Shown piece after piece: positions 1 through 64,000 of a stretch of DNA of 64,000 bases. The DNA lies in NCBI GenBank assembly GCA_016784145.1, contig JADHVF010000003.1, positions 22,048 through 86,047 of the forward strand. The letters are read 5' to 3'. A program made the position numbers and the translations under genes. Below the pieces are notes generated by a model. The model did no database searches. It was not told the DNA's origin and saw only the letters and a program-made list of their open reading frames with translations. How positions within the stretch are numbered: the stretch's first letter is position 1; each line of letters starts with the position of its first letter. The DNA is from Patescibacteria group bacterium. GTDB lineage: Bacteria; Patescibacteriota; Patescibacteriia; UBA2591; UBA6264.

Positions 1-972
1 CAACCAGGTGGTTGTAAGCTTGGGCAAAGAACAATCAAACCACATTTTTTTGCCTTAGAAAAAATGGGGGTTAAAATTGAAGCAAGGCCAAAATCATATT
101 CAATTAGAAACAAACAATTAACTCCAGCTAAAATCGTGCTTTATGAATCAGGAGATACTGTTACTGAAAATGCCATCATGGCAGCCAGTCGAATAAAAGG
201 CAAGACAACTATCAAGCTTGCTTCAGCAAATTACCAAGTTCAAGATTTGTGTTATTTCTTAAAAAAACTAGGCATTAAAATAAATGGAATTGGAACAACC
301 ACTTTAACTATTTTCGGCAACCCAAACATTGATAAACAAATAAAATACAATCTTAGCGAGGACCCAATTGAATCAATGCTTTTTATTTCTATTGCTGCCA
401 CCACTAATTCCAGCTTAACAATAAAAAGATGCCCAATTGAATTTTTGGAATTAGAATTATTAAAATTAGATAAAATGGGTTTTAATTTCAAAATTTTAAA
501 AAAATATAAATCTAAAAATGGATTTACCAAATTAGTTGATTTAAAAACATTTCCATCAAAATTAAAGGCATTAGAAGAAAAAATTTATGCCAGACCTTTC
601 CCTGGACTAAATATTGACAACTTGCCCTTTTTTGTACCAATAGCAACTCAAGCCAAAGGAACAACCCTGATTCATGACTGGATATATGAAGGGCGAGCTT
701 TATATTATATTGAACTCTCTAAAATGAATGCAAATATTATATTAGCAGACCCACACAGAATTTATATAAAAGGACCTGTAAAATTAAAAGCCAGTGAAAT
801 CATTTGTCCGCCAGCCTTACGTCCTTCTGCAATTATCTTGATTGCCATGTTGCAAGCCAAGGGAAAATCAATACTACGAAACGTTATCTCGATTTTAAGA
901 GGATATGAATCCTTGGCCAATAGATTAAACAAAATAGGAGCAGACATTCAAATAATTAAAAAAAATGACTGA
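1..972 (+). CDS. murA: UDP-N-acetylglucosamine 1-carboxyvinyltransferase MurA, 5'-truncated at window edge
   Basis: Reading frame is open from nt 1. Translation QPGGCKLGQRTIKPH matches the MurA PGGCAIGARPVDLH motif. Downstream ENAIMAASRIKGKTTI matches the MurA/EPSP-synthase fold. Confidence 0.7.
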   Translation, partial: QPGGCKLGQRTIKPHFFALEKMGVKIEARPKSYSIRNKQLTPAKIVLYESGDTVTENAIMAASRIKGKTTIKLASANYQVQDLCYFLKKLGIKINGIGTTTLTIFGNPNIDKQIKYNLSEDPIESMLFISIAATTNSSLTIKRCPIEFLELELLKLDKMGFNFKILKKYKSKNGFTKLVDLKTFPSKLKALEEKIYARPFPGLNIDNLPFFVPIATQAKGTTLIHDWIYEGRALYYIELSKMNANIILADPHRIYIKGPVKLKASEIICPPALRPSAIILIAMLQAKGKSILRNVISILRGYESLANRLNKIGADIQIIKKND

Positions 973-1561
973 CATGCAAATAACTAGAGGTTATGGATTT
1001 TTAGAAAATTTTTTAGCCAAACAAAGAGAAGGAGTCGCCAATAAGTTAATTTTAAACAAATATCGGCAAGGCAGAATCTTGGATATTGGGTGTGGATTAT
1101 TTCCCCTTTTTTTAACAAATACAAAATTTAAAGAAAAATATGGCTTGGATAAAATTCATTCAAGAAAATTAGAAAAATCTGATGTCTTGTTAATAAATCA
1201 CGACATTAAACAAGAAAAAAAACTACCTTTTGAAGATAATTTTTTTGATGTTATAACAATGTTAGCCGTGATTGAACATTTTGAAAAAAAATATGCAACA
1301 TTTACATTAAAAGAAATTTATAGAATATTAAAGCCAGGCGGAACATACATTTTAACAACCCCTAATAAATGGACTCATTCATTGTTAAAAATAATGGCCC
1401 GATTAAAATTAATAAGCCAACAAGAAATAGACGAACATATATCAAGATACAATCATAATGATGTTAAAAATATTCTTACTCAAGCAGGATTTGAAAGAAA
1501 AAAAATTCAATTAGGATATTTTGAATTTTTTATGAATATCTGGGGAAAAACAATTAAATAA
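965..1561 (+). CDS. class I SAM-dependent methyltransferase (type 11-like)
   Basis: ILDIGCGLFP glycine-rich SAM motif and LKPGGTYILTTPN motif. Start overlaps murA stop. Confidence 0.55.
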   Translation: MTDMQITRGYGFLENFLAKQREGVANKLILNKYRQGRILDIGCGLFPLFLTNTKFKEKYGLDKIHSRKLEKSDVLLINHDIKQEKKLPFEDNFFDVITMLAVIEHFEKKYATFTLKEIYRILKPGGTYILTTPNKWTHSLLKIMARLKLISQQEIDEHISRYNHNDVKNILTQAGFERKKIQLGYFEFFMNIWGKTIK

Positions 1562-1565
1562 ATAT

Positions 1566-3152
1566 TTAATTATATGTTATCTTGAAATTACTCTGGGGGA
1601 TTTCATATTTATCAATAACCTTTTTATTAAGGTTATTTTTTCTTAAAAAAATAATAATATTGCTATCAACAAAAACAGGCGCCCATTGTGAATCATTAAT
1701 TCTTGAAATTAAAAATTTTTGTGCCCAAGGAGTAATATCCCTGCGAAAGAAAAAAATTGAATTAAAATCATACAAAGATAATTTTGCTTGCCAGGTTGCT
1801 TCATCTGATTGCATTGGAATATAAGTATCTTGAAAAAATTTATTAGGATAAGATGCCGGCCTGTTATCAACAAAAACTTTTTCAATTGGATATAAATGAT
1901 AAATTAAATATCCGCCAACATCATAATTATTAAAAATAGGCCCTTTTAGATTGTTTTTATTCCAGAAATCTATGGAAGCATTATTGATTGACATTAGTCC
2001 AATCCCAAAATTATGTTGTTTGATTAAATTATAATTACCAACCAGCAAACAAAGTATTATTATTAAAAATATTATATTCAAAACAATTGATTGAAGCTGT
2101 TTAGATATTTTCTTAAAGTAAAAAACACTACCTCCTATATTAAAAGCAATCACTGGCAAGGCAAAAAAACCAAACAAAGATATGTTTCTATTCATTATCC
2201 ATGCCATGAAAGAAAAACCTAACATTAAGAAAAAGAGAGCCAGGGAAAATCTTTTTTTATTAAATATTAAAGCATATAAAAAACTTAACAAAGCAACCAA
2301 AAATATTATCTTAAAAAACAAATACCCTTGCGTGCCAAAATATCTATCCATAAACCAGATTGACTGATTTTCAATAATTTTATAACCATAATTTGTAACC
2401 ATATAATAAAAGGGATGCCAAACTCCTTTATAAAAAAATGGATTTACGAATTGAGCCAAATAGCAAATTATAAATATAATTCCATATTTTTGCCTATTGC
2501 TTGCCAAAGTTATTCGCCATGTAGATAGAATTTTTGGCTTTTTTTTACTGCTTGGCAAAATTAACTCTTCTAACCAAAAAGCCAATACTATTAATGGCCC
2601 TAAAAAGAAAAACACATGTAAGTTGACCCATAATATTTGGAGAATAGGCAATAAAAAAAGTGTTTTATAAGAAATTCTACCTTGTCTATAATTAAGCAAT
2701 ATATATATAAATAAAATACTGAAAAGATAAGAAAAAACTTCTGGACGGACTTCTGTCCTGGTTACTAAAATTGGAATTATTAATAATGATAGAATTATTG
2801 TTAAAAAATTATTTGAATATTGACGAGCCAAGATAAAAGAAAATCCAAAAATTATTAATGATAAAATTAAATAAACAATTGATATTCCTGAAAATCCTGA
2901 AAGCTTATTAATCCAAAAAAATAAAACGCCAGTTGCCCAATGATGATTAATTGTTCGAACAGTTGGATTTGTATAAGAATAAAAACTAGTAGTCATAACT
3001 TGCTTGTTCCCCTCTAATACAAGCTCTCCGTTTTTTAGGTGACGACCAATATCTGAATTAGTCAGATTAATTGGAGTGGCCATTAAAAAACAATACCAGC
3101 CAAAAATTAAGAATATAAGCAAAAAAATTAAATATTTGGAAAATATATTCAT
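1566..3152 (-). CDS. polytopic membrane protein, possible GT-C-type glycosyltransferase
   Basis: 528 aa with more than 10 predicted hydrophobic helices followed by a C-terminal soluble domain. No specific family motif recognised. Confidence 0.3.
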   Translation of the reverse strand: MNIFSKYLIFLLIFLIFGWYCFLMATPINLTNSDIGRHLKNGELVLEGNKQVMTTSFYSYTNPTVRTINHHWATGVLFFWINKLSGFSGISIVYLILSLIIFGFSFILARQYSNNFLTIILSLLIIPILVTRTEVRPEVFSYLFSILFIYILLNYRQGRISYKTLFLLPILQILWVNLHVFFFLGPLIVLAFWLEELILPSSKKKPKILSTWRITLASNRQKYGIIFIICYLAQFVNPFFYKGVWHPFYYMVTNYGYKIIENQSIWFMDRYFGTQGYLFFKIIFLVALLSFLYALIFNKKRFSLALFFLMLGFSFMAWIMNRNISLFGFFALPVIAFNIGGSVFYFKKISKQLQSIVLNIIFLIIILCLLVGNYNLIKQHNFGIGLMSINNASIDFWNKNNLKGPIFNNYDVGGYLIYHLYPIEKVFVDNRPASYPNKFFQDTYIPMQSDEATWQAKLSLYDFNSIFFFRRDITPWAQKFLISRINDSQWAPVFVDSNIIIFLRKNNLNKKVIDKYEIPQSNFKITYN

Positions 3153-3216
3153 ACATTATATTTTATTATGTTTTTTTAATATTGCCAACACATAATATGG
3201 TGTTATAATAATTAAT

Positions 3217-3774
3217 ATGATAAAAGATAAGATCCCGGGAGGTAAAAAATTAATTGATGCAAAAACTCTCTTAGAAAAAACAGGCATTGGTAAAAAAATG
3301 TCTGTAGCAGATCTTGGCTGTGGGAGAAGAGGACACTTTTCTCTTCAATCAGCTAAATTGGTTGGCCCCCAAGGAGTTGTTTATGCCATTGATATTGTAA
3401 AAGACGCTTTAGCTAGCGTAGAGGGAGCTTCTAAGGTTTTTGGCGTAATGAATCTAAAAACAATTTGGGCTGATTTAGAAATTTACGGCTCAACAAAATT
3501 AAAAGATGATTCCATTGATTTAGTTATATTAAATAATGTATTATTCCAGACAACCAAAGAAAAAGAGATAATAAAAGAAGGTATAAGAATATTAAAAAAA
3601 ACAGGCAAATTTTTAATTGTTGACTGGAAAAAATCATCAACCCTTTTCGGGCCTCCAATGGAAAATAGAGTTAGTATTGATGAAATAAAACAAACTACAA
3701 GAGAAGTCGGATTAAAATTAGTTAAAGAATTTACAGCCGGACCAAGTCACTACGCCTTGATATTCAAAAAATAA
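3217..3774 (+). CDS. class I SAM-dependent methyltransferase
   Basis: DLGCGRRGHF SAM-binding motif I. Motif II-like VILNNVL. Confidence 0.5.
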   Translation: MIKDKIPGGKKLIDAKTLLEKTGIGKKMSVADLGCGRRGHFSLQSAKLVGPQGVVYAIDIVKDALASVEGASKVFGVMNLKTIWADLEIYGSTKLKDDSIDLVILNNVLFQTTKEKEIIKEGIRILKKTGKFLIVDWKKSSTLFGPPMENRVSIDEIKQTTREVGLKLVKEFTAGPSHYALIFKK

Positions 3775-3958
3775 CCTACTTAGGATTGCTTGGGATTTGG
3801 GCTCCAAGTATTAATAACTGATGTTTGTATGACCTCTGCTTTTTTAGAAAAGAAGAGGATTTGTATTTAGAAGACCATTGGGAAACCAGGGAAAATATTT
3901 AATAATTAAAATACTTATTTTTTGCCGAACAAGAAGCAAGGCCTCTTGATGTCAAGTA

Positions 3959-3987
3959 TTGACAAAAACAAAAAAATTTGCTACCAT
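3959..3987 (+). promoter_or_regulatory. sigma70-like promoter (TTGACA-17-TACCAT) for small membrane protein gene
   Basis: Exact TTGACA at 3959-3964, 17-nt spacer, weak -10 TACCAT. AAGGAGG SD at 4004-4010. Confidence 0.35.
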
Positions 3988-4016
3988 ATATATACAATCT
4001 AAAAAAGGAGGATACT

Positions 4017-4244
4017 TTGAAAAAATATACTGCAAGAAGAAAAATGATTCACAGAATCATATCCGGGCCATTATTTATGGCTATTGGGACATATCTCGTG
4101 TTTCAAACAAGCGGGGCTGGTTCAACTCCCGGAGAAATAGTTGTCTCCACGATATTATTCCCTGTCTGGTTATTTGGAATAGCAATGACAACATTCGGCA
4201 TTTATGTCCTTTTTCTTCCATTAATCAGGAAATACGATTTATAA
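4017..4244 (+). CDS. small two-helix membrane protein (hypothetical)
   Basis: ORF track starts at TTG 3978. AAGGAGG at 4004-4010 favours TTG 4017 or ATG 4044 as the real start. Two hydrophobic helices. Confidence 0.4.
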   Translation: MKKYTARRKMIHRIISGPLFMAIGTYLVFQTSGAGSTPGEIVVSTILFPVWLFGIAMTTFGIYVLFLPLIRKYDL

Positions 4245-4256
4245 AACAAAGTAAAC

Positions 4257-4285
4257 AAAAGCCGGCTAATTAAAGCCGGCTTTTC
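4257..4285 (+). terminator. rho-independent terminator
   Basis: AAAGCCGGCT-aatta-AAGCCGGCTTTT hairpin with T-run. Confidence 0.55.
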
Positions 4286-4334
4286 CCTTGTTTAAAATAA
4301 TAAGACACAAAACAACCTTTAATTAAACTTGCCA

Positions 4335-4523
4335 CCAAGTAGGCCCTACTTAGAGGCCTTTACCTCACTTAGAGGCCTTGCCCCTAAGTAGATATTGAGC
4401 ACGAATCTTACTGAGGGTTTTACTTAGAGGCCTTGCCCCTAAGTAGGGTAGAAATCAATAATCAGTAATCAATAATCAACAACCTCGCTGAGGGTTTTAC
4501 TTAGAGGCCTTGCCCCTAAGTAG
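4335..4523. repeat. cluster A of GC-rich palindromic repeat (core ACTTAGAGGCCTTGCCCCTAAGTAG) with degenerate copies and an ATCAATA heptad tract
   Basis: Exact cores at 4368-4391, 4422-4446 and 4499-4523. Partial copies at 4335-4359 and 4411-4420. Heptads at 4449-4481. Confidence 0.8.
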
Positions 4524-4546
4524 ATATTGAGCACAAATATCATGTA

Positions 4547-4575
4547 TTGACAACCGAAGAAGAATTTGTTATTAT
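4547..4575 (+). promoter_or_regulatory. sigma70-like promoter TTGACA-17-TATTAT
   Basis: TTGACA 4547-4552, 17-nt spacer, TATTAT 4570-4575. AAGGAGGA SD about 9 nt upstream of ATG 4620. Confidence 0.45.
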
Positions 4576-4619
4576 ATTATACACTAAATTATTTAACATA
4601 AAAAAGGAGGATAGAATAA

Positions 4620-4880
4620 ATGGATTCAATTAGCTTTATTGAAAACGGATTAAAAATAGAATTCTCAATCGAAAAATTGCCAACCATTAATCACAAGATT
4701 AATGAAAAAATTAGTAAGACAATTTTAGAAAAAATGGGAAAAGCAATTGAAAAAAACGCTTCCATAGGAATAATAGAAGAATATACCAAAATCATTAAGG
4801 AAAAATTTCCTAACAAAATAAATGATTTTGATAAAATATTACACTATTCCATGGATAATCTAAAAAAAAGCCAACTTTAA
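4620..4880 (+). CDS. hypothetical small protein (86 aa)
   Basis: ORF with strong SD. Hairpin overlapping stop codon (AAGCCAACT/AGTTGGCTT 4868-4891). Confidence 0.4.
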   Translation: MDSISFIENGLKIEFSIEKLPTINHKINEKISKTILEKMGKAIEKNASIGIIEEYTKIIKEKFPNKINDFDKILHYSMDNLKKSQL

Positions 4881-4988
4881 TTAGTTGGCTTTATCCTTGC
4901 TTTTTTAAAAAAAAACTTTATAATATTATTATAACTAACCCATTATAAATAGGTTAGTTATTTGCTAAATTATTAATCTTAAAAAAAA

Positions 4989-6299
4989 ATGATAGAAAAC
5001 ATTTTACTAGCAATTGAACAAATTTCCGAAGAAAAAGGAATTAAAAAAGAACAAGTTCTAGAAGCAATCGAGCAAGCTTTGGCCGCTGCCTATAGAAAAG
5101 ACTTTGGGAATAAATTGCAAAACATAAAAATAGAATTTGACCCAGAATCTGGAAAAATGAAGGCCTTTGATGAAAAGACAGTAGTTAAAGATGCAGAAGA
5201 AAATGATGATGAAGAAGAAGAGGAAGAGAAGAATGCTGAAACAAAAGAAGAAGAAGGAGAACCAATAAAAAGATTTAACCCAAAAACTGAAATCTATTTA
5301 TCTGATGCAATTAAAATTAAAGCAAAAGCAATCATAGATGACATCATTAAAATGCCATTAGAAATTCCTTCTAATTTTGGCCGAATAGCTGCCCAAACTG
5401 CCAAACAAGTAATAATCCAACGATTAAGAGAAACTGAAAGAGAAGTTATATATGAAAGATTTAAAGAAAAAGCAGGAACAATTATAAGCGGGGTTGTTCA
5501 AAGAATAGAAAGACAAGCCATATTTGTTGATGTAGAAAATACAGTTGCGAAAATGCCTTATGAAGAGCAAGTTAAAGAAGAAAAATATTTTTTAGAACAA
5601 AAACTTAAATTTTATATTGTTAATGTTTCAATGACACCAAAAGGACCTGAAATAATTATATCTAGAAAACATCCAGACATTTTGAAAGAATTATTTATTT
5701 CAGAAATTCCCGAAATAGGAAATAATTTAATAAAAATAGAAGCAATTGCCAGAGAACCTGGGTCAAGAGCAAAAATAGCTGTCTGGACAAAAGAAAAATC
5801 AATCGACCCAATAGGAGCTTGTATTGGCCAACGAGGAAGTAGGATTCAAACAATTATAAATGAAGTTGGCGGAGAAAAAATAGACATTGTTGAATTTGAT
5901 AAAGATATTGAAAAATACATAGCCAATTCTCTTTCTCCAGCCAAAATATCGTCAATTAAACTAAAGAAAAAAGAAAAAATAGCTATTGTCAGAGTAAAAA
6001 AAGACCAACTCTCTTTAGCCATAGGAAAATTTGGACAAAATGTTCGTTTAGCGTCAAGGTTAACTGAATGGAAAATTAGCATTGAAGAAGAAGCAACAAA
6101 AGAATCACTAGATGACAAACAAACAAAAGACAAGGATGCTCCAGAAGAAACAGTCACAACCAAAGATAAAATTGAAAACGAGCAAAAGGTAGTCGAAACT
6201 AAATCTACTAAAAGCAAGGCCGGGGGAAAGAAAAAACTTACTGACAAGAAAAAAACCTCTAAAAATACAAAGAAAACCAAAGAAAAAGAGAAAGAATAA
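4989..6299 (+). CDS. nusA: transcription termination/antitermination factor NusA
   Basis: N-terminal IENILLAIEQISEEKGI...EAIEQALAAAYRK, S1 domain, tandem KH domains. Acidic insert and lysine-rich C-terminal tail. Confidence 0.8.
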   Translation: MIENILLAIEQISEEKGIKKEQVLEAIEQALAAAYRKDFGNKLQNIKIEFDPESGKMKAFDEKTVVKDAEENDDEEEEEEKNAETKEEEGEPIKRFNPKTEIYLSDAIKIKAKAIIDDIIKMPLEIPSNFGRIAAQTAKQVIIQRLRETEREVIYERFKEKAGTIISGVVQRIERQAIFVDVENTVAKMPYEEQVKEEKYFLEQKLKFYIVNVSMTPKGPEIIISRKHPDILKELFISEIPEIGNNLIKIEAIAREPGSRAKIAVWTKEKSIDPIGACIGQRGSRIQTIINEVGGEKIDIVEFDKDIEKYIANSLSPAKISSIKLKKKEKIAIVRVKKDQLSLAIGKFGQNVRLASRLTEWKISIEEEATKESLDDKQTKDKDAPEETVTTKDKIENEQKVVETKSTKSKAGGKKKLTDKKKTSKNTKKTKEKEKE

Positions 6300-6387
6300 T
6301 TAATTAACATTGTGCTCGCTGAGAACCATGGGCAAGATGGGTGTAAAAAAAATATTAATTATTGATTATTAAAATAAATTAAATTAT

Positions 6388-8343
6388 ATGCTTTATTTTT
6401 CTATTGTTATTTCTATGCTAGGGCTTTTAATCGCTTTTTATTTAGCAAATAAAATAAAAAGAATAAATACAAATAGCCATTCAGCCGAGCAAATAGCAGA
6501 ATTAATAAAAAATGGAGCAATGTCTTTTTTAAAAGAAGAATATAGAGTTTTAAAAATATCTGTAATCATCGTATTTTTCCTCCTCTTTATTTTTTTATCA
6601 ATCAAAATAGCCATTACATTTATTTTTGGAGCTATTTTAGCCGCCTTGTCTGGAAACATTGGCATGCGGATTGCAACTATTGCCAACATACGAACAGCTG
6701 AAGCAGTGCAATCAAAAATAATTCCTGGACTTAAAATAGCCTTTAATTCTGGCACTGTAATGGGGCTAACAACTGCTTGTTTTGGATTAACTGGAATAAG
6801 TATTTTTTATATTATTTTTCAAGACATCCAAATTATTTATGGATTTGGATTAGGAGCATCTTTGGTGGCATTATTTGCCAGAGTAGGTGGAGGAATATAT
6901 ACCAAAGCAGCTGATGTTGGGGCAGATTTAGCTGGCAAAATTGAAGCAAGTATTCCGGAAGACGATCCCAGAAATCCAGCTATAATCGCGGACAATGTTG
7001 GCGATAACGTAGGAGATGTGGCTGGCATGGGGGCTGACTTATTTGAAAGTTATGTTAATTCCTTGATTGCCAGCATGGCTTTGGGTATGATTGGAATTCA
7101 ACTTATAGGAAAAAATATTATATTTATTCCGCTAACAATAGCTGCCATTGGAATAATCTCTAGTTTGATTGGGTATTTAACTGTTTATTTTTCAAAATCA
7201 AGCAAACCAGCCAAAATACTTGATAAAACAATATGGGCTTCTTCTGTTTCGACAATAATTGGTTCTCTTATATTTTTAAAAATATTTTCTTTCGATATAA
7301 AAATTTTAGGTGCAATTATTGCTGGTCTTGTTTGTGGAGTAATAATCGGAGCAACTACCCAATATTTTACATCAAATAAATATAGTCCTACAAAAAACTT
7401 GGCCAAAGCATCTATTACGGGAGCTGGTACAAATATTATTTCTGGAATATCATTGGGAATGAAAAGCACATTAATTCCAATGTTAGCAATTTCAGCTACA
7501 ATTTTAATTTCTCATAAAATTGCAGGTGTCTATGGAGTCAGTCTAGCGGCTATTGGAATGCTATCAATATTAACAACAATTATTGCCATTGATGCCTATG
7601 GGTCTATCTCTGACAATGCAGCTGGCATTGCTGAAATGGCTAAAATGGGGAAATCAACCAGAAAAAATGCTGAAAGATTAGATTCAATTGGAAATACAAC
7701 CGCAGCTATTGGGAAAGGGTTTGCCATTGGCTCGGCAGCATTGACTGCCATTGTCTTGTTAACTAGCTATCTTCAATCAATACAAGTAAAAATTATTGAT
7801 TTAAATAGGCCAGAAATTATTGTTGGACTATTTATTGGTGGATTAATGCCATTTTTATTCTCATCCATTACAATGCAAGCTGTTAGCAAAACTGCTGAAA
7901 AAATTGTTCAAGAAGTGCGCAGGCAATTCAAAGAAATAAAAGGGCTAATCCAAGGAGAAACAAAGCCTGATTATCAAAAATGTATTACAATATCAACCAA
8001 TGCTGCTTTAGGCAAAATGGTTCTGCCTAGCATAATAACAATTATAGCTCCCATTCTTATTGGGATAGTCCTTGGCAAGCAAGCATTAGGAGGATTTCTT
8101 GTTGGAGCAATTTTAGTTGGGTTCTTGTTGGCCGTAATGATGGCCAATTCAGGCGGGGCATGGGATAATGCTAAAAAATATATTGAGCAAGGAAATCTAG
8201 GAGGCAAGGGTTCTGATGCTCACAAGTCATCCATTATCGGAGATACTGTAGGAGACCCTTTTAAAGATACGGCTGGGCCAAGCTTGAACATTCTTATCAA
8301 GTTAATGTCAATTGTATCTTTAATTATTGCTCCATTATTATAA
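6388..8343 (+). CDS. hppA: membrane-bound H+(or Na+)-translocating pyrophosphatase
   Basis: [49 protein letters not shown] signature motifs. About 15 predicted TM helices. Confidence 0.9.
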
Positions 8344-8365
8344 TAAATAAAAAAATAAACAAAAT

Positions 8366-9673
8366 ATGAATATTAAAAAAAACCAACTTGACCAAAGTTT
8401 AATTGAATTTATTGTAGAATTATCTACTTTAGAAATGGCTCCCTTTATAAAACAAGCAACAGCAGAGCTCTCAAAAGATATTGAAGTAGCTGGATTTCGT
8501 AAAGGAAAAGCTCCTGCCAATATTGTTCAGCAAGAAATTGGGGAAGATAAAATCTTGCAAGCCTCAGCAGAAAAAGCAATTAATCAAAAATATCCTGAAA
8601 TAATTGCTAAAGAAAAACTTCAACCAATTGATCAGCCAAAAATTGAAATTCAGAAAATAGCCAAAGATAATCCTCTTATTTTTAAAGTTATAGTTGCAAT
8701 CATCCCAAGTGTAAAAGTAGGAGATTATAAAAAAATTAAGATTAAACAAGAAGTTAAAGAAATAAAAAAACAAGACGTTGATAATGTTATTAAAGAGCTT
8801 CAAATGGCCAAGAAAAAAGAAATCCTTGTTCAAAGAAAAGCTAACAAGGGAGATAAAATAGAGGTTGATTTAAATCTTTTTATTGATAAAGTCCCAGTGG
8901 AAAACGGACAAGTTAAAAACTTTTCAACAATATTGGGAGGACAAGAACAAATTCCTGGCATATCCAAAAATCTTGAAGGATTAAAAAAGGGAGATAAAAA
9001 AGAATTTTCATTTAAATATCCTGATTCTCATTATGACAAAGTCCTGGCCGGGAAATTAGTAGATTTTAAAGCTGAAGTTAAAAATGTATATGAAATAGAA
9101 TTACCAAAACTTGATAATGATTTTGCCAAAGGATTAGGAAAATTTAAGACAGTTGAAGAATTAAAAAATAAAATTAAAGAGAATGTAGAGGCCGAACAAA
9201 AAAACAAACAATCTCAAAAAGCAGAAAAAGAAATATTAGAACAATTAGTTAAAATGTCTGAAATAGATAAAATCCCGACCATACTTGTTGATAAAGAAAC
9301 AGATAAAATGCTAGAAGAAATTAAAATGTCTATCAAAAATTATAATGACTTTTCTAATTTTGAGGATTATTTAAAAAATATCAAAAAAACAGAAGAACAA
9401 TTAAAAAAAGAACTTGGTCAAAGCGCTGAGCAAAGAGTAAAAACCTCTTTATGTATAAGGCAACTAGCAATTGATGAAAAAATAACAATTTCTGACAAAG
9501 AAGTGAAAGCTGAAATCGAAAAAATCCAAGCAATGTATAAAATGCAAGGCCAAGGAGAAGAACAAATACAAGAGATGGTAAACAATCTTCAAACTACTAA
9601 TGGACAAATTTATATTAAAAATCTATTGACAAATCGTAAAATTATTGAAAAATTAAAAGAAGAAATATTATAA
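8366..9673 (+). CDS. tig: trigger factor
   Basis: GFRKGKAP ribosome-binding signature. 435 aa with FKBP-like middle region. Confidence 0.8.
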
Positions 9674-9678
9674 GTTTT

Positions 9679-9750
9679 GCGGGCGTCGTATAGTGGCTAT
9701 TATACGTCCTTGCCAAGGATGAGACGGCGGTTCAATTCCGCTCGCCCGCT
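9679..9750 (+). tRNA. tRNA-Gly (GCC)
   Basis: Cloverleaf with acceptor GCGGGCG/CGCCCGC, anticodon loop TTGCCAA, T-loop TTCAATT. Confidence 0.8.
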
Positions 9751-9810
9751 TTTTCAAGAATTTATGCACAAAGACTATTCCCTATTTCGGAAATATGTCT
9801 TTTTTTTTTA

Positions 9811-10067
9811 TTACCTCACTTAGAGGCCTTGCCCCTAAGTAGGGTACAAATCAATAATCAGTAATCAATAATCAACAACCTCACTGAGGGTTCTACTTAG
9901 AGTTTACTTAGAGGCCTTGCCCCTAAGTAGAGTATAAATCAATAATCAGTAATCAATAATCAACAACCTCACTTAGAGGCCTTGCCCCTAAGTAGAATAA
10001 TCAACAATCTCCCTTAGAGTTTTACTTAGAGGCCTTGCCCCTAAGTAGACTCACTTAGAGGCCTTGA
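9811..10067. repeat. cluster B of the GC-rich palindromic repeat
   Basis: Cores at 9818-9842, 9906-9930, 9971-9995, 10024-10048, truncated copy 10051-10067. Spacings 88/65/53. ATCAATA heptads interleaved. Confidence 0.8.
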
Positions 10068-10126
10068 TTATACTTAAGAGGTCCAGCCTCCAAGAAGAGG
10101 GTGGACCTCAATAAAATTACTAAAAA

Positions 10127-10209
10127 TGGGTGGGGCAGGATTCGAACCTACGAAGGTAATCACCGTCAGATTTACAGTCTGATGCATTTGGCCGCTTTGC
10201 TACCCACCC
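10127..10209 (-). tRNA. tRNA-Tyr (GTA), long variable arm
   Basis: Reverse complement folds with acceptor GGGTGGG, anticodon loop CTGTAAA, T-arm GTAGG-TTCGAAT-CCTGC. Confidence 0.8.
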
Positions 10210-10216
10210 GTAAATT

Positions 10217-10289
<73 letters not shown>

Positions 10290-10342
10290 CAGGGGGTCAG
10301 TCTCCCTTTAGAGAGGTCTAACCCCTGTGTATAATTATACTT

Positions 10343-10705
10343 TTATGATTTTGATTTATGACTATGTTTTAATGATTCTCTTATTTTAGCTAGTTTTCTA
10401 AAAAAATCAAGATTAGTTAATTTTTTGAAAATATATTTTAAAATTAAATAAGTTTTTTTAAAAAACACATTAATCTTTTGAATATATTTTTTAATCAATA
10501 AAATTCTTCTAGAGAAACTATCTTTTATTTTATTTATTTTTCTATCAACCTTTTTTAGTAATAATCTCTTTTTAATTTCTGAAATTTCATCTGCTGTTGT
10601 ATCTGATAAATTAATTTTTGATAAAAAAAGAATTTTTTTTAAAAGAATATAAAAAATACCTCCCAAACAAGAAAAAGTAATAATTAAAAGAATAATATTA
10701 ATCAT
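10343..10705 (-). CDS. hypothetical small basic membrane protein
   Basis: N-terminal hydrophobic helix, K/R-rich remainder. Last gene of the fba-tpiA minus-strand string. Confidence 0.35.
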   Translation of the reverse strand: MINIILLIITFSCLGGIFYILLKKILFLSKINLSDTTADEISEIKKRLLLKKVDRKINKIKDSFSRRILLIKKYIQKINVFFKKTYLILKYIFKKLTNLDFFRKLAKIRESLKHSHKSKS

Positions 10706-10707
10706 TT

Positions 10708-11577
10708 TTAAAGTTTTTTATCATTTTTAAAAACTAAAATTTTGTTAGCAACAACATCAGAAATTTCATCTATTACTGGTGTTAATATTTTTCTAGGATC
10801 ATATTGGTCTTTGACTTTTAATGACTCTATTAAACTAGTCCTAAAGGCATATCTTATCTCTGTATCAATGTTAATTACTCTAACTCCAAGAGAAATTGCT
10901 TTTTTTATATCATGGTCTGGAATTTTAGATGCTCCATGAAGCACTAATGGAATTTTAACTTGTTTGGAAATATCTGCCAATCTATCTAAGTAAAGCTTTG
11001 GTGCTTTATGTTTAATTTTATAAAGTCCATGAATATTGCCAACTGCTATTGCTAGTGTATCAATTTTTGTTTTAGCAACAAATTCTTGTGCCTGGTCTGG
11101 GTCTGTCAAAAACTTGCTTGGATTAGATATCATTTCATTAATGTCTTGTTTATCCTTGACTATCATGCCTAGTTCTCCTTGGGCCCAAGCATTATGCTTG
11201 TGAGCATATTCAGTTGCTTTCTTGGTTATATTAATATTTTCACTAAAACTAGATTCTGAAGCATCAATCATAATAGAGGAAAAACCAGCCTCAATGCACT
11301 CGATTACAGATGAAAATTTTTTGCCATGATCTAAATGAAGGGCAATCGGAATATGTTTAAACTTATTTTTCGCAATCGTTCGCACAATATTCGCAATTAC
11401 TTTTGCACCAGCATATTTAAGGGTTGTTTCGCTTACCTGAATAATTATCGAACCATTAACCTTGTTAGCCCCAACCGCAATTGCATTTGTTATTTCTAGG
11501 TTAAAAGTATTAAAAGCTCCGACTGCATAACCTTTTTTATTAGCATTATCAATGATTTGTTTTATATGAACAAGCAT
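10708..11577 (-). CDS. fba: class II fructose-bisphosphate aldolase
   Basis: N-terminal KGYAVGAFN, ALHLDHG and IMIDAS zinc-aldolase motifs. Confidence 0.8.
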   Translation of the reverse strand: MLVHIKQIIDNANKKGYAVGAFNTFNLEITNAIAVGANKVNGSIIIQVSETTLKYAGAKVIANIVRTIAKNKFKHIPIALHLDHGKKFSSVIECIEAGFSSIMIDASESSFSENINITKKATEYAHKHNAWAQGELGMIVKDKQDINEMISNPSKFLTDPDQAQEFVAKTKIDTLAIAVGNIHGLYKIKHKAPKLYLDRLADISKQVKIPLVLHGASKIPDHDIKKAISLGVRVINIDTEIRYAFRTSLIESLKVKDQYDPRKILTPVIDEISDVVANKILVFKNDKKL

Positions 11578-11582
11578 AAAAT

Positions 11583-12359
11583 TTAAATTATTAATTCACA
11601 CATTTTTATAAACTCTTTTGGATCTAATGATGCTCTGCCAATCAAAACGCCATCAATTAAATCTTTGGCTACAAACGAAGATATATTTTTAGAATTAACG
11701 CTGCCGCCATAAATAATTCTAATATTATTTTGAACTATTTTTAATGGGAAGATATCAATCATTGCTTGTTTTATTATTTTACTCATATATTCTGCGTGAG
11801 ATGGACGAATAGCTCTACCCGTGCCAATGGCCCATGAGGGCTCATAAGCAATGATAATTTCTTCTGCTGAAGTAATTTTAACTCCTGACAAAACCTTTAT
11901 TAGCCAGTCAAGAACAACATAATTATTAATCCCTTTAGCAAAATCATCTAATGTTTCTCCAACACAAACTACTGGCGTCATCTTATTTTTAACAACTGCT
12001 TTTATTTTTTCTTGAATCATCTCCCCTGTTTCCCTTAATTCTCTCATTCTTTCTGAATGACCTAAAATTACATATTTGCATCCTGTTTTAGCAAGCCAAG
12101 CAGGAGAAACTTCTCCTGTAAAGTTTCCTTTATCTTGCCAAAAACAATTTTGAGCCCCTAAAAAATAATTTTTGAACAATCTTGAATTAAGCAATTTAGA
12201 CATATCTGCCAAACCGAGAAAAGATGGGCAATAAACAATATCAAGATTAGATATTTTTTTATTTTTATTTATTTTCTTGGCAATTTTACGAACAATCTTC
12301 ATTCCATCTCCTGGAAAGACATTCATTTTCCAATTACCAATAATTATTGATTTTTTCAT
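11583..12359 (-). CDS. tpiA: triosephosphate isomerase
   Basis: IIGNWKMN, ILGHSERR, AYEPSWAIGTG signature motifs. Confidence 0.85.
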   Translation of the reverse strand: MKKSIIIGNWKMNVFPGDGMKIVRKIAKKINKNKKISNLDIVYCPSFLGLADMSKLLNSRLFKNYFLGAQNCFWQDKGNFTGEVSPAWLAKTGCKYVILGHSERMRELRETGEMIQEKIKAVVKNKMTPVVCVGETLDDFAKGINNYVVLDWLIKVLSGVKITSAEEIIIAYEPSWAIGTGRAIRPSHAEYMSKIIKQAMIDIFPLKIVQNNIRIIYGGSVNSKNISSFVAKDLIDGVLIGRASLDPKEFIKMCELII

Positions 12360-12368
12360 AAAAAAATA

Positions 12369-12833
12369 TTAATTAATCATAGCAACAACTCCCATTGTAG
12401 ACAAAGTAACTATAATTCCGGCTATCACAACACCAAGAGAAATTAAACTTAAAGCCCTGTGGTAAGAAATATTAAACAAGAAAGCAGCTACTGTCCCTGT
12501 CCAAGCTCCAGTAAAGGGCAGGGGGATAGCAACTAACAAAATTAGAGCAATGTCTCCATAAACTTTGTGTTTTTTATAAAAACGATTATATGTTCTTTTG
12601 AATATCCATTGAAAAAAATAATTTATTCTTTTACTAGCTTTCATTAATTTAGTTGATAAATATTTCCAAAACCATAAAAGAAAAAAAACAGGAATCATGT
12701 TTCCAAGCACTGCCAAACAAAATGTTTTCAAAACTGGCAAATCAAGCATTGTGATTGCAAATGGAATTGTTCCTCTTAATTCATTAACCGGAGTCATTGC
12801 CAATAAAATTGTTTTTATCTCGGGAGTCATCAT
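12369..12833 (-). CDS. small polytopic membrane protein (COG2426-like, putative small exporter)
   Basis: 154 aa, four hydrophobic segments, ELRGTIPFAI N-terminal motif. Confidence 0.3.
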   Translation of the reverse strand: MMTPEIKTILLAMTPVNELRGTIPFAITMLDLPVLKTFCLAVLGNMIPVFFLLWFWKYLSTKLMKASKRINYFFQWIFKRTYNRFYKKHKVYGDIALILLVAIPLPFTGAWTGTVAAFLFNISYHRALSLISLGVVIAGIIVTLSTMGVVAMIN

Positions 12834-12859
12834 TAATTAATATAACACAACTATTTGTT

Positions 12860-13819
12860 TTATTGAATAAGCTTTTTTTTATTTAATTGATTAGCCCCCC
12901 AATAAATTAGGGATTTTACCTGTTCAAACCTGCTTTCACTGGTGGCTGCTCCTAAAATAACAACTATCACCTTTTGACCAAGATACTCTCCTGTGCCAGC
13001 AAAGCAATATCCCCCTTCATCAAGATAGCCTGTTTTTCCATAAATATTATCAATAAAACTATTTAATAAAATGTTTGTATTATAAATTGCCTGCGTTTTT
13101 TTATTTTTACTTGAATCAATTATGTTAATTCTATGAAATTTTTTTTCTAAAGCACTTGTAATGTCTTGATTTTTACTTATTTCTAATATTAATTTTGCTA
13201 AATCTTGAGTAGTTGAATAATTTTTATGATTCAACCCAGTTGAGTCAACAAAATGCGTATTAAGCATTCCAATGTCTTGAGCTTTTTCATTCATTAAATC
13301 AATAAAAGTTTTTCCACAACAAGGAATAGATGAGATTCTAGCTAAAACATTAGAGGCATTGTTGGCGGATTTAATCATTGTCCCATAAAAAATATCTTGG
13401 ACTGTAATTTTATCTCCCTGACTTATTTTAAGACCTGATGGCTCTAAATCACTTTCTATATATGCTTTTAAATCAGAAGTATAAGGAGACTCTGTGTCCA
13501 GATTTAAGTACTGTGGTTTAATCAAAATTAAATCATTCCAATTCTTTTCATTGTTATTTAAAAATACCAAAGCTGTCATTAATTTTGTGATACTAGCAAT
13601 TGGCAAAATAGATTGTTTTGACTTGTCCAATAAAACTTTCCCGGTTTCAGCGTCAATCACAATAGCACTCTGGGCGTCCAGTACTGGCCCAAGAGAAACT
13701 GTTGAAATTTCTGCCAATGCTGCATCTTCTTGAGATAAAACATTGTCCCAAAAAATAACCGAGCTTAATGCTGGTGATGATGAAACTAAAAAAAATAAAA
13801 ATAAAATTTTTGTTATCAT
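12860..13819 (-). CDS. serine-type D-Ala-D-Ala carboxypeptidase (S11/PBP5 family)
   Basis: Signal peptide, SITK (SxxK), SANNAS (SxN), GKTGY (KTG) motifs. Confidence 0.75.
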   Translation of the reverse strand: MITKILFLFFLVSSSPALSSVIFWDNVLSQEDAALAEISTVSLGPVLDAQSAIVIDAETGKVLLDKSKQSILPIASITKLMTALVFLNNNEKNWNDLILIKPQYLNLDTESPYTSDLKAYIESDLEPSGLKISQGDKITVQDIFYGTMIKSANNASNVLARISSIPCCGKTFIDLMNEKAQDIGMLNTHFVDSTGLNHKNYSTTQDLAKLILEISKNQDITSALEKKFHRINIIDSSKNKKTQAIYNTNILLNSFIDNIYGKTGYLDEGGYCFAGTGEYLGQKVIVVILGAATSESRFEQVKSLIYWGANQLNKKKLIQ

Positions 13820-14787
13820 AATTTAATAATCTTTCCTAATTTATATAACCAATACCACCTAGAAGAATTAATAACATCAAATGTGCCTAAATATTTCACA
13901 GTGTTCCCGCCAAAACTTTTTTTAAATCGCGTTAAATTGATCCATTTTAACTTATTTATTCCCCAAAAATCATATTGTTTAACTCCTTGCTTAATTGCTT
14001 GTTGAATAATGCTCCAATGAAGCAAATGAGGAGCCATTACATTTTTATTAACAAGAGATGACCCTCCATGAAGATAAAAAGCTGTATCTTTCCAAAAAAG
14101 AACAAGATATCCGCACAATATCTTGTTTTTATATTTAGCAAAATAAAGAGAAATTTTTGATTTATTAAAATTTATAAGTTTTTTATAATAATCGTCTGAA
14201 TGAATATTAAATTTTTGTCGACTGGCTGTTTTGTGTAGAAGATTCAAGAAAATTTCTATATATTTATCAGAATTATCTTGAAAAACCTGAACATTATGCC
14301 TATCTGCTAATTTAATATTATATCTTGTTTTATAATGCATGTTAGCTAAAATTTCTTGTTTTGGAATACTGATATCCAAAATAGTTGTAATTGAAGGTTG
14401 AATATCTTTTATTCTTTTAAAATGTAAATTGAGTTGGTCTAATGCAATGTCTGTGGATGGCTCAATTCTAAAAAAAATAGCATTAGATTGACTAGATATT
14501 TGTTTTATTTTATTAAAAAACAATTTTAAAGCAAGCTCGTCAATTTTTAAAGGAAAAACAGGCCCCCTGGGGATATAAAAATAACTCCTTCTAAAAGGTA
14601 AATTATATTTTATAATTAGCCCCGCCAAAATAATCTTGTCATTTTGTTTAACCGCCAATCTCCAAACCTGTCTATTTAATTTTTTTTGAAAATCTCCCCA
14701 AAACCATGATTGAAGAAAATCACCGTGCAATAATATAAAATCATCCCACTCTTGCTTGGATTGCTTGGTTACTTCAATTATTTCCAT
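13816..14787 (-). CDS. FemAB-family aminoacyltransferase (peptidoglycan interpeptide bridge, FemX-like)
   Basis: FLQSWFW...YFYIPRGPV parallels the FemX YFYSNRGPV N-terminal region. 323 aa, no coiled-coil insert. Confidence 0.6.
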   Translation of the reverse strand: MEIIEVTKQSKQEWDDFILLHGDFLQSWFWGDFQKKLNRQVWRLAVKQNDKIILAGLIIKYNLPFRRSYFYIPRGPVFPLKIDELALKLFFNKIKQISSQSNAIFFRIEPSTDIALDQLNLHFKRIKDIQPSITTILDISIPKQEILANMHYKTRYNIKLADRHNVQVFQDNSDKYIEIFLNLLHKTASRQKFNIHSDDYYKKLINFNKSKISLYFAKYKNKILCGYLVLFWKDTAFYLHGGSSLVNKNVMAPHLLHWSIIQQAIKQGVKQYDFWGINKLKWINLTRFKKSFGGNTVKYLGTFDVINSSRWYWLYKLGKIIKL

Positions 14788-14826
14788 TTTTCTATTTTAA
14801 CACAAATTGAATTAAAATAAAAATAA

Positions 14827-14849
14827 AAAAAGCAAAAATATTTGCTTTT
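14827..14849 (-). terminator. rho-independent terminator for the mscS-like gene (hairpin is bidirectional)
   Basis: AAAAGCAAA-aata-TTTGCTTTT hairpin flanked by A-run and T-run. Confidence 0.5.
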
Positions 14850-14862
14850 GTTTAGAAATGAC

Positions 14863-14984
14863 TATTGATTAGTGATTATTGATTATTGATTATTGATTAT
14901 TAATTATTGATTAGTGATTATTGATTAGTGATTATTGATTATTGATTAGTGATTATTAATTAGTGATTATTGATTATTATTCTG
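14863..14984. repeat. TGATTAn heptad microsatellite (about 17 units)
   Basis: ttgattagtgattattgattattgatta... period 7, between mscS stop (14977) and terminator. Confidence 0.85.
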
Positions 14985-16032
14985 TTTTTTCAATATAAAT
15001 ACTTTGCGTTGGAAAAGCCATTGAAATTCCTTCTTTGGTAAAAGATTTTTTAATCCCAAAAAGAATATTCTGATGAACGTCTCTATAATCTCTGTATTCA
15101 GAAGAAAGAACATAATAAATAACATCAAAACTAAGCGAAGAATCTCCAAATTCAACAAAATGAACTCTATCAAAGCGAGCTTTTGGTTCAGAATCTATTA
15201 CATGCTCAACGATTTTATTAACCTTAACTAGATTTTCAGAAGAAGTGCGATAATCAACTCCAAATGAAAATACTGCTCTCCTTTCTTCCATGCTCTTAAA
15301 ATTGGCTATCCTTGATGAAGTTAATTCTTTATTAGAGATAATAATTTCTTCTCCTTGTAAAGACCTGATACGAGTTGTTTTTATCCCTATTTTTTCTACA
15401 ATACCATTATGCTTACCAACTACAATAAAATCACCAATAACAAATGGTTTGTCAAAATAAATTGCAAAAGAAGAAAATAAATCTTCTAAAATATTTTGAA
15501 GTGCTATGGCAACGGCTATTCCACCTACTCCTAATCCAGCAACAAGGGAATTAATATTAACGCCCAAGTTTGATAGAACCATTAATGATCCAATTGACCA
15601 TAAAACCCATTTAATTATTTTTTTTATTAAAATAATGGCTGTTTTGGATTCAGTTTGTTTTTCTTTTTTTAATTTTTCTGCAATAACATAATCAAGTAAA
15701 ATTTGAAATGCCAATACAACCTGATAAATAATACTAACTGATAAAAAAGCTGTAATTATTTTTTGAATAACATCACTAATGTTCAAAAAAAATAAAGCAA
15801 AATAAATTGCTAATAATAAATAAAAATACGATTTAATTGATTGAACTATTTTAATTAAAACATCGTCAACATTTGTCTTTGTTTTCTGAGCAATTTTTTT
15901 TAATCGCATTATAATCACCCCCTGAAATGCTTTAAAGAAAATGAAAAAAAATAAGAAAGCAAATAATGCCAACGAATAATCTTTGATTGAATTTGATGAA
16001 AAATTATATTCTAAAAATTCAAAACTAAACAT
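14977..16032 (-). CDS. small-conductance mechanosensitive channel (MscS family)
   Basis: TM3-beta domain motif FDKPFVIGDFIVVGKHNGIVEKIGIKTTRIRSLQGEEIIISN. Confidence 0.8.
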   Translation of the reverse strand: MFSFEFLEYNFSSNSIKDYSLALFAFLFFFIFFKAFQGVIIMRLKKIAQKTKTNVDDVLIKIVQSIKSYFYLLLAIYFALFFLNISDVIQKIITAFLSVSIIYQVVLAFQILLDYVIAEKLKKEKQTESKTAIILIKKIIKWVLWSIGSLMVLSNLGVNINSLVAGLGVGGIAVAIALQNILEDLFSSFAIYFDKPFVIGDFIVVGKHNGIVEKIGIKTTRIRSLQGEEIIISNKELTSSRIANFKSMEERRAVFSFGVDYRTSSENLVKVNKIVEHVIDSEPKARFDRVHFVEFGDSSLSFDVIYYVLSSEYRDYRDVHQNILFGIKKSFTKEGISMAFPTQSIYIEKTE

Positions 16033-16043
16033 AATTATAATTA

Positions 16044-17465
16044 TTAAAACGGGTCTTCAACACTTATTTTATCAGATTCTCCTGAATAAGCAAGTCTTTT
16101 TTCTAAATTTTTAAAACTAGCCGATGCTTCATTGAAATACATTTTAATCATACCACCAGCTGGACCATGACGATGTTTAGCAACATGAATTTCGGCTATG
16201 TTTCTTTCTTCGTCAGGGCAAACCTTAATCCCCTTGTCCATAATTTTACGATATATAAACATAACCACATCTGCATCTTGTTCTAAACTGCCTGATTCAC
16301 GTAAGTCAGATAATTTTGGAATTGACGGAGTTCTTGCTTCTGGAGCACGCGAAAGTTGAGAAAGCGCTAAGACTGGAATGTCTAATTCTCTGGCAATTGC
16401 CTTCAATGCCCTTGATATTGCTGAAACTTCTTGAACCCTGCCTTCACTAGATCTTAATCCTGAATCCATTAACTGTAAGTAATCCAAAATCAATAGTCCT
16501 AAGCCATGTTCTGCCTTTAATCTTCTTGCTTTTGTCTTAATTTCAATGCTATTTACAATTGGAGAATCATCCATATATATAGGAGCTTCTGATAATGCGC
16601 CAAAAGCATTACCAAGCTTTTGAAAATCGCCACCAGCGTCCTCTTGCTTGCCTGTTAATTGCCCTGTTCTCATTTTCCAAATATTTACATCAGCATGAGC
16701 GCATATTAGCCTGTCAGTTAATTGCTCTTTTGACATTTCTAAACTAAAAATACCAACTGGAACTTTTTGATAAACCGCCACTTGTCTAGCAATGTCTAAT
16801 GCTAAAGAAGATTTTCCAATTGATGGTCTAGCTGCTAGTATAATTAATTCAGATGGCTGAAGCCCTGCTAAAACATTATCCAAGTCAACAAAACCAGTTG
16901 GAACACCTCTGAAACTTTTTTCTCCTTTATGTAGTTCGTCTACTCTTTCAAATGCTTCTGTCAAGGTACTCTTAAGTGGGACAAACTTTTGTTTTAAAAT
17001 TGCTTGAGAAACAGAAAATATTTTTTGTTCTGCTTTATCTAAAATTTTAACAAGATCCTTGCCCTTGGAATAAGCTAATTGAATTGTTTCTGTTGAAAAC
17101 TTTATTAATTTTCTAAGAGAAGATTTTTTTTGGATAATCTTAGCATAAGAAATGGCATTACTTGAATCAGGAACACTGTTGGACAAAGAAGCTAAATAAC
17201 TTCTTCCACCAATGTCTTTTAATTGATTTTTCTCCTCTAAAAGGTCAGCAATACTCAATGTATCAATTGGCTCTCTTTTGTCCCAAGCATCTATCATTGC
17301 CAAAAAAATCATTTTATGAGAATCTTTATAAAAATCATCTGCAATAACAATGTCAGCAATTTTAATCATAACATCTTTATCAATCAACAAAGACCCAAGC
17401 AATGCTTGTTCTGCTTCTATGTTCTGAGGAGGCAATTTTTCTATTGATTCTTTCTTTTTAGCCAT
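16044..17465 (-). CDS. dnaB: replicative DNA helicase DnaB
   Basis: PPQNIEAEQALLGSLLID N-terminal signature, Walker A ARPSIGKSSLALDIA, RecA-like C-terminal domain. Length 473 aa (no intein). Confidence 0.85.
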   Translation of the reverse strand: MAKKKESIEKLPPQNIEAEQALLGSLLIDKDVMIKIADIVIADDFYKDSHKMIFLAMIDAWDKREPIDTLSIADLLEEKNQLKDIGGRSYLASLSNSVPDSSNAISYAKIIQKKSSLRKLIKFSTETIQLAYSKGKDLVKILDKAEQKIFSVSQAILKQKFVPLKSTLTEAFERVDELHKGEKSFRGVPTGFVDLDNVLAGLQPSELIILAARPSIGKSSLALDIARQVAVYQKVPVGIFSLEMSKEQLTDRLICAHADVNIWKMRTGQLTGKQEDAGGDFQKLGNAFGALSEAPIYMDDSPIVNSIEIKTKARRLKAEHGLGLLILDYLQLMDSGLRSSEGRVQEVSAISRALKAIARELDIPVLALSQLSRAPEARTPSIPKLSDLRESGSLEQDADVVMFIYRKIMDKGIKVCPDEERNIAEIHVAKHRHGPAGGMIKMYFNEASASFKNLEKRLAYSGESDKISVEDPF

Positions 17466-17530
17466 AAAAACGTATTTACAAATTATATTTTATATATTAT
17501 AATATTTTTACAACTTTTACAACAAAAACT

Positions 17531-17785
17531 TTGCACATTTTATTAACATTATTTTTTATGAACCAAAAAAACATTAGAGGATTCACCGTACTGTTTCGTG
17601 CTCCAGCCAAACAAGGAGTTGACCATCTTGCTTATACCTTGAGTTCTACTGAGATGAACTCTATTTTTCGTAATGCTCGTATATCTGGAAAAATAAAATT
17701 TGAAGACAGGCAAGGCAGAAACTTTACTTTGATATCTAAACACAACGGGAAATATGTAGTGAAAAAAAGAAGCGGTTGGTTCTAA
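17531..17785 (+). CDS. hypothetical protein (84 aa)
   Basis: ORF only. No recognised motif. Confidence 0.25.
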   Translation: MHILLTLFFMNQKNIRGFTVLFRAPAKQGVDHLAYTLSSTEMNSIFRNARISGKIKFEDRQGRNFTLISKHNGKYVVKKRSGWF

Positions 17786-17798
17786 TCCTAATTAACAA

Positions 17799-17869
17799 GC
17801 CCCCATAGCTCAATGGTAGAGCAGCTGCCTTTTAAGCAGTTGATGTGTGTTCGATTCCCTCTGGGGGCA
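17799..17869 (+). tRNA. tRNA-Lys (TTT)
   Basis: Acceptor GCCCCCA/TGGGGGC, D-arm GCTC-AATGGTA-GAGC, anticodon loop CTTTTAA. T-stem pairing looks weak in my manual fold. Confidence 0.6.
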
Positions 17870-17930
17870 TAAATTTTCTCAAACTAGTTTGAGGATTTTT
17901 TATTTTTAAAAATATGATATAATAATTTAT

Positions 17931-20546
17931 ATGATAGAAAAAAATTGGCACAATTTATCAATAGAAAATATTTTTCAAAAATTAGGCACAAATGAAAATG
18001 GAATCAACAATGAGCAAGCAAAAGAGAGATTAAAAAAATATAAAGAAAATATTTTGCCCAAAGAAAAAAAATTTTCAATAATAAAAATTATTATTGAACA
18101 ATTTAAAAGTCCGTTGGTTTATATCTTATTAATAGCTTCTATAATTTCTTTTTTATTGAAAGAATTTATTGATATGTGGATAATTTTATCCGCTGTTTTT
18201 ATTAATGCCATAATTGGTTTTTTTCAAGAATACAAAGCAGAAAAAACCTTTCTTCATTTAAGAAAATTGGTTCAATACAAATCAAGAGTTTTAAGAAAAG
18301 ACATGGCTTCAAATAAAAGCAATGAAAGTATTATAAATAACAAATATATTGTACCAGGTGATATTATTATATTAAAACCAGGCGATGTAGTAGGAGCTGA
18401 CGCCAGAATAATTAAATCCAATGGACTAAAAGTAAAAGAGGCGATTTTAACAGGCGAATCAACTCCTTCTCTTAAACATTCTAACAAATTGTCTAAAAAT
18501 ATTGGGTTGGCTGACAAAGAAAATATGATTTATGCTGGCACAAATATAGTTGGAGGCACTGCCATGGCTATTGTTATAGCCACTGGCAGTAATACTGAAT
18601 TAGGGAAAATTGCTAACCTAATTAAATCAACCACCAAGGAAAAAACCCCGCTTCAAAACAAAATTGCTCATATGGCTGGTTGGCTAGGAATTATCATTGG
18701 AATAATGTGTTTAATATTATTCGTATCTGGAGTTATGCTGGGCAGACCATTTTTTGAAATGCTTTTAATTTCTGTGGCCGTGGCCGTGGCTGGTATTCCT
18801 GAAGGACTAGCCATTGCGGTAACAGTTTGTTTAGCTGTTGGCATGCAAGCAATTTTACAAAAAAAAGCATTAATTAAAAAATTAATCGCTACTGAAACAC
18901 TAGGGTCAATCACTGTTATTGCTTCTGACAAAACAGGCACATTAACTGAGGGGCGAATGACTGTAGTGGATATAATCCCACACCTTTCTAAAACAGGATC
19001 ACAAGAATTATTAAAAATTGGCCTACTTTGTAATAATGCTATAATTAAACTCCCTGAAGATAAAACAGACAACCCCATAATCAATGGTGACCCAACTGAA
19101 ATAGCTCTTTTAACCGCTTCCATGGCCTCTGAACTTGAAAGAAAAGCTATCTTAAAAAAATATCCTCGAATTGATGAACTCCCGTTTGAATCAAAAAACA
19201 TGTATATGGCAACGCTTCATAAAGTATTAGACAAGCAAAACAAGAAAGAACTATTAGTGAAAGGAGCTCCTGAAAAAATTATAAATTTATCTAGCCTAAA
19301 CAACGCAGACAAACAAGCGATAATAACTAAAACAAACACCCTAACAAGTAAAGGATTAAGAGTCATTGCCTTTGCTAAAAAAATAAGTAGCCAACAAAAT
19401 AATACAATCCTAAAAGAAGATTTACAAAATCTTGAATTTATTGGCCTAATTGCAATCAAAGATCCTTTAAGAAAAAACGCCAAACAAACCATTAAAACCT
19501 GCGAATTAGCAGGCATAAAACCAATTATAATGACTGGTGACCATGAACTAACAGCCAAAGCGATTGCAATAGAGATAGGATTAATCAAGAAAAATGAAAA
19601 AATATTAATAGGCAAAGAATTAGACAAAATGTCAGACAAAGAACTAGGCTCTGTTTTAAAAACTAGTAATGTTTATGCGCGAGTTGAACCAAAACATAAA
19701 ATTAGAATTATTAATTTACTACAAAAACAAGGAGAAATCGTGGCCATGGCCGGAGACGGAGTAAATGATGCCCCGGCCATAAAAGCAGCTAATATAGGGA
19801 TATCACTTGGATCTGGATCTGAAATAACCAAACAAACAGCTGAAATGATTTTAATTGATAATAATTTTCAAACCATACTTGAAGCAATCAAACAGGGGAG
19901 AAATATATTTCAAAATATAAAAAAAATTATATTATTCTTGCTAGCTGATATTTTTACTGAATTTATCCTAATAGGAAGTACATTGCTAATGGGATTTCCG
20001 TTACCATTAATAGCCGGGCAAATTTTATGGATAAACATCATAGAAGACACATTGCCTGCCATGGCTTTGTCTTATGAGAAAGGAAACAAAAATATATTAA
20101 AAGAGAAAAAAACAAAGACAGACAGCAAATTATTAGACTCGGAAATGAAAGTCTTAATATTTATTATTGGCATAATTACTGATTTTATATTATTTGGATT
20201 ATTCTTATACCTTTATTATTATAAAAATCTAGACATCTCATATATAAGAACAATGATTTTCGCAGGACTAGGCATTGATACTCTTTTTATTGTGTTTTCC
20301 TGCAAAAACTTAAGACAAAAAATATGGGAATACAACCCTTTTGATAATTATTTTTTAAACCTTAGCGTTATCTTTGGTTGGGCAATGTTAATAATCGCAG
20401 TTTATTTGCCATTTTTTCAAAAAATCCTACAAACAACCTCTCTTAATTATAATGATTGGTTAATATTAATTTCACTTGGACTTATAAACCTTGTATTAAT
20501 AGAAATAGGAAAATCTTTTTATATCACTAAAAAACAAAAAACATGA
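17931..20546 (+). CDS. P-type cation-transporting ATPase (Ca2+/Mg2+ type, P2)
   Basis: DKTGTLTEG phosphorylation site, GDGVNDAPAIKAANIG hinge, TGES actuator motif (LTGES), 10 TM helices. Confidence 0.85.
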   Translation: MIEKNWHNLSIENIFQKLGTNENGINNEQAKERLKKYKENILPKEKKFSIIKIIIEQFKSPLVYILLIASIISFLLKEFIDMWIILSAVFINAIIGFFQEYKAEKTFLHLRKLVQYKSRVLRKDMASNKSNESIINNKYIVPGDIIILKPGDVVGADARIIKSNGLKVKEAILTGESTPSLKHSNKLSKNIGLADKENMIYAGTNIVGGTAMAIVIATGSNTELGKIANLIKSTTKEKTPLQNKIAHMAGWLGIIIGIMCLILFVSGVMLGRPFFEMLLISVAVAVAGIPEGLAIAVTVCLAVGMQAILQKKALIKKLIATETLGSITVIASDKTGTLTEGRMTVVDIIPHLSKTGSQELLKIGLLCNNAIIKLPEDKTDNPIINGDPTEIALLTASMASELERKAILKKYPRIDELPFESKNMYMATLHKVLDKQNKKELLVKGAPEKIINLSSLNNADKQAIITKTNTLTSKGLRVIAFAKKISSQQNNTILKEDLQNLEFIGLIAIKDPLRKNAKQTIKTCELAGIKPIIMTGDHELTAKAIAIEIGLIKKNEKILIGKELDKMSDKELGSVLKTSNVYARVEPKHKIRIINLLQKQGEIVAMAGDGVNDAPAIKAANIGISLGSGSEITKQTAEMILIDNNFQTILEAIKQGRNIFQNIKKIILFLLADIFTEFILIGSTLLMGFPLPLIAGQILWINIIEDTLPAMALSYEKGNKNILKEKKTKTDSKLLDSEMKVLIFIIGIITDFILFGLFLYLYYYKNLDISYIRTMIFAGLGIDTLFIVFSCKNLRQKIWEYNPFDNYFLNLSVIFGWAMLIIAVYLPFFQKILQTTSLNYNDWLILISLGLINLVLIEIGKSFYITKKQKT

Positions 20547-21481
20547 TTCTTTTATACATAACCGTAATCTTGGTTGCTTCGATTGCTCTTGTGAAAAGCA
20601 CTCAAGCAATAATAAAAACAATGGACTACATTGCTAAATATTTTCATATTCCTGAGTTCGTAATTGCTTTCATTCTAGCTGGGATTATTACTTCTTTCCC
20701 TGAACTTTTTATAGGAATAACCTCAGCAATTAATAATACCCCTGTGCTTGGTTTTAGTAATGTTATTGGATCAAATATTGCTGACTTAACATTAATTTTA
20801 GGATTGATTATTATTTTAGCCAGAGGGATAAAATATGAGTCAAGAATTATTTCGCAAAATATTATCTACACATTTATTTTAATTATTTATCCAATCTTAT
20901 TAGCATCTGATGGGCTAGTGTCAAGAATTGATGGAGTCGGGTTGTTAATTATTTTTATTTTATATAATGTAATCCTGTTTTTTCAAAGCCAAGATTTTAG
21001 TAAAACTTTTTCAGGGGCTAGAAGAAAAGATTTAATAAAAAACATCTGGATACTTAGTATTAGCATAATTTTTATAATAATTAGCTCAAGTATTATTGTT
21101 AAGATGTCTCAGATTCTTGCTTTAAAAATAAATGCATCATTATTTGTAGTTGGTTTATTTTTAGTTGCAGTGGCTACTTCTTTGCCAGAACTAACACTTG
21201 GCATAAAGTTAATATCTGAAAAACGAAAAGAAATAATTATAGGAAATATATTAGGGTCTTTAGCTGCTAATTCAACCGCCATTATCGGCATCATAGCCAT
21301 AATATCTCCTATCATGATAAAAACATATAAAGAATTTTTGAGCAGTGTTATTTTTATGATTGCCTCTTATTTCATCTTTGTTTGGTTTTCCAAAACAGAC
21401 AAGGGTTTTACGAAAAAAGAAGGATTGATTTTGTTATTAGCTTATATTAGTTTTATTATTATTCAATCTTTGATAAAATAA
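20543..21481 (+). CDS. Ca2+:cation antiporter (CaCA/YrbG family)
   Basis: Two alpha-repeats GSNIADLTLILG and GNILGSLAANSTAII. ATGA overlap with upstream ATPase. Confidence 0.7.
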   Translation: MILLYITVILVASIALVKSTQAIIKTMDYIAKYFHIPEFVIAFILAGIITSFPELFIGITSAINNTPVLGFSNVIGSNIADLTLILGLIIILARGIKYESRIISQNIIYTFILIIYPILLASDGLVSRIDGVGLLIIFILYNVILFFQSQDFSKTFSGARRKDLIKNIWILSISIIFIIISSSIIVKMSQILALKINASLFVVGLFLVAVATSLPELTLGIKLISEKRKEIIIGNILGSLAANSTAIIGIIAIISPIMIKTYKEFLSSVIFMIASYFIFVWFSKTDKGFTKKEGLILLLAYISFIIIQSLIK

Positions 21482-21485
21482 CAAT

Positions 21486-22775
21486 ATGTATATATATTTA
21501 AAAAACATTACTAAACATCTAAACAAGGAAGTTGTTCTTAAGGGGTGGGTTTTTAATTTTCGATCAGCTGGTTCTCTTTATTTTATTCAATTCAGAGACG
21601 GCACAGGAGAAATTCAGGGCATAATATCAAAAAAAGATATTGACAATCAGTCATGGGAAAATTGTAATAAATTAACAATTGAATCGTCTATAAAAATACA
21701 AGGCAAAGTTTATGCTGACAAAAGATCTCCGTCTGGATATGAAATGCAAGTAAATAAAATGGAAATCATCTCTGTGGCCGAAGAATACCCCATCGGAAAA
21801 AAAGCTCATGGTTCTAATTTTCTAATGAATAATAGACATTTATGGGTTAGGTCAAATAAACAAAGAGCTATTTTAAAAATAAGAGATGAAGTCATATTTT
21901 CTATTCGTTCATTTTTTAAAGAACAGGGCTTTATTCTAACTGATTCTCCTGTTTTAACTCCCACTTCATGCGAAGGCACAACTAATCTTTTTAAAACAAA
22001 ATACTTTGACAAAAATGCATTTTTATCTCAAACAGGACAATTGTATATTGAATCACTAATATATTCATTCGGCAAAGTTTATGATTTTGGTCCAACTTTT
22101 AGGGCTGAAAAATCGAAAACACGCCGACATTTAACAGAATTTTGGATGATGGATGCAGAAGCCGCCTTTGTTGAACATCAAGCTAATATGAAAACACAGG
22201 AAGAGTTGATTGCATGGATAATTAAATGGGTGCTTAAAAATTGTTCCAAAGAATTAGCCATAATAGAAAGAGACATTACTTTATTAAAAAAAATAAAAAC
22301 TCCATTTCCTGTTGTCACTTACAAAGAAATGATAACTGAATTACAAAACCAGGGAGTAAAAATAAAAATGGGAGACGATTTTGGTGGAGACCATGAAACA
22401 ATCATATCATCAATGTTTAACTCACCAGTGTTTATTGAAAAATATCCAGCTAAAATCAAGGCATTTTACATGAAGCCTGATTCAATAAATTCAGAATTTG
22501 TTTTAAACAATGATTTAATTGCCCCAGAAGGATATGGAGAAATTATTGGTGGCTCTCAAAGAATTGATGACGTAGACACATTAAAGAAAAAAATAAAAGA
22601 ATTTAAGCTCGACCCAAAACCATTAGAATGGTATATTGACTTAAGAAGATATGGTTCCGTGCCACACTCTGGTTTCGGATTAGGATTAGAGAGAATCATC
22701 ACTTGGATTTGCAAATTATCACATGTTAGAGAGTCTATTCCATTTCCAAGATTGATAAATAGACTAAATCCATAA
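21486..22775 (+). CDS. asnS: asparagine--tRNA ligase (class IIb)
   Basis: OB anticodon-binding N-domain. FRAEKSKTRRHLTEFWMMD (motif 2), GGSQRIDD, GFGLGLERI (motif 3). 429 aa. Confidence 0.6.
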   Translation: MYIYLKNITKHLNKEVVLKGWVFNFRSAGSLYFIQFRDGTGEIQGIISKKDIDNQSWENCNKLTIESSIKIQGKVYADKRSPSGYEMQVNKMEIISVAEEYPIGKKAHGSNFLMNNRHLWVRSNKQRAILKIRDEVIFSIRSFFKEQGFILTDSPVLTPTSCEGTTNLFKTKYFDKNAFLSQTGQLYIESLIYSFGKVYDFGPTFRAEKSKTRRHLTEFWMMDAEAAFVEHQANMKTQEELIAWIIKWVLKNCSKELAIIERDITLLKKIKTPFPVVTYKEMITELQNQGVKIKMGDDFGGDHETIISSMFNSPVFIEKYPAKIKAFYMKPDSINSEFVLNNDLIAPEGYGEIIGGSQRIDDVDTLKKKIKEFKLDPKPLEWYIDLRRYGSVPHSGFGLGLERIITWICKLSHVRESIPFPRLINRLNP

Positions 22776-22784
22776 GAACAACAT

Positions 22785-22813
22785 TTGACACAAACTTATA
22801 ATTATGATATAAT
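22785..22813 (+). promoter_or_regulatory. strong sigma70-like promoter TTGACA-17-TATAAT with extended -10 (TGaTATAAT)
   Basis: Exact consensus hexamers at 22785-22790 and 22808-22813. Confidence 0.55.
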
Positions 22814-22820
22814 ATAAATA

Positions 22821-22880
22821 ATGAAATATATTAAAAAAATAAATAATAATAATGATGATAACCGTTTCCAGCGGACTTGA
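22821..22880 (+). CDS. candidate leaderless leader peptide MKYIKKINNNNDDNRFQRT (Asn/Asp codon run)
   Basis: ATG 7 nt after the -10. 5 Asn and 2 Asp codons. Stop TGA overlaps the 5' arm of a potential antiterminator. Confidence 0.3.
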   Translation: MKYIKKINNNNDDNRFQRT

Positions 22881-22913
22881 TTTGTTATTAAAGCAACACA
22901 AAAACAACCAATG

Positions 22914-22936
22914 TCCGCTAAATAGGCGGATTTTTT
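22914..22936 (+). terminator. intrinsic terminator / attenuator hairpin upstream of tRNA-Asn
   Basis: TCCGC-taaatag-GCGGA + TTTTTT. Alternative pairing AGCGGAC(22869-22875)/GTCCGCT(22913-22919). Confidence 0.5.
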
Positions 22937-22947
22937 AGTATCATTGT

Positions 22948-23020
22948 TCTCCCGTAGTTCAATTGGCAGAACGCTACACTGTTAATGTAGATGTTGCAAG
23001 TTCGAATCTTGCCGGGAGAG
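22948..23020 (+). tRNA. tRNA-Asn (GTT)
   Basis: Canonical cloverleaf, anticodon loop CTGTTAA, T-arm GCAAG-TTCGAAT-CTTGC. Confidence 0.85.
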
Positions 23021-23129
23021 CAATGCTACTAAACACTATCAATGTCAGTCCCTGACAAGTATCTAGTGAAAAGAAATAACAAGAGATTTCTGTTTGAATA
23101 AAAATACATGTATGGTATAATAAAAACAT

Positions 23130-24533
23130 ATGAAAAGAATTTGGGCTAAGCAAGCAACAAAAAAAATTAACTCAACTATTAAACTTTGTGGTTGGATTAA
23201 TACAAAAAGAAGCATGGGAGAAATTGTATTCATTGACCTAAGAGATAGGTCTGGAATAATACAAATTGTTTTTGTTGAAAAAGAACTCGACCAAGAATCA
23301 AGACAAACAATCAAAGAGATTAGAAATGAATTTGTAGTTGAAATAGAAGGAATCGTGAACAAGCGACCTCTTAATCAAATAAATAAAAACATTGTTTGCG
23401 GAGAAATAGAGGTGTTGGCTAAAAAAATAACCATATTAAGCAAAGCAAAAACTCCTGTATTTGAAATTAACAACGAAAAACTTCAAGCAAATGAAGAAAT
23501 GCGCTTAAAATATAGATACTTGGACCTGCGACATGAACGCATGAAAGATAATCTTGTTCTTAGACACAAAATAACAAAAACTATTCGTGATTTTTTAGAT
23601 AAAGAAGATTTTCTAGAAGTTGAAACACCTATTTTAACCAAAGGGACGCCTGAAGGAGCTAGAGAATACATTGTGCCCTCTCGACTTTATCCAGGAGAAT
23701 TTTACGTATTACCACAAGCACCGCAACAATTCAAACAACTCTTAATGGTCGGGGGCATTGAAAAATATTTTCAAATAGCTCGCTGTTTTAGAGACGAAGA
23801 CACTAGAGGAGATAGACAGCCTGAATTTACTCAAATCGATATAGAGATGAGCTTTATTTCACAATCAGACATACTAGATTTAATAGAAAAAATGATTATA
23901 GAAATTATTAAAAAAACATCTCCTCAAAAAAAAATAACTAAAATTCCTTTTCCAAGAATTACTTACAAACAAGCAATGACAAAATATAAGTCAGACAAAC
24001 CTGACATACGACAAAATAAAAATGATAAAGATGAATTAGCTTTTTGTTTTATCACTGACTTTCCTTTGTTCTCACCCACTAATTCTAAAAAAGGACTAAC
24101 CTCAACTCATCACCCTTTTACGTCTCCGATTAAGAAAGATATTAAAACGTTTGTTGATGACCCTCTTAATGCAACTGCCCTCCAGTATGACCTTGCTTGC
24201 AATGGAATGGAGTTAGGAGGCGGTTCAATCAGGATACATAAAAGAGAAACACAAGAAAAAATATTTAAAATATTAAAATTATCAGACAAAGAAATCAAAA
24301 GAAGATTTAATCATCTTTTGAATGCTTTTGAATATGGCGTTCCTCCTCATGGAGGAGTTGCCCTTGGCTTGGATAGAATTGCGATGATGTTGGCTAATGA
24401 AAAAAATATTAGAGAAGTAATTGCTTTTCCAAAAACATCTGATGCTAGAGATTTAATGATGGGAGCCCCAAGTGAAATACCAGCTAAACAAATCAAAGAA
24501 TCAAATATCAAAATTATTAATGAAAAAAAATGA
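23130..24533 (+). CDS. aspS: aspartate--tRNA ligase, bacterial-type catalytic core but lacking the GAD insertion (467 aa)
   Basis: FRDEDTRGDRQPEFTQIDIEMSF, GGGSIRIH, GLDRIAMMLA motifs. Confidence 0.8.
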   Translation: MKRIWAKQATKKINSTIKLCGWINTKRSMGEIVFIDLRDRSGIIQIVFVEKELDQESRQTIKEIRNEFVVEIEGIVNKRPLNQINKNIVCGEIEVLAKKITILSKAKTPVFEINNEKLQANEEMRLKYRYLDLRHERMKDNLVLRHKITKTIRDFLDKEDFLEVETPILTKGTPEGAREYIVPSRLYPGEFYVLPQAPQQFKQLLMVGGIEKYFQIARCFRDEDTRGDRQPEFTQIDIEMSFISQSDILDLIEKMIIEIIKKTSPQKKITKIPFPRITYKQAMTKYKSDKPDIRQNKNDKDELAFCFITDFPLFSPTNSKKGLTSTHHPFTSPIKKDIKTFVDDPLNATALQYDLACNGMELGGGSIRIHKRETQEKIFKILKLSDKEIKRRFNHLLNAFEYGVPPHGGVALGLDRIAMMLANEKNIREVIAFPKTSDARDLMMGAPSEIPAKQIKESNIKIINEKK

Positions 24534-25426
24534 ATATTTTAATTTCTGCTTTTAAAAATATTTTTCGAAATTTTTGGCTATCAATAGCAAGCATAGTAAT
24601 TATTCTCTTAATGCTTTTCTCTATAAGCTTAATCTATACAATAAATACAATCAGCCAAACAATGCTTGAGTCCTTTGAACAAAAAATGGATTTAAGCATT
24701 TACCTCAAGCAAAATATCAATCAAGATACAATTGAATCACTTAAAGCAGAATTAAAAAAACTTGAACAAGTGAAAGAAATTAAATACTTAAACCCAGCTG
24801 AATCGCTTGAAAAATTTAAAGAAAGGCACAAGGCCAACCAGGATATCTTAAATTCGCTTGAAGAACTAGGAGAAAATCCACTAGGAGCAACAATTACTCT
24901 AAAATTTCAAGACCCAACTGCCTATCAATCAGTTTTATCAATAATTAGCAACCCAAATTATGAAAAAATAATTCAAGACCAAGATTTTCATGATTATCAA
25001 AAATTAATAGATACTTTTAATAATTTTAATAGAAAAATATATTTTATTGGGTCATTTATTAGCATATTATTTTTGTTAATATCTTTGCTAGTTATTTTTA
25101 ATTCTATTAAATTAGGAGCTATTCACAAACAAGAAGAAATACAAATAATGAGATTAATGGGAGCCACTTCGTGGCTTATTAAGGCTCCGTTCTTAATAGA
25201 AGGCATTATTTATGCCACATCAGCATGGATACTGAATGTTCTAATTTTGGCTGGAATATCATGGTCAATAGAATCTCGTATTCAAAAATTTTTAGAAATA
25301 GATTTTAATATTTATGAACAATTAGAAACAAATGGAATTAGTTTTCTATTTATTCTGTTAATATATGCTGTTATAATTTCAATAACTGGCAGTAGTTTAG
25401 CTATAAAGAAATATCTAAAATTTTAA
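24530..25426 (+). CDS. FtsX-like ABC-transporter permease (cell division)
   Basis: N-terminal TM helix, large extracytoplasmic loop, three C-terminal TM helices. MRLMGATSWLIKAPFLIEG motif. Confidence 0.6.
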   Translation: MNILISAFKNIFRNFWLSIASIVIILLMLFSISLIYTINTISQTMLESFEQKMDLSIYLKQNINQDTIESLKAELKKLEQVKEIKYLNPAESLEKFKERHKANQDILNSLEELGENPLGATITLKFQDPTAYQSVLSIISNPNYEKIIQDQDFHDYQKLIDTFNNFNRKIYFIGSFISILFLLISLLVIFNSIKLGAIHKQEEIQIMRLMGATSWLIKAPFLIEGIIYATSAWILNVLILAGISWSIESRIQKFLEIDFNIYEQLETNGISFLFILLIYAVIISITGSSLAIKKYLKF

Positions 25427-26481
25427 TGAAAATAAAAGAATTTGATTATTTTCTTCCTAAAAAAAATATTGCTCAATCACCATGTAAGCCTCGAGATAAT
25501 GCGAGGCTTATGATTTTAGATGTAAAGAATAAATCCATTAAACATGACTATTTTTATAACATTCATAAATATTTAAAAGCCACAGATGTATTGGTGGCTA
25601 ACAACACAAAAGTTATTCCAGCTCGTATTTATGGCAAAAAAATAAATAAAAATTCCTTGGAAGGAAAAATAGAAATTTTATTATTAAAACAAATAAAACT
25701 ACCTGCTAGAACGTGCTCTTGGGAAGCAATGGCAAAGGGACGAATCAAGGCAGGCAAGCAAGTTGAATTTGACAAAGAATTAATTGGTATTTTCAATAAA
25801 AAAATAACAAAACAAACCTGGCAGATTAACTTTAACTTAAGCAATGATAATTTTATTAAAAAAATAAATAAAATAGGCCAAACCCCAACCCCTCCATACA
25901 TAAAACAGCTGTCTAATTTAAAAGAATACCAAACAATATATGCGGTTCATCCTGGGTCAGCTGCTGCCCCAACAGCAGGATTCCATTTTACAAAAAAATT
26001 AATAACCAAAATAAAAAATAAAAAAATCTCATTTGAATTTATCACTCTTCACGTTGGCTTAGGAACATTCCAGCCAATAAGAACTAATAATATTAAAGAA
26101 CATAAAATTCATCCTGAATGGGCATCAATAAATATACAGACCAAAACAAAACTAAATAAAGCTAAACAAAATAACCAAAGAATAATAGCAGTCGGCACCA
26201 CCACAACCAGGGCAATAGAATCTTTTGCCAGTCCAGACAAATTATTGCGTTCAAGTAAAAAATGGGTAGATCTTTTTATTGTGCCTGGATATAAATTTAA
26301 ATTTATTGACGGCTTAATCACTAACTTTCATCTACCAAAATCAAGCTTGTTAATGATGGTGTCTGCTTTGGCTGGCCAAAAATTCATACTAAAAGCATAT
26401 AAGCAGGCAATTGTCAAAAATTATAGATTTTATTCATTTGGTGATGCAATGTTTATAAAAAACTTTAATAATATTGATTAA
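25426..26481 (+). CDS. queA: S-adenosylmethionine:tRNA ribosyltransferase-isomerase
   Basis: N-terminal FDYFLPKKNIAQSP...RDNARLMIL and overall length typical of QueA. Confidence 0.7.
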   Translation: MKIKEFDYFLPKKNIAQSPCKPRDNARLMILDVKNKSIKHDYFYNIHKYLKATDVLVANNTKVIPARIYGKKINKNSLEGKIEILLLKQIKLPARTCSWEAMAKGRIKAGKQVEFDKELIGIFNKKITKQTWQINFNLSNDNFIKKINKIGQTPTPPYIKQLSNLKEYQTIYAVHPGSAAAPTAGFHFTKKLITKIKNKKISFEFITLHVGLGTFQPIRTNNIKEHKIHPEWASINIQTKTKLNKAKQNNQRIIAVGTTTTRAIESFASPDKLLRSSKKWVDLFIVPGYKFKFIDGLITNFHLPKSSLLMMVSALAGQKFILKAYKQAIVKNYRFYSFGDAMFIKNFNNID

Positions 26482-26522
26482 GCTTGATTTTTTTTAAAAA
26501 AAAAGTAAAATAAAAATATATT

Positions 26523-26594
26523 GGCCAGGTAGCCAAGTGGTAAGGCATGTGTCTGCAAAACACTTATACGCGGGTTCGATTCCCGTCCTGGCCT
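26523..26594 (+). tRNA. tRNA-Cys (GCA), CCA encoded (to 26597)
   Basis: Acceptor GGCCAGG/CCTGGCC, anticodon loop CTGCAAA. Confidence 0.8.
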
Positions 26595-26632
26595 CCATAA
26601 AGCGATAATTAATTAATAATTATTAATAATGT

Positions 26633-27556
26633 ATGGAGAGAAAAAAATTTATAATTATTGATGCTTCTGCCACATTACATCGATCATGGCATGCTATTCC
26701 AAAATTAACCGACCCAAAAGGTCGGATAATTAATGCTGTTTATGGATTTACTGTATTATTACTAAAACTAATAAGAGAACAAAACCCCGAGTACATTGTA
26801 GTTGCTCTTGATACAAAAGGGCCAACTTTTAGACACAAAAAATACAAAGAATACAAAGCCGGCAGGACAAAACAACCACAAGAATTTTATGACCAATTTC
26901 CAATCATGAAAAAAGTGTTAGATTGTTTTTCAATTCCTTATTTTGAAAAAAAAGGACTAGAGGCAGACGACATAATAGGGACTATTACAAATAAAATAAA
27001 TAAAAAAAATACCGACTTTATTATTATAAGTAGCGATGCTGATTTATTTCAATTAATCAACAAAAATTCATTTGTCTATTATTTAGGACATGGAATTTCC
27101 AAGGCAAAAATTTATAAACAAAAGGATATTATTAAAAAATTTGGCATACTACCAGAACAGTTAGTAGAAATGAAGGCATTAACAGGCGACCCAAGTGATA
27201 ATATTAAGGGAATAAAAGGCATTGGGCTGAAAACAGCTACTAATTTAATAAAAGAATTTAAAAATATTGAAAATCTTTATAAATATTTAAAAAAACAAGA
27301 AACAATGTCTTCTAAAAAACCCTGCCTGCCAAAGCCTTTAGTAGAATTACTTATAAAAAATAAAAAAAATGCTTACTTGTCAAAAGAGCTTGTAACTATT
27401 GAAAAAAATATCAAAAAATTATCTCTTGATAAAATAAAACCATTTAATGAAACAAATTTAAATGAAATTAAAAAAATTTTTGAAAAATTAGGATTTAATA
27501 ATCTTTTAAAAAAAATTGCCAAGCAAGGACTTGGACAAAAAAATAAATTATTTTAA
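26633..27556 (+). CDS. 5'-3' exonuclease / flap endonuclease (Pol I N-terminal domain homolog)
   Basis: LTGDPSDNIKGIKGIGLKTA H3TH motif, acidic metal-binding residues. Confidence 0.75.
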   Translation: MERKKFIIIDASATLHRSWHAIPKLTDPKGRIINAVYGFTVLLLKLIREQNPEYIVVALDTKGPTFRHKKYKEYKAGRTKQPQEFYDQFPIMKKVLDCFSIPYFEKKGLEADDIIGTITNKINKKNTDFIIISSDADLFQLINKNSFVYYLGHGISKAKIYKQKDIIKKFGILPEQLVEMKALTGDPSDNIKGIKGIGLKTATNLIKEFKNIENLYKYLKKQETMSSKKPCLPKPLVELLIKNKKNAYLSKELVTIEKNIKKLSLDKIKPFNETNLNEIKKIFEKLGFNNLLKKIAKQGLGQKNKLF

Positions 27557-27561
27557 TTATT

Positions 27562-28329
27562 ATGCTTACTTTTTTTTACGGAAATGATGTAATAAATTCA
27601 AGGCAAGCCTTGAATAAAAAAATAAATGATGAAAAACAAATATCAAATTTGGATGTATTAAATATTTCTGGAGAAAAAGTAACAATTGACAACTTACGAA
27701 AAAAAACTTTGACAAATAGAATGTTCTCAAGAAAAAAAATAATTATTATTGAACGGATAATCACAGAAAATGAACTACTAAAAGACAAGCAAGCAACAGA
27801 AGAAATAATAAATATCTTGAAGCAATTTAAAGGCAAACAAAATATCGACAAGACCATTATTGTTTGGGATGAAAAAATCGAAGAAAGAAAACTAAATATA
27901 AATCAAACAAAAATATTAAAAATATTGAAACAAGCTGATAAAATAACTAAATTTGAAATACCAGAAAAAACATGGAGCCTAGTTGATGCCATAATAGATA
28001 AAAATAAAATTACAGCAATCAAACTTCTGTCTCAAGAAATAAATAAAAAAAATTTTAATCAATTTCTATCTATTTTGTCTTCTCAATATATATCAATCAT
28101 AAAAATAAAAGAATATATTAGTGCCAAACAAAACTACTCCATAGAAACAATGGCCAAAGAATTATCATTGCATCCATTTGTTTGTAAAAAATCATTAACA
28201 AGAGCAAATAATTACAAAGCAAATGAATTAAAAAAAATCCATCATAAACTTTTAATGATAGATCTCTGGAGTAAAACCAAATCAATTAACCCAAAAATTC
28301 TTTTAGAGTTATTTGTATTAAAAAATTAA
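27562..28329 (+). CDS. holA: DNA polymerase III delta subunit-like (HolA)
   Basis: Length and C-terminal helical pattern (WSLVDAIIDKNKITAIKLL) resemble HolA. Weak. Confidence 0.4.
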   Translation: MLTFFYGNDVINSRQALNKKINDEKQISNLDVLNISGEKVTIDNLRKKTLTNRMFSRKKIIIIERIITENELLKDKQATEEIINILKQFKGKQNIDKTIIVWDEKIEERKLNINQTKILKILKQADKITKFEIPEKTWSLVDAIIDKNKITAIKLLSQEINKKNFNQFLSILSSQYISIIKIKEYISAKQNYSIETMAKELSLHPFVCKKSLTRANNYKANELKKIHHKLLMIDLWSKTKSINPKILLELFVLKN

Positions 28330-28331
28330 TT

Positions 28332-28604
28332 TTATTTTTTAATTGTAAGTTCTTTTAACTTTTTATATAATCTAGATTTTTTTCTTGCACCAGTATTCTT
28401 TTTTAGCGTTCCTTTCTGAATTGCTTTATCAATTTCTTTTTGTAATTTTAAATACAATTCTGAAGCTTTCTTTGTGTTTTTAGCTAAAACTAATTTCAAA
28501 AATTTCTTTTGTGTCCACTTTATGGTGGCTTTTCTTTTTTTGTTTCTAATTTGTCTTTTATTTGACTGCCTCAAGGCTTTGATGGCAGATTTTTTAATTG
28601 GCAT
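28332..28604 (-). CDS. rpsT: 30S ribosomal protein S20
   Basis: MPIKKSAIKALRQSNKRQIRNKKRK, all-helical basic protein. Confidence 0.8.
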   Translation of the reverse strand: MPIKKSAIKALRQSNKRQIRNKKRKATIKWTQKKFLKLVLAKNTKKASELYLKLQKEIDKAIQKGTLKKNTGARKKSRLYKKLKELTIKK

Positions 28605-28616
28605 ATAATATATGGT

Positions 28617-28886
28617 TTAAAATTGCTCCTCTTCTTCAAGCATGCTTGATTCTTTTTCTATTAACTTGTCCCATTGATCTCTACCATCAATCAATATCTT
28701 TAATCTTGACTTAAAATCTTCATTAAACTCTTTTATCATTTTCGGGTCTTTAATAAAAATTTCACACAAATCTTCCATAGCTGGTTCTGGCAAGATAGGT
28801 AAAAAAATCAATAAATCATTTTGATCTTCAGCTGAAATATTTGAAGAAACAATAATATTTTTTATTTTATCTAAAATCTTAGACAT
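28617..28886 (-). CDS. small acidic hypothetical protein (paralog 1)
   Basis: Shares E-x-I-x-K/E-DP and LK-x5-RD-x3-LI-x-K blocks with the adjacent ORF. Confidence 0.4.
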   Translation of the reverse strand: MSKILDKIKNIIVSSNISAEDQNDLLIFLPILPEPAMEDLCEIFIKDPKMIKEFNEDFKSRLKILIDGRDQWDKLIEKESSMLEEEEQF

Positions 28887-28905
28887 TTATTTTTGCATTC
28901 AAAGC

Positions 28906-29172
28906 TTAATTTGAATCTTTAAGAAAAGATGGATTTTTTCTAATTAAATCAGCCATATCTCTACTGTATAAAAATACTTTCTTTAAATTGGATTCTGGAT
29001 ATTTCTTGATTTCATCCATGTTGCGAGAATCATTTTCAGTAAACAAATTTAAAACTTCCTGACTAGGGTCTTCCCATCTTTCAATAATTTGTTCAATTAT
29101 TTTGCCAGTGCTTTCTTTTTCTTGACTGGGAGCTTCTGGCATTTGCTCTGGTTGATTGAAGGAAAATTTCAT
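28906..29172 (-). CDS. small acidic hypothetical protein (paralog 2)
   Basis: See paralog 1. 88 aa. Confidence 0.4.
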   Translation of the reverse strand: MKFSFNQPEQMPEAPSQEKESTGKIIEQIIERWEDPSQEVLNLFTENDSRNMDEIKKYPESNLKKVFLYSRDMADLIRKNPSFLKDSN

Positions 29173-29251
29173 ATAATTTCTAAAATATAATCCCCCTCTC
29201 CTCTAATTAATTATCTTTAACTTAATAAGAGTATATAACATTTAAATTAAC

Positions 29252-29280
29252 TTGTCAATATTAATATAAAAACCTATAAT
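29252..29280 (+). promoter_or_regulatory. sigma70-like promoter TTGTCA-17-TATAAT immediately upstream of ruvA (leaderless or near-leaderless)
   Basis: TTGTCA 29252-29257. TATAAT 29275-29280. ruvA ATG at 29288. Confidence 0.45.
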
Positions 29281-29287
29281 TATTATC

Positions 29288-29854
29288 ATGATATATGCTA
29301 TTTTTGGAAAAATTTTAGCCAAGCAAACCAAGACAATAATACTTGAAGTAAATAATTTATTTTTTGAAATTTTTGTTACAAATTCTTTTATAAACAAAAC
29401 AAAAATAGACCAAGATATTAAATTGTTTACTTATTTAGCCGTAAAAGAAGAAGCATTTCAATTATATGGATTTGAAAGCGAAGAAGAGTTGAATTATTTT
29501 AAATTATTAAAAAAAATCTCTGGCATCGGACCCAAGTCAGCCATAAATATTTTATCTTTAGTTGGTATAAATAATTTGGAAAAAGCAATTTTAGAAAAAG
29601 ATTCTAACGTACTAACAAAAGTATCTGGAATTGGATCTAAAATTGCTGAAAAAATTATTTTAGAACTAAAAGGAAAAATCAAAGCAACAATTAAAACTTA
29701 TACATCTATTGATGATGAAACAACAATCGATGCACTAACAAGTCTAGGATATTCCATGCAAGAATCTAGGCAAGTAATAAAAAAAATTCCAGATAATATG
29801 ATAAATGCTGAAGATAGAGTTAAACAAGCATTAAAAATTTTATCTGGAAAATAA
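29288..29854 (+). CDS. ruvA: Holliday junction branch-migration protein RuvA
   Basis: OB N-domain, HhH motifs ISGIGPKSAINILS and VSGIGSKIAEKII. Confidence 0.8.
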   Translation: MIYAIFGKILAKQTKTIILEVNNLFFEIFVTNSFINKTKIDQDIKLFTYLAVKEEAFQLYGFESEEELNYFKLLKKISGIGPKSAINILSLVGINNLEKAILEKDSNVLTKVSGIGSKIAEKIILELKGKIKATIKTYTSIDDETTIDALTSLGYSMQESRQVIKKIPDNMINAEDRVKQALKILSGK

Positions 29855-29935
29855 ATAATTAATGATTAATGATTAGTGATTAGTGATTAGTGATTAATGA
29901 TTAATGATTAATAATTAATGATTAGTGATTAATGA
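29855..29935. repeat. TGATTAn heptad microsatellite filling the whole ruvA/rplU convergent spacer
   Basis: attaatgattaatgattagtgattagtgatta..., 11 to 12 units. Confidence 0.85.
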
Positions 29936-30325
29936 TTATTTCGTTTTCTTAACCGTGCTTTTAGCCGGTTTTTTCTTAACCGTGCTTTTAGCCGGTTTTT
30001 TTACTTGGGCAGAAGTAAATGACAAAATCTTGATTTTTGTCTGTAATTGTCTATGCCCTTGTTTTCTTTTATAACGATTTTTACTTTTGTATTTAATGAC
30101 AACAATCTTTGGAGCTTTTTGTTGCTCTAAAATTTCAGCCTTAACAACCATTTTAAGTAATGGTTTGCCTATTTCAATTTTTTTAGACAAATCAAAAAAC
30201 AACAAAACATTATCTAGCATTATTTTGTCACCTGGTTGGCCATCAATTTTCTCTATATTTAATAAATCTCCCTTTTTTACAAGATATTGTTTTCCTCCTG
30301 TTTTTAATACTACAAATTTTTCCAT
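29936..30325 (-). CDS. rplU: 50S ribosomal protein L21 with lysine-rich C-terminal extension
   Basis: MEKFVVLKTGGKQYLVKKGD matches the L21 start. C-terminal KKPAKSTVKK duplicated (27-bp DNA tandem duplication 29947-30000). Confidence 0.8.
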   Translation of the reverse strand: MEKFVVLKTGGKQYLVKKGDLLNIEKIDGQPGDKIMLDNVLLFFDLSKKIEIGKPLLKMVVKAEILEQQKAPKIVVIKYKSKNRYKRKQGHRQLQTKIKILSFTSAQVKKPAKSTVKKKPAKSTVKKTK

Positions 30326-30354
30326 ATTTAATTTATTTTAATAAAAAAACAAAC

Positions 30355-33060
30355 TTATAAAACATCTGCTTTTTCTATTCTTAGTTTACACTTTTTTTCT
30401 AAAATGACAATATCTCTACGAGATATTTTGCCTTCAAGTAAATATTTTGCCAGCACATTATTTATTTTATTTTGAATAACTCTACGTAATGGGCGTGCTC
30501 CAAAAAGAGGATCAAATCCTTGTTTAGCAATATCCACAAGCCCTTGTTCTGTTGTTTTGAAAATAATTCCTTTTTCTTCTAGCTGTTTTGTTAATTTATT
30601 TAACATTAATTGAGCAATTTGCTCGACTTCTTTTATTCCTAGTGGCTTAAAAACAACCACACCGTCATACCTATTCAAAAACTCTGGACGAAAATATGGA
30701 CTTAATTTTTCTCGAATTAATGTCTCTTGAATATCTAAAACTGGCGTTCCCTTACTTATTTCGTTTTGAATAAACTCTGTGCCAGCATTAGAAGTGCTAA
30801 TTAAAATAATATTATTAAATTTAATTGTTCTACCAAAAGCATCTGTTAGGCGTCCATCATCCATGACCTGTAAAAATACATTTAAAATATCTGGGTGGGC
30901 TTTTTCTATTTCATCAAGTAAAAGAAGAGAAGATGGATTTTGTCTGACTGCTTCTGTTAATTGCCCTTGCCTGTCTTGTTGTAAACTCCCTGTTAAACGT
31001 TCTATGCTTGACTTGGTTTGATATTCGCTCATATCTAATCTAATCATCTTTTTCCTGTCACCAAAATAAACATGGGCCACTGTTTTAGCAAGCTCTGTTT
31101 TACCAACTCCGGTTGGTCCTAAAAATAATAAATTAACAATCGGCCGATTAGCACTACGTAATTCTGTCCTTGCCCTCCTCAATGCAGAAGAAACCATATT
31201 GACTGCTTCGTTTTGATTTATTAAGTGTTCATGTATTTGTTCTTCTAAATTAAGTAATTTGGCTGATTCTTTGGCCGTAAGTTTTGTAACAGAGATTCCT
31301 GTTCTAGCTGAAATTAACTCAGCAACATCTTCAATTTTTACTACCGCATTCTGTCCATTTTTATTTTTAACAACTATGGCTGTTTCTTTTAATAAATTAA
31401 TTGCCTTGTCTGGTAAAAACTTTTCATATAAATATTGACTTGAAAATCTAACTGCTCCATCAATTGCCTTGTATGAAAAATATACCCCTTGTTTTGATTC
31501 TATGTAAGCTGAATGATATTCTAAAATTTGAATGGTAGTATTTTCATCTGGCTCTTTTATATTAATTTTTTGAAAAGCATTTCCAAGCTCCTTTCCTTCA
31601 ATTAGTCGCTTATATTCTGAAGGGGTTGATGTTGCTAAAACAAAAACTAAACCTGATTTAACTGCTTCTGCTAAAATCTCTGAAAGATCAAGCTCTCCTT
31701 GAGTTGTTTTAATTCCCACCATATTATGAATGTCTTTTATAAAAAGAATTATATTGCCAGACCTAGCAACCTCGCTAATAACAAATTGTAATCTTTGCTC
31801 TGCTTCTCCTTGATTAGATGCACCAGATATTAAAGCAGAAATACTTAAGTTTACTAACCGTTTGTCTTGTAAATTTTTTGGCATTTCTTCAGAAACCATT
31901 TTTCTGGCAATCCCGTTAATAATAGTTGTTTTGCCTACGCCTGGTTCTCCGACTAAAATTCCACCATTTTTGCCTGTTTGAAGAACTCTTAAAACTTCTT
32001 TTGTTTCTGCTTGCCTATCAATGCACATGCCAATACTTCTATTTCTGGCTTGCTGAGTCAAATCATAACTATATGCATCAAGGTTAGGAGTAGCAATTGC
32101 GGTATAAGAACGATTTATAGGGCCTTTTGGCTTGAATCGCGCCTTGCTAGCAAACTTACTCTGTTCCTCTCTAATTTGATTATAAACATCAATCCATAAA
32201 CAAGCGTTCTTAATATGAATCGGCTCTATTTCTATATCATAAAAAATATCCTTAACAAGTCCATCAAAACTAATCATTGATTCTAATATATCCACTGACG
32301 TCAATGAAATCCTTTGCTTGCTACCAGCTAATATATAGGCCTTTAAAATAACTTTTTTTAATTTTAAAGAATAGCTTGGGGCTTGTCCTTTTTTCTTTGG
32401 CATTTTCTTTAAAAACCTATCAATTTTTTTCTTCAAAACATTAGAACCTATACCAAGTCGATTAATAAGTGCTATCACATCCTTGGAATCCAAGTAAACG
32501 GCTAAAAGATGGATTGGCATTATTTTCTCATGCTTTAATTTCTTTGCCAAAGAATATGCCTTTTGGATAAATAAAGTAGTATTAGAAGAAAAAGCATCAG
32601 CTATTTCTATTTTAAATTTTTTATGCACCTTGTGTGTTTCATCCCAATTATCTGGAGCATTAAAATGTTTTCTAGAAGATTTTGGCCAAGATTTTTGCCT
32701 ATTTTCTTTTAAATGTTCATAAATATAAAATAAATACATGTCTGACAAAACTGAATACCAAAAAATTAATGATAAATTTTGATTAAACCCAATCAATCCG
32801 CAAGAATAAGAAATTAGTCCCTTTTCCTTTAAAAAAGCAAGTATTCCTATTATTCCAAAAACAAATAATAAAAAAACAACTATTATTCTTGATATTTTCT
32901 TGATCCAGAAATAAAATATATCTCCTTGTTTAAAACTTTTTTTAAAAAATAACACATAGCCACCAAACCAAACATAGGCGCCGATACCAAGACATTGCTT
33001 GCACTTATTTGACTGCTTAAATCCAGTCCCGCTACATTTAGGACAAATAATATAATTCAT
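30355..33060 (-). CDS. ClpC/ClpA-like double AAA+ ATPase with N-terminal zinc-ribbon and transmembrane anchor
   Basis: CPKC...CKQC, then 2-3 hydrophobic helices, a Clp-N-like repeat. D1 Walker A GEPGVGKTTII and D2 FLGPTGVGKTELAK. Short linker rather than a ClpB M-domain. Confidence 0.75.
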   Translation of the reverse strand: MNYIICPKCSGTGFKQSNKCKQCLGIGAYVWFGGYVLFFKKSFKQGDIFYFWIKKISRIIVVFLLFVFGIIGILAFLKEKGLISYSCGLIGFNQNLSLIFWYSVLSDMYLFYIYEHLKENRQKSWPKSSRKHFNAPDNWDETHKVHKKFKIEIADAFSSNTTLFIQKAYSLAKKLKHEKIMPIHLLAVYLDSKDVIALINRLGIGSNVLKKKIDRFLKKMPKKKGQAPSYSLKLKKVILKAYILAGSKQRISLTSVDILESMISFDGLVKDIFYDIEIEPIHIKNACLWIDVYNQIREEQSKFASKARFKPKGPINRSYTAIATPNLDAYSYDLTQQARNRSIGMCIDRQAETKEVLRVLQTGKNGGILVGEPGVGKTTIINGIARKMVSEEMPKNLQDKRLVNLSISALISGASNQGEAEQRLQFVISEVARSGNIILFIKDIHNMVGIKTTQGELDLSEILAEAVKSGLVFVLATSTPSEYKRLIEGKELGNAFQKINIKEPDENTTIQILEYHSAYIESKQGVYFSYKAIDGAVRFSSQYLYEKFLPDKAINLLKETAIVVKNKNGQNAVVKIEDVAELISARTGISVTKLTAKESAKLLNLEEQIHEHLINQNEAVNMVSSALRRARTELRSANRPIVNLLFLGPTGVGKTELAKTVAHVYFGDRKKMIRLDMSEYQTKSSIERLTGSLQQDRQGQLTEAVRQNPSSLLLLDEIEKAHPDILNVFLQVMDDGRLTDAFGRTIKFNNIILISTSNAGTEFIQNEISKGTPVLDIQETLIREKLSPYFRPEFLNRYDGVVVFKPLGIKEVEQIAQLMLNKLTKQLEEKGIIFKTTEQGLVDIAKQGFDPLFGARPLRRVIQNKINNVLAKYLLEGKISRRDIVILEKKCKLRIEKADVL

Positions 33061-33063
33061 AGA

Positions 33064-33420
33064 TTAAAATAAAATAATAATTTGAATAACAACTATTATT
33101 GGCAAAATTATCCAGCCAATCAGCAAAAATAACTTAAAAAATGTTCCTAATAAAAATAAAAAAATGCGCCAACATAAAAGAATTAAACGCATGAAAAAAC
33201 TGATTATTCTGCCTGACTTTGTGCTTTGCCCAAACATTGGCTTGAAAAGATATTTAAACATAATCCCTAGCGCAAGATTATGTGCAAGGCCTTTTGTACT
33301 ACGAATAAACCATAAAAATCTTCTTTTTAATCCACTTGTATACCACCAAAAAGGAAAATACAAAACACTCTGAATGCTGTCTAAAAATATAGATTTAATA
33401 ATAGATGTCATTAAAAGCAT
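33064..33420 (-). CDS. hypothetical membrane protein
   Basis: 118 aa, three hydrophobic helices. Confidence 0.3.
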   Translation of the reverse strand: MLLMTSIIKSIFLDSIQSVLYFPFWWYTSGLKRRFLWFIRSTKGLAHNLALGIMFKYLFKPMFGQSTKSGRIISFFMRLILLCWRIFLFLLGTFFKLFLLIGWIILPIIVVIQIIILF

Positions 33421-33431
33421 ATAAAAAATAT

Positions 33432-33692
33432 TTATCTTGCTACAGGAGCAGAGACTATTTGCTTTTCTTTTAATGAATTATCTTGGACAATCATTTTTTT
33501 GTCAGTAATAGACAAAACTTGAATTTTATTAATTATTAAACTACCTTTAAATAAATTTTTAATAAAATTACTACTCTTCACTATATAATTCAACAAATCG
33601 CCGTCTTTGTCAAACTCGACATCAATAATTTTTCCTAAATAATTGGCTGATTCTGTGTAAACTGGTAAATTTATAATTTTTTCTAATTTCAT
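33432..33692 (-). CDS. PRC-barrel-like small protein (YlmC/YmxH-like)
   Basis: YLGKIIDVEFDKDGDLLNYIV resembles the PRC-barrel core. Confidence 0.35.
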   Translation of the reverse strand: MKLEKIINLPVYTESANYLGKIIDVEFDKDGDLLNYIVKSSNFIKNLFKGSLIINKIQVLSITDKKMIVQDNSLKEKQIVSAPVAR

Positions 33693-34366
33693 ACATTAGA
33701 ATGTGAAAAAATAATTTTTTGCTCTAAAATACTTACAAAAATTCCTATTAACCAATATAACAACAAGGCACTTGGCATGCTAACACCGATAAAAAGAGTT
33801 ATCATTGGCATCATAAATTTCATTTGCTTATTCATGCTGGCCATCATTGATTCGTCTTTAGCTCCTTTTTTATTAGCTATATTCGTAGGAGGTTGCTTGT
33901 TTGATATCATCTTAGTTTGCCAATATTGAAATATTGCTGTAATTACAGCAATATAAATATTTGGCTCTGCTAGGTTTAAAATACCGAAACTAACTGGATT
34001 TAATGTATCTGGAATAGTTCTAAAAACCTTAAAAACAGCAATCAAAACAGGTAGTTGAATTAGAATTGGTAAACAAGAAGCAAAAGGATTAACTTTGTTT
34101 TCCTTATAAAAATTCATAATTGCCTGAGACTGCTTTTGCTTGTCTTTTGAATGCTTTTGCTTGATTTCTTCTAATTTCGGTTGTATTTCTTTTAAAGATT
34201 TTTGTGCTTTAACTGATTTTATAGAAAGAGGCAAAAGAAATGCCTTAATTATTAATGTCAAAACAATAATTGCTATTCCGAGATCATTCCATGGAGAAAA
34301 ATTATATAGAAACACCAACAACTTAAGCAATGGTTCATAGAGAAGAATATTGAATAGATCAGACAT
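33689..34366 (-). CDS. yidC: membrane protein insertase YidC (short Gram-positive type)
   Basis: Five TM helices. QPKLEEIKQKH...NPFASCLPILIQLPVLIAVF motif. Confidence 0.8.
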   Translation of the reverse strand: MSDLFNILLYEPLLKLLVFLYNFSPWNDLGIAIIVLTLIIKAFLLPLSIKSVKAQKSLKEIQPKLEEIKQKHSKDKQKQSQAIMNFYKENKVNPFASCLPILIQLPVLIAVFKVFRTIPDTLNPVSFGILNLAEPNIYIAVITAIFQYWQTKMISNKQPPTNIANKKGAKDESMMASMNKQMKFMMPMITLFIGVSMPSALLLYWLIGIFVSILEQKIIFSHSNV

Positions 34367-34393
34367 AAACTAATATTTTTTAATAAAAAATTA

Positions 34394-34630
34394 TTATGGT
34401 TTATCGTTTCCTCCGTCAGACCAAGGATGACATCTAAAGATTCTACCAGCTGCTTTTAGTCCTCCTCTTATAACCCCATATTTTTTTACTGCTAAATAAG
34501 CATACTCTGAGCAGGTAGGTTGGAACTTACATATTCCCGGACCATGATAAAAAAAAGATAACAATCCTTGATCAATAGAAAATATTTTTTGATAAAAACG
34601 AATTATTTTTAAAACAATGAATTTAATCAT
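34394..34630 (-). CDS. yidD: membrane protein insertion efficiency factor YidD
   Basis: [11 protein letters not shown] signature. Confidence 0.8.
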
Positions 34631-34967
34631 TAATTAATTTTTTCTTTTTTAAAATATTTAAAAAATTATTTTTAACTTCTGCATAAGTTAAATCCTTTAT
34701 TCCTTGCCTAGTTAAAATTAAAAAATCAAAACCTGATTTTATCTTACTTAAATCTTCTCTTATAATCGATCGAAACATTCTTTTTATTTTGTTTCTAATT
34801 ACAGCCTTTTTATCCACTTTTAAAGAAACAACAACTCCAAAACGAGAATGCTCTAATTCGTTTTTTATCCATTTAATTCCAAAACTTTTAAGAAAAAATT
34901 TATCACCTTCTTTTGAAACCTTTGTAAAATCTTTATTTTTCCTTAAACGATAAACTTTGGGCAACAT
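34623..34967 (-). CDS. rnpA: ribonuclease P protein component
   Basis: [16 protein letters not shown] start, basic 114-aa protein, classic position between rpmH and yidD. Confidence 0.75.
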
Positions 34968-34976
34968 AATAAGGCC

Positions 34977-35114
34977 TTAGACAGTTAATTTTGCTCTTTG
35001 TTTAAGTCTTCTATTTTTTAGAATCTTCTTACCTGCTTTTGTTTGCATTCTTTTTTTGAATCCATGTTTTTTGTTTCTTTTTCTTTGGTTAGGTTGATAT
35101 GTTCTTTTTGGCAT
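34977..35114 (-). CDS. rpmH: 50S ribosomal protein L34 (45 aa, absent from ORF track)
   Basis: Manual translation [45 protein letters not shown]. Confidence 0.85.
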
Positions 35115-35161
35115 ATTCTTAGTATATAATAAATTAATATTTATAACAATAATCAAATTAA

Positions 35162-36679
35162 TTATCTTGCATATTCTGTGATTCTGTTTTCTCTAATTAC
35201 TGTTACTTTTATTTCTCCTGGATATTTTAACTCCTCTTCTATTCTTTTACTAATTTTTTGAGCCATTTTACCAGCTATTAAATCATCAATTTCTCCTGAC
35301 TTTACAAAAACCCTTAACTCTCTACCTGCTTGAATTGCATAACTTTTTTCAACTCCTGGAAAAACTTTGGCTATTTCTTCTAATTCTTTTAATCTTTTAA
35401 CATACTTTTCATAGCTATCTCTTCTTGCCCCTGGCCTTGAACTTGATATAGCGTCAGCAACCTTAACAATCACCCCCTCTAAAGTTGAAGGGTGGTCATC
35501 ATGGTGCTCCATTGCAGCCGTAATTATTTTTTCCTGTATGTTATATTTTTCTGCTAGATCTTTCCCTAATTCTGTGTGTGTTCCCTGAATCTCAAAGTCA
35601 ATTGCCTTGCCAATATCGTGAATTAATCCTGCCTTTTTAGCAATGGCAACATTTGCTCCTAATTCTATGGCTAGCATTTCTGACAAATTTGCCACCTCAA
35701 TAGAGTGAAGCAAAACATTTTGCCCATAGCTTGTTCTATATTTTAACCTACCAAGAGCTTGAATAATTTTAGCATTAAGTCCGGCCACTCCTGTTTCTTG
35801 AACAGTTGCTTCCCCTGCTTTTTTTATTTCTTTAGCCAACTCTTTTTTTGTTTGAGAAATTACACTTTCAATACGAGCTGGCTGAATTCTCCCGTCTAAA
35901 ATTAATTTTTCAATAGAGAGCTTTGCTAATTGTCTCCTAATTGGATTAAAGGAAGATATAATTATTGCCTCTGGAGTATCGTCAACAATCACCTCCACTC
36001 CTGTAAGTTGTTCTATTACCTTTATGTTTCTTCCTTCTCTTCCTATGATGCGCCCCTTCATCTCGTCAGAAGGCAACAAAACAGTCGAAGATGATCTTTC
36101 TGAGAAATGAGACATATCCATTCGTTCCATTACATCAACCATTAATTGCTTTGTCTGTTTTTCAATTTCTTCTCCTCCTTCTTGTTTTAATTTTTTAATC
36201 CTCAAAAGCAAGTCATCTTTGAACTCTTTTTCTATTGAATCAAATAAAAGATCTTTTGCTTCTTGTTTGTTTAATCCTGAAATTTTTTCTAATTTAGCTT
36301 TTGCTTCTCTGTAAAGCTCTCTGACTTTGTCCTTTGCTCCTTCTATTTTGTTTAAATCAACAGAAATTTTATTTTGTTTTTTGTCTAATTCTAAAATCTT
36401 TTTTTCAAAAAGTTCTCTACGTTGTTCTAATCTATTTTCTAGCACCTTTAGCTCTTCTCTTCTTTTTGTTTCTTCTTTTTTACTTTTTTCAGCAAACTTT
36501 AAGGAATCTTCTCTAGCACTAAAAAATATTTCCTGCTGTTTTACCTTTGCTTTGGTTAAAATATTTTTTGCTCTTGTTTCTGCTGATGATATTGTTTTTT
36601 TACTTATTTGTTTACGTAAAAACCACCCAATTAAAAAGCTAAAAACAATTGCAATTAAAACGAAAATATAATAATTCAT
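35162..36679 (-). CDS. rny: ribonuclease Y
   Basis: N-terminal TM helix, coiled coil, KH domain, HD domain ([13 protein letters not shown]...LIHDIGKA). Confidence 0.85.
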
Positions 36680-36754
36680 ATAATTTTATTTTTTATTAAA
36701 ATTAAAAACCAAGACCTTTAAGTCCGGCTTTTTATTAAAATGTTTTAGCAAAAA

Positions 36755-37330
36755 TTACTTTATAATTTTGTCAATCAATCCATATTTCTTAGCTTGAACA
36801 GCAGACATAAAAAAATCTCTATCAATATCTTTTTGAATTTTGCTTATTTTTTGTCCTGTGTGTTTAGCTAAAATTTTATTAAGATTGTCTCTTATTTTTA
36901 AAATGTGCTCAGCTCTAATCTTAATATCAGATGCTTGTCCTTGTGTTCCACCCATTACTTGGTGTAACATTATTTCTGCATTAGGCAGAGCACAACGCTT
37001 TCCTTTACTTCCTCCTGACAGCAGAACTGCTCCCATAGAAGCTGCAATTCCAATACAAATAGTCATTATTTTTGGTTTAATGTATTGAATTGTATCATAA
37101 ATAGCCATGCCAGCTGTTACTGATCCTCCTGGACTATTAATATAAATTTTGATGTCTTTTTTTTCGTCTTCGCTTTCTAAAAATAAAAGTTGAGCTATTA
37201 TAGTATTCGCCAAACCATCTGTAATTTCATCTCCAAGAAAAATAATTCTTTCTTTCAAAAGCCGGGAATAAATATCATAAGCCCGTTCTCCGGTAGAAGA
37301 CTTTTCTACAACTGTTGGAACGAGATGCAT
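36755..37330 (-). CDS. clpP: ATP-dependent Clp protease proteolytic subunit
   Basis: [18 protein letters not shown], catalytic Ser context GIAASMGA, His/Asp downstream. Confidence 0.85.
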
Positions 37331-37399
37331 ACTTATATTAGTTTAAAGTTTATTTATTATGTTAATATTATAATATTATAAAATACATTAGTCAAGAAC

Positions 37400-37430
37400 A
37401 ATGGCCCTGTTTTCAGGGCCATTATTTTTA
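37400..37430 (-). terminator. terminator hairpin directly after the 314-aa ORF stop
   Basis: AATGGCCCTG-ttttc-AGGGCCATT with flanking T/A runs. Confidence 0.45.
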
Positions 37431-38372
37431 CAACTCTACAATTGGACGGAATGAAACATCTGCTCTATTTAAAACTCTTCTTTGACAATCAATATTAGTT
37501 AATCCGCCATAAACAGAACTCCCACCAAATCCTTGGATGCTTTTATTCCCCTTAAACCTTTCTTCATGCCAGACAAAAGTATCTGTATTTTTGTCTTCCC
37601 TTCTGGGCATATATGAATAAAGTTGGGGGATTATATTTGCTTCAATTACTCTTTCTAAGCGGATTTGATTTTTGGCAATGCCTATTTTTTTTGCCAAACG
37701 AGGCCTAATGGATTCATCAAATTCACGAGCAGAAATACCAAACCTTGACATTTTTGGAACATATTTATCATATGGCGTTATTTCGTTCTTATGTCTTAAC
37801 TTAGAAATAATATACCCTAACAAATTGTCATTTTCATAAATTTGTTTATTTTGTCTTCTGCGATTGGGTTTACACCTGGTATCGATTAAAACAACATTAC
37901 CATTGTTCTCCCCAAGCAGCAAGGCATTTGCTTCTATAAATTCATCAAATGACCTTCTTAGTATCTTTGCTTGTTTATTTTGAGAATAAAACCATTTACT
38001 TGGTTTAATTTTCCATCCTGGTAAATCATTATGGATTGACAAATCAATTGCTGGCAAGAAATGTGGCTCTAGTCCTATTCTTCCCCATTTTACAATTTTT
38101 TTAACTCCATAATATTCAATTGTTTCAGCAAACATATCTAATCTTGGATTTGTGCCAAAAAATTTAAAATGATGTCTTCTTTCTGCTTCAACAATCTCAT
38201 CTACCCATTCAGTGCTTCTTGGCTTGACTGAATGTCCTTCAATTATCAACTGCAAGGCATTAAGCACTTTGTCTGGATTTAGTAAATTTTTACGAAATCG
38301 AAACTGCAGTTCAAATAATTTATTGTAGAATTGGACTTTTTGTTTGTCAGCAACAACCTTTTTAGTCGTCAT
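37428..38372 (-). CDS. hypothetical protein (314 aa), monocistronic, no recognised domain
   Basis: GGAGG SD upstream of ATG. Hairpins on both sides. No Walker, nuclease or nucleotidyltransferase motifs recognised. Confidence 0.4.
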   Translation of the reverse strand: MTTKKVVADKQKVQFYNKLFELQFRFRKNLLNPDKVLNALQLIIEGHSVKPRSTEWVDEIVEAERRHHFKFFGTNPRLDMFAETIEYYGVKKIVKWGRIGLEPHFLPAIDLSIHNDLPGWKIKPSKWFYSQNKQAKILRRSFDEFIEANALLLGENNGNVVLIDTRCKPNRRRQNKQIYENDNLLGYIISKLRHKNEITPYDKYVPKMSRFGISAREFDESIRPRLAKKIGIAKNQIRLERVIEANIIPQLYSYMPRREDKNTDTFVWHEERFKGNKSIQGFGGSSVYGGLTNIDCQRRVLNRADVSFRPIVEL

Positions 38373-38411
38373 AACAAACCTCCTTTTCTTTTTTTTAATG
38401 AGCTAATCATA

Positions 38412-38456
38412 AATAACCATTGGTTATTTATGGCTATAACCCTGTATTATAGCCTC
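38412..38456. promoter_or_regulatory. 23-bp near-perfect palindrome ATAAATAACCA-t-TGGTTATTTAT plus adjacent hairpin GGCTATAA-n8-TTATAGCC, upstream of the 314-aa ORF
   Basis: 11-bp inverted arms with 1-nt spacer read directly from sequence. Confidence 0.4.
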
Positions 38457-38526
38457 TTTAGTATATAAAATCCTGGCAATTTGTCAATATTAAAAAAGGA
38501 GCCCTTTGCTGGACTCCTTTTGATTT

Positions 38527-38754
38527 TTATTTTTTACAAACAGAGCTAGTTAATGTCAATGGATTAACAAATTCTTCAAAAAAAGGAGATGGATGGTCCT
38601 TAATTTCCTGTCTTATCTTTTCCTGCTCTTCTTTTGTCAGTGCTGCTAATTGTCTTAAAACATTATCATTATCTTTTAAAATTTTTCCCTGCTTGTTCTT
38701 TCTTGCTCTCACATTATCCTCCTTGTTTATATTTCTAAGAAAAGTAAACAGCAC
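38527..38754 (-). CDS. hypothetical small protein (75 aa)
   Basis: ORF followed (on minus) by hairpin AAAGGAG.../...CTCCTTTT + T-run at 38470-38525. Confidence 0.3.
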   Translation of the reverse strand: MLFTFLRNINKEDNVRARKNKQGKILKDNDNVLRQLAALTKEEQEKIRQEIKDHPSPFFEEFVNPLTLTSSVCKK

Positions 38755-38786
38755 AATGCTATTTACTTTTTTTAGTTTATCAAAAT

Positions 38787-39299
38787 CTATACTTTTGTCA
38801 ACCTTTTATAAGATTCTATTGCCTGAATAACGTTTTTAAAAGCAAATTTTTTTGGGAGACTGTCAAGATTAACCCATTTTACACTCTTAACATCAGATGC
38901 TGGAATTATATTCCCTTTTGTTATTTTTGATAGATAACAAACATTTAAAGTGTATAAATCTTTGCCAGCAGATAGATATTTATCAATAAAAAATCCTATT
39001 ATTTTATCTAATTTTATTTCTACTCCTAACTCTTCCTTAACTTCTCTCTTAATGCCAGTTTTTGGATGTTCTCCTTCTTCTAAAAAACCGCCCGGCAAAT
39101 CCCAAAAACCCTTATATGGATCAATTCCTCTTTTTGTTAATAAAATTTTATCTTGTTTGACAATAATAGCAGTAACACATGGTCTTGAATTTTGATAAAA
39201 AAATAAATCACACCTATTACAATATTGCCTTGATGCTTTTTCGTGATTTATTTTCTTAACAAGCTTGTTGCCGCACTTTGAACAAAATTTATAAAACAT
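38787..39299 (-). CDS. NUDIX hydrolase with N-terminal C4 zinc ribbon
   Basis: CSKCGN...CNRCD, NUDIX box GGFLEEGEHPKTGIKREVKEELGV. Confidence 0.75.
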   Translation of the reverse strand: MFYKFCSKCGNKLVKKINHEKASRQYCNRCDLFFYQNSRPCVTAIIVKQDKILLTKRGIDPYKGFWDLPGGFLEEGEHPKTGIKREVKEELGVEIKLDKIIGFFIDKYLSAGKDLYTLNVCYLSKITKGNIIPASDVKSVKWVNLDSLPKKFAFKNVIQAIESYKRLTKV

Positions 39300-39388
39300 T
39301 AAAAAAATATTTAGCTTTTATTTCCCTAATTTTCATATAATATCAGTTATTGATTTGAATTTTATAATCTTTTGCCTCCAGACAAAAA

Positions 39389-39473
39389 CGGAGAGGGAGG
39401 GATTCGAACCCTCGATACCTTGCGATATACTGGTTTTCGAAACCAGCGCCTTCAACCACTCAGCCACCTCTCC
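39389..39473 (-). tRNA. tRNA-Ser (CGA), long variable arm
   Basis: Reverse complement GGAGAGGTGGCTGAGTGGTTGAAGGCG-CTGGT-TTCGAAA-ACCAG...GGTTCGAATCCCTC. Confidence 0.8.
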
Positions 39474-39518
39474 TTAATTTTATTTAAATTATATTTTTTC
39501 GTAAAACCTTCTATCTAC

Positions 39519-39900
39519 TTAATTTTCTACTTAGGTCTACTTAGGGGCAAGGCCTCTAAGTAAAACTCTCAGTGAGGTAGTTGATTATTGATTATTGATT
39601 ACTAATTACTGATTATTGATTACTGATTATTGATTTCTATTCTACTTAGGGGCAAGGCCTCTAAGTAAAGACATAAGTCAAGAAAAGCAAGTATTAACAC
39701 CAAAACCTCATCCTGTTCCTCGACCAAAACCTGACTTAGGGGCAAGGCCTCTAAGTGAGGTAGTTGATTATTGATTATTGATTATTGATTTGTACTCTAC
39801 TTAGGGGCAAGACCTCTAAGTGAGGTAGTTGATTATTGATTACTGATTATTGATTACTACTCTACTTAGGGGCAAGACCTCTAAGTGAGAGTAAGTGAGG
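39519..39900. repeat. cluster C of the GC-rich palindromic repeat (opposite orientation: CTACTTAGGGGCAAGGCCTCTAAGT) with TGATTAn heptads
   Basis: Cores at 39537-39561, 39642-39666, 39735-39758, 39797-39821, 39862-39886. Confidence 0.8.
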
Positions 39901-39966
39901 TAATTCAGGGAATCAATCCTCTTGTCAACTCTTGTCAGGGCCTAATACTAACATTCTATATCAGTG

Positions 39967-41244
39967 TCAATGTTCAGTGTTCAAGGATTGTTTTAAAAAT
40001 ATTACTAAAGCTATTAAGAACCAAAATAAAACTGCCAAATCATTCTTAAAATATGGCGTATCGACTAATCCATGAACAAGAACAACTAACATTGCTCCCA
40101 TAACACTTAATGCATATATTTCTTGTTTTTTTATGCATTGCCAAGCATTATGCCAAAACATTATTATTATAAATATAAATAGCAACCAACCGAGCAGGCC
40201 TATTTCTGACCACAAACTTAAAAATAAATTATGTGGATATGGATGTGTTTCAACTGAAATCAATTCGTTTGTGTCTGGATGATAATACCTTGCTTGAAAA
40301 TCAGGAATTAGTGTTTGATAACCACTTAGCCCTACCCCAATGACTGGGCTAGTTTTTAATAAACTAATTGCTCCTTGCCAGATATTAATTCTTAATTGTC
40401 CTGATAAATCATTAAAAAAAACTTTGGAAATAATATAATTATTAATTGGAGCGACAACTACAAATAATAAAACTCCAACAAGTAAAACGCTAACAACTAT
40501 TTTGCGAGATTGCCTGTGCATTAAGCCAATAAAAATAATTCCTGCCAGTGCTCCAATAATCGCTCCTTCTGATCGAGCAAAAATTAATGCTAAAAATGAA
40601 AATATTAAAAATATTACACCAAACAAAGAGTACAATCTTTTTAATTGAAAAAAATTAAAAACTATTAATCCAAAACTCAAAGCAATGATAGGTCCGAGCC
40701 AAAGTCCTAAAAAATTAGGATGAGGGAAAGGTCCGGTTACTCTTAATACCTGCGATGCCCCCCAAGCCTCTGTGCTTAAAACGCCTGTGCCAGTGATTTT
40801 CTGAAACAAAGCATAAATTGAAATATAAAATCCTGAGAAAACTAAAGAAAGTAAAGCAAAATTAAAATCTTGCTTATTTTTTATCAAAGCCAGAAATATT
40901 ATGACTAATAAAATTGGCTCTAAAAAATAGGCCTTCCAGATACCGGCCCCAGCCCGTAAATCAGGAGCTACAAAAATTGAGATTAATGATATTAACAACC
41001 AAGCCAACATTAAATAGGCCCATTTATCCAGTATAAAATAAACTTTTTTTACTTGGATTATTTTTTTTATTAAACAAACTATAAATAAAATCAAAATCAT
41101 TACCTCTAAAAAAGTCATTGGGATGGCTAAAAGCTCAAACCTAATTTGATAACTTGGAATAAAAACTAATAAACAAAACAAAGCATATTTTGGCTTAACC
41201 CAGGCAAAGATACTGTAAATTGTTGATATTAAAATATAAATCAT
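39967..41244 (-). CDS. O-antigen ligase/polymerase-like polytopic membrane protein (WaaL/Wzy family)
   Basis: 425 aa, about 12 TM helices with a large loop near the C-terminal third. Family call is tentative. Confidence 0.35.
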   Translation of the reverse strand: MIYILISTIYSIFAWVKPKYALFCLLVFIPSYQIRFELLAIPMTFLEVMILILFIVCLIKKIIQVKKVYFILDKWAYLMLAWLLISLISIFVAPDLRAGAGIWKAYFLEPILLVIIFLALIKNKQDFNFALLSLVFSGFYISIYALFQKITGTGVLSTEAWGASQVLRVTGPFPHPNFLGLWLGPIIALSFGLIVFNFFQLKRLYSLFGVIFLIFSFLALIFARSEGAIIGALAGIIFIGLMHRQSRKIVVSVLLVGVLLFVVVAPINNYIISKVFFNDLSGQLRINIWQGAISLLKTSPVIGVGLSGYQTLIPDFQARYYHPDTNELISVETHPYPHNLFLSLWSEIGLLGWLLFIFIIIMFWHNAWQCIKKQEIYALSVMGAMLVVLVHGLVDTPYFKNDLAVLFWFLIALVIFLKQSLNTEH

Positions 41245-41249
41245 AAAAA

Positions 41250-42674
41250 TTAATTTCTAAAATCAAGCATATTTTTAAAACTATCCCTTGAAAATGTATT
41301 TATGGAATACAAAACTAGGCCATAAACTATTAGAGAACTAATTAACAATAAAATCCAATTAATATTAGTCAAAATTATTAACCATGCTATCATTACTAAA
41401 CTAGCCAGAGTTGTTTTCCAAAAAACTTGTAACAAAGGAAGAAATTTCGTCGTCTTATATATAATAAGGAAAGCAAAAAAAGTAACCAAGAACTCTACCA
41501 AAACAGTTATGTAAGCAGCTCCAATATATGAATATTTCGGAATAAAAAGAAAATATCCAAACAAAGCTATTAAGGCTGATGCTCCATAAAATAATAACAT
41601 TTTTCTCTGCTGTTCGATTGCAATTATTGTATAAGTGACTAAACTGCTAAAGAATATTAACCCAATCGCAAAAATTAATATTTTTAACGGTTGAGCAGCT
41701 ATGGCAAATTCTTGCCCAGCCACAAAAATCATTATTTGTCTAGCAAAAAAATAAACAGAAATTACTAGAGGAAAAACAATTATAACGAAAAAATCAAAAG
41801 ATTTTTGAAAAATTTGATTAAATTTTTGTACATTTTGCTTTGCCCAAGCCCTGGTTAAAGGAGATAGAACCAATCCCATAAAAATAGGAGGAAACATAAT
41901 TAAGGCCTCCAATATTCTATAAGATGCTCCATAAATACCTACTTGGTCTGGACTCTTAAACAAAGAAAGGATAATTGTATCGCCTTTAAAATAAATTGTT
42001 GTAAAAATAATTGAAAGACCGACTGGCCAAGCTTTCTTCAATATATTTTTCCATAAATTAAAATCTATTTTTAATGTTATTGAAATTGTTTTTTTTAATG
42101 ACAAATAAAGAAAAATAAAATTTATAATTCCAGCCATAATTATTGCAAATAAAACTAAAAATATTCCATAATCCAGCCAAACCACCAATCCAATCAAGCA
42201 AACCAAGATAATTCTAGACAAAACCTCTGCACGGGCAACAATCTTCATGTTCATGTTTTTTTGAAAAAACCCTGTAATTAATTGGATTAATGAACCCGTT
42301 AAAAACGAAAGAGAAGTAATAGCAATACCTATTTTTACAATTTTAGAATACTGAGGAATGAAAAAAGCAACCAAAACTCCAATGAAAAGTACAATCGAAC
42401 TTAAAATAATTCTAAGAGTAAAAAAATTACTAATTAATATTTTTTTATTAATGTCTGGCAAAGATAACATTTGAATAAAAATCAAATAAAGACCAAAATC
42501 TGCAAGAATAGCCAAGGCCTGAAGATAAGCTATTATAATAGTAAATTGACCGAATCCAAATTGACCCAGATGTCTTGCTATAAATCCAAAAACAAGTAAA
42601 CTTAAAAAAAGTCCAATTAACTTTCCTAAAAAATGAATAACTGTATTTTTGGCAATTCTTTTAGATAGATTCAT
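41250..42674 (-). CDS. polysaccharide/lipid-linked oligosaccharide flippase (MOP superfamily, Wzx/MurJ-like)
   Basis: 474 aa, 12-14 TM helices, N-terminal KRIAKNTVIHFLGKLIGL typical of Wzx. Confidence 0.5.
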   Translation of the reverse strand: MNLSKRIAKNTVIHFLGKLIGLFLSLLVFGFIARHLGQFGFGQFTIIIAYLQALAILADFGLYLIFIQMLSLPDINKKILISNFFTLRIILSSIVLFIGVLVAFFIPQYSKIVKIGIAITSLSFLTGSLIQLITGFFQKNMNMKIVARAEVLSRIILVCLIGLVVWLDYGIFLVLFAIIMAGIINFIFLYLSLKKTISITLKIDFNLWKNILKKAWPVGLSIIFTTIYFKGDTIILSLFKSPDQVGIYGASYRILEALIMFPPIFMGLVLSPLTRAWAKQNVQKFNQIFQKSFDFFVIIVFPLVISVYFFARQIMIFVAGQEFAIAAQPLKILIFAIGLIFFSSLVTYTIIAIEQQRKMLLFYGASALIALFGYFLFIPKYSYIGAAYITVLVEFLVTFFAFLIIYKTTKFLPLLQVFWKTTLASLVMIAWLIILTNINWILLLISSLIVYGLVLYSINTFSRDSFKNMLDFRN

Positions 42675-42749
42675 AATTTTATCATAATCAAGAAATTTCT
42701 TTTAATCAAGTATATTGACGTTAAAAAAAATATATATAAACTAATAAAC

Positions 42750-44288
42750 ATGAATATTAAATATTTATTTTTAATAATATTTATAATAATAATTGCTTTT
42801 CCAAACCAAGTATTAGCCATTACTGGATATTCAGCCCTGCGAACAGGTCAAAATCCTGCGAGTATTCCTGAGCTATATCCCAACCAAATAATTGATTTTT
42901 GGGTTAAATTTAAAAATACTGGAGAGCAAATATGGGAAGGAAGAGGGACAAAAACAGTATCCCTAAGAACAATATCAGGACAAAAAAGTAAATTTTTATA
43001 TACAAATTGGTATAATTCATATACTCCCAATAAATTAAACCCTGTCTTAATTATTGGCTCCAACGAAGAATCTATTTTTCGATTTACTCTATCCGCTCCA
43101 AATAACCTCGGCATGCATTGGGAAAAATTTAATCTTTTTGCAGGCACAAATTTAATTTCTGGCGGAGAAATTGAAATAGGAATTAAAGTTGTTTCACGCG
43201 AACAAGAAGTCACAGCAATAACAGACCCAATTATAATAGAAGAAGAAGTAATTGAGATAGATCCTATAACAAAAGCTGACCCGATTATACCAACCCAAAC
43301 ATACTATTGGCAAGTAATCCCAAGCAATATAAATATTTTGAATAATCATATTTGGCCAACCAATGCCAATGGACCTGAAATTGAAATTGGTCTACTTTTT
43401 GTAGAAAAACAAGAAAAACCTGATTATTTACCATTTAAAATATCATCTTTAAATAATACTAGTTATGATATTTATGACCAAGACAATAAGCTACTAGTTC
43501 GCAATACATCCGGAGAATTGATTGAAGTTGATTATGATTATTCTCTAAATCGTTATTTTTTAAATTCAAGTGATGGTCAAAGAATTTTGATGACTGATTC
43601 TAAAATAAAACTTGCCAGTCCAAATGAAGAAGAAATTATATTCAAAATAGATAGTTGGCAAAGAGGACAATTCTGGGATGGAGGCATAAACGACAATGAA
43701 TTTAGAGATAAAATAGAAATAAAATATAATCCAAACACTGAACGATTATGGTTAGTAAATGAATTACCAATAGAGAAGTATCTTAGAGGATTAGCCGAGG
43801 TAACCGACAACACTCAGTCAGAATTTTTAAAAACCCAAGCCATTGCAGCTAGAACTTATGCTGCTTTTCGATTATTGACTCCGAAATACACAAATACTCC
43901 TGATGGGAATCCGTTTTTTACAGTCCGGGCCACTCAGGCTGATCAAGTCTACAGAGGATATAACAAAGAAAAAAGAGCCCCCAATATGTTAAATGCAATC
44001 AATCTAACCAAAGGAATATTGGCTGTTTATGAAAATGATCCAATTTTAGCTTATTATTTTGCTCAAAGCAATGGTCAAACAATCGCTTCTCATCAAGCCA
44101 GAATGACTAATTCTCCTGTAAATTACTTGCAATCAAAAATAGACCCTCCGGGACAAGGAAAACAATTAATTGGTCACGGCGTTGGACTGCCTCAAAACAG
44201 CGGCATCACAGCAGCTAGTCAAGGTGCAAATTATTCTCAGATATTAAAATATTATTATTCTGGAATTGATCTAAATAGAGCATATTAG
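42750..44288 (+). CDS. secreted SpoIID/LytB-domain protein
   Basis: Signal peptide. C-terminal FLKTQAIAARTYA...NPFFTVRATQADQVYRGY SpoIID/LytB motifs. Confidence 0.6.
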   Translation: MNIKYLFLIIFIIIIAFPNQVLAITGYSALRTGQNPASIPELYPNQIIDFWVKFKNTGEQIWEGRGTKTVSLRTISGQKSKFLYTNWYNSYTPNKLNPVLIIGSNEESIFRFTLSAPNNLGMHWEKFNLFAGTNLISGGEIEIGIKVVSREQEVTAITDPIIIEEEVIEIDPITKADPIIPTQTYYWQVIPSNINILNNHIWPTNANGPEIEIGLLFVEKQEKPDYLPFKISSLNNTSYDIYDQDNKLLVRNTSGELIEVDYDYSLNRYFLNSSDGQRILMTDSKIKLASPNEEEIIFKIDSWQRGQFWDGGINDNEFRDKIEIKYNPNTERLWLVNELPIEKYLRGLAEVTDNTQSEFLKTQAIAARTYAAFRLLTPKYTNTPDGNPFFTVRATQADQVYRGYNKEKRAPNMLNAINLTKGILAVYENDPILAYYFAQSNGQTIASHQARMTNSPVNYLQSKIDPPGQGKQLIGHGVGLPQNSGITAASQGANYSQILKYYYSGIDLNRAY

Positions 44289-44317
44289 TTTTTGTAAAAA
44301 TTTATAAAAAAAGAAAA

Positions 44318-44346
44318 ACAGGGCATTTTTTTTGCCCTGTTTTTTT
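44318..44346. terminator. bidirectional intrinsic terminator
   Basis: ACAGGGCA-ttttttt-TGCCCTGT flanked by A-run and T-run. Confidence 0.6.
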
Positions 44347-44353
44347 AATAATT

Positions 44354-44794
44354 TTAAATCCTCCTTACTAGTCTTTGTTCTTCCTTGCAAGAAACACAAT
44401 GAGTTGTGTGTGGAACATGCTCAAGCCTTTCTATTGGAATTGGTTCACCACAATCAATACAATAGCCATATTTTTCCAAAAATTGCACTAATCTTTCTCT
44501 TGACTGAATTAAATTCTCAAGAAAATCTTCCTGCCTATATATATTATTATACTCCATTTCTGTGTTTTTTGAAATACTAGCAGTTGTACCATCTTCTATT
44601 CCTTCAAACCCATTATTTGATTTATTCAAGGCTAAAACTCTTTTAAGTGCTCCTTTCTTTGCTTTATTCGCTTTATGAATATGTTGATCAATTGCGCTTG
44701 CAATTTTCCACACTCTTTCATTGTTACATTTTTTTAACTTAATCTGCTGTATCATAGTAAAATACATAAGATCTTTAAATGTTTGTTCTGCCAT
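44354..44794 (-). CDS. DksA/TraR-family C4 zinc-finger protein
   Basis: C-terminal CIDCGEPIPIERLEHVPHTTHCVSC. Confidence 0.55.
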   Translation of the reverse strand: MAEQTFKDLMYFTMIQQIKLKKCNNERVWKIASAIDQHIHKANKAKKGALKRVLALNKSNNGFEGIEDGTTASISKNTEMEYNNIYRQEDFLENLIQSRERLVQFLEKYGYCIDCGEPIPIERLEHVPHTTHCVSCKEEQRLVRRI

Positions 44795-44885
44795 TTACTA
44801 CTCCTTTTTTTTATTTTTTTAATGAACCCATTGATATAACTAGGTAATAGATATTATATAATAATTACCTAAAAAAGTCAATATA

Positions 44886-44913
44886 AAAACTGCTCTTTTT
44901 ATGGAGCAGTTTT
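44886..44913 (-). terminator. intrinsic terminator after small membrane protein gene
   Basis: AAAACTGCTC-n8-GAGCAGTTTT, T-run on minus strand. Confidence 0.5.
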
Positions 44914-44924
44914 TGATTGAAAAT

Positions 44925-45107
44925 TCAGCTATTACATGATTTAAAGTAAGCATACATTAGTATTCCACACGGAATAAACAAGATACTAATAGAAATAATC
45001 GTAACCAAGATTCCAATAAATATAACAATCGGAAGTAAAGCGCAAAAAAATAAATAACCGATTGATTCAATGCCTCTTTGTAGCTGAAAACGTGTATTTG
45101 AATTCAT
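44925..45107 (-). CDS. small two-helix membrane protein. Start moved to the ATG with the AAGGAGG SD.
   Basis: ORF track start is 45140. AAAAAGGAGGAAACATG places the likely start at 45107 (MNSNTRFQ...). Confidence 0.4.
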   Translation of the reverse strand: MNSNTRFQLQRGIESIGYLFFCALLPIVIFIGILVTIISISILFIPCGILMYAYFKSCNS

Positions 45108-45165
45108 GTTTCCTCCTTTTTTTAATGATAATGACAGCATAACAAATTTAAGGGATTTGTCAATA

Positions 45166-46323
45166 TTAGATATATTTAATAGTTGTATTTTTTAAAGCTA
45201 ATTTTATCAATTTTTTGATTTTTAATTTTTTAATTGCTTGGTCAACTTCTTTAATATTAGATTTTGTAGCTGGATGTTTTGGTAAAAACCTAGAACAACA
45301 ATCCTGGTCAGGCAAAATTGATATTTCATAAGTATTAATTTGTTTTGCTAAGTTAATTATAGCTTGTTTATTTTTTCCAACCAAAGGCCTAAAAATAAGC
45401 AAATCAATTGCATTGTTTATTACAGCCATGTTAGCAATTGTTTGCGAAGCAACTTGTCCTAAATTTTCTCCTGTTACCAGGGCTATAATTTTCTCTTTGG
45501 TTGCCACTTGCTCTGCTATTCTTAACATAAATATTCTATACAAAACAACTCTTAATTTGCCAGGGCATTTTAAAAAAATTTCTTGTTGAACATCTGCAAA
45601 AGGAACTAAATAAAGTTTTGCCTTGTTCTTTGCTTTAGATAATACTTGAATTACTTTAATTACCTTGTCTACTGACTCCTTGTTCGTATATGGATAAGCA
45701 TGAAAATGAATGAAAATCAACTCTACTCCTCTTTTAGCCATTAAATAAGAGGCCACTGGCGAATCAATGCCACCAGAAATCAACGATAATGCCCTGCCAC
45801 TGACACCAACTGGCAATCCCCCATAACAAATTATTTTTTCAAAATAAATAAAAGCATATTTTTCAACTATTTCAATAAAACATGTTAAGTCAGGGTTTGT
45901 TAAATTGATTTTCTTTTTGTTCATTTTTTTAAGAAGAAAAACAGCTATATTTTTATTTATATCCGGAGAAAGCATTGGAAAATCTTTTTTTGACCTCTGT
46001 GTTAACACTCTAAATGTTTTAAATTTCTTTTTTTCAATTAATTCAAAAATAATTGTTTGAATTGATTCAATATCTTGTTTAGCGCTATAAGCAAAGGCAA
46101 AATAAGCAAGTCCAAAAACATCTTTTAACTTAGTTGTTATTTCAACTATATTTTTTTCTCCTTTAGACGATAATTTAACAATAATTCTCCCCGAGATCCT
46201 TTTAATAAAAACAAAGAAAGCATTATCAATGTTTGTTTGAATATTGGTTACTAATTTTTCTTCAAAAAATCTCCGATTTTTCCCTTTTATTCCAATTTCA
46301 TCATAATGACAAATAATATACAT
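45166..46323 (-). CDS. thiI: tRNA 4-thiouridine synthase ThiI
   Basis: THUMP N-domain, PP-loop LISGGIDSPVASY. Confidence 0.8.
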   Translation of the reverse strand: MYIICHYDEIGIKGKNRRFFEEKLVTNIQTNIDNAFFVFIKRISGRIIVKLSSKGEKNIVEITTKLKDVFGLAYFAFAYSAKQDIESIQTIIFELIEKKKFKTFRVLTQRSKKDFPMLSPDINKNIAVFLLKKMNKKKINLTNPDLTCFIEIVEKYAFIYFEKIICYGGLPVGVSGRALSLISGGIDSPVASYLMAKRGVELIFIHFHAYPYTNKESVDKVIKVIQVLSKAKNKAKLYLVPFADVQQEIFLKCPGKLRVVLYRIFMLRIAEQVATKEKIIALVTGENLGQVASQTIANMAVINNAIDLLIFRPLVGKNKQAIINLAKQINTYEISILPDQDCCSRFLPKHPATKSNIKEVDQAIKKLKIKKLIKLALKNTTIKYI

Positions 46324-46411
46324 AATATGTATTATAACAATAATTTATAATATGTGATACATTAAAACAGGATTTACAAATTTTTCTTTTTGCTTTATAC
46401 TTATAAAATAT

Positions 46412-46485
46412 CGGGACGTGGCCTAGAGGCTTAAGGCGCCTGCTTTGGGAGCAGGAGATCGGGAGTTCGAATCTCCCCGTCCCGA
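46412..46485 (+). tRNA. tRNA-Pro (TGG)
   Basis: Acceptor CGGGACG/CGTCCCG, anticodon loop TTTGGGA, T-arm GGGAG-TTCGAAT-CTCCC. Confidence 0.8.
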
Positions 46486-46524
46486 CTTTTTATCATTAAT
46501 TCTATTAAATTAAAAAGTTGTATT

Positions 46525-47442
46525 ATGTTGGATTTAGTTATTATTGGTGCTTCAGCAGCAGGTGCTTCAGCAGGAATTTATGCTGCTCGCCAAAATTTAA
46601 ATTTTAAAATTATTACAATTGAAACCGGAGGAGAGGTGGCTATTTCTGGACAAATAAAAAATCTCCCTGGCTGGGGAGAAACAAATGGAGCTGATGTTTC
46701 TAGAAAATTCCAAGAACATCTTGGTTTTTATGGTATAAAACCAATCACAGGCATTAAAATAAAAAATATAAAAATTTTAGATGATAAATCATTAGAAATT
46801 CTAGCTGAAAAAGATGAAAAAAAAATTAAATATCACTCTAAAACCATAATCATTGCTACTGGTGTTCGCCCTAGAGAATTAAATATTCCAGGAGAAAAAG
46901 AATTCAGAAACAAAGGACTTAGTTATTGTACTGTTTGTGATGGACCTTTGTTTAACAACAAAACAGTAGCTATTATTGGCGGAGGCATGTCAGCCATGGA
47001 ATCAGTGTTAATGATGGATAAAATTGCATCTAAAATTTATTTAATCAATAAAAATCCTCAATTCAAAGGAGAAATAAGAACAATTGAAAAAATAAAAGCA
47101 GCGCAAAAAGTAAAAATTATTTACAATGCCCTGACTAGCAAAATTATTGGAACCAATTTTGTAAAAGGACTAGAATATAAAGATGGAAATAATCAAATTA
47201 AAGAATTGAAGATTGAGGGGATTTTTGTACATATTGGTATGACAACCAACTCTGATTTTATCCCAGCAGAACTAGATACAAATAAATTTAATGAGATTAA
47301 AATAAATAAAACTTGTGAAACCAATATTCCTGGCATTTTTGCTGCTGGAGACATTACTGACATTCCTCACAAACAGATAGTTATTGCTTCTGGACAAGGA
47401 GCATGTGCCGCTTTATCAGTAATCAAATATTTAAACAAATAA
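46525..47442 (+). CDS. trxB: thioredoxin reductase-like FAD/NAD(P) disulfide oxidoreductase
   Basis: GxGxxG FAD motif VIIGASAAGASAG, redox-active CTVCDG, second Rossmann IIGGGMSAME. Confidence 0.7.
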   Translation: MLDLVIIGASAAGASAGIYAARQNLNFKIITIETGGEVAISGQIKNLPGWGETNGADVSRKFQEHLGFYGIKPITGIKIKNIKILDDKSLEILAEKDEKKIKYHSKTIIIATGVRPRELNIPGEKEFRNKGLSYCTVCDGPLFNNKTVAIIGGGMSAMESVLMMDKIASKIYLINKNPQFKGEIRTIEKIKAAQKVKIIYNALTSKIIGTNFVKGLEYKDGNNQIKELKIEGIFVHIGMTTNSDFIPAELDTNKFNEIKINKTCETNIPGIFAAGDITDIPHKQIVIASGQGACAALSVIKYLNK

Positions 47443-47498
47443 AAATAATTAATAAATGATTATTAATTATTGATTAGTGATTAGCAATTATTGATTAA
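47443..47498. repeat. TGATTAn heptad tract between trxB stop and its terminator
   Basis: aataattaataaatgattattaattattgattagtgattagcaattattgatta. Confidence 0.7.
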
Positions 47499-47507
47499 AG
47501 GCCAGCC

Positions 47508-47540
47508 TACTGAGAAGCTTATGCTCTCAGTATTTTTTTT
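47508..47540 (+). terminator. intrinsic terminator of trxB, overlapping the 3' end of convergent tkt
   Basis: TACTGAGA-n9-TCTCAGTA + TTTTTTTT. Confidence 0.55.
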
Positions 47541-49357
47541 GTTTTAGAAATAATTGCATCAGAAGAAATTTCTTCAAAATTAAGTAATGTTTGTGTTGCT
47601 CCGCTTCTAGGAATTTTATTAACTGCTAATGAATAAATATTATAATCGCAATCACTTAAAATACTTTTAATTGCTTCTCCAATGCCTCCATCAGGATAAT
47701 GGTCTTCAACAGTGATTATTGATTTAATGTTTCCAATTGATTTTACTAATAAATCTTTGTTTATCGGTTTTATGCTATAAAGGTCAATAACTTTTACAAA
47801 TATATTCTGTTCTTTTAATTCTTTATATGCCTTAATTGCTTGATGAAGAGTAATGCCAGATCCAATGATAACCACTTTGTCATTGTTTGATTGTCGAACA
47901 ATTTTATTATCTCCAATTAAAAAATCTTCGTTGGATTCGTAAATAACAGGAGTATTATTCCTCGTTGTTCTAATATAAACCAGCCCTTTGTGTTCAGCAG
48001 CCTTAAGAATTAATTTTTCCATTGACATGGCATCGCTTGGATAAAGAACAACACTCTTTAATATGCTGCGAAACATTGATATGTCCTCTAATCCCATTTG
48101 AGACGGCCCATCTTGTCCGATTGAAACACCAGCATGAGAACCAATAAATTTTACATTATTATTAGAATATTGTGACATCCTAATCTGATCAAATCCTCTT
48201 GTTAAAAAAGCTGAGAAACTAGATACAAACGGAATCTTGTTTCTTAATGACAACCCTAATGCCGTTCCGACCATATTTTGTTCGGCAATAAACATTTCGA
48301 AAAAATTATTTGGGAATTTATCTTTAAAATCTTTAGAAAAAGTTGAATTACTAACATCTCCATCCAAAACAACTATATTAGGAAACTTGTGAATAATTGA
48401 AATTAAAGCATTTCCATAAACTTTTCTAGTGGCAACCTCTTCTCCTTGCTTATATTTTGGGATTTTAATTAAATCTATTGATTTGTTGTTTGGTTGTAAA
48501 TTATCGGGCTTTAAAAATTTAACTCTAATTTTTTTATCAATATCACCAAGCTCTTTAATTGCTTTAATTGCTTCATTATTATCTAATACTTTGCCATGAT
48601 ATCCATTTTTGTCTTCTAAAAAACTAACTCCCTTGCCTTTTATTGTTTTGGCAATAATCATTATCGGCGCTTTAGTTGATTTTAAGGCCTTGTTATAGGC
48701 TCTATTAATTTGTGGCAAAGAGTGTCCATTTTTTATAACAACAACCTGCCAGCCAAAAGATTTTAATTTGTTTTTGTAGGACTTTATGTCGTGCCCATAC
48801 ATTGTTTCGCCACATTGACCCAGGCGATTAACATCCAAAATACCTATTAAATTATTTAACTTATAGTGGGCTGCTAATTGAATTGCTTCCCACTGAGACC
48901 CTTCAGCCATTTCTCCATCTCCTATTAAAACAAATGTTTTGTATGGCAATTTGTCTAAATATTTGGCATTTATAGCCATGCCAACGCCTATTGATAATCC
49001 TTGTCCAAGAGACCCTGTAGCTGCTTCGGCGTATTTAAACCTTGAAGTAGGGTGACCTTCAAGATTGCTCTTAAACCTCCTTAAACACATCAAATCTGCT
49101 TCTTTTATCGCTCCTACTATAGCCCATAAAGAATAAAACAAAGGACTAGCATGCCCTTTTGAAAAAATAATCCTATCATTATTTGGGTTGGCAATGTTAT
49201 TCAAATCAAACTTAAATTTTTTGTTAAAAAACAAGCCAACCATTAATTCAACTGCTGAAAAAGATGAAGTTGGATGACCAGATTCTGCTTTAGTAGTTGA
49301 TTTTATAATCCAATATCTGATTAATTTTGATATTTCTTTTAATTTGTTCAAATCCAT
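47519..49357 (-). CDS. tkt: transketolase (single-chain)
   Basis: N-terminal SGHPTSSFSAVELMVGLF, TPP-binding GDGEMAEG, 612 aa. Confidence 0.85.
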   Translation of the reverse strand: MDLNKLKEISKLIRYWIIKSTTKAESGHPTSSFSAVELMVGLFFNKKFKFDLNNIANPNNDRIIFSKGHASPLFYSLWAIVGAIKEADLMCLRRFKSNLEGHPTSRFKYAEAATGSLGQGLSIGVGMAINAKYLDKLPYKTFVLIGDGEMAEGSQWEAIQLAAHYKLNNLIGILDVNRLGQCGETMYGHDIKSYKNKLKSFGWQVVVIKNGHSLPQINRAYNKALKSTKAPIMIIAKTIKGKGVSFLEDKNGYHGKVLDNNEAIKAIKELGDIDKKIRVKFLKPDNLQPNNKSIDLIKIPKYKQGEEVATRKVYGNALISIIHKFPNIVVLDGDVSNSTFSKDFKDKFPNNFFEMFIAEQNMVGTALGLSLRNKIPFVSSFSAFLTRGFDQIRMSQYSNNNVKFIGSHAGVSIGQDGPSQMGLEDISMFRSILKSVVLYPSDAMSMEKLILKAAEHKGLVYIRTTRNNTPVIYESNEDFLIGDNKIVRQSNNDKVVIIGSGITLHQAIKAYKELKEQNIFVKVIDLYSIKPINKDLLVKSIGNIKSIITVEDHYPDGGIGEAIKSILSDCDYNIYSLAVNKIPRSGATQTLLNFEEISSDAIISKTKKILRA

Positions 49358-49987
49358 TTATTTATTCTTTAAAAGGTTAAGTTGACTAGATATATTCTTG
49401 GAATTAAATACCCCCGAACCAATAACTAAATAATCTGCTCCTGCTTTTTTTATTTCAGAAATATTAGTTAAGTTTATGCCACCATCAACCCCTATTTTTA
49501 TGTTTGAATTAAATTTTCTCAATTTTTTTATTTTAGCAAGAACAGGTAGCTGGAACTCTTGCCCTCCAAATCCTGGCTTAACTCCTAAAAACAAAACCGC
49601 ATCAACTTGATTCAAAAAAGGTTTTATCTTGGCTACTTCAGTATTAGGATTAATTGCAATTCCTTTTTTAAAATCATATTTATTCATTCTCTCTAAAACA
49701 AACGAAACATCATTAACAGCTTCATAGTGGAAAATAACTCTTTTAGCCTTTATTTGTTTGCAAGCTTCTAAATATTTTTCCGGATTCAATGTCATTAAAT
49801 GAACTTCTATATTAAAGTTTAACTTAATATTTATTAAATCATTAAGATTAACTGAACTATTGTCAACAAATTTTTTGTCCATAATATCTATTTGAATCCA
49901 GTCAACAATATTTTCGATTTTGACTATCTTGTTTTTAAAATCTGTTAAATTATTTGTTAAAATTGCTAAAGTAATTTTTTGCTTCAT
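49358..49987 (-). CDS. rpe: ribulose-phosphate 3-epimerase
   Basis: IDIMDKKFVDN, TIM-barrel length 209 aa, GVDGGIN C-terminal motif. Confidence 0.8.
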   Translation of the reverse strand: MKQKITLAILTNNLTDFKNKIVKIENIVDWIQIDIMDKKFVDNSSVNLNDLINIKLNFNIEVHLMTLNPEKYLEACKQIKAKRVIFHYEAVNDVSFVLERMNKYDFKKGIAINPNTEVAKIKPFLNQVDAVLFLGVKPGFGGQEFQLPVLAKIKKLRKFNSNIKIGVDGGINLTNISEIKKAGADYLVIGSGVFNSKNISSQLNLLKNK

Positions 49988-49992
49988 TTTTA

Positions 49993-50433
49993 TTATTCAA
50001 TTTCCTTAATTTTGTTAAGACGACGTTGATGCCGAGAAGCATGACTAAACTCTGTATTAAGCCAAGCTTTAATAATTTTTTTTGCCTTATAAAAACTAAT
50101 ATGGTTATGTCCTAGACATAAAATATTTGTATTATTGTGTTGTCTGGCTCTGCTAGCCATTTTTTTATTAAAAACATTAGCAGCCATAATTCCTTTAACC
50201 TTATTAGCTGTGATACAAACGCCTATGCCTGTATCACAAATTATTATTCCTCTGCTATCTTTATTATTTTTGACCATCCTAGCAACCTTGATGGCAAAAT
50301 CTGGATAATCATCTTGTTTATCAATATCAAAACTACCTAAATCTTCATATTTAACATTTAATTTAACTAAATATTGTTTAATTTTTTCTTTTAAATTAAA
50401 TCCAGCATGGTCAGCCCCAATAAAAATTTTCAT
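49993..50433 (-). CDS. rpiB: ribose-5-phosphate isomerase B
   Basis: MKIFIGADHAGFNLKEKI start, 146 aa. Confidence 0.8.
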   Translation of the reverse strand: MKIFIGADHAGFNLKEKIKQYLVKLNVKYEDLGSFDIDKQDDYPDFAIKVARMVKNNKDSRGIIICDTGIGVCITANKVKGIMAANVFNKKMASRARQHNNTNILCLGHNHISFYKAKKIIKAWLNTEFSHASRHQRRLNKIKEIE

Positions 50434-50462
50434 ATTATTATTATATCAAAAAATATTAAATT

Positions 50463-50924
50463 TTAAAACATTTTTTCAATTAAATCATTAATTTGTATCT
50501 TGTTTTTATCACAAAATCCGGCTTGAACCTCTAAAACATATTTAATTGGTTGATTTGGCTTAAATTTAGCAGGAAAAGAAGCCGGGTCAATGTTTTTATT
50601 AATGTCAGCAATATAAAAGTCCTCTTTTACCCAAATAATATCTATTGGAAAATTCATGTCCTTCATCCAAAATGAATATTCGCCTGGTTTTTTATAAACA
50701 AAAAACATACCAAAATCTTCTGGTATATTTTTTCTACTTGAAAGACCTTTGGCTCTCTGACTAAAAGTATCAACAACTTCTACTTTAATTATCTGATTAT
50801 TAATTTTTAATTTATAATTATTGTTATGATTTTTTATTAAATTAGCACTTATATTTATCCAAGCAATAAAAATAACCAATAATCCTAAAAAAATAACTCC
50901 TGTTTTTAAAAATAATTCACTCAT
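50463..50924 (-). CDS. DUF192-like protein with N-terminal membrane anchor
   Basis: FPIDIIWV motif resembles COG1430/DUF192. Confidence 0.35.
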   Translation of the reverse strand: MSELFLKTGVIFLGLLVIFIAWINISANLIKNHNNNYKLKINNQIIKVEVVDTFSQRAKGLSSRKNIPEDFGMFFVYKKPGEYSFWMKDMNFPIDIIWVKEDFYIADINKNIDPASFPAKFKPNQPIKYVLEVQAGFCDKNKIQINDLIEKMF

Positions 50925-51469
50925 TTTAATACTGGCTCAATAAATGCCTTTAATTGATTTAATTCAACAGCCCCTTGAAACCTATTAATAATTTTTCCTG
51001 TCATGTCAATAAGAATGTGTTCTGGGGTTCCTCTAACTGAATAATATTTTGAAACATTACCCATTAGGTCAACTGAAATAAAAAAATTTATATTATTATC
51101 TTTAATATATTTTTGAATCTTTTCTTTGGATTCTCCACCAACAATTGCAATTATTTGAATACTATTTTTATATTCTTTGTTTAATTTTTTTAAACTTGGC
51201 AACTCTTTTATACAAAAAGGACATGTTGTTGACCAAAACAATAAAAGCACTGGTTTTTCTTGACGAAACATTGATAAATTCATCTTTAGTCCAGCTGGAT
51301 TTTCCAATATAAAATCAGGGGCCAGCCATCCAATAACTGGTTTTTCTAAAACACCTATTTCCTCTTGTTTGCTTTGTTCTGTTAAAGTGGTACTATTTTT
51401 TAGTATAAAAATAAAAACAACAACTAACAACAACAAGATTAATAAAATTATTTTATATTTAATTTTCAT
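50921..51469 (-). CDS. TlpA/ResA-like thiol-disulfide oxidoreductase (membrane-anchored thioredoxin fold)
   Basis: N-terminal TM helix, LLLFWSTTCPFCIKELP CxxC. Confidence 0.7.
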   Translation of the reverse strand: MKIKYKIILLILLLLVVVFIFILKNSTTLTEQSKQEEIGVLEKPVIGWLAPDFILENPAGLKMNLSMFRQEKPVLLLFWSTTCPFCIKELPSLKKLNKEYKNSIQIIAIVGGESKEKIQKYIKDNNINFFISVDLMGNVSKYYSVRGTPEHILIDMTGKIINRFQGAVELNQLKAFIEPVLK

Positions 51470-51523
51470 AAAACTAAAAGGAGTAAAATTTTACTTTTAA
51501 CTCCTTTTAATAATCCAAATATA

Positions 51524-52231
51524 TTATTTATTTAATTCTGCTTCAATTGCATCTTTTAATACATTATTTGGAACAGCTCCTATCAATGATTCATCGTTGA
51601 TAAAAGTAGCCGGAGTTCCACTTATGCCTGAATCAATCCCTTCTTGATAATCAGAACTAACCTTGTCCTTGTATTTTTCATCTTCAACACATTTTTTAAA
51701 CTGAGTTGAATTTAATCCAAGATTGGCAGCAACTTCAAAATAATAGTCATCACTAAACTTTGACTGATTATTAAATATTTCATCAACAAACTCCCAAAAC
51801 TTGTCCTGCTCTCCAGCACATTCTGAGGCTTGAGCAGCTGGTCTAGCATTTGGATGAATAGAGTCTAATGGAAAATGTTTTATGCTTAAATAAACTTTTG
51901 ATGAATATTCATCAAAAACATCCATGAGCGTTGAATGAAATCTTTGACAATAAGGACACTGCAAATCCGTGAAAACAGTAACTTTAACCTTGGCAGAAGA
52001 GCTCCCTTTGCCATGATCTGCTTTTGTTATTTTAAACTTTGGCTTAGGTGTTGGTCTGACAGGTGGAGCAGTTGGTTGGTTAGGCTGCTCTAAAGGTTCT
52101 TGAATCTCAGTTGGCTGAGTTGTGGCCACGCTTCCTGTTTTCCCTGAATAAATAATTGATCCTCCCAAGATTGCGCTTGCCAGAATAATAGCGCCTCCCA
52201 TAAAAAGAACATATGCTTTATAATCTTTCAT
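51524..52231 (-). CDS. DsbA/BdbD-like thiol:disulfide oxidoreductase
   Basis: TM anchor, Pro-rich linker, DLQCPYCQRFH active site. Confidence 0.7.
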   Translation of the reverse strand: MKDYKAYVLFMGGAIILASAILGGSIIYSGKTGSVATTQPTEIQEPLEQPNQPTAPPVRPTPKPKFKITKADHGKGSSSAKVKVTVFTDLQCPYCQRFHSTLMDVFDEYSSKVYLSIKHFPLDSIHPNARPAAQASECAGEQDKFWEFVDEIFNNQSKFSDDYYFEVAANLGLNSTQFKKCVEDEKYKDKVSSDYQEGIDSGISGTPATFINDESLIGAVPNNVLKDAIEAELNK

Positions 52232-52315
52232 AAATTTTTAAAAAATTAAATTAATTAATATTATATTTATAATAACAATTTTTCCTTGCTTATGCAAGTA
52301 TATTTCAGTACTTTA

Positions 52316-53089
52316 TTATATTTCACTAAAAATAGGCCTTAATTGCTTATAAAAAACTCCCAAAGGAATTTTTGATTGGGTTGCTGTAATCGTTTTTAGT
52401 GCTAATTCCTTGTTTTTAAAATTATAAGATTTACTTAAATTATAAACCCTATCTTTATACCATGAATAAGTATTTATATAATTAAAAGTAACACACGGTT
52501 GCAATATCTCAACAACTGCCAATCCCTTATGATTTATCGCCTGTTTTAATATTTTTGATAATCCGTCAACATCTCCCGTAAATGCCCTGGCTACAAAACT
52601 AGCCCCGGCCACAAGAGCAAGAGATAATGGATTGATTGGATCCTCAACAACTCCATCCGGGGTTGTCTTAGATTTATATGATTTCGGAGAAGTCGGGGAG
52701 GCCTGTCCAGTTGTTAATCCATAAACACGATTATTGTGAATCAAGCAAGTGACATCAATGTTTCTTTTACAAGCATGTATTAAATGATTTGTCCCTTCTC
52801 CAACCTGATCGCCATCTCCACCAACTGAAAGAACTGTTAATTTTTTATTAGCAATTTTTGCTCCTTGAGCAACTGGCAATGGTCGTCCATGTAATGTGCC
52901 AACACCAAAACAAGATAAATAATTTACCATATGAGCATGACAACCTACTCCATAAGTAATCAATATTTCGTATGGTTTTAGTTTTAGATCTATAAAAGTT
53001 TTTTTAAGACCAGCTAATATGCCAAAATTACCGCACCCAGTACACCAACTAATTTTATAATCCGTATCAAAGTTATTAATATATTTCAT
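52316..53089 (-). CDS. 2-oxoacid:ferredoxin oxidoreductase beta (TPP-binding) subunit
   Basis: WCTGCGNFGIL N-terminal motif, TPP-binding GDGD...N region. Confidence 0.8.
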   Translation of the reverse strand: MKYINNFDTDYKISWCTGCGNFGILAGLKKTFIDLKLKPYEILITYGVGCHAHMVNYLSCFGVGTLHGRPLPVAQGAKIANKKLTVLSVGGDGDQVGEGTNHLIHACKRNIDVTCLIHNNRVYGLTTGQASPTSPKSYKSKTTPDGVVEDPINPLSLALVAGASFVARAFTGDVDGLSKILKQAINHKGLAVVEILQPCVTFNYINTYSWYKDRVYNLSKSYNFKNKELALKTITATQSKIPLGVFYKQLRPIFSEI

Positions 53090-53094
53090 TATTG

Positions 53095-54819
53095 TTATTT
53101 TAAAATTTTATTTACCTTGTCAACTATGTCCTCAATAAAAAGTTGCCGACCATCATATTTTAGCAACTTATGTTCTATTCTTATGCCTGTTTTTTCTCTT
53201 ATTAATCCAGCGCATTGAGCTGATGCATTTTGCTCTATCATTAAAATATTTTTAGAAGATTTTAAAAATTTAACTACAAACTTAGCTGGAAATGGACTGA
53301 GATAATTTAAGTGAAGAAAATTACTTTTTATTCCTATTTTTTTTAATAATGCTTGTGCTTCCAATATAGGCCCCTTAGTAGATCCCCAGCCAACCAAGGT
53401 AATAGTTGCTTGCTTGGATCCATATATATTTGGATTTGGCATTTTTTTATAAAAAGATTCCATTTTTTTCATTCTTTTATCCATTTGCTTTATCCTGTTT
53501 TCTTTCCCCTCATCTGCAAAACCAAATTCATCATGCTCAACGCTATTAGCAATAAAAGTAAATCCTGGTCTACCCGGGATAGCCCTAGGAGATATACCCG
53601 AATCAGTTATCTTGTATCTTTTATATTCTTTTTGCTGTTCTTTTAATGACAATAATTTGCCTCTATTAATTTTTACTTTTAAATTTTTAAATAACGAAAT
53701 ACTTTGATGTGATTGAATAAGAAATTTATCAGCTAGTATAATTACTGGAACCTGATAAATATCAGCTAAATTAAATGCTTCTGCTGTGAGCAAAAACGCT
53801 TCTTTAATGCTCCCTGGAGCCAAGACAATTCTAGGAAAATCATCTTGAGCAGCATGCAAAACAAATCTTAAATCCCCTTGTCCCTGCCAGGTTGGTAACC
53901 CAGTAGCAGGGCCAGGCCTTTGACCATTAATAATTACCAATGGAGTCTCTGTAATACCAGCTAATCCAAGTGCTTCAACCATTAAAGAAAATCCTCCTCC
54001 AGATGTAGCCACCATTGCTCTTGCTCCTGAAATACTTGCTCCAATAGCCATGTTAATTCCTGCTATTTCGTCTTCTGGCTGAATATAAGTAATATTATTT
54101 TTTTTCTTATTTTTAACTATATGAGTGAGAATAGGATCTATGGGCGTCATTGGATAACAAGCAAAAAAATTTAACCCGGCTTTAGCAGCTCCCAGAGAAA
54201 TTGCCTCTCCTCCCGAAACAATGCTTTGCTTTAATGGTTGCTTGTTTTTCAAAAAATCTCCTGCCTTGGCTTGACTAAAGTTAAATCCTGCCTGAGCAGC
54301 TTTAATGTTTTGATTAATTATTTTCTTTGATTTTAAAAACAATGATTTTTTAATTAATAAAGATAAAATATTAAAATCCCCTCCAAGTAAAGAAATTGTG
54401 AATCCAATTGCTACACTATTCATCATTATCTCTCGACCACCTATTTTAGTTGCTAAAGAAATTAAAGGAACATAAAAAATCTTAACATTTTTAGATATTT
54501 GAACATTTTTTGCTAAAATCTTATCTGCATTAGCAATAATTATTGATTGAGATGATAAATATTTTTTATTTAATTCAATAGCATCTAAATTAAGCGCGAT
54601 TAAAACATCTATTGTTTTTTTATGTGCTTGAATTTTCTTAGAAGAAACCCTGGTTGTATAAATATTATGACCACCCCGAATCAATGATGGGTTTTCATTA
54701 AAATCAAAAATATAATATCCTGAATTTACACAAAAATTAGAAAAAAGGAGACCAGAGGACATTATCCCTTGCCCTGCTTCTCCTCCTATTCTCCATGTAA
54801 AATCTTTATTTTTAAGCAT
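53095..54819 (-). CDS. 2-oxoacid:ferredoxin oxidoreductase alpha subunit (fused gamma-alpha)
   Basis: GGEAGQGIMSSG gamma-domain motif. ORF track start 54915 overlaps nrdJ. Internal ATG at 54819 (MLKNKDF...) is more likely. Confidence 0.75.
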   Translation of the reverse strand: MLKNKDFTWRIGGEAGQGIMSSGLLFSNFCVNSGYYIFDFNENPSLIRGGHNIYTTRVSSKKIQAHKKTIDVLIALNLDAIELNKKYLSSQSIIIANADKILAKNVQISKNVKIFYVPLISLATKIGGREIMMNSVAIGFTISLLGGDFNILSLLIKKSLFLKSKKIINQNIKAAQAGFNFSQAKAGDFLKNKQPLKQSIVSGGEAISLGAAKAGLNFFACYPMTPIDPILTHIVKNKKKNNITYIQPEDEIAGINMAIGASISGARAMVATSGGGFSLMVEALGLAGITETPLVIINGQRPGPATGLPTWQGQGDLRFVLHAAQDDFPRIVLAPGSIKEAFLLTAEAFNLADIYQVPVIILADKFLIQSHQSISLFKNLKVKINRGKLLSLKEQQKEYKRYKITDSGISPRAIPGRPGFTFIANSVEHDEFGFADEGKENRIKQMDKRMKKMESFYKKMPNPNIYGSKQATITLVGWGSTKGPILEAQALLKKIGIKSNFLHLNYLSPFPAKFVVKFLKSSKNILMIEQNASAQCAGLIREKTGIRIEHKLLKYDGRQLFIEDIVDKVNKILK

Positions 54820-54841
54820 AATATTTATATAATATATTGTT

Positions 54842-57073
54842 TTAAGAAGAACACAACCCAAAACCACAATTAGGGCAAGAAAAGCAACCTTCTTGAGACA
54901 AAAGTTGACTACCACAATCAGGACAAAACTTGCCTGATGAATTTTTAATCTGATTTATTTTTGGTTGAGACTTTTTTAATAATGTTAAAACTTCACTCTT
55001 TCTTGAACCACTCCTATAAACAGTACAAGATTTACATTTTGATTTCCATGCTAAAAGATAAATATCCAAAACATCGGCCAGCGTAGCCCTGTTTGGCAAA
55101 TTAACTGTCTTTGAAATGCTATTGTCAACATATTTTTGAAAACTAGCCTGCATTTTTACATGGTCAATTGGAGCAATGTCCATTGAACCAACAAAAACAT
55201 CTTTTATATTTTTAGGAATTCCCTTTATGTTTTGAATACTCCCTTTCTCAACTATCTCTTGAGCTAATTCTTCTGTGTAAATATCTTTTTGCATTAATTT
55301 TTTGGTTAGATGTTTATTAGTATAATGAAGTTTTTGTCCTTTCATTACTTCTTTTGTGTATGAAAGAGCAAAGTATGGCTCAAGCCCTGAAGAACAATCA
55401 CATAACATTGAAGTTGAACCAGTTGGAGCAATGGTTGTTAAAGCAGTATTTCTCATTTTTATCCCTGTGTTTTTGTAAACACTTAAATCATAATTAGAAA
55501 AAACTCCCTTTTCTTTCGCTAACTGCTCTGACATTAAATGAGCTTGTTTGTTTATAAACTTCATTACTTTTTCTGCAACACCTCTCCCTGCCTTAGAATT
55601 ATAAGGCAAATTTAATTGAAAAAGCATATCAGAAAATCCCATAATACCTAATCCTATTCTTCTATTTTTCTTAAAAATATTATTAATTTTTTTTACTGAA
55701 AAAGTCGTTAAATCAATTACATTATCCAACATTCTTACAGCGGCCATAACAACCTCTTTTAATCTATCCCATTCAATCTCCTCATTTTTTACAAATTTAT
55801 CTAAATTAATAGACCCAAGATTACAAACATCTCTATCGTGAATAAATTGCTCACCACACGGATTACATGCTTCTATTCTGCCAATGCCTGGCAATTTATT
55901 CGTTCTATTAACTTCGTCTATAAAAATTACGCCTGGTTCTCCATTTGTCCAAGCTGATTCTACTATTTCTTCCATAATATCTTTGGCTGTAATTTCAATT
56001 TGTTTTATTTCTAAAACAACGCCGTGTTTATCTCTAATAATTTTCCTTGGCTTCATTCTTTTGCCGTTAAATTTACAAATCCATGGCTTAGTTGATTTAC
56101 TTTCAACCTGCTTCATAAATTTATCAGTAAGAGAAATTGAAATATTAAAATTTTTTATATCACCTTCTATGCTTTTACATTTTATAAAATCGAGAATATC
56201 AGGATGGTCAACTCTCATTACAGCCATATTAGCACCATGCCTCCCTTGTTGCTTAATGACTCCAAAAGCTTCATTGTAAACTCTCAAAAAAGAAACAGGA
56301 CCAGAGGCAACTCCTTTAGTCCTTTTAGCAATATTACCGGCTGGCCTTAACATATGAAACGGAAACCCTATGCCAGACCCACTTTGTTGTAATAAGGAAG
56401 CATCTCTTAAAGAAGAAAAAATTCCTTTCATGCTATCTTCTATATGGAGAACTATGCAATTAGAAACTATTGGCAAAGAAGTTCCTGCATTAGCTATTGT
56501 TCTGCCAGCAGGCAAAAATTCAAACCTTGAAATAATATTATAAAAATCTTTTTCAAATTTTTTTATCTCTGTTTTAGTTTTCTTATACTTTTTTTCTACT
56601 CCTGCCAATGCTTTGGCGATTCTTTTAAACATTTCTTCCGGTGATTCAACTATTTTTTCATAGTAGATGTCTTTTAAAAGATATCTATCTGCTAATACTC
56701 TTAAAGAATTTAATGATATCGGTAACTTAGTGGTTTTACCTGATAAAATTTCTTTTTTAATTTTTCTTATTTTATTATGTTCTTGTCTGTAAATAATATA
56801 TGACTTAGCTGCTTTTATAAATCCTTGTTTCATTAAAACAATTTCAACAATATCCTGAACCTCCTCAACAGTTGGACATGCCTGTCTGTCCTTGTAAACT
56901 TTATTTAGCATGTCAACAACTTTATTAGAAAGCATGATTGATTCTTTTGAATTGTATTCCTCAACTGATTGCCCTGCCTTTAAAATAGCATCTGTAATTT
57001 TTGATTGATTAAAATTAGCTATAGTTTTATCTCTTTTTTGAATTTTTTTAATTTGATTAATTATTTTTTCCAT
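54842..57073 (-). CDS. nrdJ: class II (adenosylcobalamin-type) ribonucleotide reductase with ATP-cone and C-terminal zinc ribbon
   Basis: ATP-cone N-terminus, active-site CNPCGEQ, C-terminal CPDCG...CPNCG. No glycyl-radical motif. Confidence 0.65.
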   Translation of the reverse strand: MEKIINQIKKIQKRDKTIANFNQSKITDAILKAGQSVEEYNSKESIMLSNKVVDMLNKVYKDRQACPTVEEVQDIVEIVLMKQGFIKAAKSYIIYRQEHNKIRKIKKEILSGKTTKLPISLNSLRVLADRYLLKDIYYEKIVESPEEMFKRIAKALAGVEKKYKKTKTEIKKFEKDFYNIISRFEFLPAGRTIANAGTSLPIVSNCIVLHIEDSMKGIFSSLRDASLLQQSGSGIGFPFHMLRPAGNIAKRTKGVASGPVSFLRVYNEAFGVIKQQGRHGANMAVMRVDHPDILDFIKCKSIEGDIKNFNISISLTDKFMKQVESKSTKPWICKFNGKRMKPRKIIRDKHGVVLEIKQIEITAKDIMEEIVESAWTNGEPGVIFIDEVNRTNKLPGIGRIEACNPCGEQFIHDRDVCNLGSINLDKFVKNEEIEWDRLKEVVMAAVRMLDNVIDLTTFSVKKINNIFKKNRRIGLGIMGFSDMLFQLNLPYNSKAGRGVAEKVMKFINKQAHLMSEQLAKEKGVFSNYDLSVYKNTGIKMRNTALTTIAPTGSTSMLCDCSSGLEPYFALSYTKEVMKGQKLHYTNKHLTKKLMQKDIYTEELAQEIVEKGSIQNIKGIPKNIKDVFVGSMDIAPIDHVKMQASFQKYVDNSISKTVNLPNRATLADVLDIYLLAWKSKCKSCTVYRSGSRKSEVLTLLKKSQPKINQIKNSSGKFCPDCGSQLLSQEGCFSCPNCGFGLCSS

Positions 57074-57168
57074 ATTATATTTTTTATATTATAAAATAAT
57101 TATACAACAACCAACACCAATTGTCAAAACCTTGATTTTTATTTTAATTATGTTAAAATTTTAATATT

Positions 57169-57240
57169 GCGGGTGTGGTATAGTGGCTATTATAACTCCC
57201 TTCCAAGGAGTAGACGGCAGTTCGATTCTGCTCACCCGCT
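57169..57240 (+). tRNA. tRNA-Gly (TCC)
   Basis: Near-duplicate of tRNA-Gly(GCC) body. Anticodon loop CTTCCAA. Confidence 0.8.
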
Positions 57241-57260
57241 CTTTTTTTAATTAAAAAAAT

Positions 57261-58703
57261 ATGAATACAATTGATTCTCTTTTTCGAAAAATATTAAAAT
57301 ACAACCAGCAAGCTGATATTAAAAAAATCAGACAAGCTTATGATTTTGCTAAAAAAATCCATAAAAATGAAAAGAGAATCTCTGGCGAACCAGTCATAAA
57401 ACACTTGTTAAAAATTGGTCACCTCTTAGTTGACCTTAAAATTGATGATATTTCTATTATGGCCGGCTTAATGCATCGAACTCTTAAATCTGACAAAGAT
57501 ATGCTGAACAAAATTGATGAAAAATTTGGAACAGAAGTGGCTCTAATAGTAAATGGATTAAACAACTTGAGTTCTAGCACTAAAAAATTTTCGATTCAAA
57601 AAGAAAATATTAAAAACTTTCGAAAACTTTTAATTGCATCAACCGACGATATTAGAATCTTAATTATTCGCTTAACTAATAAAATTTTAGATGGTCAAAC
57701 CGCCTCTTGGTTGCCAAAAGAAAAACAAGCAAGATTTGCTAAAAGAATTTTTTATTTATACGGGCCTTTATCTGAGTTTATTGGATTACATATATATAAA
57801 AAAGAACTTGAAGACATTGCCTTTAATATTTTGTTTCCAGATGATTATAAATGGATCACGAAAAAACTCGCTACCAGTAAAAAACAAGGCGAAAGAGATA
57901 TTAAAAATATAATTAAAAGCATTGAACAAGTACTATCTGAGAAAAAAATTAAATATATTGATATTTTTGGCAGAAGCAAGGGACGTTGGAGTACTTGGAA
58001 TAAAATAAAAAAATATATTAAATCAGGGAAAATAATATATAAAGACGCTACTGTTATACTAGATCGCATTGGTATAACTATTTTGTTAAAAGATGTTCCA
58101 TCATGCTATCTTGTTTTAGGAATAATTCACTCTCTCTGGCCTTATTCAAAAGAAAAGTTTAATGATTATATTTCACAGCCAAAACCAAACAAATACATGG
58201 CTATTCATACTAATGTTCAATTTGAAAAAAAGATTATTGAAATTCAGATTAAAACAACTAAGATGCATGAACACAATGAATTTGGACCTGCTTCACATAT
58301 TGCTTACAAAATAAAAGGGAATAAAAGTGTTGTTGATTATTCTTATAAATGGGCAAAAGATTTAATTTTATGGAAAGATAAATCTAAGACCCAACATTTT
58401 AAATTAAAAGTTTTTCAAGACTGTGTTTACGCTTTAACCCCTAAAGGAGATATTATTCAATTAAAAAAAGGCTCTTGCTCTCTTGATTTTGCTTATAAAA
58501 TTCATAATGGATTAGGAAATGCTTGCAGAGGTGTAAAAATAAATAAAAAAATGTGTAAAATAAGTCAATTAATCAAGAATGGAGATGTTGTTGAAATAAT
58601 AAAAAGTCGCGAGAAAAACCCTAGACCTTCTCTCGACTGGATAAAAATTGCACAAACAAAAGAAACAAAAGCTAAAATAAAAAAAGCTTTAAATCATTCC
58701 TAA
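57261..58703 (+). CDS. small RelA/SpoT homolog (480 aa) with degenerate HD domain, synthetase domain and TGS domain. No ACT/CTD.
   Basis: SGEPVIKHLL, LMHRTLKSD (HD changed to HR), RSKGRWSTWNKI, CYLVLGIIHSLW, EIQIKTTKMHE, TGS CVYALTPKGDIIQL. Confidence 0.7.
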   Translation: MNTIDSLFRKILKYNQQADIKKIRQAYDFAKKIHKNEKRISGEPVIKHLLKIGHLLVDLKIDDISIMAGLMHRTLKSDKDMLNKIDEKFGTEVALIVNGLNNLSSSTKKFSIQKENIKNFRKLLIASTDDIRILIIRLTNKILDGQTASWLPKEKQARFAKRIFYLYGPLSEFIGLHIYKKELEDIAFNILFPDDYKWITKKLATSKKQGERDIKNIIKSIEQVLSEKKIKYIDIFGRSKGRWSTWNKIKKYIKSGKIIYKDATVILDRIGITILLKDVPSCYLVLGIIHSLWPYSKEKFNDYISQPKPNKYMAIHTNVQFEKKIIEIQIKTTKMHEHNEFGPASHIAYKIKGNKSVVDYSYKWAKDLILWKDKSKTQHFKLKVFQDCVYALTPKGDIIQLKKGSCSLDFAYKIHNGLGNACRGVKINKKMCKISQLIKNGDVVEIIKSREKNPRPSLDWIKIAQTKETKAKIKKALNHS

Positions 58704-59963
58704 TATCATCAATATACCAATAATTAATATAATCAACCCTGATATTAAGTGCAAATATTGTATGTTTTTATCTTTCCAATTAGATAAATCATTAACTTTA
58801 AACAAGCTTGAATAAACTATTAAAACAATAATTAACATTGGCAAGACAAAGACAAAGTTATAAACTAAAAGCCATGGAATTGTTTTTACAATATCTAATT
58901 TAGACAAAATGCCTGCTCCAATTATATAGGGCCCAATAGTGCATGGCAGCAAAAACAAAGTAACAAATGACCCGATTGCAAATGCCCCTAAAGGAGAAGT
59001 TACTTTAGAAATTATATTTTTAACTTTTGGTCTTAAAAATAAAGGCATTTCTGTTGCAATCCTGCCTGGCTTGTATTTTATAAAATCTCTAATATTTAAA
59101 ATTCCCAAAACAATCGCCATTAACCCTAATATTTTATATATCCAGTTTCCAAGCGAAGACATAATATAAGTAATTTGAAAAAATTTAATAATTATTAATC
59201 CATAGAGAAAATACATTACAAAAACAGCTCCAATAAAAGAAAGTCCTGACAATAAAACCCTTAACTTTTTGTTTGGATTATAACTAATAAGGGTAATTAA
59301 CATTAAAAATAAAACAGCTAAAGCGCAAGGATTTATGGCGTCAACTATTGCTAAAGATAAAATCTTAAATAATGTTAATTCATTATTTATTCTTTCGCTA
59401 CTTTTGTCATCTTTAATTATAATTTCTTTGTTTGTTAATATTTCTGAATTACCTGGAAAATTATAAGCAATTTTTTCTGAAAAACTAACAGTTTCTCCGT
59501 TACTCAACAAGCATGGATTTCCTTTGTTTCGAATAATAAGGGAGTCAATATTTTTTATAATCTCTTTATCTCCAATCAAATAACTTTTTTTATCTAAAAT
59601 TATCAAAGGAATAGATAGCCCTGAATTATATTGTTTGTCATATTCAACAATCAAATCAATATTTTCCTTATTCTCATAAATCTCGTATTTAATAATATCT
59701 AACTCAGGATATTTCTTGAGCAATGATGAAGTTATTGCATCCACTTTTGCACAATGAGGACATCCTTTTCCAGTAAAATAAACAAGGCAGGTAGAATCTT
59801 CTGCTTGAACTGGGTTAAAAGGGATAACAACCAAAACAAGAAATAAGGAAAAAATAATAAAAAAATTTTTAAACATATGCCTTATTTTAACAAAAAAAAT
59901 TAAAAAATTAAAGTATTTACAAATTAATAAATATAAATTATAATAAAAAAAATAACTCATCAA
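58689..59963 (-). CDS. thioredoxin-CcdA fusion (DsbD-like membrane thiol-disulfide electron transporter)
   Basis: N-terminal secreted Trx domain GKGCPHCAKVD, then CcdA-type TM domain with DAINPCA and LLPCT motifs. Confidence 0.65.
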   Translation of the reverse strand: MMSYFFYYNLYLLICKYFNFLIFFVKIRHMFKNFFIIFSLFLVLVVIPFNPVQAEDSTCLVYFTGKGCPHCAKVDAITSSLLKKYPELDIIKYEIYENKENIDLIVEYDKQYNSGLSIPLIILDKKSYLIGDKEIIKNIDSLIIRNKGNPCLLSNGETVSFSEKIAYNFPGNSEILTNKEIIIKDDKSSERINNELTLFKILSLAIVDAINPCALAVLFLMLITLISYNPNKKLRVLLSGLSFIGAVFVMYFLYGLIIIKFFQITYIMSSLGNWIYKILGLMAIVLGILNIRDFIKYKPGRIATEMPLFLRPKVKNIISKVTSPLGAFAIGSFVTLFLLPCTIGPYIIGAGILSKLDIVKTIPWLLVYNFVFVLPMLIIVLIVYSSLFKVNDLSNWKDKNIQYLHLISGLIILIIGILMILGMI

Positions 59964-60112
59964 AGATAAATCTCTGAAAAAAAAGTAAAAAATGTTTCTT
60001 TTGTCATATCAACTAAAGCAAATGAAGCGAGGAAAACGAAGAGGCAAGCCAAAAATAAACATTTACTAATACATTGGGGTCAATCCCCTCCAAGTTAGGA
60101 CTGACTTCCTGC

Positions 60113-60184
60113 GCCGAGGTAGCTCAGTGGTAGAGCAGTAGACTGAAAATCTACGTGTCGGCAGTCCGATTCTGCCCCTCGGCA
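60113..60184 (+). tRNA. tRNA-Phe (GAA)
   Basis: GCCGAGGTAGCTCAGTGGTAGAGC, anticodon loop CTGAAAA. T-loop reads TCCGATT (C at position 55). Confidence 0.7.
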
Positions 60185-60200
60185 TTTTATATTATTAAAA

Positions 60201-60227
60201 AACCTGCACAATTTTGTGCAGGTTTTT
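60201..60227. terminator. bidirectional intrinsic terminator
   Basis: AACCTGCACA-attt-TGTGCAGGTT with A-run/T-run. Confidence 0.6.
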
Positions 60228-60238
60228 GAGTGGTCCTT

Positions 60239-60634
60239 TTAATCACTTTTTATAAATTTTTCAGCAGACATTAGCAAAGAATCGATTTGATTACTGTTGG
60301 TCGGGGAATAACCAAGCATTTCCATTTTTAATAAAACAAACTTTATGCTCACAACGCACGATTCAATATCAGTTCTTGTTAAAAAAGAATCATGTTTTGG
60401 CAAAAAATAATCATTTATTTCTTTGCTCTCAATTTCTTCTTCCCAGCCCAATGTTTTTTGGTGACTAGCAACAAGAATAGCCAGGTCATTTAATGAAGTA
60501 TTCAAATCTGTTACCAGAGTATCTATGGTTAATGTATCTATCATTATTTCTTCTACTGAAACTGTCTGCGAATAAATGCCCGTGAAACAGCCAACAACTA
60601 TTATGCTTACTAAAAACATTCTTAGTGCTCTCAT
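60239..60634 (-). CDS. hypothetical secreted protein (131 aa)
   Basis: Signal peptide MRALRMFLVSIIVVGCFTG. SD AAAGGAGAAC. Putative promoter TTGACA-16-TATATT on minus at about 60700-60732. Confidence 0.4.
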   Translation of the reverse strand: MRALRMFLVSIIVVGCFTGIYSQTVSVEEIMIDTLTIDTLVTDLNTSLNDLAILVASHQKTLGWEEEIESKEINDYFLPKHDSFLTRTDIESCVVSIKFVLLKMEMLGYSPTNSNQIDSLLMSAEKFIKSD

Positions 60635-60751
60635 TTTTTTTGTTCTCCTTTGATTATTAATGTACTTAACTACATTATGTATGCAGCCATTGTATTATTA
60701 ACCAATATAGCATATTTTAAGGTTTTGTCAATCGCAAACTGCCTAAATAAA

Positions 60752-61063
60752 AAATGTGCAATATCAAAGATCGCACACTCACAAGTAGTTACTTAGAGGC
60801 CTTGCCCCTAAGTAGATACACTTAGAGATATTACTTAGAGGCCTTGCCCCTAAGTAGATATTGAGCACGAATCAATAATCAATAATCAGTAATCATTCAC
60901 TTAGAGATATTACTTAGAGGCCTTGCCCCTAAGTAGAGTCACTTAGAGATATTACTTAGAGGCCTTGCCCCTAAGTAGAGTCACTTAGAGATATTACTTA
61001 GAGGCCTTGCCCCTAAGTAGATATTGAGCACAAAAAAGTGTGCAATATCAAAGGTTGCACACT
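60752..61063. repeat. cluster D: five palindromic-repeat cores in a 42-bp tandem unit, bounded by two copies of a second hairpin element (AGTGTGCAA-n9-TTGCACACT)
   Basis: Cores 60791-60815, 60833-60857, 60922-60946, 60954-60978, 60996-61020. Bounding hairpins 60752-60778 and 61037-61063. Confidence 0.8.
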
Positions 61064-61074
61064 AGAAGAAAAAA

Positions 61075-61146
61075 TGGACGGCATAGGACTCGAACCTACA
61101 ACCTCCGCGATGTAAACGCGATGCTCTACCATTGAGCTAGCCGTCC
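61075..61146 (-). tRNA. tRNA-Val (TAC)
   Basis: Reverse complement GGACGGCTAGCTCAATGGTAGAGC, anticodon loop TTTACAT. Confidence 0.8.
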
Positions 61147-61157
61147 CTAAACATAAT

Positions 61158-61871
61158 TCATGCCCATTTTTCTGTTTTTATATAATCTTCAGAAATGCCT
61201 AATTCTAACAAACAAGCAATTGTTAACTTTATGAACCTCTTTGGTCCACAAAGAAAAAAATATTTATTTTTAAAAGGAAAACAATACTTTTTAATCATTT
61301 GTTTATCAATTCTCTTTTTTTCTCCTTGCCAAAAAAATGGGACTTTGCTTGTTAAAGAAAAGACAACCTTGAAATTCTTGTTTTTTTTAATAATTGCTTT
61401 TAATTCTTTATAAAAAACAATATTTTGCTTGATTTTATTACTATAAATTAAAAATAATTTATTATTTAATTTTTTTTGAGAACAATATCTAATTATGCTC
61501 ATAAAAGGAGTCGCCCCGATTCCGCCAGCCAGTAAAACAACATTATTCATTCTATTCTCTTCAAAAACAAACTCACCAAAAGGACCAAAAACAACCACCT
61601 TGTCTCCTGTCTTTAGCTTATTAATTTTTTGAGTAAAACTTCCTCCTATTTTGATTACTAGTTCAATATATTCTTTATTTAAAGGAGAAGAACAAATTGA
61701 AAAAGCTCTTTTTTGCCAAATATTACCTAATTTATCATAAAGACCTAGCATAATAAATTGCCCAGGTCTAAAATCAAGAATATCTTTATTTTTTAAAACA
61801 ATTTTTAATTTAACAATATCTGACGTTAGGTTTTTCTTTGATTGAATTTTGCAAGAAAAATCTTGAAACAT
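61158..61871 (-). CDS. FNR-family FAD/NAD(P)-binding oxidoreductase (PyrK/ferredoxin-NADP reductase-like)
   Basis: RPGQFIMLGL, RAFSICS (RxYS), LLAGGIGATP, C-terminal CGP. Confidence 0.6.
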   Translation of the reverse strand: MFQDFSCKIQSKKNLTSDIVKLKIVLKNKDILDFRPGQFIMLGLYDKLGNIWQKRAFSICSSPLNKEYIELVIKIGGSFTQKINKLKTGDKVVVFGPFGEFVFEENRMNNVVLLAGGIGATPFMSIIRYCSQKKLNNKLFLIYSNKIKQNIVFYKELKAIIKKNKNFKVVFSLTSKVPFFWQGEKKRIDKQMIKKYCFPFKNKYFFLCGPKRFIKLTIACLLELGISEDYIKTEKWA

Positions 61872-61967
61872 ATTTTTAAATATTTGAAATTAAAAATTAT
61901 TAATTATTCTGTTCGTAAAAAATATTAATTATTAATTATTGATTATCCTGCTAAGCAAAGCAAAGAG

Positions 61968-62040
61968 TGGACCGTGCCGGATTCGAACCGGCGACCTCCT
62001 CGATGCCATCGAGGCGCTCTACCAACTGAGCCAACGGCCC
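61968..62040 (-). tRNA. tRNA-Ala (GGC)
   Basis: Reverse complement GGGCCGTTGGCTCAGTTGGTAGAGC with G3:U70, anticodon loop ATGGCAT. Confidence 0.75.
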
Positions 62041-62139
62041 CTTAAATTAATAATTAATAATTAAAATACAAGACGCCATCCTACATTCTGCTTCACAGAA
62101 TTTCGGCAGACACAACAATAACCAAACATTAGTCTGTGG

Positions 62140-62223
62140 TGCGGACGAGAGGACTCGAACCTCCACGAGGGAAACCCTCATAGGCCCTCAACCTATTGCG
62201 TATACCAATTCCGCCACGTCCGC
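62140..62223 (-). tRNA. tRNA-Leu (GAG), long variable arm, CCA encoded (to 62137)
   Basis: Reverse complement GCGGACGTGGCGGAATTGGTA...anticodon loop TTGAGGG...GGTTCGAGTCCTC. Confidence 0.8.
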
Positions 62224-62238
62224 ATAAAAACTAACTTT

Positions 62239-62715
62239 TTACTTCTTAATTTTATCTTTGATTTCCTTTAATTTCTTCTTGTATTTTCCTCTTAAATAAT
62301 ACAATTTTGCTCTTCTTGTTTTGTGTTCTTTTACTATTTCTATTTTTTTTATTGAAGGTAAATATAGTGGAAAAATCTTTTCAACCCCAACCCCGCCAGT
62401 AGCAATTTTTCGAACCGTAAAAGTTGCTTCAGGAGATTTTCCTCTGTGCACAGAAATAACTATCCCCTCAAATACTTGAATTCTTTGCTTTTCCTTTCCT
62501 TTTGCATCCGTTTCTTTAATTTCTTGATGAACACGAATAATCATGCCAGGACTTATATTAGTAACTTTTTGTTCTACTTCTTCTCCAGCAGATTCTTCCT
62601 TTTTTATTTGTTCTCCTTTTTCTTGTGCTTTCAAATCTTTATGCGCAGAAGGAACACTTTCTACTTCTTTTTCAGAAGAGTTTTCTTTTGTTTCTTTTTT
62701 TTCTTCGTTAGTCAT
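62239..62715 (-). CDS. rplS: 50S ribosomal protein L19 with N-terminal charged extension
   Basis: RIQVFEGIVISVHRGKSPEATFTVRKIATGGVGVEKIFPL...RRAKLYYLR. Confidence 0.8.
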   Translation of the reverse strand: MTNEEKKETKENSSEKEVESVPSAHKDLKAQEKGEQIKKEESAGEEVEQKVTNISPGMIIRVHQEIKETDAKGKEKQRIQVFEGIVISVHRGKSPEATFTVRKIATGGVGVEKIFPLYLPSIKKIEIVKEHKTRRAKLYYLRGKYKKKLKEIKDKIKK

Positions 62716-62725
62716 ATTGTTTATT

Positions 62726-63298
62726 CTATTTATTAATTTTGTTAATTATTTTTTGCTTTAATTTATTTATACCTGGTTCATTGTTTTTTATAATAACATT
62801 ATATATGTTTTTCTCATCTAAATCAATTTTATAAAGTCTTTTATATCTATTTTTGTCTCTCTTGTCTCTTCTAATTATTCTCTCTCTGGCTTGCTCTTGA
62901 GTTATATTTTCTCTTTTACTTACCCTTTTTATTCTAACCTGCTGACTACAATCAACAAAAATTCTATATTTAGCAAAATCTCCTGCTACCCAAGCAGCCA
63001 ATCTGCCAACTAAAACATATCCTCCTTTTGTTGCTAATTCAAGTGTTTTTTTATCCATAAAATGATCAATGTCCGCTGGCAAAACTTTTGATGCTTTGTC
63101 TAAAGAAATATTCATTTTTTGAGCGTATTGCCTCTGAATATCCCCTGCATTAACAAATTTTAACTTAAAAACGTCAGCAATGTGCTCAGCAATTGTATTT
63201 TTGCCTGAACCTGCCTGTCCTGAGACAGTGATTGTTAGTTTTTTAGATTGTTTATTAGTTTTTTGGTATTTTTTTAAATAATCTAAATATGTTCCCAT
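62726..63298 (-). CDS. cmk: archaeal-type cytidylate (CMP) kinase
   Basis: ITVSGQAGSGKNTIA P-loop, SKRENI, RYKRLYKIDLDEKNIYNVII, parallel to the archaeal Cmk layout. Confidence 0.65.
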   Translation of the reverse strand: MGTYLDYLKKYQKTNKQSKKLTITVSGQAGSGKNTIAEHIADVFKLKFVNAGDIQRQYAQKMNISLDKASKVLPADIDHFMDKKTLELATKGGYVLVGRLAAWVAGDFAKYRIFVDCSQQVRIKRVSKRENITQEQARERIIRRDKRDKNRYKRLYKIDLDEKNIYNVIIKNNEPGINKLKQKIINKINK

Positions 63299-63307
63299 TG
63301 CTTATTA

Positions 63308-64000
63308 TTATTTTTTTAAAGTAAGTAAAAAATTATTTAATTTTTTTGGCAAATTACTATTTATAATATTATACTTATTATTTAAATCATAAAACCCCAA
63401 ACAATAAGCATGTAAAAATATTCTATCTATGTCCGTGCTTAAATTTTTAAATTTATATTTTTTGTCCCCAACTATTGGAAACCCGAACGCCTTGAGATGA
63501 ACTCTTATTTGGTTTGTTCTGCCTGTTACTGGCTCTACTTTTAACAAACTATACTTTGATGGAAAATTAAACTCTGTCACTACTTCATATTTTGTTAAAG
63601 CTGATTTTTTGAATTTAATTTTTTTATCATATTTAACAGACACAATCTTGCCTTTTGGATTTCTCCCAATTTCAAAATCAATTTCGCCTTGTTTGACAGG
63701 CAAATGTCCATAAACAAGCGCATAATAATATTTAGTTATTCTTTTCTGCTTAAATTGCTCTATAAAATAATCATATACTGTTTGTGAAAGAGCAAGCATA
63801 AGCACTCCTGAAACATCTCTATCAAGTCGATGAATAATTCCATTTCTACCTACTTGTCCAATGTTTTTAACTTGCGGATAATTATCCAAAAGCCAACTAA
63901 ATAATGTTGGTTGTGTTTGAATATTTTTTATTGGGTGCATTAAAATCCCTGCAGGCTTGGCTACTACCAACAAATCATCTCGTTCATACAATATCTTAAT
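63308..64000 (-). CDS. RluA-family pseudouridine synthase, N-terminus probably beyond window end
   Basis: LLVVAKPAGILMHP and catalytic HRLDRDVSGVLMLA. Frame stays open to nt 64000 upstream of the TTG at 63991. Confidence 0.7.
   Translation of the reverse strand: MKILYERDDLLVVAKPAGILMHPIKNIQTQPTLFSWLLDNYPQVKNIGQVGRNGIIHRLDRDVSGVLMLALSQTVYDYFIEQFKQKRITKYYYALVYGHLPVKQGEIDFEIGRNPKGKIVSVKYDKKIKFKKSALTKYEVVTEFNFPSKYSLLKVEPVTGRTNQIRVHLKAFGFPIVGDKKYKFKNLSTDIDRIFLHAYCLGFYDLNNKYNIINSNLPKKLNNFLLTLKK

What the first reader, a model, noticed from the sequence alone, without database searches (positions are those of the whole stretch)
37428..38460. Orphan 314-aa protein with its own palindromic operator and flanking hairpins
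A monocistronic minus-strand gene with GGAGG SD and no motif I can assign. It contains no P-loop, HD, GGDEF or nuclease signatures. It is insulated by hairpins on both sides. A 23-bp near-perfect palindrome ATAAATAACCA-t-TGGTTATTTAT (38412-38434) and an adjacent hairpin GGCTATAA-n8-TTATAGCC sit immediately upstream in its promoter region, suggesting dedicated dimeric-repressor control. It is the best candidate in the window for an uncharacterised function.
Basis: partly seen in the sequence, partly recalled or inferred. Interest (0 to 1): 0.5.

Follow-up and report, generated by a model that had tools for sequence, protein, structure and literature searches.

The report
Stand-alone relative of DGR-diversified lectin-fold proteins
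The "orphan" gene encodes a lectin-like binding protein from a family that, in related tiny bacteria, is rewritten by a retroelement that mutates one gene on purpose; this copy has no such retroelement within about 81 kb and its variable tip looks frozen, so it is an unannotated but recognisable kind of gene.

Summary
The 314-aa minus-strand ORF (37428-38372), its GGAGG ribosome-binding site, the perfect palindrome and both flanking hairpins are real. The protein matches no Pfam, NCBIfam, PHROG, PADLOC or PDB sequence, but it is not an orphan: 489 cluster representatives exist, mostly in Patescibacteria. A confident AlphaFold model (pLDDT 89.8) has the formylglycine-generating-enzyme/C-type-lectin fold shared with the DGR variable proteins TvpA, TaqVP and Mtd. 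In 8 of 28 related genomic loci the gene's last ~120 bp is repeated about 330-360 bp downstream, and 118 of 139 mismatches fall at adenines of the downstream copy. A bAvd gene and a reverse transcriptase follow in the three loci examined. So the family is a set of DGR variable proteins. The window copy has no template repeat, RT or Avd in about 81 kb. Its protein is identical on 13 contigs from several projects. Its variable-region codons obey the DGR rule at only 7 of 10 positions, the lowest in the set, and a Trp codon present in all eight templates is lost. Best reading: a fixed, cytoplasmic ligand-binding descendant of a DGR target. The palindrome lies downstream of the -10 box, is unique in the window and is not conserved in relatives, so a dedicated operator is possible but unsupported.

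The parts
37428..38372 (-). CDS of the 314-aa protein (NCBI MBL7054063.1, 'hypothetical protein ISS06_02610'). It has an N-terminal helical region (about residues 9-98), then an FGE/C-type-lectin-like alpha/beta domain running to the C-terminus.
37431..37562 (-). Segment homologous to the DGR variable region (VR), codons 271-314 (EERFKGNKSIQGFGGSSVYGGLTNIDCQRRVLNRADVSFRPIVEL). Here it looks frozen and partly decayed.
   Evidence: columns covered by the TRs of 8 relatives; window 7 of 10 NNY; the TR-invariant Trp is replaced; no TR in the window; identical in all sampled contigs
37394..37429 (-). Hairpin just after the stop codon. The perfect core is 37400-37423: a 10-bp stem with 6 G-C pairs and a 4-nt loop, AAAA on the sense strand. 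It is a probable transcription terminator and sits where DGR targets carry their post-VR hairpin/cruciform.
   Evidence: compared with PMC3240598 and with relatives
38379..38384 (-). Shine-Dalgarno sequence AGGAGG, 6 nt before the ATG
   Evidence: read directly
38408..38432 (.). Perfect 12+1+12 palindrome CATAAATAACCA-T-TGGTTATTTATG, at about +22 to +46 of the predicted transcript. It is either the second 5'-leader stem-loop or an operator.
38432..38454 (-). 8-bp stem hairpin GGCTATAA-7 nt-TTATAGCC, starting at about the predicted +1. It contains a second TATAAT hexamer at 38446-38451.
   Evidence: hexamer read
38460..38487 (-). Sigma-70-like promoter: TTGACA (38487-38482), 16 nt, TATACT (38465-38460)
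   Evidence: 11 of 12 matches
38494..38521 (-). Terminator-like hairpin of the upstream 75-aa ORF. It isolates the target's promoter from read-through.
37367..37395 (-). Promoter-like site of the downstream clpP gene (TTGACT-17 nt-TATAAT). It supports the target being monocistronic.

Best explanation
The gene encodes a soluble, probably cytoplasmic ligand-binding protein built on the formylglycine-generating-enzyme/C-type-lectin (CLec) fold. Its family is the variable (target) protein of Patescibacteria-type diversity-generating retroelements (DGRs). In those elements an Avd/reverse-transcriptase pair copies a template repeat (TR) with errors at adenines and writes it over the last ~120 bp of the gene, reshaping the binding surface. 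In this genome the copy stands alone: no TR, Avd or RT lies within about 81 kb. Its C-terminal surface is no longer being rewritten and has begun to drift by ordinary substitution. It is expressed as a single-gene unit from its own strong promoter, with two stem-loops at the 5' end of the mRNA and a hairpin after the stop codon. Shown: fold, family membership, DGR linkage of relatives, absence of the cassette here, invariance between samples. Inferred: that it binds a fixed, still unknown ligand; that it is cytoplasmic; that the copy descends from a diversified ancestor; and the roles of the leader structures.
Against: The rest of the genome could not be searched. The source contig is up to 108 kb, and non-adjacent DGR targets are documented (PMC5758913). 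Most unlinked relatives keep a 10 of 10 NNY footprint, so remote targeting may be common in this family. The sampled populations are nearly clonal (3 SNPs in 3.4 kb over 9 contigs), and consensus assemblies hide minority VR variants, so invariance is only moderate evidence. The 7 of 10 NNY count is not significantly different from the 0.46 background (about P = 0.11, my binomial estimate), and this genome's own TR, if there is one, could use other codons. No ligand or function is shown. The many invariant charged residues outside the VR could mean a conserved partner or a catalytic site that I could not identify.
Confidence: 0.7

Rival explanations
1. The gene is an active but remote DGR target. 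A cassette (TR, Avd, RT) elsewhere in the genome, more than about 34-46 kb away, still rewrites 37431-37562, and the hairpin after the stop codon is its target-recognition cruciform.
For: Non-adjacent and remote targets are documented (PMC5758913; PMC8144416). Unlinked relatives mostly show 10 of 10 NNY codons. The window hairpin has a 10-bp G+C-containing stem and a 4-nt loop and starts 5 nt after the stop, within the 7-10 bp, 4-nt, 4-34 bp ranges reported for DGR targets (PMC3240598). The first eight variable-type codons of the window VR are all NNY.
Against: The VR is identical on 13 contigs from several projects and the 90% cluster has a single member, whereas a linked relative's cluster varies almost only in its VR. 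Three of 10 templated columns carry codons (CAA, TTA, GCA) that adenine mutagenesis of AAY cannot produce, and the template-invariant Trp is lost. The hairpin loop is AAAA, not the GRNA consensus. [quoted passage not shown]
Confidence: 0.17
2. One reading: a gene of unknown function under dedicated control by a dimeric repressor that binds the 25-bp palindrome as an operator just downstream of the promoter.
For: The 12+1+12 palindrome is perfect and far beyond chance. It has a 1-nt centre and lacks the A-run/T-run flanks of the window's terminator-like repeats. It lies within about 50 nt of the predicted start site, where a bound protein could block RNA polymerase.
Against: There is no second copy or good half-site match in 64 kb. 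Relatives have no comparable element upstream. No regulator gene was identified next to the gene. Together with the adjacent hairpin it folds into two stem-loops at the 5' end of the mRNA (-19.6 kcal/mol, z = -3.0), which would equally fit an mRNA-stabilising or translation-modulating leader. No Rfam family matches.
Confidence: 0.3
3. The protein is an enzyme of the FGE/EgtB/PvdO superfamily (an oxidative modifier of a protein or small molecule), not a binding module.
For: The best structural neighbours include FGE, EgtB, OvoA, SenA and PvdO. About 50 positions are at least 90% conserved, many of them charged: E102, H104, D164, R166, K168, R210, E240, E244.
Against: Pfam FGE-sulfatase is not detected even at E <= 1, and the family profile finds no PDB relative. 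The copper-binding Cys pair of FGE is absent: the window protein has only C167 and C296, and no Cys is among the conserved columns. There is no DinB-like iron domain as in EgtB. The family's C-terminal segment is the substrate of DGR mutagenesis, which is the hallmark of a binding surface.
Confidence: 0.05

Closest known systems
TvpA (Treponema denticola variable protein 1, PDB 2y3c), TaqVP (5vf4) and Mtd (1yu0): structurally characterised DGR variable proteins
   Different: There is no detectable sequence similarity. The window copy lacks TR, Avd and RT within about 81 kb and shows no VR variation. It has no signal peptide or lipobox-like N-terminus, whereas, from my own knowledge, TvpA is a lipoprotein and Mtd a phage tail-fibre tip.
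CPR/Patescibacteria DGR target genes with unclassified variable regions (UVR1-6; category g1 P-loop NTPase targets) of Wu et al. 2018, and DGR clade 2 of Roux et al. 2021
   Same: Same host group. The cassette has avd, TR and RT next to a single target. The targets have no Pfam domain, and some are fused to an AAA/Midasin-type ATPase (PMC5758913), matching the AAA_5 fusions found here.
   Different: I could not check whether this family equals one of UVR1-6, because the supplementary alignments are not held. Wu et al. left the fold of those VRs open; here the fold is assigned to CLec from a confident model. The window gene is not part of a cassette.
Formylglycine-generating enzyme family (Pfam FGE-sulfatase, PF03781), PvdO, CarF, and the EgtB/OvoA C-terminal domains
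   Different: The Pfam model does not match, and there is no catalytic Cys pair or iron-binding domain. The family has its own conserved motifs (EPHFLP, DTRxKP, NDNLLG, SRFG) and an N-terminal helical region.

Membership tests
DGR variable (target) protein | C-type-lectin/FGE-like (or Ig) fold carrying the variable region, usually at the C-terminus | tested here: met
DGR variable (target) protein | A cognate template repeat whose differences from the VR are almost all at TR adenines | tested here: not met
   Met for 8 relatives (118 of 139 mismatches at TR adenines). For the window gene no TR was found in 64 kb or in 17 kb of extra flank. The one weak hit has 8 of 16 mismatches at A and lies inside a coding gene. 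The rest of the genome was not searchable.
DGR variable (target) protein | DGR-type reverse transcriptase and an accessory protein (Avd) in the same genome, usually adjacent | tested here: not met
   Relatives L013, L014 and L023 have RVT_1 and bAvd ORFs. tblastn of these against the window and its flanks gives nothing below E 0.1-0.2, and the window has no RT-motif ORF. The absence is shown for about 81 kb only.
DGR variable (target) protein | Codons at AAY-templated positions restricted to NNY (the footprint of adenine mutagenesis) | tested here: inconclusive
   Window 7 of 10 (CAA, TTA and GCA break the rule), against 79 of 80 in linked loci and a 0.46 background
DGR variable (target) protein | Hypervariability between individuals or samples confined to the VR | tested here: not met
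   Identical protein on 13 contigs; 0 differences in the gene over 9 contigs; cluster of one sequence. Positive control: the P0052 cluster has 15 of 16 variable sites in its VR. Only consensus assemblies were tested, not reads.
DGR variable (target) protein | G+C-rich inverted repeat (7-10 bp stem, 4-nt GRNA loop) 4-34 bp downstream of the VR (Guo et al. 2011) | tested here: inconclusive
   The 10-bp stem (6 G-C pairs), 4-nt loop and 5-nt distance from the stop all fit, but the loop is AAAA. The same hairpin can serve as a terminator.
Formylglycine-generating enzyme (Pfam FGE-sulfatase) | Match to PF03781 and a conserved copper-binding Cys pair | tested here: not met
   No Pfam hit at E <= 1; only C167 and C296, neither conserved
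Repressor-operator controlled gene | Dyad-symmetric site overlapping or just downstream of the promoter | tested here: met
   Perfect 12+1+12 palindrome at 38408-38432, 28 nt downstream of the -10 box
Repressor-operator controlled gene | A cognate DNA-binding regulator, and recurrence or conservation of the site | tested here: not met
   No other copy in the window; no comparable element upstream of 28 relatives; no regulator identified next to the gene. Binding itself cannot be tested with these tools.
Intrinsic (factor-independent) terminator, for the hairpin at 37400-37423 | G+C-rich stem-loop followed by a U-tract on the transcribed strand | tested here: inconclusive
   The stem is strong (-22.3 kcal/mol, z = -5.1). 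The scan scored the T-tract on the + strand only. On the gene's strand the tail is GUUCUUGACU.

The most novel reading that the evidence does not exclude
The gene is a 'retired' DGR receptor. On this reading a Patescibacteria lineage used a DGR to evolve a cytoplasmic lectin-fold sensor, fixed one specificity, lost or moved the retroelement, and placed the frozen gene under its own lineage-specific control (the palindrome and leader hairpins) among housekeeping genes. Together with the frozen VRs in Poribacteria and in the P0034/P0037 clusters, this would show that DGR targets are repeatedly domesticated into ordinary, purifying-selected genes. It would also mean that this unannotated family (including the AAA_5, kinase and HAD fusions) forms a widespread class of intracellular, DGR-programmable sensors.
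Probability: 0.3. Interest if true: 0.55.

Novelty: new member of a known kind. Interest (0 to 1): 0.42.

Why it matters
This turns a "hypothetical protein" in a reduced Patescibacteria genome into a testable object: a C-type-lectin-fold binding module from a family that diversity-generating retroelements reprogram. It assigns a fold to a Pfam-less family of at least 489 clusters. That family may correspond to one of the unclassified CPR target classes in the literature. The family holds actively diversifying, remotely linked and frozen members side by side, so it is usable material for asking what happens to a hypervariable receptor once its mutator is gone. The lack of a signal peptide and the fusions to ATPase, kinase and phosphatase domains point to intracellular sensing rather than the surface-display role usually assumed. 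For the window itself the result is modest: one stand-alone, apparently fixed copy with unknown ligand.

Tried and rejected
1. Sequence-level annotation found nothing. Pfam, NCBIfam, PHROGs, PADLOC and PDB phmmer all failed, and the family profile against PDB gave only a MarR hit at E 0.09, which I take to be spurious.

2. Rfam on 36500-39600 at E <= 10 gave no family for the leader or the hairpins, only tRNA-Ser and sub-threshold noise.

3. My search for a remote TR in metagenome contigs failed through my own design error. The pattern allowed each VR base or A, so poly-A runs matched.

4. A weak 53-nt similarity (70%, E 0.001) between the VR and the CCA-adding enzyme gene beyond the window was rejected as chance. 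Only 8 of 16 mismatches are at A, and it lies in-frame inside a housekeeping gene.

5. Conserved gene neighbourhood: none. The contexts of P0065, P0038 and P0030 are unrelated.

6. The afdb50 fold library was unavailable, and the viral BFVD search gave no significant or informative hit.

7. The supplementary VR alignments of Wu et al. 2018 are not held, so the family could not be matched to UVR1-6.

Full report
**1. The observation**

The minus-strand ORF 37428-38372 encodes 314 aa. AGGAGG lies 6 nt before the ATG, at 38379-38384.

The palindrome is perfect and slightly larger than reported: CATAAATAACCA-T-TGGTTATTTATG at 38408-38432. The adjacent hairpin GGCTATAA/TTATAGCC has 7, not 8, intervening bases and spans 38432-38454.

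A strong hairpin (10-bp stem, 4-nt loop) lies at 37400-37423, its stem starting 5 nt after the stop codon. It folds at -22.3 kcal/mol, z = -5.1. The upstream 75-aa ORF ends in its own terminator-like hairpin at 38494-38521. clpP downstream has its own promoter-like site at 37395-37367. The gene is therefore plausibly monocistronic.

The palindrome is beyond chance. The window has five perfect inverted repeats with arms of 12 or more, against 0.17 expected, and the 23-mer has 0.01 expected matches.

One correction matters. The best promoter match (TTGACA-16 nt-TATACT, 38487-38460, 11 of 12) puts both elements downstream of the -10 box. They would then form two adjacent stem-loops at the very 5' end of the mRNA (-19.6 kcal/mol, z = -3.0).

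**2. The protein is not an orphan**

No Pfam, NCBIfam, PHROG, PADLOC or PDB sequence match exists. The word-indexed search found 66 homologs, and every source name that gives a taxon says Patescibacteria; none has a Pfam domain. The exhaustive profile search found 489 cluster representatives, 153 of them below 1e-30.

The alignment shows strongly conserved motifs: EPHFLP 102-107, DTRxKP 164-169, NDNLLG 181-186, SRFG 209-212, RLExxxExN 238-246, WxEE 268-271 and R309. The C-terminal stretch GGxSxxGGLxxVxxxxxxxxWxxxSxRP is notably variable.

Some relatives are fusions. An N-terminal AAA_5 ATPase is followed by one or two copies of the domain, and there are also Ser/Thr kinase and HAD phosphatase fusions. 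The gene neighbourhood is not conserved.

**3. Fold**

An AlphaFold2 model built on the 66-sequence alignment is confident: mean pLDDT 89.8, pTM 0.81.

The FGE catalytic features are absent. PF03781 does not match, and there is no conserved Cys.

**4. The family is a DGR target family**

I fetched 28 related genomic loci: mostly Patescibacteria, plus Poribacteria and two Gammaproteobacteria MAGs.

- In eight of them the last 118-132 bp of the gene recur about 320-360 bp downstream of the VR at 82-92% identity.
- Of 139 mismatches, 118 (85%) lie at adenines of the downstream copy. This is the defining signature of a TR/VR pair.
- In L013, L014 and L023 the order is target, TR, a bAvd gene (PF22296) on the opposite strand, then an RVT_1 reverse transcriptase with a YxRYCDDF motif.
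- As a population-level control, the 90% cluster of the L014 protein (P0052) has 15 of its 16 variable positions within the last 45 residues.

DGR-linked members are scattered over the family tree.

Patescibacteria DGRs and their mostly unannotated targets are already known. They include VR classes of unknown fold and P-loop/Midasin-AAA fusions (PMC5758913; PMC8144416). I could not verify whether this family equals one of those classes.

**5. The window copy**

No sequence in the 64-kb window resembles the gene's 3' end. This holds for relaxed blastn and for an adenine-permissive pattern at 30-nt granularity. No RT-motif ORF is present, and no tblastn hit to the relatives' RT or Avd, or to a second family member, was found.

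Looking up proteins near the window's edges added 9.3 kb and 8 kb of flank. Both contain only housekeeping genes and again no TR, RT or Avd. One weak hit was rejected.

The exact protein occurs on 13 contigs from several sequencing projects. Over 3.4 kb, nine contigs differ at only three positions, all outside the gene. Its 90% cluster has one member.

At the ten alignment columns where at least four of eight TRs carry AAY:
- Linked loci have NNY codons in 79 of 80 cases.
- Most unlinked relatives have 10 of 10, against a background of about 0.5.
- The window gene has 7 of 10, the lowest in the set. CAA, TTA and GCA cannot arise from adenine mutagenesis of AAY.
- The Trp codon that is TGG in all eight TRs is AGA in the window.

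The 5' half of the window's VR (ATC TTT AGT GTT TAT AAT GAT TGT) still looks DGR-derived, while the 3' half has drifted.

Frozen members exist elsewhere. Five Poribacteria species share virtually the same VR. The P0034 and P0037 clusters vary throughout the protein but hardly at all in the VR.

**6. Mechanism proposed**

The protein is a soluble binding module. It has no hydrophobic segment (maximum 19-residue Kyte-Doolittle mean 0.9) and a hydrophilic N-terminus. Its ligand-contacting surface is formed by the C-terminal segment that DGRs rewrite in relatives. The cytoplasmic location is an inference, supported by the fusions to ATPase, kinase and phosphatase domains.

In this genome the surface is fixed. 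The gene is best seen as a stand-alone, probably formerly diversified family member kept for one specificity. The ligand is unknown.

The hairpin after the stop codon fits the stem length, loop size and distance of the DGR target hairpin/cruciform of Guo et al. (7-10 bp stem, 4-nt loop, 4-34 bp from the VR), but its AAAA loop does not fit their GRNA consensus. Strong inverted repeats follow the stop codon in seven of the eight linked loci and in many unlinked relatives. It may be a relic of that element, a terminator, or both.

**7. The palindrome**

It is unique in the window and absent upstream of relatives. It matches no Rfam family. It could be an operator acting as a roadblock just downstream of the start site, or, together with the +1 hairpin, a 5' mRNA stabiliser or translation modulator. 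Neither reading can be decided here. I put the operator reading at about 0.3.

**8. Rivals and limits**

The main rival is an active remote DGR target. Non-adjacent targets are documented, unlinked relatives keep the codon footprint, and I could not search the rest of the genome. My one metagenome scan was wasted on poly-A matches through a pattern-design error. The invariance evidence rests on consensus assemblies of nearly clonal populations. An enzymatic role is unlikely but not excluded, given the many conserved charged residues.

**9. Verdict**

The gene is a new, stand-alone member of a known kind, a CLec-fold DGR variable-protein family of Patescibacteria. Interest is moderate.

Noticed in passing
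window 4367-4523 (+), 9818-10048 (+), 39537-39886 (-), 60791-61020 (+): A 25-nt element, ACTTAGAGGCCTTGCCCCTAAGTAG, with an internal inverted repeat (CTTAG...CTAAG), occurs 17 times (0 expected) in four clusters with irregular 42-105 nt spacing. At least three of the four clusters lie next to tRNA genes. One cluster lies about 1.1 kb from the target gene. The spacing is too irregular for a CRISPR array; it may be a REP/MITE-like repeat family of this genome.
   Followed up: partly
window 33931-33954: A perfect 24-bp palindrome with no spacer, ATATTGCTGTAATTACAGCAATAT, lies inside the yidC-like ORF (33689-34366, -). It is one of only five perfect inverted repeats with arms of 12 or more in the window.
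   Followed up: no
L009 (+48 after stop), L012 (+39), L033 (+43), L022 (+16): Downstream of the variable region, several relatives from different genomes carry long palindromes with a shared core, CTTGGAAA...TTTCCAAG. CTTGG-type repeats also follow the stop codon in L024, L026 and L027. This may be a conserved DNA element of this DGR lineage's target sites.
   Followed up: no
L017 5021-5950 and downstream: The target's C-terminus reads like an unmutated template (RLNGGNSDNGG..., Asn at the variable positions). An RT-like ORF follows almost directly, and no separate TR or Avd was found. This may be an assembly collapse of VR onto TR, or a freshly copied VR.
   Followed up: partly
P0117, P0123 (two tandem copies); P0115, P0136, P0146, P0147, P0157, P0168 (AAA_5); P0194 (Pkinase); P0134 (HAD): Long relatives fuse the domain, sometimes twice in tandem, to an AAA_5 (MoxR/McrB/Midasin-type) ATPase, a Ser/Thr kinase or a HAD phosphatase. 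This suggests intracellular sensor architectures. Whether these fusions are DGR-linked was not examined.
   Followed up: partly
L018-L021, L025 (Poribacteria); protein clusters of P0034 and P0037: Family members whose VR-equivalent segment is virtually identical across species or strains while the rest of the protein varies. These are apparently frozen former DGR targets outside Patescibacteria as well.
   Followed up: partly
window 38446-38451 (-): A perfect TATAAT hexamer lies inside the first leader hairpin, 8 nt downstream of the predicted -10 box (TATACT). Its -35 partner is poor (AGGATT). An alternative start site inside the hairpin cannot be excluded.
   Followed up: no
window 38527-38754 (-): A 75-aa ORF (61 aa in some gene calls) with no Pfam hit on record lies directly upstream of the target's promoter and ends in its own terminator. 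I did not scan it; it is the only unannotated neighbour that could be tested as a candidate regulator.
   Followed up: no

What the first reader, a model, noticed from the sequence alone, without database searches (positions are those of the whole stretch)
39519..39960. Cluster C: same repeat in reverse orientation between a membrane-protein gene and tRNA-Ser
Five cores appear as the reverse complement (CTACTTAGGGGCAAGGCCTCTAAGT), interleaved with TGATTAn heptads. Two copies carry the same G-to-A variant (GGGCAAGACCTC), suggesting local duplication. Short direct repeats lie downstream (CTCTTGTCA x2, CAGTGTNCAA x2 at 39905-39985). Orientation can be defined by the asymmetric loop, so the element is inserted in either orientation. 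That is consistent with a mobile or recombination-spread palindromic element rather than a strand-specific regulatory RNA.
Basis: seen in the sequence. Interest (0 to 1): 0.5.

Follow-up and report, generated by a model that had tools for sequence, protein, structure and literature searches.

The report
Hairpin-and-heptad repeat clusters, CPR bacterium
A 25-base hairpin-forming repeat, interleaved with TGATTAY seven-base repeats, is scattered in clusters through the gaps between housekeeping genes of an uncultured Patescibacteria (CPR) bacterium; it looks like a new family of the small, probably selfish, REP/SDR-type intergenic repeats known in other bacteria, and is not a gene or a regulatory RNA.

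Summary
Five copies of CTACTTAGGGGCAAGGCCTCTAAGT lie on the + strand at 39537-39886. Two adjacent copies carry G->A, and TGATTAY heptads lie between the copies. The cluster sits between a Wzy_C membrane-protein gene and tRNA-Ser(CGA). The window holds 17 copies in four intergenic clusters, where chance predicts none.

The host is an uncultured Patescibacteria bacterium. No transposase lies within about 74 kb. The hairpin is invariant in all but one column, while its flanks change abruptly and come in several alternative modules. Segments of 85-103 nt (two cores plus the heptads between them) are 90-96% identical between clusters, in either orientation. Cluster-specific variants and partial-arm "stutters" point to local tandem duplication and slippage.

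Clusters sit in spacers between transcription units, in both orientations relative to flanking genes. In a syntenic relative, the site matching cluster B is empty.

My best reading (confidence about 0.55) is a lineage-specific, non-coding, REP/BIME- or Nostoc-SDR-like mosaic repeat family. It would seed new loci by an unknown route and then expand locally. I found no target-site duplications, and mobility itself is not shown. It is a new member of a known kind, of moderate interest.

The parts
39389..39473 (-). tRNA-Ser (anticodon CGA), the left neighbour of cluster C
   Evidence: ARAGORN; Rfam tRNA, 60.7 bits
39488..39517 (-). Promoter-like site (TAGATA-18-TATAAT, 10/12) placed to drive tRNA-Ser. 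Its -35 hexamer overlaps the first partial core arm at the edge of cluster C.
   Evidence: Consensus scan only
39515..39535 (+). Two partial 5'-arm 'stutters' (CTACTTA, CTACTTAGG) that precede core 1
   Evidence: Read directly from the sequence; CTACTTAG matches
39537..39561 (+). Core 1, CTACTTAGGGGCAAGGCCTCTAAGT. It forms an 11-bp stem with an AAG loop and one G.U wobble.
   Evidence: fold of -15.3 kcal/mol, z -4.9
39562..39641 (+). Trailer AAAACTCTCAGTGAGGTAGT, then eight TGATTAY-type heptads, then linker TCTATT
39642..39666 (+). Core 2 (exact consensus)
39667..39731 (+). 65-nt non-repeated spacer with an internal ACCAAAACCT x2 direct repeat. It carries 4 transition SNPs in one sample, and contigs from that sample end here.
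39732..39756 (+). Core 3 (5' TG instead of CT; hairpin intact)
39757..39796 (+). GAGGTAGT + heptads (TGATTAT x3, TGATTTG) + linker. Together with core 3 this makes the first 65-nt composite unit.
39797..39821 (+). Core 4, the G->A variant. The closing C-G pair is lost on this strand and becomes U.G on the other strand.
39822..39861 (+). GAGGTAGT + TGATTAT TGATTAC TGATTAT TGATTAC + TACT. On this strand only, it can fold as a second, G.U-rich hairpin closed by GGTAGT/ACTACT.
   Evidence: 65-nt unit folds at -21.6 kcal/mol against -10.3 on the opposite strand
39862..39886 (+). Core 5, with the same G->A variant as core 4 (a tandem duplicate)
39887..39905 (+). Array 3' end, GAGAGTAAGTGAGGTAAT. The GAGGTAA ending is shared with clusters A and B.
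39967..41244 (-). Wzy_C / O-antigen-ligase-type membrane protein gene, the right neighbour. Cluster C lies downstream of its stop codon.
   Evidence: Pfam PF04932, 1.5e-23
4347..4537 (-). Cluster A: 3 intact cores plus one decayed copy. It lies between terminator 4257-4284 and promoter-like site 4547-4575 of + strand genes.
9811..10066 (-). Cluster B: 4 cores plus a partial 3' arm, between convergent tRNA-Gly (+) and tRNA-Tyr/Thr (-). The matching spacer in a syntenic relative is empty.
   Evidence: relative L098
60791..61031 (-). Cluster D: 5 cores, mostly in 42-nt units, downstream of tRNA-Val. It is bracketed by two copies of a terminator-like hairpin (61033-61063 and 60749-60779, 90% identical).
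   Evidence: (family D19)
14859..14978 (+). Heptad-only array (17 copies of TGATTAT/G) with no core, between the MscS gene stop and its terminator. This is a related simple repeat with a different variant spectrum.
29854..29938 (+). Heptad-only array (12 copies of TGATTAA/G) that fills the spacer between convergent ruvA and rplU
47457..47497 (+). Short heptad-only array between the stop of a thioredoxin-reductase-like gene and its terminator

Best explanation
Cluster C is one of at least four intergenic clusters of a lineage-specific, non-coding mosaic repeat family in an uncultured Patescibacteria (CPR) bacterium.

The conserved unit is a 25-27-nt imperfect palindrome, CTACTTAGGGGCAAGGCCTCTAAGT(R)A. 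It is combined with a small set of alternative flanking modules: leaders GTGCTCAATAT or TGATTTnTAyy, trailers GAGGTwGT or AAAACyCTCAGTGAGGTwGT or AATATCTCTAAGTGAnT, and a (TGATTAT/TGATTAC)n heptad block.

Proposed mechanism, in two steps:
1. Seeding (inferred). Composite segments of about 40-100 nt that contain one or two cores are copied into new terminator-to-promoter or gene-end spacers, in either orientation. This could be an unidentified hairpin-recognising DNA enzyme acting in trans, or ectopic recombination/template switching.
2. Local growth (shown by sequence pattern). Arrays expand and are reshuffled by slipped-strand or unequal recombination between cores. That yields 42-, 53-, 55-, 65-, 77- and 88-nt tandem units, cluster-specific variants and partial-arm stutters.

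The family behaves as selfish or neutral DNA that persists where it does not disturb transcription units. Side effects on RNA 3' ends or on DNA topology are possible but not required.
For: Shown:
- 17 copies against 0 expected by chance.
- All copies are intergenic, in four clusters.
- Sharp conservation boundary: 22 of the 23 hairpin columns (plus one A just 3' of the core) are invariant in 17 copies, while the columns immediately outside vary and fall into 3-4 alternative modules on each side.
- Long composite segments are shared between loci: A/B 85 nt at 96% (direct), B/C 88 nt at 95% and 103 nt at 90% (inverted), A/C 75 nt at 91%.
- Core-linked heptads carry their own signature: TGATTAC 8, TGATTAG/A 0. 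Heptad-only arrays read TGATTAC 1, TGATTAG/A 19. So the heptads travel with the core as one unit.
- Cluster-specific variants: GAGGTAGT and the G->A change occur only in C, GAGGTTGT in A and B, and the 42-nt unit only in D.
- Partial-arm duplications occur at array edges and inside trailers.
- Both orientations relative to neighbouring genes occur.
- A and D lie between a terminator and the next promoter, B between convergent terminators, and C between a gene stop and the tRNA-Ser promoter-like site.
- A relative with the conserved order NusA-H+PPase-tig-tRNA-Gly|tRNA-Tyr-tRNA-Thr-FBA-TIM has only ordinary terminators at the cluster B position.
- The core is absent from 185,579 species-representative genomes and from IMG/VR. 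The only JGI metagenome hits are four copies of one unrelated high-GC terminator locus.
- No diverged copies (up to 6 mismatches) occur in 1.3 Mb of other loci.
- No Rfam family matches.
- One scaffold suggests a longer, variant cluster B in another sample.
Against: - No short target-site duplications flank any cluster. Removing a unit does not restore the heptad phase (65 mod 7 = 2).
- No transposase, RAYT or recombinase is encoded in the window or in the genes called in the next 10 kb.
- No clean filled-versus-empty allele pair between close strains was seen. All assemblies of the species carry the same clusters.
- The only empty site is in a species with about 51% Tig identity, where intergenic DNA has turned over anyway.
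- Near-perfect conservation of the core could equally reflect function, as a protein-binding site or an RNA element.
- The folding asymmetry between strands (G.U-dependent) is unexplained by a purely selfish dsDNA model.
Confidence: 0.55

Rival explanations
1. RNA-level cis element. The hairpins would be transcribed as part of neighbouring transcripts, or from their own promoters, and would act as 3'-end protective, processing or terminator-insulator structures, as some E. coli REPs do. For cluster C they would stabilise the 3' end of the polysaccharide-gene mRNA upstream of tRNA-Ser.
For: - The hairpin is stable: -15.3 kcal/mol on the core strand and -11.4 on the other.
- No canonical terminator was found between the Wzy_C stop codon and cluster C, so C is probably transcribed as a 3' UTR.
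- Three of the four clusters adjoin tRNA genes.
- The core strand plus heptads folds far better than the complement, through G.U pairs, which hints at selection on a single-stranded form.
Against: - Orientation relative to transcription is not consistent. In A and C the transcript would carry the weaker strand with the A.C mismatch.
- A and D lie after canonical terminators and before the next promoter, so little transcription is expected there.
- No U-tract follows the hairpin, although ordinary hairpin-plus-T-run terminators are used elsewhere in the window.
- There is no covariation. The only stem change breaks a pair on the core strand.
- No Rfam family matches.
Confidence: 0.17
2. DNA-level protein-binding array. 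The imperfect palindrome (half-sites ACTTAGGGGC / ACTTAGAGGC) would be the operator of a dimeric DNA-binding protein, and clustered sites would serve nucleoid organisation, a topological barrier or regulation, as proposed for BIMEs that bind IHF and gyrase.
For: - The 23-nt palindrome is almost perfectly conserved while its flanks vary.
- There are 3-5 clustered sites per locus.
- The clusters sit in non-transcribed spacers next to promoters. Cluster A ends about 10 nt from a -35 hexamer, and cluster C overlaps the -35 of the tRNA-Ser promoter-like site.
- Function would be independent of orientation, which matches the data.
Against: - The neighbouring genes have no common theme: small hypothetical proteins, tRNAs and polysaccharide genes.
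- The family is absent in the syntenic relative.
- Partial and decayed copies and variable spacing (42-105 nt) look like unconstrained amplification, not a designed array.
- No candidate binding protein was identified.
Confidence: 0.15
3. Classical REP/REPIN family mobilised by a RAYT (IS200/IS605-like HUH tyrosine transposase) encoded elsewhere in the genome.
For: - It is an intergenic imperfect palindrome of REP size.
- A CTAC tetranucleotide abuts the stem (GTAG on the other strand), and the strands fold asymmetrically, as expected for a substrate recognised as ssDNA.
- From my own knowledge, the heptads contain TTGAT and TTAC, the target sequences of ISDra2 and IS608.
Against: - All cores within a cluster are in direct orientation, not inverted as in REPIN doublets.
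- The tetranucleotide is on the opposite side compared with E. coli REP (from memory).
- No Y1 transposase is present in about 74 kb.
- Excising a unit does not restore the heptad register.
Confidence: 0.1
4. A degenerate CRISPR array, a tandem sRNA gene array, or an assembly artefact.
For: - Short repeats alternate with spacers.
- Assemblers break or leave gaps in these regions.
Against: - The 'spacers' are themselves repeated modules of irregular length (17-80 nt), and no cas genes are present.
- No Rfam hit was found.
- Identical arrays were recovered in independent assemblies from different samples.
Confidence: 0.02

Closest known systems
REP / BIME elements of Enterobacteria and Pseudomonas (REPINs; Bertels & Rainey 2011, PMC3116915)
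   Same: - Short (20-40 nt) imperfect palindromes confined to intergenic DNA.
- Clustered into mosaic arrays with a limited set of conserved linker motifs.
- Orientation is definable from mismatches and the loop.
- A conserved tetranucleotide abuts the stem.
- The families are species-specific.
   Different: - Cores within a cluster are all in direct orientation, whereas BIMEs alternate and REPINs are inverted doublets.
- The linkers include a heptanucleotide tandem block.
- No RAYT gene was seen in the DNA available.
- Genome-wide copy number is unknown.
- The host is a CPR bacterium; the papers I searched do not describe such repeats in CPR.
Small dispersed repeats (SDR) nested in heptameric STRR arrays of Nostoc/Anabaena (Elhai et al. 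2008, Genome Res 18:1484; recalled from memory, paper not held; it is cited as 'SDR' in PMC3116915)
   Same: - Very small (21-27 nt) dispersed repeats, some of them hairpin-forming.
- Physically associated with tandem heptanucleotide repeats.
- Intergenic, found in either orientation.
- Gain and loss relative to related genomes.
- Mechanism of spread unknown, with no associated transposase.
   Different: - Here the heptads linked to the core have their own variant signature and appear to be copied together with the core. The core does not appear to have inserted into pre-existing arrays.
- No sequence similarity was tested.
- The phylum is different, and CPR genomes are typically small (from my own knowledge).
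Intergenic heptamer arrays such as (TAACTGA)n in Beggiatoaceae, Cyanobacteria and Bacteroidetes (MacGregor 2015, PMC4679880)
   Same: - Tandem heptamers restricted to intergenic DNA, with stop codons in every frame.
- (TAACTGA)n read in another register is (TGATAAC)n, one base from the TGATTAC unit found here.
- Assemblies often break in them.
- One heptad-only array here lies directly upstream of the infB start codon with no evident Shine-Dalgarno sequence.
   Different: - Most arrays here lie at gene 3' ends or in spacers, not just upstream of start codons.
- They are combined with a hairpin core, which that paper does not report.
Modular pneumococcal BOX elements (boxA-boxB(n)-boxC) and Neisseria Correia/NEMIS elements (from my own knowledge)
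   Same: - Non-coding modular repeats with a variable number of internal tandem modules.
- Intergenic, with predicted stable hairpins and no transposase of their own.
   Different: - Those elements have defined terminal modules or terminal inverted repeats. Correia elements also have TA target duplications.
- No such termini or duplications are seen here.

Membership tests
REP/REPIN (RAYT-associated) | Intergenic imperfect palindrome of 20-40 nt, highly over-represented | tested here: met
   17 copies against 0 expected, all intergenic; stable hairpin
REP/REPIN (RAYT-associated) | Replicative unit is an inverted doublet of REPs (a REPIN) | tested here: not met
   All cores within each cluster share one orientation
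REP/REPIN (RAYT-associated) | Cognate RAYT (Y1/HUH transposase) gene in the genome, usually flanked by REPs | not testable with these tools
   None among about 58 window ORFs or the genes called in the next 10 kb.
REP/REPIN (RAYT-associated) | Conserved GTAG-type tetranucleotide 5' of the hairpin | tested here: inconclusive
   CTAC precedes the stem in 16 of 17 copies. That places GTAG at the 3' side on the other strand, which is not the arrangement I recall for E. coli.
BIME | Mosaic of REPs in alternating orientation separated by a few conserved linker motifs | tested here: not met
   The mosaic with conserved linkers is present, but the orientation is direct, not alternating.
Nostoc-type SDR within STRR | 21-27-nt dispersed repeat embedded in tandem heptanucleotide repeats | tested here: inconclusive
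   Size and heptad association are met. The heptad variant spectrum and register indicate that core and heptads were co-duplicated, not that the core inserted into existing arrays.
Nostoc-type SDR within STRR | Insertions absent from the orthologous sequence of relatives | tested here: inconclusive
   One syntenic relative lacks cluster B, but at about 51% protein identity the whole spacer has diverged.
MITE | Terminal inverted repeats plus short target-site duplications flanking a 100-400-bp unit | tested here: not met
   No TSDs at any cluster boundary. The only flanking duplication is a 31-38-nt terminator copy at cluster D.
CRISPR array | Regularly spaced repeats with unique spacers, usually with cas genes nearby | tested here: not met
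   Spacers are 17-80 nt, mostly repeated modules, and no cas genes are present.
Intrinsic terminator | G+C-rich hairpin followed by a U-tract | tested here: not met
   The core is followed by AAAA or GAGG on one strand and AG... on the other. The scan picks up only a weak alternative 5-bp hairpin.
Any Rfam RNA family | Score at or above the family's gathering threshold | tested here: not met
   Only tRNAs pass the threshold. All matches within the repeat are far below it.

The most novel reading that the evidence does not exclude
The 25-27-nt hairpin, alone or with its G.U-foldable heptad block, could be a genuinely mobile 'very small' element of the kind whose mechanism of spread has never been solved for the Nostoc SDRs. 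Here it would be operating in a CPR bacterium; CPR genomes are typically about 1 Mb with roughly a thousand genes (from my own knowledge). Its single-strand-specific fold would then mark an ssDNA (HUH-type or other) or RNA-mediated copying route. The small proteome would make the responsible enzyme identifiable by enumeration.
Probability: 0.2. Interest if true: 0.6.

Novelty: new member of a known kind. Interest (0 to 1): 0.38.

Why it matters
- CPR/Patescibacteria genomes are small and streamlined (from my own knowledge), so about 1.7% of this window (summed cluster lengths) being clustered hairpin repeats, plus further heptad arrays, is not what one expects there.
- These repeats visibly fragment metagenome assemblies of this organism. 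Contigs end, or scaffolds carry gaps, exactly at them.
- If the family is truly mobile, a genome this small is a favourable place to find the enzyme or route that moves 25-nt elements. That question is still open for the cyanobacterial SDRs.
- If the family is only slippage-driven junk, it is still a useful strain marker and a warning for binning and assembly.

Tried and rejected
1. Exact-arm pattern scans. None in 185,579 species genomes and none in IMG/VR. Four JGI hits turned out to be one unrelated high-GC tRNA-adjacent terminator with the same arms, a number consistent with chance.
2. H+-PPase as a handle to find close relatives. The best hit was 56% identical, across many phyla, so it was uninformative. 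Trigger factor gave the Patescibacteria assignment, but the nearest other species is only 51-54% identical.
3. Length differences of cluster B between assemblies (669, 824 and 1042 bp). These are mostly 100-N scaffold gaps, so they cannot be used as clean polymorphism, although one scaffold carries variant units.
4. Insertion into pre-existing heptad arrays. Rejected, because core-linked heptads use TGATTAC and never TGATTAG/A, heptad-only arrays do the opposite, and the 65-nt unit does not keep the 7-nt register.
5. IS200/IS605-style insertion 3' of TTGAT or TTAC. Removing candidate units does not restore a heptad, so there is no support.
6. An orientation rule for heptads relative to transcription. 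I count 5 cases one way and 2 the other, so there is no rule.
7. Promoter function of the TTGCCC-18-AATAAT matches created by core plus heptads. They score 9/12, the counts are not above shuffles, and they do not consistently point at genes.
8. Paralogy among the small hypothetical proteins next to clusters. None found.
9. Diverged copies in 1.3 Mb of other fetched loci. None found.
10. Elhai et al. 2008 could not be read, because it is not held.

Full report
**Observation**

Allowing up to 3 mismatches, CTACTTAGGGGCAAGGCCTCTAAGT occurs 17 times in the window, against 0 in 100 dinucleotide-preserving shuffles.
- Five copies are on the + strand, at 39537, 39642, 39732, 39797 and 39862.
- The other twelve are on the - strand in three clusters: A at 4367-4523, B at 9818-10048, D at 60791-61020.
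- Copies 4 and 5 share the G->A change. They are consecutive units of a 65-nt tandem repeat (2.4 copies, 95% matches).
- Copy 3 starts TG instead of CT.
- TGATTAY heptads separate the cores.
- The small downstream repeats exist. The TCAGTGT one overlaps the 3' end of the neighbouring gene.
- The neighbours are tRNA-Ser(CGA) at 39389-39473 and a Wzy_C-type membrane protein at 39967-41244, both on the - strand.

**Source organism and reality of the sequence**

The window is about 30% G+C and carries 13 tRNA genes. About 58 ORFs were scanned with Pfam and nearly all are housekeeping genes: NusA, H+-PPase, trigger factor, FBA, TIM, DnaB, ClpB, ClpP, RNase Y, YidC, RnpA, ribosomal proteins, PFOR, RNR and RelA.

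An identical trigger factor is deposited as MBL7054031.1, 'Patescibacteria group bacterium'. The next best homologues are only 51-54% identical.

Just beyond the right end of the window lies a 16S rRNA gene with a large insertion that contains a LAGLIDADG ORF. From my own knowledge this is typical of CPR bacteria.

Clusters C and D are base-for-base identical in independent assemblies from several samples, so they are not artefacts. Many contigs stop inside a repeat or a heptad array, and two scaffolds carry 100-N gaps inside cluster B. One of those scaffolds shows four additional cores with variant trailers. This means either a longer array in that population or a collapsed array in the window.

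**Anatomy**

I aligned all 17 copies with 12 nt of flank on each side. The 23-nt hairpin ACTTAGGGGC-AAG-GCCTCTAAGT is invariant in all but one column, the G->A position. The preceding CT is conserved in 16 of 17 copies. Conservation collapses immediately outside.

The flanks fall into a few alternative modules:
- 5' leaders: GTGCTCAATAT (x4, in A and D), TGATTTnTAyy (x6), or a partial 3' arm CTCTAAGTGAnT (x4).
- 3' trailers: GAGGTwGT + heptads, AAAACyCTCAGTGAGGTwGT + heptads, or AATATCTCTAAGTGAnT (D only).
- Clusters A, B and C all end in GAGGTAA.

Partial arms are common at array edges and inside trailers. Examples are CTACTTA and CTACTTAGG before core 1 of C, AAGGCCTCTAAGT before core 1 of B, CTCTAAGT repeats inside trailers, and a decayed fourth copy in A.

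**Evidence for copying between loci and for local amplification**

Composite segments far longer than the core are shared between clusters:
- 85 nt at 96% between A and B.
- 88 nt at 95% and 103 nt at 90% between B and C, in inverted orientation.
- 75 nt at 91% between A and C.

The heptads attached to cores have their own signature. They read TGATTAT 18, TGATTAC 8, TGATTAG/A 0. The five heptad-only arrays (three in the window, two just beyond it) read TGATTAT 22, TGATTAG/A 19, TGATTAC 1. So core and heptads were copied together as a unit. The core did not drop into existing heptad arrays. The 65-nt period also does not preserve the 7-nt register.

Within clusters, variants are local: GAGGTAGT and G->A occur only in C, GAGGTTGT in A and B, and the 42-nt unit only in D. 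This is the expected trace of tandem duplication by slippage or unequal exchange between cores.

**Context**
- Cluster A lies between a bidirectional terminator (4257-4284) and an 11/12 promoter match (4547-4575).
- Cluster D lies after the tRNA-Val terminator. It is followed by a second, 90%-identical copy of that terminator and then an 11/12 promoter match.
- Cluster B lies between the terminators of convergent tRNA genes.
- Cluster C lies between the Wzy_C stop codon and a 10/12 promoter match for tRNA-Ser.

Relative to neighbouring genes, the core strand is antisense in A and C and sense in D. No short target-site duplication is visible at any boundary.

**Comparative evidence**

A related Patescibacteria contig (Tig 51% identical) keeps the gene order NusA-H+PPase-...-tig-tRNA-Gly | tRNA-Tyr-tRNA-Thr-FBA-TIM. 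Between the convergent tRNAs it has only two ordinary terminators, with no core and no heptads.

The core is absent from species-representative genomes, from IMG/VR, and, apart from one unrelated high-GC terminator locus, from JGI metagenomes. It is also absent, even with 6 mismatches, from 1.3 Mb of other loci fetched here. The family is therefore lineage-specific.

Relatives carry different intergenic repeats of their own. Another CPR locus (Peribacteria) has several heptamer arrays of unrelated sequence.

**Structure**

As RNA, the core strand forms an 11-bp hairpin with one G.U pair (-15.3 kcal/mol, z -4.9). The complement has an A.C mismatch at that position (-11.4 kcal/mol).

The 65-nt unit folds into two hairpins on the core strand, the second made of heptads through G.U pairs and closed by GGTAGT/ACTACT (-21.6 kcal/mol, z -5.2). 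The complement reaches only -10.3 kcal/mol.

There is no covariation. The G->A change opens the closing pair on the core strand. Rfam has nothing comparable.

**Interpretation**

The best-supported reading is a REP/BIME- or SDR-like mosaic repeat family. The hairpin core is the conserved unit that is recognised or propagated. New loci are seeded in either orientation in spacers where transcription units are not disturbed, and arrays then grow and shuffle by slippage.

What is shown: over-representation, the sharp core boundary, the modular mosaic, inter-locus sharing of composite units, local duplication, both orientations, lineage specificity, and the absence of a nearby transposase.

What is inferred: that seeding is an active process (transposition-like or template switching) and that the family is selfish and not functional.

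Rivals that remain open are an RNA 3'-end or insulator role (most plausible for cluster C), a protein-binding array, and a RAYT-driven REP family whose transposase lies outside the DNA available. CRISPR, an sRNA array and assembly artefact are excluded.

**Comparison with known systems**

The family works most like REP/BIME elements (PMC3116915). From memory, it also resembles the 21-27-nt SDRs nested in heptameric STRRs of Nostoc (Elhai 2008, not held). It fails the REPIN and BIME criterion of inverted or alternating orientation, and no RAYT could be looked for genome-wide.

The heptads themselves resemble the intergenic (TAACTGA)n = (TGATAAC)n arrays described in Beggiatoaceae, Cyanobacteria and Bacteroidetes (PMC4679880), one base away from TGATTAC.

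The papers I searched do not describe such repeats in CPR bacteria.

**Verdict**

This is a real and well-defined repeat family, a new member of a known kind and of moderate interest. Its 'mobile or recombination-spread' reading is partly supported: spread and local duplication yes, transposition hallmarks no.

Noticed in passing
window 14859-14978, 29854-29938, 47457-47497; L100 249-330 and 6993-7075: There are five heptad-only arrays (TGATTAT/G/A) with no hairpin core. All read TGATTAN on the window + strand. One fills the spacer between convergent ruvA and rplU. One lies between two tRNAs downstream of the 16S gene. One ends about 14 nt upstream of the infB start codon, with no evident Shine-Dalgarno sequence.
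   Followed up: partly
L100 4166-6736 (about 6.5-9 kb beyond the right end of the window): A 16S rRNA gene spans 2.57 kb against a 1.53-kb model. It contains a 248-aa LAGLIDADG_2 ORF, that is, an insertion encoding a homing endonuclease, which I recall as typical of CPR bacteria.
   Followed up: partly
window 60749-60779 and 61033-61063 (- strand): A terminator-like hairpin (GTGTGCAACCTTTGATATTGCACAC + T-run) is present twice, 90% identical, bracketing cluster D. It occurs nowhere else in the window. It could be a long flanking duplication created when the array arose, or a retained insulator.
   Followed up: partly
window 39667-39731; L003 4523-4536 and L106 position 24: In sample ERZ24794656 the 65-nt non-repeated spacer inside cluster C carries 4 transition differences, while the surrounding 600 nt are identical. 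Both contigs from that sample end inside this spacer. This may be strain heterogeneity or contig-end error.
   Followed up: partly
L090 11309-12350 (cluster B in sample ERZ24794647): The scaffold has 4 cores, a 100-N gap, then 4 more cores. Two of those have trailers (AGAACTCTCAGTGAGGTTGT) not seen in the window. This suggests a longer or variant array in that population, or collapse of the array in the window assembly.
   Followed up: partly
window 29944-30001 (- strand, 3' end of rplU): A perfect 27-nt tandem duplication encodes KKPAKSTVK twice in the lysine-rich C-terminal tail of ribosomal protein L21. On the + strand the same sequence looks like a duplicated hairpin followed by a T-run.
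   Followed up: yes
L097 5604-5815 and 8743-8904; L098 777-834/9768-9825 and 7679-7810: Related Patescibacteria contigs carry different intergenic repeats of their own. These are 69- and 79-nt tandem units that combine an AT-rich, promoter-like module with a short G+C hairpin, a 58-nt dispersed repeat, and a 60-nt tandem repeat. Species-specific intergenic repeat families may be common in this clade.
   Followed up: partly
L065 9278-9323, 9796-9882, 18333-18366, 18824-18851 and others: A Candidatus Peribacteria locus holds six heptamer tandem arrays of different sequences (GGCTGAT, GACTCTG x12, ATCATTG and others) within 22 kb. Heptamer arrays are therefore not unique to this genome among CPR bacteria.
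   Followed up: partly
L086-L089 (JGI metagenome contigs): A high-GC organism has a single tRNA-adjacent terminator, AAAAAGGACTTAGGGGCCTCGCCTCTAAGTCCTTGATTTTT. Its stem arms are identical to the core arms, including the G.T position. The hit count is consistent with chance given how the pattern was designed.
   Followed up: yes
window 3959-4273 and 3978-4244: The 104-aa TTG ORF upstream of cluster A looks spurious. The overlapping frame (from 3978, or from the TTG at about 4017, to 4244) follows a TTGACA promoter-like site and a GGAGG ribosome-binding site. It encodes a small hydrophobic protein that ends before terminator 4257-4284.
   Followed up: partly
window 3775-3784: A solitary CCTACTTAGG, matching the 5' arm of the core, lies directly after the stop codon of the methyltransferase gene at 3217-3774. 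It could be a chance match or a remnant.
   Followed up: no

What the first reader, a model, noticed from the sequence alone, without database searches (positions are those of the whole stretch)
60752..61063. Cluster D is a bounded composite element: two copies of a second palindrome flank a 42-bp tandem array
AATGTGCAATATCAAAGATCGCACACT (60752-60778) and AGTGTGCAATATCAAAGGTTGCACACT (61037-61063) are direct repeats of each other. Each is internally palindromic, with a perfect 9-bp stem AGTGTGCAA/TTGCACACT in the right copy. They bracket about 255 bp containing five hairpin cores organised as a 42-bp tandem unit (AGTCACTTAGAGATATTACTTAGAGGCCTTGCCCCTAAGTAG). A defined boundary structure suggests a discrete inserted element or a protein-bound site pair. 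It lies between a secreted-protein gene promoter region and tRNA-Val.
Basis: seen in the sequence. Interest (0 to 1): 0.65.

Follow-up and report, generated by a model that had tools for sequence, protein, structure and literature searches.

The report
Duplicated tRNA terminator flanking a hairpin-repeat array
The two "boundary" palindromes are most likely two copies of the ordinary transcription terminator that follows tRNA-Val, sitting either side of one copy of a species-specific hairpin-repeat array of an uncultured Patescibacteria bacterium; they are not the ends of a mobile element.

Summary
A 31-nt direct repeat (60749-60779 and 61033-61063, 28/31 identical) brackets 253 bp. That stretch holds five identical 23-nt hairpin cores, with 42-bp spacing in two blocks of 2 and 3.

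- Read on the minus strand, the strand of both flanking genes, each palindrome is a hairpin (-9 to -10 kcal/mol) followed at once by a T-run. This is the form of a Rho-independent terminator.
- The right copy lies 11 nt after tRNA-Val. The left copy lies 21 nt before the strongest promoter-like site of the 131-aa lipoprotein-like gene.
- The duplication includes the T-run.
- The three substitutions between the copies keep the minus-strand RNA hairpin but weaken the plus-strand one.

The hairpin-core array belongs to a mosaic, REP/BIME- or BOX-like family with four intergenic clusters in the window. Cluster A is colinear with this one yet has no palindromes, and no cluster other than D has flanking duplications. 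No third copy of the palindrome exists in about 78 kb, and none was found in the public collections scanned.

So the palindromes are duplicated host sequence, not element termini. How the duplication arose is unresolved. No close relative exists to supply an empty site. Interest is low to moderate.

The parts
61033..61063 (-). Right copy of the 31-nt repeat (T1). On the minus strand the hairpin AGUGUGCAA-N9-UUGCACACU (61063->61037) is followed by UUUUUUG (61036->61030). It is the putative Rho-independent terminator of tRNA-Val.
   Evidence: The fold is -10.3 to -10.8 kcal/mol. The minus-strand T-tail score of -4.92 falls in the top ~1.2% of window positions, against -1.50 on the plus strand. 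The hairpin starts 11 nt after the tRNA-Val 3' end.
60749..60779 (-). Left copy of the 31-nt repeat (T2). On the minus strand the hairpin spans 60779->60753, with two G-U pairs, followed by UUUUAUUU. It is a duplicated terminator lying just upstream of the next promoter.
   Evidence: The terminator scan found it as an 11-pair stem with a 7-nt loop and a T tail. It folds at -9.2 to -10.9 kcal/mol on the minus strand but only -5.0 on the plus strand. Its tail score is -4.87. It is 28/31 identical to T1.
60780..61032 (+). A 253-bp mosaic hairpin-repeat array (cluster D). It has five 23-nt cores at 60791-60813, 60833-60855, 60912-60934, 60954-60976 and 60996-61018. The 19-nt linkers contain a half-core (CACTTAGAG). 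GATATTGAGCAC modules lie at 60857-60868 and 61020-61031.
   Evidence: No Rfam family matches it. No promoter-like site lies inside it. No gene is called there in the public assemblies.
60870..60895 (+). An AATCA(A/G)T heptamer run that splits the array into two blocks.
   Evidence: TRF reports period 7, 3.7 copies. The same heptamer family lies inside clusters A, B and C and also forms stand-alone arrays.
61075..61146 (-). tRNA-Val (anticodon tac), the gene whose transcript T1 would end.
   Evidence: ARAGORN. Rfam tRNA model, 69.5 bits.
60704..60731 (-). Promoter-like site TTGACA-16-(TG)TATATT for the 131-aa gene, 21 nt downstream of T2 on the minus strand.
   Evidence: It matches 11 of 12 positions and has an extended -10 TG. 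It is the second-best site in 44-64 kb.
60239..60634 (-). A 131-aa ORF with a signal-peptide/lipobox-like N-terminus (MRALRMFLVSIIVVGC...). It is called as a gene in the public assemblies and has no Pfam hit.
4320..4537 (+). Cluster A, an array colinear with D (3 full cores plus a degenerate one, same GATATTGAGCAC modules) without any flanking palindrome.
9812..10066 (+). Cluster B, 4 cores with heptamer-rich linkers between tRNA-Gly and tRNA-Tyr. It has no flanking duplication.
39526..39905 (-). Cluster C, 5 cores (two carry one C->T change) upstream of tRNA-Ser. It has no flanking duplication.

Best explanation
The two palindromes are two diverged copies of one Rho-independent terminator, read on the minus strand, which both flanking genes use. 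T1 (61063->61031) ends the tRNA-Val transcript. T2 (60779->60744) lies 253 bp further on. It would stop any read-through, or any transcript arising in the array, just before the promoter of the 131-aa lipoprotein-like gene.

The 253 bp between them is one copy of a species-specific, non-coding mosaic repeat. It consists of 23-nt GC-rich imperfect hairpin cores in direct orientation, modular linkers and AATCAAT heptamers. It is of the REP/BIME or BOX kind and grows locally by tandem duplication of a 42-bp unit.

The palindromes are therefore host (target) sequence duplicated around the array, not termini of the element.

Shown: the repeat, its terminator anatomy and strand asymmetry, its position relative to the tRNA and the promoter-like site, its uniqueness in about 78 kb, and the existence of a colinear array without it.

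Inferred: that the hairpins actually terminate transcription. Also inferred is how the duplication arose. Either the array landed between the two units of a pre-existing tandem double terminator, or the insertion or repair event duplicated the whole hairpin plus T-run.
For: Terminator anatomy:
- On the minus strand both copies fold at -9.2 to -10.9 kcal/mol and are followed at once by T-runs. Their tail scores are -4.87 and -4.92, in the top ~1.2% of window positions. On the plus strand the tails score -1.5 to -1.6, and the left copy folds at only -5.0.
- The generic terminator scan picks up the left copy on the minus strand. The right copy is missed only because its 9-nt loop exceeds that scan's 8-nt limit.
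- The duplication covers the A/T-run as well as the hairpin: 31 nt, 28/31 identical.
- All three differences are transitions that keep or extend minus-strand RNA pairing (G-C to G-U, A-U to G-U, and a new U-A pair).

Position:
- T1 begins 11 nt after tRNA-Val. T2 ends 21 nt before a TTGACA-16-TGnTATATT site.
- Hairpin plus T-run sites are enriched in this genome region: 23 against 8.7 +/- 3.1 in shuffles. Other tRNAs here are followed by such hairpins.

Relation to the array family:
- The palindrome is found only at cluster D.
- Clusters A to C have no flanking duplication: score 23.5 at D against 6.0-8.5 elsewhere, with null ~7 +/- 1.1.
- Cluster A is colinear with D.
- The array cores have no T tail on either strand.
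Against: - No transcript data exist, so termination is inferred from sequence only.
- The strand-specific substitution pattern rests on three changes. Two stem transitions would favour one strand by chance about a quarter of the time.
- A 31-nt duplication flanking an insert exactly is also what a long target-site duplication or an att-core duplication would look like.
- Only about 78 kb of a genome probably near 1 Mb could be examined, so further copies of the palindrome elsewhere cannot be excluded.
- The right copy is also a perfect DNA palindrome and could bind a dimeric protein.
Confidence: 0.65

Rival explanations
1. One reading: the palindromes are the terminal structures of a discrete mobile composite element, a MITE with an internal minisatellite like BrickBuilt of Porphyromonas gingivalis. 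The whole unit 60749-61063 is what moves.
For: - The repeats abut the array exactly, with 253 bp between them.
- The array is a recurring composite with conserved end modules.
- MITEs carrying internal minisatellites and leader/tail ends are documented (PMC4596501).
Against: - The ends are direct, not inverted.
- The colinear cluster A and clusters B and C lack them.
- There is no third copy in about 78 kb or in the collections scanned.
- The repeats contain a T-run and sit where the tRNA-Val terminator should be.
- The two copies are 10% diverged, whereas 15 of the 17 cores are identical.
Confidence: 0.08
2. The 31-nt repeat is a long target-site duplication or an att-core duplication. The array, a non-autonomous element, inserted into the single tRNA-Val terminator by a mechanism that duplicates the whole hairpin. 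One route is staggered cleavage at the base of an extruded hairpin. Another is site-specific recombination next to a tRNA gene.
For: - The flanking duplication is exact and found only at the ends of the insert.
- The site is adjacent to a tRNA gene.
- Arrays A and D are colinear, as if a whole array can be copied to a new site.
Against: - Clusters A, B and C show no duplication at their ends, so this is not a general signature of the family.
- No transposase, integrase or Y1-transposase Pfam domain appears in the gene calls across the window.
- The repeat does not overlap the tRNA, unlike typical att cores.
- The DR copies are far more diverged than the cores, so the array would need later homogenisation.
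- This scenario is compatible with the best explanation as the origin of the duplication. It differs only in mechanism.
Confidence: 0.15
3. The palindromes are a pair of operator sites for a dimeric DNA-binding protein. The left site would regulate the 131-aa gene promoter and could loop to the right site across the array.
For: - The right copy is a perfect 9+9 inverted repeat on DNA.
- The left copy is centred about 35-70 bp upstream of the promoter-like site.
Against: - The half-site centres are 18 bp apart, which is unusual for helix-turn-helix dimers. This point rests on general knowledge, not on a test here.
- The left copy has lost DNA symmetry in a way that preserves only the minus-strand RNA pairing.
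- The conserved T-run is unexplained by this reading.
- No other copy of the motif lies near any other promoter in about 78 kb.
Confidence: 0.07

Closest known systems
Rho-independent (intrinsic) terminators, including tandem double terminators after stable-RNA genes
   Same: Each palindrome has a 9-11 bp stem and a 7-9 nt loop, with a T-run directly 3' on the strand of the upstream gene. T1 lies 11 nt after a tRNA gene.
   Different: The two copies are separated by a 253-bp repeat array instead of being adjacent. Function has not been tested.
REP/BIME elements of enterobacteria and pseudomonads (PMC3333891, PMC2817692)
   Same: The array cores are short GC-rich imperfect palindromes with a conserved stem mismatch. 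They are strictly intergenic and clustered into mosaics with a small set of linkers. Unit number may vary between assemblies. A GTAG lies next to the hairpin foot.
   Different: - All cores in a cluster are in direct orientation, whereas BIMEs pair REP with iREP in inverse orientation.
- The core is 23 nt rather than 30-40 nt.
- The GTAG is 3' of, and overlapping, the foot rather than 5' of it.
- No RAYT gene was seen in the window.
- AATCAAT heptamer runs are part of the mosaic.
BOX elements of Streptococcus pneumoniae (boxA-(boxB)n-boxC) and SPRITE (PMC3049150)
   Same: Both are modular composites with conserved end modules around a variable number of tandem internal units (42 bp here, about 45 bp for boxB from memory). 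Both are intergenic, species-specific and structure-forming. SPRITE shows that terminator-like hairpins can themselves be repeats.
   Different: There is no sequence similarity. The terminator-like palindromes here have two local copies only, not a dispersed family like SPRITE.
BrickBuilt MITE with internal minisatellite, Porphyromonas gingivalis (PMC4596501)
   Different: BrickBuilt's ends are small inverted repeats that belong to every copy. Here the flanking repeats are direct, present at one of four arrays, and look like host terminators.
CRISPR arrays
   Same: Both have short palindromic direct repeats of about 23-25 nt at semi-regular spacing.
   Different: The 'spacers' are not unique. 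The same 19-nt linker occurs three times in D, and the same heptamer-rich linkers recur in different clusters. Lengths range from 19 to 82 nt. No Cas domain appears in the window's gene calls.
Cyanobacterial STRR heptamer repeats (recalled from memory, not checked in a paper here)
   Same: Both involve tandem heptanucleotide repeats filling intergenic regions and mixed with other small dispersed repeats.
   Different: The unit sequence and the phylum differ. This is a resemblance only.

Membership tests
Rho-independent terminator (the two palindromes) | Stable RNA hairpin (stem about 5-14 bp, short loop) on the transcribed strand | tested here: met
   On the minus strand the copies fold at -9.2 and -10.3 kcal/mol as bare hairpins, and -10.8 and -10.9 with flanks. 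Stems are 9-11 bp and loops 7-9 nt.
Rho-independent terminator (the two palindromes) | U/T-rich tract immediately 3' of the hairpin, on that strand only | tested here: met
   Tail scores are -4.92 and -4.87 on the minus strand, in the top ~1.2% of the background. On the plus strand they are -1.50 and -1.56.
Rho-independent terminator (the two palindromes) | Located just downstream of a gene in the same orientation | tested here: met
   T1 starts 11 nt after tRNA-Val(-). T2 follows the array and precedes the next promoter-like site by 21 nt.
Rho-independent terminator (the two palindromes) | Transcripts actually end there | not testable with these tools
   No transcriptome data are available for this uncultured organism.
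   The palindrome is absent from clusters A, B and C and from the rest of the window at up to 6 mismatches in 25. The colinear cluster A lacks it.
   The two copies are direct repeats.
REP/BIME (the hairpin-core array) | Short imperfect palindrome, extragenic, many copies per genome | tested here: inconclusive
   The palindrome carries a conserved A-C mismatch, and 17 copies lie in 4 intergenic clusters in 64 kb. A genome-wide count is impossible, because the genome is absent from the collections scanned.
REP/BIME (the hairpin-core array) | Clusters made of REPs in alternating (inverse) orientation | tested here: not met
   Within every cluster all cores are on one strand. The BIME definition is from PMC3333891.
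REP/BIME (the hairpin-core array) | Conserved GTAG 5' to the foot of the hairpin | tested here: not met
   GTAG is present in 16 of 17 copies but lies 3' of the hairpin and overlaps its foot (...CTAAGTAG). The feature is as defined in PMC3333891.
REP/BIME (the hairpin-core array) | Cognate RAYT (Y1 transposase) gene in the genome | not testable with these tools
   None appears among the Pfam-annotated gene calls covering the window and its flanks.
CRISPR array | Unique spacers of uniform length between identical repeats, with cas genes or a leader nearby | tested here: not met
   Linkers are repeated within and between clusters and range from 19 to 82 nt. There are no Cas domains in the window's gene calls.

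The most novel reading that the evidence does not exclude
The array is a non-autonomous mobile element of Patescibacteria that targets terminator hairpins and duplicates the entire hairpin plus T-run on insertion, giving a 31-bp target duplication. This would imply cleavage at the base of an extruded hairpin or cruciform, an insertion mechanism not described for REP, BIME, BOX or MITE elements. A side effect would be that each insertion arrives already insulated by terminators on both sides.
Probability: 0.1. Interest if true: 0.6.

Novelty: new member of a known kind. Interest (0 to 1): 0.3.

Why it matters
The immediate value is in annotation. The pair of palindromes should be recorded as terminator copies, not as the ends of a mobile element or as a regulatory site pair.

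There is a modest wider point. This reduced, 30% GC Patescibacteria genome carries a perfectly conserved, species-specific hairpin-repeat family at about one cluster per 16 kb, mixed with heptamer microsatellites. A relative at 58% protein identity carries a different GC-rich hairpin family in comparable intergenic sites. My two literature searches found no paper describing REP-like repeats in this phylum.

If the terminator duplication proved to be an insertion signature, it would point to a hairpin-targeting mobilisation mechanism. The present data do not favour that.

Tried and rejected
- **Empty-site comparison.** Every public contig encoding the flanking proteins belongs to one population that is 99.9-100% identical. 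The D locus is identical in all of them. The next relatives are at 58% amino-acid identity or less and are rearranged. The test could not be done.
- **Searches of public collections.** The exact core gave 0 hits in genome contigs and 0 in metagenome contigs. A degenerate core gave 0 in viral contigs. In genome contigs it hit only unrelated perfect palindromes, seven in one Clostridia MAG and one in a Pseudomonadales MAG. The palindrome gave 0 in metagenome contigs.
- **Walking along the 92-kb contig.** Two look-ups failed because the ORF starts did not match the called genes.
- **Palindrome derived from the array's GATATTGAGCAC module.** Its reverse complement GTGCTCAATATC resembles GTGCAATATC. 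The similarity is not significant (p about 0.07-0.1), so the idea was dropped.
- **An apparent 161-bp indel near cluster A between assemblies.** It is a scaffold gap of Ns, not a polymorphism.
- **Rfam.** Nothing matches the array or the palindromes.
- **CRISPR reading.** Rejected because the linkers are repeated.
- **tRNA association of the arrays.** Three of the four are next to a tRNA gene. With 13 tRNA genes in 64 kb, my rough estimate puts the chance of this near 0.09, which is not convincing.
- **Helical phasing of core spacings.** The spacings (42 to 105 bp) show no consistent phase.

Full report
**What is in the sequence.**
- The right palindrome AGTGTGCAATATCAAAGGTTGCACACT is at 61037-61063.
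- The left palindrome AATGTGCAATATCAAAGATCGCACACT is at 60753-60779, one base to the right of the stated coordinates.
- The repeat finder extends the similarity to 31 nt (60749-60779 and 61033-61063, 28/31 identical) by adding a run of five A's on the + strand.
- Exactly 253 bp separate the two copies.
- This stretch holds five identical copies of the 23-nt imperfect hairpin ACTTAGAGGCCTTGCCCCTAAGT. TRF reports a 42-bp period.
- The core spacing is 42, 79, 42, 42. There are therefore two blocks of 2 and 3 units, each ending in AGATATTGAGCAC, joined by AATCAAT heptamers.
- None of these motifs appeared in the shuffled-sequence controls.

**The palindromes read as terminators on the minus strand.** Both flanking genes are on the minus strand: tRNA-Val(tac) at 61146->61075 and a 131-aa signal-peptide/lipobox ORF at 60634->60239.
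- On that strand the right copy is AGUGUGCAA-N9-UUGCACACU followed by UUUUUUG. It starts 11 nt after the tRNA.
- The left copy is AGUGUGCGAU-N7-AUUGCACAUU followed by UUUUAUUU.
- The bare hairpins fold at -10.3 and -9.2 kcal/mol.
- The T-tail scores (Kingsford-type weighting, my own script) are -4.92 and -4.87, in the top ~1.2% of positions in this AT-rich window.
- On the plus strand the tails score only about -1.5, and the left copy folds at -5.0 kcal/mol.
- The generic terminator scan reports the left copy on the minus strand.
- The duplicated unit includes the T-run. A terminator copy explains that; a DNA-binding palindrome or an element terminus does not.
- The three differences between the copies are all transitions. 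Each keeps or extends minus-strand RNA pairing: G-C to G-U, A-U to G-U, and a new U-A pair. With only three changes this is suggestive, not proof.
- Immediately after the left copy, 21 nt downstream on the minus strand, lies TTGACA-16-TGnTATATT. It is the second-best promoter-like site in 44-64 kb.
- Hairpin plus T-run sites are enriched in this part of the genome: 23 against 8.7 +/- 3.1 in shuffles. Neighbouring tRNA genes are followed by comparable hairpins.
- The minus-strand order is therefore: 237-aa oxidoreductase gene, tRNA-Val, T1, array, T2, promoter, 131-aa gene.

**The array belongs to a dispersed mosaic family; the palindromes do not.**
- The same 23-nt core occurs 17 times in four intergenic clusters: A 4367-4521 (+), B 9818-10046 (+), C 39539-39886 (-) and D. 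Fifteen copies are identical. The other two share one C->T change.
- Within each cluster all cores point the same way.
- The linkers come from a small set of modules: a heptamer-rich 42-nt linker, CCTCACTGAGGGTTTT-type linkers, AGATATTGAGCAC(G/A), and in D a 19-nt linker containing a half-core.
- Cluster A aligns colinearly with cluster D. Both have the internal GATATTGAGCACGAATC and the terminal GATATTGAGCACAAA modules.
- Cluster A nevertheless has no palindrome at either end.
- A flank-against-flank alignment finds a direct repeat only at D: score 23.5, against 6.0-8.5 for A to C and a null of about 7 +/- 1.1.
- The palindrome has no third copy in the window even with 6 mismatches in 25. It is also absent from the extra 7.9 kb to the right and 6 kb to the left that could be recovered.
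- It is not significantly similar to any array module.
- The cores themselves carry no T-tail on either strand and are not terminators.
- No promoter-like site, called gene or Rfam family lies in the array.

**Origin of the window and comparative evidence.**
- The flanking proteins identify the source as an uncultured "Patescibacteria group bacterium". The window has about 30% GC.
- Every public contig that encodes window proteins is 99.9-100% identical to the window. The D locus is base-for-base identical in three ENA assemblies.
- Short-read assemblies simply break inside the array.
- The nearest other organisms have 58% identity or less in the 237-aa protein.
- In one of them the gene is followed by tRNA-Val and then an intron-containing tRNA-Phe. 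It has no array and no palindrome, and it carries its own unrelated GC-rich hairpin repeats.
- Exact and degenerate searches for the core and the palindrome found nothing relevant in genome, metagenome or viral collections.
- No transposase, integrase, Y1-transposase or Cas domain appears in the gene calls that cover the window.

**Interpretation.** The best-supported reading is that the bounding palindromes are host sequence: the intrinsic terminator of tRNA-Val, present in two copies either side of one array of a REP/BIME- or BOX-like repeat family.

Functionally, T1 would end the tRNA transcript. T2 would shield the downstream promoter from read-through across the array.

How the second copy arose is not resolved. 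The array may have inserted between two units of a tandem double terminator. Alternatively, the event that introduced the array may have duplicated the hairpin plus T-run. The two terminator copies differ at 10% of positions while the cores are nearly identical across loci. Either the duplication is older than the last homogenisation or spread of the cores, or the cores are under much stronger sequence-specific constraint.

The perfect conservation of loop, stem mismatch and adjacent GTAG, with no compensatory variation, fits recognition by a sequence-specific protein or very recent amplification better than a purely structural RNA role. That is inference.

**Comparison with known systems.**
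- The palindromes meet every sequence-level criterion of Rho-independent terminators. Only the functional test is missing.
- The array resembles BIMEs in being a mosaic of short imperfect palindromes with a conserved mismatch. It fails two defining features taken from PMC3333891: inverse orientation of paired REPs, and GTAG 5' of the foot.
- In architecture it is closer to pneumococcal BOX elements, which have end modules around a variable number of tandem units (PMC3049150).
There the ends are inverted and belong to every copy, which is not the case here.
- A CRISPR reading fails because the linkers are repeated.

**Verdict.** The array is a new member of a known kind, namely interspersed hairpin-repeat mosaics, together with an ordinary terminator that happens to be duplicated. 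Interest is low to moderate at 0.3. The residual novel possibility, a hairpin-targeting insertion that makes a 31-bp target duplication, is put at about 10%.

Noticed in passing
window 14859-14978, 29854-29938, 47444-47497 (also L008 5567-5650): Stand-alone tandem arrays of the AATCAAT/TGATTAT heptamer family, up to 17 copies, fill several intergenic regions without any hairpin core. The same heptamers form the linkers inside clusters A to D. The 92-kb ENA contig NODE_1394 appears to end at the 29854 array.
   Followed up: partly
L023 11700-12340 (= window cluster B, 9812-10066): In assembly ERZ24794647 cluster B is scaffolded across a run of Ns, with 8 cores instead of 4 and a variant linker (CCTCACTGAGAGTTCT). 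This suggests unit-number heterogeneity in the population, or an assembly ambiguity.
   Followed up: partly
L016 2262-2577: In the nearest relative (58% aa identity) tRNA-Val is followed directly by a tRNA-Phe gene interrupted by a group I intron (Rfam RF00028, 93 bits). The window's tRNA-Phe (60113-60184) is intron-less and on the opposite strand to tRNA-Val.
   Followed up: yes
L016 2622-2672 and 3900-4137: The relative has its own, unrelated GC-rich hairpin repeat (GACCCCCGACCTCCAAnnGGAGGTCGGGGGTC) with 27-bp tandem units in intergenic regions. One copy lies just downstream of its tRNA-Val/tRNA-Phe pair. Species-specific hairpin repeats may therefore be common in this lineage.
   Followed up: partly
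window 29944-30001: A perfect 27-bp tandem duplication (2.1 copies) lies inside the 3' end of the ribosomal protein L21 ORF (29936-30325, minus strand). It appears to repeat a lysine-rich C-terminal nonapeptide.
   Followed up: no
window 60791-61018 and all other cores: The core's single stem mismatch is A-C on the + strand but G-U on the complementary strand (-9.1 against -13.0 kcal/mol). The C->T variant in cluster C has the opposite strand preference. No consistent transcribed-strand orientation of the cores relative to neighbouring genes was seen.
   Followed up: partly
L001 2517-3263 (beyond the right end of the window): A LAGLIDADG_2 homing-endonuclease-like ORF lies about 3-4 kb past window position 64000, among housekeeping genes. 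It may mark an intron in a nearby RNA gene.
   Followed up: no
window 39919-39937: A tandem 10-bp duplication TTGACAAGAG x2 (minus strand) sits at the upstream edge of cluster C and creates two overlapping TTGACA hexamers.
   Followed up: no
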